Notes: generated by a model not told the origin, from the sequence alone. Positions 1-20,000 are shown, numbered from the stretch's first letter. The stretch: DNA of 20,000 bases from an uncultured virus (IMG/VR IMGVR_UViG_3300010885_044417) (IMGVR_UViG_3300010885_044417), one strand, 5' to 3'. Program-made: numbers and translations.

Positions 1-75
1 TCATACTTACGCGTAAGCTCCAAGCAAAAACACGTGTCCTATTTTATCCACCGCAATTAAGTTCAGCACCTAGTT

Positions 76-1575
76 ATGGCCGTCCTCAATTTTGTTATCA
101 CCGATGCCGGAAAAGTAGCCGTGGCCCAAGCCGGGCAACTCGGCCCTGTAGTTTTGGAATCTATCGGACTCGGCACTGGCGCGTACGTGCCATCTTCTTT
201 GCAACTAGCTTTGCAAAATGAAACTAAGCGACTAACGCCAGACGGCACGTCTAACCCGACGGCAGGAACGATCCATTTTACGCTATCCGATGATTCTTCC
301 GCTGCATACACGGTAAATGAAGTCGGCGTCTTTACGTCTACCGGTATTTTGTTTGCCGTGTATTCCCAGACGGATCCGATTGCCACCAAAAGTGCCGGAT
401 CCGTGTTACTGTTAGCCATTGACTTGGCTCTTACGGACATAGCTAATCCGACAAACGTCCAGGTCGGCGGAACTGGTTTTTCTTACGCGCAAGCTTCCGA
501 ATCCGTAAAGGGAGTCGGGTACATAGCTACGCAAACTGAAGTTGACGCAGGAATTTTAGACACTAAATTTGTTACCCCGAAGAAACTGTACTCGCAGTCA
601 TTCATTAACAGATTCACGCTGCAGTCTAGAACTGACGCGCTAACTATCCCAACGGGAACTACCGCGCAGCGCCCGGCCGCTCCGACTGCCGGAATGATTC
701 GGATGAATACTACTCTAGGAAATCCTGAGTGGTACGACATATCGCAAAGTTCTTGGACTCCCTTCAGCAAAACTTCGTACCCTATAGACATCTTCATCGT
801 GGGCGGCGGAGGCGGCGGTGGAAATGCTATGGGCGGAGGCGGAGGCGCCGGCGGATTTTACTACGCGGCAAGCGCCGCGACGTTGTCTGCTCCTGGCACG
901 TACACCGTGACTGTGGGCGCCGGTGGAGCCGGCGCTCCTAATAGGAACGTTCCCGGGACTAACGGTGGAAATAGCGGATTTTGGTCTTTTGACCGGGCAA
1001 TTTACATGGAAATTGCTGGCGGTGGCGGCGGCGCCAGCTGGGGAGCCGCGGCTCAATCTGGAGGATCTGGCGGCGGAAGCGTCAATGCGCAGCCTATTGG
1101 ATCCGGAACTGCTGGCCAAGGATACAATGGCGGCGGGCCTTCTCCATCAGGCATTGCAGGTTCTGGAGGCGGCGGAGCTGGAGCCGTTGGCACTATCGGG
1201 CCTTCTGGTCCTGGTGGCGTCGGATTATCTAATTCAATTAACGGAACCGCTACATTTTATGCTGGCGGCGGAGGCGGCGGCTGGAGCGCTGACTCAACTG
1301 TTTATGGTGCGCCTTCAAAAGGCGGCGCTGGCGGAACTGGCGGTGGTGGAAATGGCGGCCAAAGTGCTAATAACGGCACTGGCGGGGTTGCTAATACCGG
1401 CGGCGGAGGCGGCGGCGGTGGATACCGCGGAGCCGACTATGCAGGCGGTACAGGCGGTTCCGGCATTGTTATCCTCAGGTATCTCGGCGCTCGCCGCGGA
1501 ACTGGCGGAACTATTACTTCGGTGGGCGGATACACTATCCACACATTCACAACTTCGGGATTCTACACCGCATAA
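76..1575 (+). CDS. Tail fibre protein: N-terminal tail-collar/DUF3751-like attachment domain and C-terminal glycine-rich domain
   Basis: N-terminus ITDAG...IGLGTG...ALQNE...NEVGVF..TGILFAVYS and ATQTEVDAG..DTKFVTPKKL resemble P2/Mu-type fibre N-termini. PTGTTAQRP...GMIRMNT is a common fibre motif. The C-terminus VGGGGGGG...YTVTVGAGG...ANTGGGGGGG...GGSGIVILRY...HTFTTSG is the typical phage glycine-rich domain. Confidence 0.88.
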   Translation: MAVLNFVITDAGKVAVAQAGQLGPVVLESIGLGTGAYVPSSLQLALQNETKRLTPDGTSNPTAGTIHFTLSDDSSAAYTVNEVGVFTSTGILFAVYSQTDPIATKSAGSVLLLAIDLALTDIANPTNVQVGGTGFSYAQASESVKGVGYIATQTEVDAGILDTKFVTPKKLYSQSFINRFTLQSRTDALTIPTGTTAQRPAAPTAGMIRMNTTLGNPEWYDISQSSWTPFSKTSYPIDIFIVGGGGGGGNAMGGGGGAGGFYYAASAATLSAPGTYTVTVGAGGAGAPNRNVPGTNGGNSGFWSFDRAIYMEIAGGGGGASWGAAAQSGGSGGGSVNAQPIGSGTAGQGYNGGGPSPSGIAGSGGGGAGAVGTIGPSGPGGVGLSNSINGTATFYAGGGGGGWSADSTVYGAPSKGGAGGTGGGGNGGQSANNGTGGVANTGGGGGGGGYRGADYAGGTGGSGIVILRYLGARRGTGGTITSVGGYTIHTFTTSGFYTA

Positions 1576-1578
1576 TCT

Positions 1579-1950
1579 ATGGCCCACTTTGCTAAAGTTC
1601 TTGACGGTAAAGTCACGCGAGTCATTCGCGCCGACGAGTCTTTCTTTGAAAAATTTGTAGACTTTTCACCGGGAAGCTGGGTCCAGACGTCCTACAATAC
1701 GTACGGCGGAATTCATTACGGGCCTGACGGAAAACCGGATGGCGGGGTTGCGCTTAGAAAAAACTATGCCGGAATTGGATATTTGTACGACGCAGCACGC
1801 GACGCCTTTATCCCTCCGCAGCCGTACACTTCTTGGACTTTAAACGAGGATACCTGCCTTTGGGATCCCCCGATTCCGTATCCTAGCGACGGAAAACTTT
1901 ACAACTGGGACGAGGAATCAAAGTCCTGGAAAGAAGCCGCCATTTCGTGA
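1579..1950 (+). CDS. Conserved phage protein following the Gly-rich fibre; possible tail fibre assembly chaperone
   Basis: MAHFAKV...WVQTSYN...RKNYAGIGY.YD..RDAFIPPQPY.SW.LNE.TCLW.PP.PYP.DG..Y.WDE is a family I recognise as commonly adjacent to Gly-rich fibre genes. It starts 3 nt after the fibre stop. The chaperone role is inferred from position. Confidence 0.75.
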   Translation: MAHFAKVLDGKVTRVIRADESFFEKFVDFSPGSWVQTSYNTYGGIHYGPDGKPDGGVALRKNYAGIGYLYDAARDAFIPPQPYTSWTLNEDTCLWDPPIPYPSDGKLYNWDEESKSWKEAAIS

Positions 1951-2333
1951 AAACCCAGTTCAAAGAAGTCGCGCAATTTACGCCGGAATTTAAGTCTCTC
2001 CAGGATTTCGCTAGAACTTTTGACCACACTATCCACCCAATGCGGAATGGTAGAGTGTTTGCATTCCAGCGTGAAGGTAAAATTTTTGGCTACGCCGACG
2101 TGCTTTACATTCCCGTAGCATTCCCGGCTTTCCATCCTGAGCATACCGATGCCCGCAAAGTCGCCGAGGTTTTATCTGGTTGGAAAGCTAATTGTCAAAT
2201 ATCGAGCGGCGGAGACGGAATTATCGGCGTTCCTTTAGAGTCTGACAGGCAAACATTTCCTACGCAGATGATCGAGCACGCTGGTTTTACCAGGCTGAAG
2301 AGAGAGATTTACGGCCTGACGCCGTTAGAGTAA
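1947..2333 (+). CDS. Divergent GNAT-fold acyltransferase-like protein
   Basis: GTG start overlaps the upstream TGA. VFAFQREGKIFGYA (beta hairpin), AFHPEH (cf. VHPxY) and MIEHAGF (cf. YEKLGF) follow the GNAT pattern. Its position just before ejection-like genes matches T7 gp13-like genes. Confidence 0.55.
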   Translation: MKTQFKEVAQFTPEFKSLQDFARTFDHTIHPMRNGRVFAFQREGKIFGYADVLYIPVAFPAFHPEHTDARKVAEVLSGWKANCQISSGGDGIIGVPLESDRQTFPTQMIEHAGFTRLKREIYGLTPLE

Positions 2334-2346
2334 ACTGCCACGCATT

Positions 2347-3192
2347 ATGGGAGGATCCGCATCATCCACGCCTACTTACGCTGCGCCGCTAGGCGCGGAT
2401 TACGCTACTGGAATGGGCTCGGCTCTTTCTTTAGGAAATGGCGTGGCCAATGCTGCAATTGCAATGCCTGCAGAGGTTCGTCAAGCTGAAGTTGACCGGC
2501 TTCAAACAATGGCTCCTAGAGAAGCTGTAATTAACGCATTGAAGTCCGCGGAAATGGAAAAACTATTGACTCCCGAAGTAGCCGGAGTCCGAGTAAACTT
2601 AGCTAAGCAAGCCGCGCAAGATTTTTCCGCAGGGCCTTCTAAAGAACTTTCTAACTTATGGCTCAAGCAAGGTCTAGCAGATGCTATTGCTACCGGCGCA
2701 AAGTCAGATTCCGGGTTTGCTAGGTCTGCCATAGCCGACAGCACGCGCGCATCGTATTTGCAAGATCGGCGAGAGCAGCAAGACCGAGCGGCTCGGTTCC
2801 TTAGTGCAAATCCCATGCCCGCTGCAGGGCTAGATCCTGGATCGATTGCTAGTGCCATGACGGGCGTCAACACAGCAAATGCCAATGCCCGCGACGCCTA
2901 CAAAGCCCAAGTGCTAAATATCCTAGGGAACAACGCGGCAAATGTCACAAATGCTTTCCAACAGGCCATGCAAATGGAAGCGGCACGCAGATCCGGAGAC
3001 GCGCAGGCTATGAATGCTATGGCTTCGGCAAACATGCAATCCGCATCTTCGCGGCAAGCCGCTATTTTAGGAGCTATCGGATCTGGAATAGGGACCGCGG
3101 CAAACATCGCAGGAACTGCAATTATGTACGGAGGAACCGACGGAAAGCCAGGAGGCGCCGGAATGTTCCGAAACGGGTCTTGGACCGAATAA
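2347..3192 (+). CDS. Putative ejection/DNA pilot (internal virion) protein, paralog A
   Basis: 281 aa, Ala/Gln-rich and predicted helical, with an MGG N-terminus and a Gly/Ala hydrophobic C-terminal segment (AILGAIGSGIGTAANIAGTAIM). Collinear with 3197-3979. Confidence 0.7.
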   Translation: MGGSASSTPTYAAPLGADYATGMGSALSLGNGVANAAIAMPAEVRQAEVDRLQTMAPREAVINALKSAEMEKLLTPEVAGVRVNLAKQAAQDFSAGPSKELSNLWLKQGLADAIATGAKSDSGFARSAIADSTRASYLQDRREQQDRAARFLSANPMPAAGLDPGSIASAMTGVNTANANARDAYKAQVLNILGNNAANVTNAFQQAMQMEAARRSGDAQAMNAMASANMQSASSRQAAILGAIGSGIGTAANIAGTAIMYGGTDGKPGGAGMFRNGSWTE

Positions 3193-3832
3193 ACTTATGG
3201 GAGGCGCACCTTCAGGCCAAGCTACGTACGCGGAACCCCTCGGCGCCCAGTATGCCGCAGGAATGGGAAACGCTTTAGCGCTAAGCAACAAGGTTGTTGA
3301 CTACGCTGTCGAAAATAGGCCCGAGCTTCGCGAAGCCGAAATTAACCGGCTTCAGACCATGGCTCCGAGAGAAGCGCTGATCAATGCGCTAAAATCTGCG
3401 GAGATGGAAAGAACTTTGACGCCAGACGTGGCAAAAGTCCGTCTAGGGCTTTCAAAACAAATGGCTGAAGATCTCGATGGCGGGCCTTCTAAAGAGCTTT
3501 CCAATATGTGGTTGAAGCAAGGTCTTTCAGATGCAATTGCTACCGGCGCCCGATCTGATTCTGGGTTTGCTCGCGCAGCATTAGCTGATTCGACTAGGCG
3601 CGACTATCTTGCAAACCGTAGAACTCAGCAAGACCGCGCAGCTGCCTTTTTAGCGGCAAACCCAGTTCCGGTTGCCGGCCTAGATCCTGGCTCTTTAGCC
3701 AGTATCATGACGCAGACAAACGCAGAAAATGCCAACGCTCGTGACTCCTACAAAACGCAAGTTCTCGGGGCTTTAGGAAACCAAGCTGCCAATGTCACAA
3801 ATGCTTTCCAACAGGCCATGCAAATGGAAGCG
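2941..3832 (+). repeat. 42 bp perfect direct repeat (2941-2982 and 3791-3832) inside the tandem paralogs
   Basis: aatgtcacaaatgctttccaacaggccatgcaaatggaagcg is identical in both genes. The copies are offset by 850 bp, the same as the offset between the two start codons. Confidence 0.95.
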
Positions 3833-3979
3833 CAGCGCCGAGCCTACAACGCGCAAGCCGCCAACTCGATGACCGCAGCCAACATGCAAGCCAGCAGCTC
3901 TAATTCTGCATCTTGGATGGGACTCGGCGGAGCCGGAATTGGAGCCGCGGCTGGAATTGGAGCCGCGGTTATTATTTAA
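3197..3979 (+). CDS. Putative ejection/DNA pilot (internal virion) protein, paralog B
   Basis: 260 aa. Shares RLQTMAPREA, INALKSAEME, GPSKELSN.WLKQGL, AGLDPGS and NVTNAFQQAMQMEA with paralog A. Hydrophobic C-terminus WMGLGGAGIGAAAGIGAAVII. Confidence 0.7.
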   Translation: MGGAPSGQATYAEPLGAQYAAGMGNALALSNKVVDYAVENRPELREAEINRLQTMAPREALINALKSAEMERTLTPDVAKVRLGLSKQMAEDLDGGPSKELSNMWLKQGLSDAIATGARSDSGFARAALADSTRRDYLANRRTQQDRAAAFLAANPVPVAGLDPGSLASIMTQTNAENANARDSYKTQVLGALGNQAANVTNAFQQAMQMEAQRRAYNAQAANSMTAANMQASSSNSASWMGLGGAGIGAAAGIGAAVII

Positions 3980-4872
3980 TGGACTCAAAGATCGATCTAG
4001 CGTTAGACCGGATTGAGCGTTGGCGTCAAGTTTGGCCCAACGCGGCGGTCCTTTGGAGTGGAGGAAAGGACAGCACGGCAATGCTGCACCTGCTTAAATT
4101 TAAGGCTGGCCTAGATTTGCCAGTCGTGCAGTACCGCGAGCCTAAATTTCGAGAGCGCTACGTGTACTCTGATAAGTTAATCAAAGACTGGCAACTAGAG
4201 GTCTATGACTACCCTCCTTTTCGGGTGGCCATAGCCGATGGACCCGATACAAGCACGGGAAAAATTCGTTTTGACATGCTGAAGTATCAGCAGTGGGGAG
4301 AAACTTCCATCATTCTTTCTTTAGGAACTGAACCTCCTGAAGAAGGAAAGCCATACCTTTGCGGCGTATCAGATTTCCTGCAGCGCCCGACTGGAACTTT
4401 TAATTGGCCTTGGACTAGCGTGTTTATTGGAACTAAGTACTGCGATACCGATCCAATCAAAGGCCACGTTCCTTTAGCTGTCGATGTTCGTCCGACTAAC
4501 GGCGGTCCGGTTAGTTTGTACCCATTGCGGGATTGGTCGGATCTTGATGTCTTCGAGTATTTGGAGGACAATGGAATCGAGCCAGACCCTACTAGGTACA
4601 TCCAGGAAAACGGAATCTGGATTTCAAACCCAGATAAATCTCAGAATGCAGACTACTACCCAGTCTGTTTCAACTGCGTAAACCGCCATGCCGGAGAATA
4701 CGTAGACTGTCCTAAGCTAAAAGCCACCGTGCCAAATATGTCGCACCTGGCTCCGTACGAAGACGTAGTCTTTAAGGACCTTGGATTTAGGCCAGTTTGG
4801 CCTCAAGATCTTGCAGTAGAAGATAGTGTTCAAGAGTCAACCGGCTCGCTATCTTCTCGGCAAGACAAGTAA
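3979..4872 (+). CDS. PAPS-reductase-family (PP-loop adenine nucleotide alpha hydrolase) protein, 297 aa
   Basis: PP-loop WSGGKDSTAMLHL near the N-terminus, VFIGTK..D, and YPLRDWSDLDVFEYL (cf. PL.DW...DVW.Y), plus a C-terminal CFNC...CPK. Start moved from the track's 3913 to the ATG at 3979, which overlaps the upstream TAA (TAATG). Confidence 0.85.
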   Translation: MDSKIDLALDRIERWRQVWPNAAVLWSGGKDSTAMLHLLKFKAGLDLPVVQYREPKFRERYVYSDKLIKDWQLEVYDYPPFRVAIADGPDTSTGKIRFDMLKYQQWGETSIILSLGTEPPEEGKPYLCGVSDFLQRPTGTFNWPWTSVFIGTKYCDTDPIKGHVPLAVDVRPTNGGPVSLYPLRDWSDLDVFEYLEDNGIEPDPTRYIQENGIWISNPDKSQNADYYPVCFNCVNRHAGEYVDCPKLKATVPNMSHLAPYEDVVFKDLGFRPVWPQDLAVEDSVQESTGSLSSRQDK

Positions 4873-4909
4873 ACCACGAGAGCCATGAATCTCTCTACAA
4901 ACAACACTT

Positions 4910-4915
4910 AGGAGG
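4910..4915 (+). promoter_or_regulatory. Shine-Dalgarno site for the 4924 gene
   Basis: AGGAGG lies 8 nt upstream of the ATG at 4924. Confidence 0.7.
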
Positions 4916-4923
4916 ACACCACT

Positions 4924-5358
4924 ATGGGAGGCGGAGGAGGACAAAAACAAGCGGCACCGCCGCAAGACAACAGCATGCAGATCTGGCAACAGGAGATGCA
5001 GCGCCAACGCGAGGAGCAGCAGCGCCAATTCGAAGCCAGCCAGAGATCCATGGCAGAACAACGCGCCGCTGAGGCTAGCTCAAAAGCCATGGACGATGCG
5101 CGTCGTGCATCTGCTGAGGCTGAGGCCCGCCAAAAGCAGCAGGATACCGAAGCCGCCTCTAAGTCGGCTGCGGATAACCAAGCCGCGGCTTCGCAAGCCG
5201 CAGGACCTGGACAAGCCCCGATTAACCCGGCAGCTGCCGCTAAGCTCGCTTCGGCGCAGCAGCAGGTTGCTCCTGGGCTTTCAGCTTTGGCGCAGTCCGT
5301 AATTAAATCCGCGAATGCTTCCTACGCGCCGCCAAACGTTCGCGTCGGTGGCGCTTAA
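4924..5358 (+). CDS. Small Gln/Ala-rich coiled-coil protein; putative internal virion/ejection protein
   Basis: MGGGGG N-terminus, QQEMQRQREEQQRQFE coiled-coil, good SD, located within the virion gene block. Confidence 0.7.
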   Translation: MGGGGGQKQAAPPQDNSMQIWQQEMQRQREEQQRQFEASQRSMAEQRAAEASSKAMDDARRASAEAEARQKQQDTEAASKSAADNQAAASQAAGPGQAPINPAAAAKLASAQQQVAPGLSALAQSVIKSANASYAPPNVRVGGA

Positions 5359-5361
5359 GCC

Positions 5362-7356
5362 GTGATTGAAACAAAGGGATTCTCATTCTCTCCAGGCACT
5401 GGGGCTCGTTTCGTTGAAGCGACCCCAGTGCCCCTTCGCTTTGTTGATGGAAAAACGCTAGTTCCAGATAGCGGCGTTGAAATCTTAGCAAAGGGCGCAG
5501 CTCAGGCTGCGGAGAATCTCTTAGCCGGCGTAAAGATCGGCGTATCTGGAATTGAGAGCGGGGTAAAAAGCGGGGTCGATGCGTACGTCGAGCGACTAAA
5601 AGCAAAAGAACATAATGACCTTTTGCGTGAAATGTACGGCGACCGCAACGAGCTTGCCCAGGCTAAGCTAGCCCTGCAAGAAAGGCAACTGGCTGACCGA
5701 GAAGCCGGGATTATTGGCGGCCGAAGCGGAAGTGGAAAAACGCCTCTTGACTACAGCGAATACGGGCTTAATGACGGGGTCTCTTCTCCTATCGTAGCGT
5801 CTGGCGAAGAAACTTCAGCTGTCCCGGCTTTGAATAGCGTGCAAGTTGGAATTACTCCACCGCCCTCAAGTAAGGGCGACTCTTCGGCTGAAACTCCACC
5901 ATTGGTAGACTCTGAAAATTCCGCCCGACCACCAAATGCTGAAGCTAGCGCTGCCCCTTTAGCGACGGCGTCTACGGCTCCGCTTTTTAATTTTAGCGGA
6001 ACAAATTTTTCTCCTCTCCAAGAAGCTGCTTCTCCGGGGCTAGACATGGCGCAGACTATGCAAATTGTCGGGCAGCCAATGCAAGTTCCAAAACTTGATT
6101 TTCCGGCAACTAAAGATTTGCAAGAAGCCCGGCTTCGCCTAATGGGAGCCGGCTATGACGAGCCACTTCCCGGCTTAGTTCAAGTTGCTGCTCCGTCTGA
6201 AATTCCAGCGGCTGCACAGCTTCCCGCGGCTCCTCCTTTGGCCGAAGTTCCTGCGACAGCTGACCAGCCTCCGCAAGCTGCGCCGCAGCCTACCCCGGCC
6301 GCAATGCCGCAAGCTCCTGTTCGCCAAGCGGTCAACTCGCCATTCATTAAAGTTCCGATTGCTGGTCCTGATGGTAAAGCCTCCGGCTACGTTTTGTTTG
6401 ATCGAGTTTCTCGCAAGCTTATTCCAGCCAGTCACATTCTTCCTACGGATGACCCTAGCTCCGTCAATCCTCCTGAAGGATGGCAGCCCAGGACGATGAC
6501 AATTAACGGCGACGGCAAAGCTTCTCGCACCTTCCTCTCTCCTGAAGAAGTTCAGAAAGAGAAAGACCAGCACGCCGCGGCTGACGATCTTCACCAAGCA
6601 AACCTTGGAATCAAGAAAGAAAAGCTAGCGCAAGTGCAGCGAGATGGCTACACTAAAGACGTCTCGGTTAAAACGTATGTCGGGCCAAATGGCGCGCAGC
6701 AGGCGCTTGCAGCATTTGTTCCTGCGTTTAACGAAGCCAACGATCCGCACAACACATCTAAGTCCAGCTCAGAAATGTCCATGCTCGATCAGCTTGTCCG
6801 AGCAGAAACCGGCGGAAAGCCAACTGAGACTCAGATTCACACGATCCGGTCAAACATGCCTCTCAAGGAAAAAATTGCAACCTTGTTCGGCAAGAATTAC
6901 GAAGGCGATTTCCTCGGCAAGAACATGTACGAGTCTTTGGCTCAGCAAATTGTAGGAAACGCCGCTAACAAGGCCAAGATTGCCAACGGCACAATCGAGG
7001 GAATTCGCCAATCGTACATCGAGCAAGGCCTTGAGCCGCCTAAGCAGCTTAAGCCTTTTGTGGTTCCGATGACCGTCAAAGATGTTAATGACGAGCTAGT
7101 CAAGCTTAAAGGCGAGACTGTTCCTTTGGCTCAGCAGTATGACGAACTGCAAAGATCCGGCCGTGGCAGCACGGACGCGGCTAAACAAATCCGGTCTCAG
7201 CTTGAAGAGCATCAAGCCCAGGCTGTCAAACTGGCTAACATGAAATCTAAGGCTAAGCATTTCATAGTTAACCTTGACGAGTTTCTCGATACGTCTAACC
7301 AAGGCTGGAAAGGTGTGGCTATCGAAGCGCTGTCACCCCAAAGTCCTTCGCAGTAA
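5362..7356 (+). CDS. Putative internal virion/ejection protein, 664 aa
   Basis: Long ORF with a GTG start 3 nt after the upstream stop. It has a Pro/Ala/Ser-rich low-complexity middle and a helical C-terminal half, and sits directly before the giant protein. Confidence 0.65.
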   Translation: MIETKGFSFSPGTGARFVEATPVPLRFVDGKTLVPDSGVEILAKGAAQAAENLLAGVKIGVSGIESGVKSGVDAYVERLKAKEHNDLLREMYGDRNELAQAKLALQERQLADREAGIIGGRSGSGKTPLDYSEYGLNDGVSSPIVASGEETSAVPALNSVQVGITPPPSSKGDSSAETPPLVDSENSARPPNAEASAAPLATASTAPLFNFSGTNFSPLQEAASPGLDMAQTMQIVGQPMQVPKLDFPATKDLQEARLRLMGAGYDEPLPGLVQVAAPSEIPAAAQLPAAPPLAEVPATADQPPQAAPQPTPAAMPQAPVRQAVNSPFIKVPIAGPDGKASGYVLFDRVSRKLIPASHILPTDDPSSVNPPEGWQPRTMTINGDGKASRTFLSPEEVQKEKDQHAAADDLHQANLGIKKEKLAQVQRDGYTKDVSVKTYVGPNGAQQALAAFVPAFNEANDPHNTSKSSSEMSMLDQLVRAETGGKPTETQIHTIRSNMPLKEKIATLFGKNYEGDFLGKNMYESLAQQIVGNAANKAKIANGTIEGIRQSYIEQGLEPPKQLKPFVVPMTVKDVNDELVKLKGETVPLAQQYDELQRSGRGSTDAAKQIRSQLEEHQAQAVKLANMKSKAKHFIVNLDEFLDTSNQGWKGVAIEALSPQSPSQ

Positions 7357-7373
7357 TCTCTAAACTTTTTTCT

Positions 7374-10300
7374 ATGGCCACTGATTCTTCTTCACTGGCC
7401 AAAGATGTTGACGACGTCTTTGGCGCGCTTTTGGCAACCAAGCCAAAATACGAGCAGGAAGAAGAGAAGAAGCCTGAGGAAATTGCTCCTCTAGGCGAGG
7501 CCGCAAAGCATTTTGATACGGCCCTTAGCTCAGCCATTGACATGCCAGCCGGATACCAGGCTGAACAAACTCCCTATTCTCAGCTTGGGCCTGAGGCCAA
7601 AAAAGTTCAATTTCAATTTGACTCGCTTGAGGCAGGGACTGACCCAAAGAAACTTCGAAAACTTCAGGCTGATGGCGAGCCTCTAACTGAAGACCAAGAA
7701 AGGTCAATCTTTAAAGGCGAGCGTGACGCTCCTCTTAGTGAGCAAGCCAAAGACGTGGCATCTGGTTTTGGCCACGCTGTCAAAAGCCTGGTCTGGGATG
7801 ATCTTCTTGTTGGAGGCGGGAAGACTATTAAAGCTGCAGCGGCTATTCCAATGGCGATGGCCAAACAGACTTACACTAACGACCCGAATGCTTCTGACGA
7901 AGAAGCTCGGCAGCAGTATGCAGAGGCTGAGAAAAAGCATCAGGAAGGAGTCGACGCGGCAAAAGATGAAGCTTACAAAGCAGCTCGCTCATTTACTTCT
8001 GGCGTGGTTCAAGGAGTCGAAGGATTAACTGGCACCGCAGTTCGCGGCGCCATGTACGGCACTGGAATTACTGACCGAATCCGCGAACAGCCTGGCGGAA
8101 ATATGATCATGGACGCCGTTCTTTCTGGAGGATCAGAAGACGCGGCATTGCTTTCGGCTCTCAATCTTGGCTCCGAGCAAAACCGCCCCTCGGGAATGCC
8201 TACCGGAAAATTTAAGGGCCGGGACGTTGCTGGAAATATCGATCTTGACAGCCGGCCTATCGTCCAGAACGAAGATGGTTCTGTTAGCACGGTTCGGTCG
8301 ATGTCGTTTAATGACGGCGAGCATGAAGTCTTAGTTCCTACAGTCAGTCCAGACGGCAAAATTCTTTCCAACGAGGACGCTATTAAGCTGTACCGTGAAA
8401 CTGGCCAACACCTTGGGAAATTTAAGACTGTCGAAGATGCTGATGCTTACGCCGAAGCACTTCACAAAGCGCAAGAGGCCCGGTACGCAACCCCTGCCGG
8501 GGTAGATCCTGGGCAAACAGAAGAACAATCTTTCCAGAACTGGCGGAACCGCGAGCAGATGCGGCGCATGGAAGCTGAAGAAAATCAGCAAAATCCAGAC
8601 CGCGCGGCTGCCGTAATGGCGGAGCTTACAAGAATGGTCCCGGTTGGTGACCAGAAATTTCGTGAAGAGGTTGCGCAAAACATTCTTGACAATCAAATCA
8701 CGCCTGACCCAAATATCGCAGGCTTTGGTATGGCTGTGTCGCCAATTAACCCGGTCGTCTTTGGGGCTGGGCCGTTAAACAAACTGATTGGAGGAGTCGT
8801 AGATAAAGGTGCTGAAGGAGTACTTCGGGCAGCCCTTAAACCGACGGTGGCTGGAATGCACCCGATTGAGGCGCTTGGAGTTGGCCTCCAAAAAGTGGCT
8901 TCTGGAACGCAGACTGCCGGAAAGCGTCTGAGTGATTTTCTTACTGGAACCGAGGATTCGGCAGTGGCTAAGTTTTTTGATCCACTGGTCGTTGCGACTA
9001 AGCGGCCGGGAATGGTTCTTGAAGGAACTGGCCGAATTGCTAGGGATCTTGGCCGTCAGATTGACGAAGGCGGATTCATGGGCCGGACCGGGGTATTCCA
9101 GCGTGCCGGACAAGATGCCGAGTCTGGTAACTTTGTCAAAACAGTGTTTGGCCAGGGCGCGGAGAAAGAGCGCCCACGCGGCGCTGGTCGCGTCGCAGAA
9201 GATACCGAAGGTGCATCTAAGCCCCTTAGGATCGGACCTACCACGGCCAAAGCTGCAGATTGGGTTTCCAGTACCGCGTACAACCTAAACAAGCATGGCC
9301 TCAGCGGCGGAATTATCGGGGTCGCTTTAGGAACTCCAGACATCGAAAATGCCGAGCAATTCGGAGCAGCTGCCGGTTCTGGCTATGCTTTAGGAGCTGC
9401 GCTGTCAACCAGGCCGGTCGGCAAAGTTGTCGATGTCCTGAATCCCAAGACTTCGTTCAAGCAGAAGGTTGACGCGGTCCTAGGTAAAGACGCGGCTGAG
9501 CGGCGGGCTGACGAGGATGCCGACATTGCCAGATTCCGAGCTACGGCAAGCCCAGAAATTCTAGCTCAGACCGACAGCTTTGGGTCTCAAGAATCTCACG
9601 TCCAAGCTTGGGACAACCACATCTCCCAGCTTCAGCAAGCCAAGGACGAGCTCTCAAAATCTGGCGGTGACACTAAGAATGCTGATGCGCAAATTGCAGC
9701 CGCCCAAAAAATTCGAGAATCCTTAGCAAAAGCTTCTCCAGACCAATTCAACGAAGTTCAGCGTCGGATCAATTTAACGGTAGCCGATGCTCTCGACCTG
9801 GCCAAGACTACCGGGGAAGCTGTGGGTCTTAACGGCTTGAATGTGCATTTTCTGGATTCAAGCCAGATGCCGGAGTTCATCATGAACAAGTGGGGAAAAA
9901 CCCTCACTGATGCCACCGCGGTTATTGACCAACTCGGCGGAAAGACCGACTTATCACAGTCTGAAAAAGAAAGCCTTTTGAGGGCCCGCGAAACAGTAGC
10001 CGAGGTCGAGAATCAACTTCAAATGTGGCCGAACCAGCGTGGTTTTGCCTTATCCCCCAATGAAATTGAAGAAGACACTCCTGCGCATCTTCGCATGGGC
10101 AATTTGCAAGGCCCTGAGATTGTAGTTAACGCGGACCTAATTCGTTCACAGCTTGGCACAAATCTGAGCCACGTTTTAGGCCATGAAGTTTTAGTCCACG
10201 GTCTTGGTCAGTTTAAGGAAGTTCGGGCGCTGATGCAGCCCATTCGCGAAAAGCTTTTTGGCATTCGCACCAAGAATATCGATGGGTCAGTCGATGAGAT

Positions 10301-13300
10301 TTCCCCAGGCATTATTTCAAATGAGGCCCTTGACAAGATGGCCGAAGTCTACGGCTTAAAGATGGGCGGAGGAAATCCCGCGGCTGCCGCTGCCTGGAAG
10401 TCTGGCTTTAAAGACCAAGAGCAACTTCGCGACTACATGCGTGAAGAGTATCTAGCGGAACTTTCTGGCCTTTCGCATAACGGAACTGGCGACCTGCGCG
10501 CTACGCTGGATTCTCCTGGCCAAGCTATCTCTGACTGGTTAGCCGTGCAATCTGATAACTCTGTGGTCGGTAAACTTAGAGACATGCTCGGCTTAAAAGG
10601 TATTGTTCTTGACGATCAGGGCAAAGTCTCGGATATTCTCGGCACGACTCTCGATCCCCAGGCTTTGGCAATGGTGCGTCAGTACCAGCGCAAACTTTCG
10701 GACCTTAACCGCGGTTTGTCGTTTGACTCAAGTAAAGCTAGCGACGTCGACATTTCGCTCAGCGAGGCGATGACCAACCGAGCAGTGCAAGAAAAGACCA
10801 AAGACCAAGATCTTTGGGAAAAAGAGCAGGTCTATCAAGTCAAAGACCAAAATGGAAATGTCATCGCCGAGATTCCAATTTCTAGCGAGAATGAAGCCAA
10901 TGGGCTGATTGGAGAATATCGCATCGAGAATGGATACCTAGTCGATGAAAAAGGCAACATGATGGAGCTTACGCCGGAACTGCGCAATGCTGCAATTCCT
11001 GGCGACGCCAAAATTTCTATTGAGAACCGAATTCTACGCAACCCAGATGGATCGCCTAAGATTCTAACTAATCGAGAAATCAGAGCTAGGGCCCGCGAGC
11101 GCAACCGATTAATCCGAGAAGCGCTTGATAATGCTCCGCAAGATGGATTTGAAGGCCGTCTCGAAGACATTGGCAACGGAGTCTACCGCGGCACAATGAG
11201 CCCGTCTCAAATTGCGGCTGTGATGGCTTTGCCAAATCGAATTGTGAGTCCCTCGTTAAAGCGCAAGATTGTGCAGTTCAATGAAGTCCTGCAGCGTAAA
11301 GACGGAAGCCGAGTCATTGTAGAGTATCAAGCTGCCTTGCGCGGAGGCGGATACAAGTCTCTGTCTCCCCGCATTCGGGACCTTGCGCCAATTGGATTCC
11401 ACTTTAGCAAAGACGGGAACTTCCTAGCTGTCAACATGTCTGTCAGCAGAATGTTTGATAAGCTGAATGCCTGGGTTTCGCAGAAGCCGGAGAATCTCAA
11501 TCTCTGGGGTCGCGACACCGGAAAGTTCTGGGAAGATGTCACTAAGGTCCTTGCCAACCACGCAGCAGGAAAACATGCTGAGGAAGGCCTTGACGTAGAT
11601 CCTGAAATTGCTCTGCAAAAGAAGAATCGTGTCAACGACTTTTTTAACATTTTTGTCAAGGACACTAAGCACCTAAATCCTGATCGTACGGTCCTAAAAA
11701 CCCGCCGCGGTCAAGATTCTGCGGATCGAATCATTATGTCGACCCGCATGGATCGCATCAACGCTATGGAGCTTTCTAACGCCGAGAAGCTTCCAGTGAA
11801 TTACGAAAAGATGAAGGTCAACTTCATGCCGCGAGGTAACTCTGCGGACAACGAGTTTTGGAACTCAGCTAGGCAGACGCTTTCAAACCGCGATGCTTTT
11901 GAAACTCGCGATGTGACTTTCAATGAGTCCGATGGGCCAAAGCCTCGCCGCGTTCTAAAGAGCGCTCCGCCCCAACCTGTTGGCGACACTCCGGCTTTTG
12001 CCGAATGGCAGCTCTCCAACATGGAGTTTGGCGCGGACGCTGGCTACACGGTGGCTCAGCTTCAAGACTTTGCCGCGCAAAACAAATTTAAGTCTGGCGT
12101 AGGCAAAGAGTTTGCTAAAGATGCAAAAGAAAGAATTACGGCAAAAGAGTCTGATGCCATTCGAGATCAGCTAGCCAGAGATAACGGATTTGAACCGCAA
12201 GGTGAGCACGAGCCAAATCCTGTATTTAGAGCTCGGCTTGAGGCTGCCAAAAAAGATCCAAACGGAGTCTTTAACCCAAAGTCGCCAAACTACCGGATGT
12301 TTTTAGATTGGCATGGTCAGCCTTTTACGCTGCATGAGCAAGCCGTCGACTATTGGACGTCGTCTAACTCAACCTCGCAGCATATCAGCGCGCATGACTT
12401 AGTGAGCCAGCATGGCCTAGAGCAAGCCATGAAGATTGCTGCTGACCAGTCTTCAGTCGTTGGAAAAAATCTTTATGGCAACAGCTACGGGTTAACGCCA
12501 AAAACTTTTACCACTGAGCCTGTAGGCCACGCGGCTGGGACAATTTCAAAAACCTATTACGATCTTCGGTCAACCCCAGAAGCTATTCGCCATGTCGAGC
12601 TTAATGGCTTGATTGAAAAAGCCGCCGAAGAACTTCGCAACATTGACTACGGATACGAGAATAACGAAGTGCGCAAAGCTAAAGAGCGAGAAATCAGAGA
12701 GCTCAAGCTAGAACAAGCTGACTTGGCCACAAGGCTTTCAGCCATGGCCGCCGTAAAATACTTTTCGGAGCGAAATCCGAACACTGCGCTATTCTCTTCT
12801 GGCGACCACGCCCAAGAGATTTTTAGCCAGCTAGGGTCTGAAGCAGCGGATTCATTTAAGCAAGGAACCAAAGTTTACCGCGGTCTTCTCCTAGACGAAG
12901 AGTATCATGGCAGCTTTATTAAGCGCAAAGGCGACGAGACCCTGGCTTCTAGAATTGAGAAAGCGCTGGCTGAAGACGGGTACTTTGATCTGCCTACTCG
13001 AGCATTGACCAGCTGGACGCAGACTGAAAAGTTAGCCTCGACGTTCTCTCGCCATGGTCAAGGCCAAAAAGACTACAACTCATCGGGAACCGGAATTGTA
13101 ATTACTCACGAGCCTGCCGCTTCCGAAGTTGTGATGCATCCTGGCATGCCGACGTACCAGTCAATCTTTGCCTACCGCAAGGCTAACGGTTACAAGTTCA
13201 ATAGCGGCGGGATGGACCAAAAAGAAGTCATCCTACGGTCTGAGCCTGGCGTATTCCGCTTGACTCCGGAGAATACAAAGTTTGTGAAGTTTATGCCTAG

Positions 13301-14717
13301 CGAAGGAGGAAGCCGGTTTAGCGAAAGCCTGGCTGAACCTAGCGAGAGGCAGCTTAGCGAGACCGAGAGAAACGAGCTTGCCGACTACATAATGACCAAC
13401 ATGGTTAGGCGTCCAGCCTTGCTATCGACTTTGGCGCAGCGTGAACTCTCGGAGCCCGCAACACTTTTCCGGCTTGGATTTGAGCTGCATCCTAAAATGC
13501 GCGAAGGACTAGTCGTTGACATTTCTAATAAGGGAGAAAACTTTGCTTCATTCAGCAAGCGTGACTTAGTCAATGACCCTGACGCCCAAGAAGCTATTTG
13601 GTCCCCACTTGGCAATGAGAGTGTCGATGACTTGCCTGTCACGTACATTATTTCAAATGCTAGCCGAGGATTTGAAGTACCTTACCATGAGCTCGACGAG
13701 GATCCTTCATTTGCGAGTGTTGACCATCTTAGAAACCAAGAGGAGGTCTTAGTCACTGGAAAATACCGCGTCAACGGGATTAGCGTGGAGAATGGGCGCA
13801 CGTTTGTTAATCTGGCTGAAGCGCACGACTCAATTACGCCAAATGCCCATGTGTGGTTTATGCCAGACTCCGGAATGGATGCTGACATGAATCTAGATCA
13901 TGAAGCTTTCTTAGACCACCTCGAAGATAACTACCGAGATGGCGTGATTCCAGTTTCGCACTCGCTGCCTAGGAAGTTCTGGGAAGCCGCTCAACGGAAA
14001 GGTTACCTCGGAGATGCCGGAGATTTCGATGGCGTATTTGCAACTTTGGGAGACAAGAGCGACTTTTATTCTGGAAAAGACCGCGTCCACGTGACCGCGC
14101 ATTTGCCTGCTGACAAGTACCTTGAGCACCTGACTCCGGATATGCGCTATGATGACGTGCAGCATTTTGTAGAAGAGCATCCTTATGCTGATGGCGGGGA
14201 CGTCTACGTGAATGCCCCGATCCCACTTGAGCATATTGTGAGCGTGGACGGAACAAAGTTTATGCCTTCGGGCTCTGAGTCGGCTAAAGAAGGCCTCAGC
14301 CTGGAGCAAGCCGAATTCACGGGCCTAGAACCTGCGGCTTTAGGTGGGGCGAGAGTGCCTAATCCTATGGAACCTTCCGACGCGCCCAGTGCCGCGCCAT
14401 TAAGCTTGGCGGCCGCTCCTGGCGAAGTCTACAGGCAGAAGTGGGAGCAAGCCCGTGTGGTTGATGGTTCTGAGGCCAGGCCCCAAGACCAGAAACTCTT
14501 TTTAGTCACGGTTGTAAAACCTAATGGGGAGCGGCTTGAAGACACATTCCCCATCCGGGCCCTGACCAGAGACAAAGCTTTTGAAGGACTTAAAGACCTG
14601 CGCCGAAAAATCTTTACGCGGTACCAAGGAAAAGCCGACCTGATGGTTTCCGAGATAAGCCCAGAAATGGACAGCGGCCCGGTTGATTGGGCCGCTCTCC
14701 GAGATGCTGCTCGCTAG
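7374..14717 (+). CDS. Giant polyvalent internal virion protein (2447 aa): zincin-like metallopeptidase motif plus three ADP-ribosyltransferase-like modules
   Basis: Uninterrupted 7.3 kb ORF at the end of the virion block. Motifs: HEVLVHG...EEYLAE; VYRG...TSWT...QKEV; LFR...FASFS...QEEV; VSHS...GVFAT...IPLEHI; four FMP linkers. Confidence 0.85.
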   Translation: MATDSSSLAKDVDDVFGALLATKPKYEQEEEKKPEEIAPLGEAAKHFDTALSSAIDMPAGYQAEQTPYSQLGPEAKKVQFQFDSLEAGTDPKKLRKLQADGEPLTEDQERSIFKGERDAPLSEQAKDVASGFGHAVKSLVWDDLLVGGGKTIKAAAAIPMAMAKQTYTNDPNASDEEARQQYAEAEKKHQEGVDAAKDEAYKAARSFTSGVVQGVEGLTGTAVRGAMYGTGITDRIREQPGGNMIMDAVLSGGSEDAALLSALNLGSEQNRPSGMPTGKFKGRDVAGNIDLDSRPIVQNEDGSVSTVRSMSFNDGEHEVLVPTVSPDGKILSNEDAIKLYRETGQHLGKFKTVEDADAYAEALHKAQEARYATPAGVDPGQTEEQSFQNWRNREQMRRMEAEENQQNPDRAAAVMAELTRMVPVGDQKFREEVAQNILDNQITPDPNIAGFGMAVSPINPVVFGAGPLNKLIGGVVDKGAEGVLRAALKPTVAGMHPIEALGVGLQKVASGTQTAGKRLSDFLTGTEDSAVAKFFDPLVVATKRPGMVLEGTGRIARDLGRQIDEGGFMGRTGVFQRAGQDAESGNFVKTVFGQGAEKERPRGAGRVAEDTEGASKPLRIGPTTAKAADWVSSTAYNLNKHGLSGGIIGVALGTPDIENAEQFGAAAGSGYALGAALSTRPVGKVVDVLNPKTSFKQKVDAVLGKDAAERRADEDADIARFRATASPEILAQTDSFGSQESHVQAWDNHISQLQQAKDELSKSGGDTKNADAQIAAAQKIRESLAKASPDQFNEVQRRINLTVADALDLAKTTGEAVGLNGLNVHFLDSSQMPEFIMNKWGKTLTDATAVIDQLGGKTDLSQSEKESLLRARETVAEVENQLQMWPNQRGFALSPNEIEEDTPAHLRMGNLQGPEIVVNADLIRSQLGTNLSHVLGHEVLVHGLGQFKEVRALMQPIREKLFGIRTKNIDGSVDEISPGIISNEALDKMAEVYGLKMGGGNPAAAAAWKSGFKDQEQLRDYMREEYLAELSGLSHNGTGDLRATLDSPGQAISDWLAVQSDNSVVGKLRDMLGLKGIVLDDQGKVSDILGTTLDPQALAMVRQYQRKLSDLNRGLSFDSSKASDVDISLSEAMTNRAVQEKTKDQDLWEKEQVYQVKDQNGNVIAEIPISSENEANGLIGEYRIENGYLVDEKGNMMELTPELRNAAIPGDAKISIENRILRNPDGSPKILTNREIRARARERNRLIREALDNAPQDGFEGRLEDIGNGVYRGTMSPSQIAAVMALPNRIVSPSLKRKIVQFNEVLQRKDGSRVIVEYQAALRGGGYKSLSPRIRDLAPIGFHFSKDGNFLAVNMSVSRMFDKLNAWVSQKPENLNLWGRDTGKFWEDVTKVLANHAAGKHAEEGLDVDPEIALQKKNRVNDFFNIFVKDTKHLNPDRTVLKTRRGQDSADRIIMSTRMDRINAMELSNAEKLPVNYEKMKVNFMPRGNSADNEFWNSARQTLSNRDAFETRDVTFNESDGPKPRRVLKSAPPQPVGDTPAFAEWQLSNMEFGADAGYTVAQLQDFAAQNKFKSGVGKEFAKDAKERITAKESDAIRDQLARDNGFEPQGEHEPNPVFRARLEAAKKDPNGVFNPKSPNYRMFLDWHGQPFTLHEQAVDYWTSSNSTSQHISAHDLVSQHGLEQAMKIAADQSSVVGKNLYGNSYGLTPKTFTTEPVGHAAGTISKTYYDLRSTPEAIRHVELNGLIEKAAEELRNIDYGYENNEVRKAKEREIRELKLEQADLATRLSAMAAVKYFSERNPNTALFSSGDHAQEIFSQLGSEAADSFKQGTKVYRGLLLDEEYHGSFIKRKGDETLASRIEKALAEDGYFDLPTRALTSWTQTEKLASTFSRHGQGQKDYNSSGTGIVITHEPAASEVVMHPGMPTYQSIFAYRKANGYKFNSGGMDQKEVILRSEPGVFRLTPENTKFVKFMPSEGGSRFSESLAEPSERQLSETERNELADYIMTNMVRRPALLSTLAQRELSEPATLFRLGFELHPKMREGLVVDISNKGENFASFSKRDLVNDPDAQEAIWSPLGNESVDDLPVTYIISNASRGFEVPYHELDEDPSFASVDHLRNQEEVLVTGKYRVNGISVENGRTFVNLAEAHDSITPNAHVWFMPDSGMDADMNLDHEAFLDHLEDNYRDGVIPVSHSLPRKFWEAAQRKGYLGDAGDFDGVFATLGDKSDFYSGKDRVHVTAHLPADKYLEHLTPDMRYDDVQHFVEEHPYADGGDVYVNAPIPLEHIVSVDGTKFMPSGSESAKEGLSLEQAEFTGLEPAALGGARVPNPMEPSDAPSAAPLSLAAAPGEVYRQKWEQARVVDGSEARPQDQKLFLVTVVKPNGERLEDTFPIRALTRDKAFEGLKDLRRKIFTRYQGKADLMVSEISPEMDSGPVDWAALRDAAR
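10182..10460 (+). other. Zincin-like metallopeptidase motif in the giant protein
   Basis: HEVLVH (HExxxH, 10182-10199) preceded by a beta strand (EIVVNAD) and followed by EEYLAE (10443-10460). This layout is typical of metallopeptidase domains in phage and plasmid polyvalent proteins. Confidence 0.65.
12870..13289 (+). other. ADP-ribosyltransferase-like domain 1 (R-S-E clade)
   Basis: VYRG at 12873, TSWT....A..F at 13008, QKEVIL at 13218. Confidence 0.75.
13299..13856 (+). other. ADP-ribosyltransferase-like domain 2 (R-S-E clade, VIP2/C3-like layout)
   Basis: Helix LSETERNELADYI, TLFR at 13461, FASFS at 13542, QEEVLVTGKYRV at 13737. Confidence 0.75.
13866..14258 (+). other. ADP-ribosyltransferase-like domain 3 (His-type, Tpt1/KptA-like fold)
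   Basis: VSHS (His at 13959) followed by helix ...AAQRKGYL, GVFAT at 14031, and a terminal IPLEHIVSV (cf. IPxxxI of this fold). Confidence 0.5.
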
Positions 14718-14832
14718 GATCGTCGCTGGATTTCCCAAGCTACTAGCAGCAGCCCGAGTGGGACTGCCGCTTTAAAGGCGCCTTCAAAAAACCAGAGAAT
14801 TGACTGTCCGATAAGAATTGGGTCGTCCATGG

Positions 14833-15546
14833 TTACTTAAGCTTGGTGGTGAAGTCAATGCTGGATCCGACTTGGCGTCCATGCTGGAAGGCAGCTTTGT
14901 CCATGCCGGCTCGGCTGCGGCTGCGAGCCGAGGTCGTCTTAAGGTTCTCGTCAACCCACTGCTCAATGCGGTCTTTCTTGGCGGCAAGAACCAGAGCAAA
15001 CCGATCCTGCTCGTCCTTCTTGAACTTGCGCATCTCAGCCTGCTTGCCGTGAGTGGACTCTTCAATGAATCCCTTGGCTACTCCGCGGAAGAACGAGTTG
15101 GCTGTGTGCGTGTTCCACTTGGTGTCCGTCATCTTGAGATGGCGATTAAGGCCGGTCTTCATGGCCTCGTAGATGAGAGGCAAAGCCATCTTAGCAGCCT
15201 CAACATCGACAGGCTCGCCCACAAAAAGGTAGGCATGGCGGTAGGTGTGCTTGGCAGAATCCCAAGCTTGCGTGAACAGGACTTTGACCTCAAAGACCTG
15301 GTGAATCACGGCAGGGATCCAGCGGTCCTCGTCACGACGGCGACGGCCGGTGTTAATTGTCTCCTGCTGAAACGCCTCGGCAGGCTTGTCCTCGATCTGC
15401 ATCTGCTCGATGCCGTGGCGGATCATCAGCTCCTTGGCTTTGCGCATCGCAATCTCGGTCTCATTCTGGCTGGCGCCATTGGCGGGATCGGCCATCTTGA
15501 AGAGGTTGCGGATCTTGTTGATGATGGATTCGTTTTCTGGGTTCAT
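14833..15546 (-). CDS. DUF2786-domain protein, 237 aa
   Basis: IINKIRNLFKMAD...SQNETEIAMRKAKELMIRHGIE is the DUF2786 N-terminal pattern. The rest (FVGEPVDVEAA...NSFFRG...AAFQHGRQVG.SIDF) fits the same family. Start set at ATG 15546 because a separate ORF occupies 15566-15745. Confidence 0.85.
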   Translation of the reverse strand: MNPENESIINKIRNLFKMADPANGASQNETEIAMRKAKELMIRHGIEQMQIEDKPAEAFQQETINTGRRRRDEDRWIPAVIHQVFEVKVLFTQAWDSAKHTYRHAYLFVGEPVDVEAAKMALPLIYEAMKTGLNRHLKMTDTKWNTHTANSFFRGVAKGFIEESTHGKQAEMRKFKKDEQDRFALVLAAKKDRIEQWVDENLKTTSARSRSRAGMDKAAFQHGRQVGSSIDFTTKLK

Positions 15547-15565
15547 GGTGGCGAAGTCGGAGATA

Positions 15566-15745
15566 TTAGAGAGCGATGAGTTCGCCGTTGCAGCCTTCAT
15601 CGTAGAATCCCCAAGTGAGCTTGAAGGTCGGGAGGATAGAGGCTTCGATCTTGCGGGCTTGCTCGCGGGTCCCGTTAAAGGAACGGCCGTCAAAGTAGAG
15701 TCCGGTGATCTTGTTGCGGGCGATGTAGTGGGTGGTGTTATTCAT
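15566..15745 (-). CDS. Small hypothetical early protein, 59 aa (not in ORF track)
   Basis: My translation: MNNTTHYIARNKITGLYFDGRSFNGTREQARKIEASILPTFKLTWGFYDEGCNGELIAL*. Strong C-ending codon bias like its neighbours. The ATG is 10 nt downstream of a -10 box. Confidence 0.8.
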   Translation of the reverse strand: MNNTTHYIARNKITGLYFDGRSFNGTREQARKIEASILPTFKLTWGFYDEGCNGELIAL

Positions 15746-15755
15746 GACAGTGCTG

Positions 15756-15802
15756 AATGTACCTGGCTGCTAGCTAAGAGTAAATGACTATTTTGAGGGT
15801 TT
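15756..15802 (-). promoter_or_regulatory. Sigma70-like early promoter A
   Basis: Minus strand reads TTTACT (15784-15779), 17 nt spacer, TACATT (15761-15756), with an A-rich upstream element. Shares motifs with promoter B. Confidence 0.7.
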
Positions 15803-15806
15803 CGTG

Positions 15807-15846
15807 AAAAAGTTTAGGGGCCCCAAGGGATAGAACCTTGGAGCCC
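15807..15846 (-). terminator. Probable intrinsic terminator downstream of the DUF932-like gene
   Basis: Minus-strand stem GGGCUCCAAGG/CCUUGGGGCCC (11 bp, one U-G pair) with a 7 nt loop, followed by CUAAACUUUUU. The U-tract is displaced from the stem. Confidence 0.55.
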
Positions 15847-15868
15847 TTTGCGGAGAAGCCGAAGGGAC

Positions 15869-16723
15869 TTACTCAGCCAGGCTCTTACGAAGAGCCTGGA
15901 TTCCGCGAGTGCCGCCGGCAAAGAGAGCCTCAGCGCCAGCCCAGAGACGGCGGTTGACGTCAACGTCCAGGTGGAAGGAAGTGACGCCGCGGCTCTTGCG
16001 GCCTGCGCGTGTTGCCACTCCGCCGCGAACCACGTTTTCCTGCACGCGGTTGAACACGGTCCAGAGGTCGTCGGCTTCGTCAGCCTTGCGGCGGACAGTC
16101 AGCAGCTCCTTGGCTTCGACAGGCACGGACTTGTAGCCGCGGTAGCGAACCTCGATCGCGTAGTTGGCCAACGTCGCGGCCTCGATCTTGGTGACCATGC
16201 GGGTCTTGAACGCCTCGACCTGCTGCGCCGCGCTGTCGAGCATCTTGCTCATGTCGCCGGCCAGCTTCTTGATCCCTTCGGCGTCGAGGTGGAGGTGCAA
16301 GGCCTTGAACCCGGCGTGAGGGCCAGAAGAAACCACCATGCCGTTGCTGCAGACAAGGCGGTAAAACCCAGCCATGAGGTTGAGGCGGCAAGTGCGGTCG
16401 TGGCTGTTCTCGAGGATGATCCTCGGCGACTCGCCGCGAAGGCCTTTGGACAAGTTGGACAAGTCGTCCTCGTGGAACAGCTCGATGCGATGGCGCCCGT
16501 AGAGGCCGCCGCTCTGGCGGGTTCTTGCCGAGGTAGGCACAAAGCCGTTGTCGCGAAGCACTGGCAGGATCTCAGCAGTGCTGAAAAAGCTGTAGCGCTT
16601 GGAGACGTCTGGCGCGGCGTGCTTGGCAAAGATCGCCGGCACGGCCTTGCGCAACTGGGTTTCGTTAAGTTCCACCAGAGCCTTGGCGGCCTGGTCTATT
16701 ATGGTGTTAGTAGGTGTGCTCAT
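15869..16723 (-). CDS. DUF932 (UPF0380/YafZ-like) family protein
   Basis: PAIFA...VSKRYSFFST.EIL..LRDNGF.P, PRIILENSHD.TC..NLMAGFYRLVCSNG, and RR.ADE.DDLWTVFNRVQEN...DV.VNR.LW match this family. Confidence 0.88.
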   Translation of the reverse strand: MSTPTNTIIDQAAKALVELNETQLRKAVPAIFAKHAAPDVSKRYSFFSTAEILPVLRDNGFVPTSARTRQSGGLYGRHRIELFHEDDLSNLSKGLRGESPRIILENSHDRTCRLNLMAGFYRLVCSNGMVVSSGPHAGFKALHLHLDAEGIKKLAGDMSKMLDSAAQQVEAFKTRMVTKIEAATLANYAIEVRYRGYKSVPVEAKELLTVRRKADEADDLWTVFNRVQENVVRGGVATRAGRKSRGVTSFHLDVDVNRRLWAGAEALFAGGTRGIQALRKSLAE

Positions 16724-16735
16724 AACATTTCTGAC

Positions 16736-16780
16736 AGTATACCTGGCAGGCAGCTATGTACACAGCTATTTTTAGGGCTT
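16736..16780 (-). promoter_or_regulatory. Sigma70-like early promoter B
   Basis: Minus strand -10 TATACT (16741-16736), degenerate -35 (TGTGTA/GTGTAC, 17/16 nt spacer). The spacer TAGCTGCCTGCCAGG resembles promoter A. The ATG is 12 nt downstream of the -10 box. Confidence 0.65.
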
Positions 16781-16792
16781 CAAAAAATACTT

Positions 16793-18904
16793 TTAGGGCT
16801 CAGACGGGGCCTGGATTGTGTAAATCTTCTTGCCGTTGTGGCGCACCGAGGTGACATTGCGGCCCTGCGCTTCCAGTTTGCCAAGCTGTACGCCAAACCA
16901 CTTTGCGCTGTTGCGACCCACGATTCCACGCAAAACGTCGTCAAGAAAGATGTCTTGCATCAACGCTGTCGCAGTGCCTTGCCAAGGAACCGGCTCCCGA
17001 TTCTTTATCCTCTCTCGCATGAAGCTGGTCAAAATCTCATCGAGGACGGCAGCGTCAGTGCTTTCGCCAGCAGCCGAGCGCAATTCAGGATGGTGGTAAC
17101 TCTTGATGCCATAGCGAGCTTGGCCGCTCAAGCATTCTTGAGGGATGTCAAACTCGACAAGCCACGCGGCCAGATAAGGAAGCTCCTTCAAAATCACGGC
17201 ATTCAGCTCATGGCGGTCAGGGAACTTCTTGTCGTAGGTCGCAGCCTTGAAGAGGTGGATCTTGTCCAAGATCGAGGTGTCCAAGTCAGGCAGGATCCTC
17301 AAGCTTTCGGCATCGAGGTTGCCCGTGATGACCACGCGGCCAGTCCATTCGACCATAGTCCCGTCGGAGTACATAGCTCGATATTCGAAAGTCGTGTTGG
17401 CCGTAACCTTCTTAAGAAGGCTCGAAAACTTTTTATGGTCAGAAGCATTATCTCCAGGCGTGGCATCATCAATTGCCCAAAGTCCATGGTGGAACAGTTC
17501 CTTATTAAACTCTGAACCGCCCAGCAAAAACTTTGCCGCGTCTTGATGCCCGCCCATAAGTCCCGAAATAATCTTATTCGAGAGTAGCGTCTTGCCTTGG
17601 CCGGCTTCTCCGGCAATAAACACGGCCTGGCCTTGGAGAGGCTTACCCTCCAGAGCCGAAACATAGAACCTTTTAAGCCAGCTCAAGAAATACAAAAGTT
17701 GCTCGTCGGTGTCAAAGAACTTTTCTAGGAACGTGCTAGTCCACGGGAAGCGGTCGCCCCAGTCGTCGACGCCAGGAGCCGGCGAAAGCGGCTTGACCCT
17801 AGCCGTGTTGAGGACTCGCTTGCCTTGGAACTCGATCATGCCCGGCGGCAAATAGACAAACGGCGCCGCGCCCACCACGCGCCGGTGTTGGTCAACCATA
17901 AAAAGCGCATGCTCCACCTCGCTAAAAGTCGCGTTCTTTTCCTTGTCACCTGAAAGACCCTGCTCCACCTTCAGCCATCGAGCAAACTCCCTCTCGGCCC
18001 GCGGCTCCCATTTCTCGTCAGCAGACTGGTACCAGTAAGCTCGGCCATCATACCAGATTCCATCGATTACGTCACCTAGGCGTTGGGTCGTGTACTGCTC
18101 GACAAACCGGCTGCCGAAGATCTTTGACCAGGGCACGAAACCCGCCGAGCCCGTAAAGCACTGCATGCCCGTGGGCCTGACGATTGCCGCCGATGGGTTA
18201 TCAGCCATTGGATCCCAGAACCGGACTCCTCTAGATCCTTCGACAAAAGGCCCTGTCCAGCGGCCAGGAAAAGCCTCGTGCATTTTTGCCTCGATGACAT
18301 CGAGAGGAATCTCCTCGCCCTGCCATTTTGCGCCTTCGCTTGACTTCAAGATCCAGCCTTCGACTAGGGAAGCCGGAAGCACTTTTGAGCCCGAGACTTC
18401 CATCCAGTCCCGGCCCACGTCATAGTAGATCGTCGGGTTGAGGAACGCGTCTTGGAAGTCGAAGCCCGGCAAGAGGCCCTTGAGGTCGAGAGCCTTTGCG
18501 GCCATCTTCAGGGTCTTCATCAAGATCGTCGGCGCCGCGATCAGGACAGGCCTCTCCAGAAGCCAGACAAGCCGAGCGCCGCCAGAAGGAGTGACGTGCA
18601 CCCAGTTTGGGGCGTGGTCTTCCGCTCGCTCGAGCATGGTCTCAAGGTCCCCGTCTTTAATGCCTGCGTCGTAGTCTGCCACGAGCGCGTGCATTGAGTG
18701 GATTGGGTTTGAGTCCTTGTGGATTCTGAGGTTGGGCACGACGCCCATGAATCCGCAGTAGAGCAGGTGGTCTGTGGAATCCTGGGCAAGCCACTCCTTA
18801 TAGAGTCGCTTCGTCTTGAATTGTGGAACTTTGGGCTGGAAATCCCATGGTATTACCATGTCGGCTTCCTGCCCCGCGAGGTTGGTGATGCAGGGAAATT
18901 TCAT
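16793..18904 (-). CDS. Primase-polymerase (AEP-like) fused to SF3-type helicase (DUF5906/NrS-1-like C-terminus)
   Basis: N-terminal LVADYD and HVTPSGGARLVW. C-terminal Walker A GEAGQGKT (17588-17611), Walker B WAIDD and motif C VITGN. Confidence 0.85.
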   Translation of the reverse strand: MKFPCITNLAGQEADMVIPWDFQPKVPQFKTKRLYKEWLAQDSTDHLLYCGFMGVVPNLRIHKDSNPIHSMHALVADYDAGIKDGDLETMLERAEDHAPNWVHVTPSGGARLVWLLERPVLIAAPTILMKTLKMAAKALDLKGLLPGFDFQDAFLNPTIYYDVGRDWMEVSGSKVLPASLVEGWILKSSEGAKWQGEEIPLDVIEAKMHEAFPGRWTGPFVEGSRGVRFWDPMADNPSAAIVRPTGMQCFTGSAGFVPWSKIFGSRFVEQYTTQRLGDVIDGIWYDGRAYWYQSADEKWEPRAEREFARWLKVEQGLSGDKEKNATFSEVEHALFMVDQHRRVVGAAPFVYLPPGMIEFQGKRVLNTARVKPLSPAPGVDDWGDRFPWTSTFLEKFFDTDEQLLYFLSWLKRFYVSALEGKPLQGQAVFIAGEAGQGKTLLSNKIISGLMGGHQDAAKFLLGGSEFNKELFHHGLWAIDDATPGDNASDHKKFSSLLKKVTANTTFEYRAMYSDGTMVEWTGRVVITGNLDAESLRILPDLDTSILDKIHLFKAATYDKKFPDRHELNAVILKELPYLAAWLVEFDIPQECLSGQARYGIKSYHHPELRSAAGESTDAAVLDEILTSFMRERIKNREPVPWQGTATALMQDIFLDDVLRGIVGRNSAKWFGVQLGKLEAQGRNVTSVRHNGKKIYTIQAPSEP

Positions 18905-18987
18905 TCAGCTTGGGCCTTAGCTTAGGGCTTGGGGGTGGAAATAGTAGCCACCGCTTGCCTGAGTTAAAATCATCGGCTTCTCCAAGG

Positions 18988-19824
18988 TTAAGCTAACAGC
19001 TTCGAGCTGAATTCTTGAAAGAACCCTTGAAGCCCAGACTTGTCATTTAAGTCAGGCTCGCCAAGAACCATTGCCAGCTGACCGCGGACATCTCCGATTG
19101 CCTCAAGGCTGTGGCCTGCCTCCAGCTCAAACGGGAGCTGCTGGTTCCAGTTTGAGATGGGCCAATCCTGGCACTTGGCAATGTCGCGCTCATAGACGTG
19201 GTGCGACCCGGCATTAAGAGTCAAAGTGCCAAGCTCAACCTCACGGCCATGCTGCCGAAGCATCTGCAACACGGACCATGACAGCATCGTGAAGTTGAAG
19301 ACGTCGTAAGGGAAGCCCAGCCAGACGTCATTCGACCTCATCGTGTCAATGCAGTGCAGTTTGCCATCTCTGACCAGCCACTGGACTGAAAGCGTGCAAG
19401 GAACGTCTTTAGTCTCAGGCGGGTTCTCCCTCCAGATGTTGCACACGGCTTGCCGAGTGTCTGGGTCGACTAAAAGCCTGCGAGTAGCTTCTCCGATTTG
19501 GCTGCCGATCTTCGGTCCGTAGGCTCCAAAGAAATCTTTGCCGTTGTCGCTAAAGTTGGCAATATTCTTGCAATACTTGCTGATTGAGGCGACGTCATTC
19601 TTGCCAGAGATAATCCACCAGGCTTCAGCGGCCATGAACTTGTAGCTCAGCTTGCGTGCGGCATTGAGGACGATCGGATAGCGCATGTCGACATGGACTT
19701 GGCTTCCGGTGATTTCTCGGACTGACATGCCTCTCGGCGAGGATTTTTGGCCGTTGTGGATAACGCCTGCAAGGAGCATTCCCCAAGCTTCTGTTGCGGT
19801 GTGGGCGACTGGATTAGTGTGCAT
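18988..19824 (-). CDS. Thymidylate synthase superfamily enzyme, probably a dCMP hydroxymethylase/methylase type
   Basis: FGAYGP, DPDTRQA, catalytic PCT, MRSNDVWLGFPYDVF and GSHHVYE. Asp occupies the position of E. coli ThyA Asn177. Confidence 0.88.
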   Translation of the reverse strand: MHTNPVAHTATEAWGMLLAGVIHNGQKSSPRGMSVREITGSQVHVDMRYPIVLNAARKLSYKFMAAEAWWIISGKNDVASISKYCKNIANFSDNGKDFFGAYGPKIGSQIGEATRRLLVDPDTRQAVCNIWRENPPETKDVPCTLSVQWLVRDGKLHCIDTMRSNDVWLGFPYDVFNFTMLSWSVLQMLRQHGREVELGTLTLNAGSHHVYERDIAKCQDWPISNWNQQLPFELEAGHSLEAIGDVRGQLAMVLGEPDLNDKSGLQGFFQEFSSKLLA

Positions 19825-19841
19825 GGGATGCGGGTTTGGGG

Positions 19842-20000
19842 TTAAGGTTGGACTTCAGGAAGAGGAATGCCTGGATTGGAGATTTCAGGCGTGAACATGC
19901 GCAAGCCGATGTGCGGCATAGCTGCTTGGAGAAGCTGGCCCTCGATCAGCATAGGAGAGTTTTCCAGCGCCTTTAGCTTGCGGCGAGAATACGCTAGGCC
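19842..20000 (-). CDS. 3' end of an unknown upstream gene (partial)
   Basis: Open frame from the window edge: GLAYSRRKLKALENSPMLIEGQLLQAAMPHIGLRMFTPEISNPGIPLPEVQP*, with TAA at 19844-19842, 17 nt before the TS-like ATG. Confidence 0.55.
   Translation of the reverse strand, partial: GLAYSRRKLKALENSPMLIEGQLLQAAMPHIGLRMFTPEISNPGIPLPEVQP

What the first reader, a model, noticed from the sequence alone, without database searches (positions are those of the whole stretch)
11817..14717. FMP-delimited cassette array in the giant virion protein: possible processed effector polyprotein
Seen: FMP occurs four times, at aa 1484, 1973, 2162 and 2296 of the 2447 aa protein. The last three copies each fall just after an ART-like domain. 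They divide the tail into modules of about 489, 189, 134 and 152 aa. Known: phage polyvalent proteins string together peptidase and ART domains and are thought to be delivered early in infection. Inference: FMP marks module boundaries, either as a protease cleavage signal that releases separate effectors or as a conserved junction at which cassettes are gained and lost.
Basis: partly seen in the sequence, partly recalled or inferred. Interest (0 to 1): 0.85.

Follow-up and report, generated by a model that had tools for sequence, protein, structure and literature searches.

The report
Motif-fenced swappable phage effector cassettes
A giant protein of an uncultured freshwater phage has a conserved protease-like core followed by enzyme modules that related phages swap at a three-residue tag (Phe-Met-Pro), which is also a good but unproven candidate for the site where the protein is cut into separate enzymes.

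Summary
Observation confirmed: FMP at aa 1484, 1973, 2162, 2296 (0.10 expected), and the last three follow ART-like domains. The tag is family-wide: in 85 homologues FMP occurs once in 111,653 core residues and 214 times in 137,782 tail residues, giving 82 architectures. Homology breakpoints fall on the tag (141 of 245 versus 16 expected), and close relatives gain or lose modules there. So 'cassette junction' is shown. Conservation is mainly at protein level (F/Y and M/L swaps, free Pro codon), and no site-specific recombinase or head protease was found in two complete relatives. The core keeps a zincin HExxH/HExxxH motif in 81 of 85, so self-cleavage at the tag is the best mechanism (about 0.5), but no cut is shown; some junctions lack the tag, and the tag abuts folded domains. 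A docking tag is the main rival. This is a polyvalent protein (Iyer 2017), for which processing was already predicted; the tag and cassette pool were not found in print. The scan noted similar tags with other motifs in other genomes.

The parts
7374..14717 (+). Giant polyvalent protein, 2447 aa; last gene of the + strand (tail/ejection-type) block
   Evidence: 84 homologues; gene order in four complete relatives
7374..11822 (+). Conserved core, aa 1-1483, shared by the family and almost free of the tag
10182..10199 (+). Zincin-like HExxxH motif, aa 937-942 (HExxH in most relatives)
   Evidence: H937 and E938 invariant in 33 of 33; H, E, H invariant in 39 of 39; weak Peptidase_M48 hits in 5 of 39 members, best E 0.0024
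10446..10448 (+). E1025, likely third zinc ligand
   Evidence: invariant; role inferred from zincin anatomy (PMC5512222 section 8)
11178..11813 (+). Last core domain (about aa 1269-1480) with a WYL/Sm-like barrel; function unknown
   Evidence: VIA Z 8.2, rmsd 2.5, 91 aligned to PafBC; BrxR, CapW, DriD next; middling score
11823..11831 (+). Tag 1, FMP aa 1484-1486: end of core and start of the variable tail
   Evidence: Pro in 85 of 85, F/Y first in 70 of 85; follows helix 601-607 of the model, pLDDT falls from 71 to 43
11823..13289 (+). Module 1 (489 aa): about 330 aa not modelled, then an R-S-E-type ART (R1836, S1880, Q1949-K-E1951)
   Evidence: same module at other positions in P0056 and P0060 between YLP and FLP; outside-family homologues end here at their C-terminus
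13290..13298 (+). Tag 2, FMP aa 1973-1975
   Evidence: F is the last residue of a strand, pLDDT 90 then 48
13290..13856 (+). Module 2 (189 aa): short spacer and an exoenzyme-type ART-like domain; absent from close relatives P0001 and P0106
   Evidence: homologue in P0051 also lies between two FMP
13857..13865 (+). Tag 3, FMP aa 2162-2164
   Evidence: model uninformative here (pLDDT 34)
13857..14258 (+). Module 3 (134 aa): His-type ART fold (KptA/TreX/DarT-like, H2196)
   Evidence: stand-alone homologues of 130-365 aa without the tag
14259..14267 (+). Tag 4, FMP aa 2296-2298
   Evidence: pLDDT 95 then 59; a related strain has the synonymous Phe codon here
14259..14717 (+). Module 4 (152 aa): terminal module of unknown fold, kept last in close relatives
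   Evidence: P0001, P0085, P0087, P0106

Best explanation
The protein is a phage polyvalent protein built as a chassis: a fixed core with a zincin metallopeptidase, then a variable string of effector cassettes, each opened by a short peptide tag (consensus P/G-G-A/I-R/Q-[FY]-[ML]-P-A/G). Shown: the tag marks the points at which whole cassettes are gained, lost and reordered among related phages. Inferred: (1) the protein is packed in the head and ejected; (2) the tag is kept because it is read at protein level, most likely by the protein's own zincin, which cuts at it (my guess is just before the aromatic residue, with the Pro three places after the cut) and frees the ART, GNAT, kinase and other domains in the head or in the host; (3) because every cassette must start with the tag, its codons give 8-20 nt of shared sequence, so ordinary short-homology recombination swaps cassettes in frame without a dedicated recombinase. 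I put about 0.95 on the junction, about 0.85 on protein-level reading, and about 0.5 on the whole statement including self-cleavage.
For: Tag confined to the tail: FMP 1 in 111,653 core aa, 214 in 137,782 tail aa; 74 of 85 proteins have at least two internal sites; 82 architectures in 85 proteins. Breakpoints at the tag: 141 of 245 for alignments of at least 80% identity versus 16.1 at random (maximum 27 in 200); control patterns lacking the Pro or the aromatic residue give 18 versus 37 and 40 versus 35. Only 1 of 24 Pfam domains holds a tag inside, 9.8 expected. The three largest mobile module clusters have 12-17 different neighbours on each side. Outside the family the same ART domains lack the tag and end where it begins. 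Protein-level signature: F/Y and M/L exchange, 20 of 42 Leu codons are CTT or CTC, the Pro third base follows gene usage, and this phage uses TTT at 3 of 4 sites. The M-versus-L form clusters on the core tree (14 changes, shuffled mean 31.4, 0 of 200), and shared module families carry the form of their host clade. Zincin motif in 81 of 85. No head protease or site-specific recombinase among 99 ORFs of two complete relatives, and the tag is not repeated in other large ORFs of four complete relatives. PMC5512222 (sections 8, 34) predicts release of domains by embedded MPTases.
Against: No cut has been observed. P0080-P0082 have HExxE in place of HExxH yet keep 4-7 tags each; their tail modules are up to 98% identical to those of relatives whose cores are only 35-38% identical, so recent tail import may explain this, but it also fits a tag that needs no protease. 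Some junctions lack the tag (P0001, P0106), and 104 of 245 close breakpoints are not at it. In the models the Phe of tags 2 and 4 closes a strand of a folded domain, which would hinder a cut before it unless the protein is unfolded. A residual DNA bias exists: TTC in 136 of 143 tail FMP sites versus 70 of 86 FM-not-P sites. The zincin call rests on motifs and weak hits. N4 virion RNA polymerase, ArdC and TraC1 carry an MPTase and travel full length (PMC5512222 section 8). Clustering of the tag form on the tree may reflect shared descent of modules; I did not separate the two.
Confidence: 0.5

Rival explanations
1. Docking tag, no cutting. The tag is a short linear motif bound by a partner (the WYL/Sm-like barrel at the end of the core, another ejection protein, the portal, or a chaperone) that orders, silences or threads the modules during packaging and ejection. 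The protein stays in one chain.
For: Same protein-level conservation; tags kept in P0080-P0082 despite HExxE; a barrel fold lies directly before tag 1, and the peptide-binding adaptor SspB is among weak matches (Z 4.1 and 3.6; its peptide binding is recalled); N4 vRNAP has an HExxH domain and is described as a single-chain beads-on-a-string protein (PMC13434306 passages).
Against: An invariant zincin site with no other evident substrate; the WYL match is middling (Z about 8) and gives no function; the number of tags varies from 1 to 11 per protein, which suits a catalytic reader better than a fixed scaffold (inference).
Confidence: 0.25
2. Recombination scar only. The 8-nt sequence is a DNA crossover site (microhomology or an unknown recombinase's core), and the peptide is a by-product.
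For: TTC in 160 of 173 internal Phe codons versus 78 expected; DNA identity between relatives ends at +8 to +20 in 61 of 73 pairs and begins at -15 to 0 in 45 of 49 pairs; one relative encodes an Erf-like annealing protein.
Against: Most of the TTC bias is codon context (70 of 86 at FM-not-P); the Pro third base is free and M/L exchange uses codons two bases apart; in tails the 8-mer on the coding strand was found only in the coding frame (170 times); this phage mostly uses TTT; no flanking symmetry in the nucleotide profile; no integrase or site-specific recombinase hit; no free orphan cassettes in 66 loci.
Confidence: 0.12
3. The tag is cut, but by another protease: a host enzyme or an unrecognised phage head protease.
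For: Tags persist where the zincin motif is altered; many ORFs of the relatives, including capsid-region genes, have no family hit.
Against: Tag not repeated in presumed portal, scaffold or capsid ORFs of four complete relatives (these labels are my reading of gene order); no protease hit other than endolysin-type peptidases.
Confidence: 0.1
4. The ATG in FMP is an internal translation start that makes C-terminal isoforms.
For: 156 of 198 internal sites have ATG.
Against: 21 of 42 Leu variants use CTT, CTC or TTA, which are not start codons, and the upstream nucleotide profile shows no conserved ribosome-binding signal; whole clades use Leu.
Confidence: 0.03

Closest known systems
Phage-type polyvalent proteins with a zincin-like MPTase (Iyer et al. 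2017, PMC5512222)
   Same: Giant multidomain protein; HExxH/HExxxH plus Glu; relatives carry ART-PolyVal, Kinase-PolyVal, GNAT, ParB, methylase domains; processing by the MPTase already proposed.
   Different: In the passages and sections read, no repeated junction tag, cut site or cassette exchange point is described ('linker' occurs 0 times; its FTP supplements were not seen). The core here has no Pfam or PHROG family.
Polymorphic toxin and MuF cassette systems (recalled; PMC3482391 seen as search listing; MuF passages in PMC9503650)
   Same: Variable effector domains exchanged at a conserved junction; a homologue of the module 1 ART is the C-terminal domain of a MuF protein (P0102).
   Different: Here many cassettes sit in series in one frame, with a tag at each junction; no orphan cassettes were found in 66 loci; immunity genes were not looked for.
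Prohead-protease maturation of internal proteins (T4 gp21, SPN3US gp245; recalled, PMC10052503 seen as listing)
   Same: Short repeated motif in an ejected protein read by a phage protease.
   Different: Tag limited to one protein; no head protease found.
N4 virion RNA polymerase (PMC13434306) and phi24B gp47 (10.64898/2026.04.10.717836)
   Same: Giant internal or ejected podovirus proteins with an HExxH or metallopeptidase domain.
   Different: N4 vRNAP is described as single-chain; phi24B gp47's peptidase is proposed to act on peptidoglycan; no tag-delimited cassettes appear in the passages read.

Membership tests
Phage polyvalent proteins | Large protein joining unrelated enzymatic domains | tested here: met
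   Three ART-like domains in the window; ART-PolyVal, Kinase-PolyVal, GNAT, zeta toxin, methylase, PcfJ, ParB in 13 of 14 relatives scanned
Phage polyvalent proteins | Zincin-like MPTase with HExxH or HExxxH and a downstream Glu | tested here: met
   81 of 85 with the motif, 3 HExxE, 1 truncated; E1025 invariant; fold support weak
Phage polyvalent proteins | Encoded by a terminase-portal phage in a virion gene context | tested here: met
   Tail fibre gene upstream; terminase hits in complete relatives; the upstream gene's orthologue hits phrog_2534 'released from the phage upon host infection'
Phage polyvalent proteins | Packaged and injected with the DNA | not testable with these tools
   No virion proteomics
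Phage polyvalent proteins | Described LPD domains | tested here: inconclusive
   No Pfam hit for the window protein
Self-processing polyprotein | Repeated site at domain borders | tested here: met
Self-processing polyprotein | Sites exposed in linkers | tested here: inconclusive
   Family flanks are less hydrophobic than background (0.20-0.21 versus 0.29), but in this protein the Phe of tags 2 and 4 closes a modelled strand
Self-processing polyprotein | Cleavage by the embedded protease | not testable with these tools
   No biochemistry
Site-specific cassette system (integron/shufflon type) | DNA site conserved regardless of coding | tested here: not met
   Pro third base free, M/L and F/Y exchange, in-frame only; small residual TTC bias
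Site-specific cassette system (integron/shufflon type) | Dedicated recombinase | tested here: inconclusive
   No hit among 99 ORFs of two relatives; ORFs under 100 aa and some others were not scanned
Polymorphic toxin with orphan cassettes | Free cassettes downstream of the main gene | tested here: not met
   5 of 66 loci had module hits outside the main frame; four begin directly after its stop and look like continuations of the same gene, one is a single hit 3.2 kb away
Prohead-protease substrate | Same motif in capsid, scaffold, portal and other internal proteins | tested here: not met
   No other ORF of at least 140 aa in four complete relatives has more than two [FY][ML]P

The most novel reading that the evidence does not exclude
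One three-codon element does two jobs: it is the cut site of a new zincin specificity (aromatic-Met/Leu-Pro) and the crossover point for a communal pool of well over a hundred effector cassettes, so these phages run a self-diversifying, self-releasing effector magazine in which any domain captured behind the tag is delivered and freed at once, and whole tails move between cores only 35% alike.
Probability: 0.4. Interest if true: 0.85.

Novelty: new variant of a known kind. Interest (0 to 1): 0.62.

Why it matters
Processing of polyvalent proteins by their own metallopeptidase has been a prediction since 2017, without a named cut site in the text I read. Here a candidate site, the catalytic residues and natural variants (FMP, [FY]LP, ALP, HExxE cores) are all named, so the question can be settled with one recombinant protein. 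The tag also parses 85 giant proteins into 456 pieces and 171 clusters, most without a family name, which is a ready list of candidate early-acting counter-defence domains. It gives a concrete route for domain accretion in phage proteins.

Tried and rejected
No whole genome is held for the window. No match to the core in INPHARED phages or in GTDB genomes, so no cultured member or host was found. Pfam and PHROGs named nothing in the giant protein. Foldseek gave no match at E 0.001 for either model; a profile search of solved structures gave two weak, unrelated rows. Module 2 had no alignment rows, so its model is uninformative; aa 1484-1816 and module 4 were not modelled. A complex prediction of the core with a tag peptide was not available, so binding to the active site or the barrel is open. 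Contigs of three runs showed no joint that skips a module (low depth, contigs drop rare variants). Searches for viral loci with module 1 and modules 3-4 returned none usable. P0085, which starts inside module 3, lies on a 1361-nt contig and was treated as a fragment, not as a free-standing gene. Tandem duplication as the source of repeats was rejected: same-cluster copies within one protein are 31-52% identical (8 pairs). A general preference for CATG was rejected (observed/expected 0.62-1.10 in four genomes). Covariation between zincin pocket residues and tag form was not tested formally. Literature searches that found no description of this tag; the library lacks most subscription journals.

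Full report
Observation. The window is part of a phage genome: a tail-fibre gene, several small genes, a PAPS-reductase-like gene, then genes of 144, 664 and 2447 aa on the + strand, facing replication genes on the - strand. In the 2447-aa protein FMP starts at aa 1484, 1973, 2162 and 2296, against 0.105 expected; 7 of 1000 shuffles gave any tripeptide as enriched.

The family. A search with aa 1050-1490 returned 84 proteins of 1455-4160 aa; one is labelled Terrimicrobiaceae by its source, and the window's DNA is held by two freshwater metagenome runs and one unspecified metagenome run. The shared core ends at the same place: the third residue is Pro in 85 of 85, and the first is F or Y in 70 of 85, with ALP in 8 (positions estimated from the BLAST offset). 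Behind it the tails run from about 100 to 2800 aa. FMP occurs once in 111,653 core residues and 214 times in 137,782 tail residues beyond the first site; for [FY][ML]P the counts are 25 and 347. The consensus around 329 distinct sites is P/G-G-A/I-R/Q-[FY]-[ML]-P-A/G.

The tag is the swap point. In all-against-all alignment of the 85 tails, 41% of 4002 internal alignment ends and 44% of 3454 starts lie within -10 to +20 of a tag, against 7% at random. After merging redundant points, 141 of 245 breakpoints from alignments of at least 80% identity are at a tag (random mean 16.1, maximum 27 in 200); at 60% it is 278 of 658 (44.5), and with no identity limit 486 of 2195 (143). Patterns without the Pro or without the aromatic residue show little or no excess. 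Cutting at the tag (ALP allowed only for P0052-P0061) gives 456 pieces in 171 single-linkage clusters, 116 of them singletons; chance sites are included. Clusters 1, 2 and 4 have 12-17 different neighbours on each side, and there are 82 architectures among 85 proteins. I scanned 14 of the 85 against Pfam and kept 24 non-redundant domain stretches, dropping overlapping families and one weak thioredoxin row; 1 holds a tag inside, 9.8 expected. The nearest relatives show it plainly. P0001 (90% identical over aa 1050-1490) has module 1, lacks module 2, and has an extra domain after module 3. P0106 lacks modules 1 and 2 and goes from the core through a 29-aa spacer to module 3. Module 1 sits near the end of P0056 and P0060 between YLP and FLP, and module 2 lies between two FMP in P0051. 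P0080-P0082 share tail modules of up to 98% identity with P0065 and P0068, whose cores are 35-38% identical to theirs. Against a strict rule: in P0001 and P0106 module 3 and the extra domain have no tag between them, and 104 of the 245 close breakpoints are not at a tag.

The modules. A search of 1.84 billion representatives with the tail gave 23 hits. Nine relatives of the module 1 ART outside the family (P0086, P0088-P0094 and P0099, P0102 among them; one is a MuF protein) have no tag and end within a few residues of the point where tag 2 begins; relatives of module 3 are mostly small proteins without the tag. So the tag is an addition of this family, not part of the domains. The model of aa 1817-2319 (mean pLDDT 68.8) matches R-S-E-type ARTs over aa 1817-1976 (HopU1 Z 6.0) and KptA/Tpt1, TreX and DarT1 over aa 2174-2298 (best Z 7.6); these are middling scores, but the list is almost all ART folds. 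Module 2 was not modelled usefully; language-model features place it with ADP-ribosyltransferase exoenzyme clusters at 0.93, a weak-to-moderate result. In the model the Phe of tags 2 and 4 is at the end of the last strand, with confidence falling right after (90 to 48; 95 to 59), and tag 1 follows the last core helix (71 to 43). The tag therefore caps domains rather than lying in the middle of long linkers.

Protein or DNA signal. From 66 viral loci plus the window I took 236 distinct sites. The Phe codon is TTC in 160 of 173 internal sites against 78 expected, which first suggested a DNA site. The control removes most of this: Phe before Met without Pro is TTC in 70 of 86, against 136 of 143 at tail FMP sites; the sites are not independent, so I do not attach a P value to the remainder. 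The Pro third base follows gene usage, Leu replaces Met with codons that include CTT and CTC, and this phage uses TTT at three of four tags, in line with its gene (TTC share 0.28). A related strain has the other Phe codon at tag 4. DNA identity between relatives ends 8-20 nt after the tag start in 61 of 73 pairs and begins 0-15 nt before it in 45 of 49 pairs; the test design confines these points to a window around the tag, and the tag itself is shared by construction. Pairs that share the upstream side diverge after it in 36 of 133 cases at tags and 71 of 769 at other prolines. The Met or Leu form clusters on the core tree (14 changes, shuffled mean 31.4), and shared module families mostly carry the form of their host clade (I chose the Leu-host set from the tag composition, so this is partly circular, and shared descent of modules is not excluded).

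The reader of the tag. The core has HExxH in 76, HExxxH in 5 (the window among them), HExxE in 3 and is truncated in 1 of 85, with an invariant Glu further on. Family support is weak: Peptidase_M48 in 5 of 39 members, best E 0.0024. The model of aa 877-1497 (pLDDT 79.4, pTM 0.73) has no Foldseek match; its last domain resembles WYL/Sm-like barrels at Z about 8. In four complete relatives of 63-66 kb no other long ORF repeats the tag, and 99 ORFs of two of them gave no head protease, integrase or site-specific recombinase; one has an Erf-like annealing protein. The orthologue of the gene upstream hits a family annotated as released on infection. No orphan cassettes were found in 66 loci.

Mechanism. 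Shown: the tag marks exchange points of cassettes in a conserved chassis. Inferred, in falling order of support: selection on the peptide; packaging and ejection; cutting by the embedded zincin. The position of the cut is a guess from recalled zincin preferences for a hydrophobic residue after the bond; the listing of PMC12828418 says that Pro-Pro endopeptidases read P3 to P3', which shows only that a three-residue prime side can matter. A docking tag without cutting is the main rival, helped by the HExxE cores that keep their tags and by the tags' position against folded domains.

Comparison with print. PMC5512222 (abstract, passages, sections 8 and 34 read; its FTP supplements not seen and may bear on linker motifs) defines polyvalent proteins, notes the HExxxH variant, proposes release of domains by MPTases, and also lists MPTase proteins that stay whole. 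PMC13434306, PMC9503650 and bioRxiv 10.64898/2026.04.10.717836 were seen as passages; PMC3482391, PMC10052503 and the PPEP papers only as search listings. Six searches showed no description of this tag. The scan's own notes report similar tags with other sequences in other genomes; they are unchecked and are not support, and none matched this core by sequence.

Verdict. A real, family-wide feature; a new variant of polyvalent proteins in which a peptide tag defines an exchangeable cassette array and is a testable candidate cut site. Interest 0.62.

Noticed in passing
window 2347-3192 and 3197-3979: Tandem paralogous genes 850 nt apart, 68% identical over 242 aa; both begin MGG; one copy at this position in G001.
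   Followed up: partly
window about 8214-8489 (aa 281-372 of the giant protein): A roughly 90-aa insert in the core seen only in the window and P0001 by motif, with weak homologues in upstream genes of L044 and L047; GMP stands just before it at aa 274.
   Followed up: partly
window 11178-11813: WYL/Sm-like barrel at the end of the core, the best-conserved part of the family; could bind nucleic acid or peptide.
   Followed up: partly
window 3913-4872: PAPS-reductase-like gene inside the virion gene block, kept at the same place in G001 and G003.
   Followed up: no
P0088, P0095, P0097, P0100, P0103: Unrelated proteins carrying the same ART domains have other short motifs nearby (G-rich 'GHAGRPG'-like and 'HPRDD'-like), possibly tags of other systems.
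   Followed up: no
L034, L038, L020, L021: The giant gene stops early and module homology continues just downstream, in another frame in L034 and L038; assembly error or real break not resolved.
   Followed up: partly
P0080-P0082: Divergent cores with HExxE carry tails nearly identical to those of another clade: whole-tail transfer at the first tag.
   Followed up: partly
family tails (clusters 5, 7, 33, 55): Conserved mini-cassettes of 19-39 aa between two tags, too short for an enzyme; spacers or small effectors.
   Followed up: no
L069:7758-8438 and L069:16036-16899; window 18988-19824: G001 has two unrelated thymidylate-synthase families plus dCMP deaminase, a kinase and a Nudix gene; the window has one of them. 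Possible modified-base pathway.
   Followed up: no
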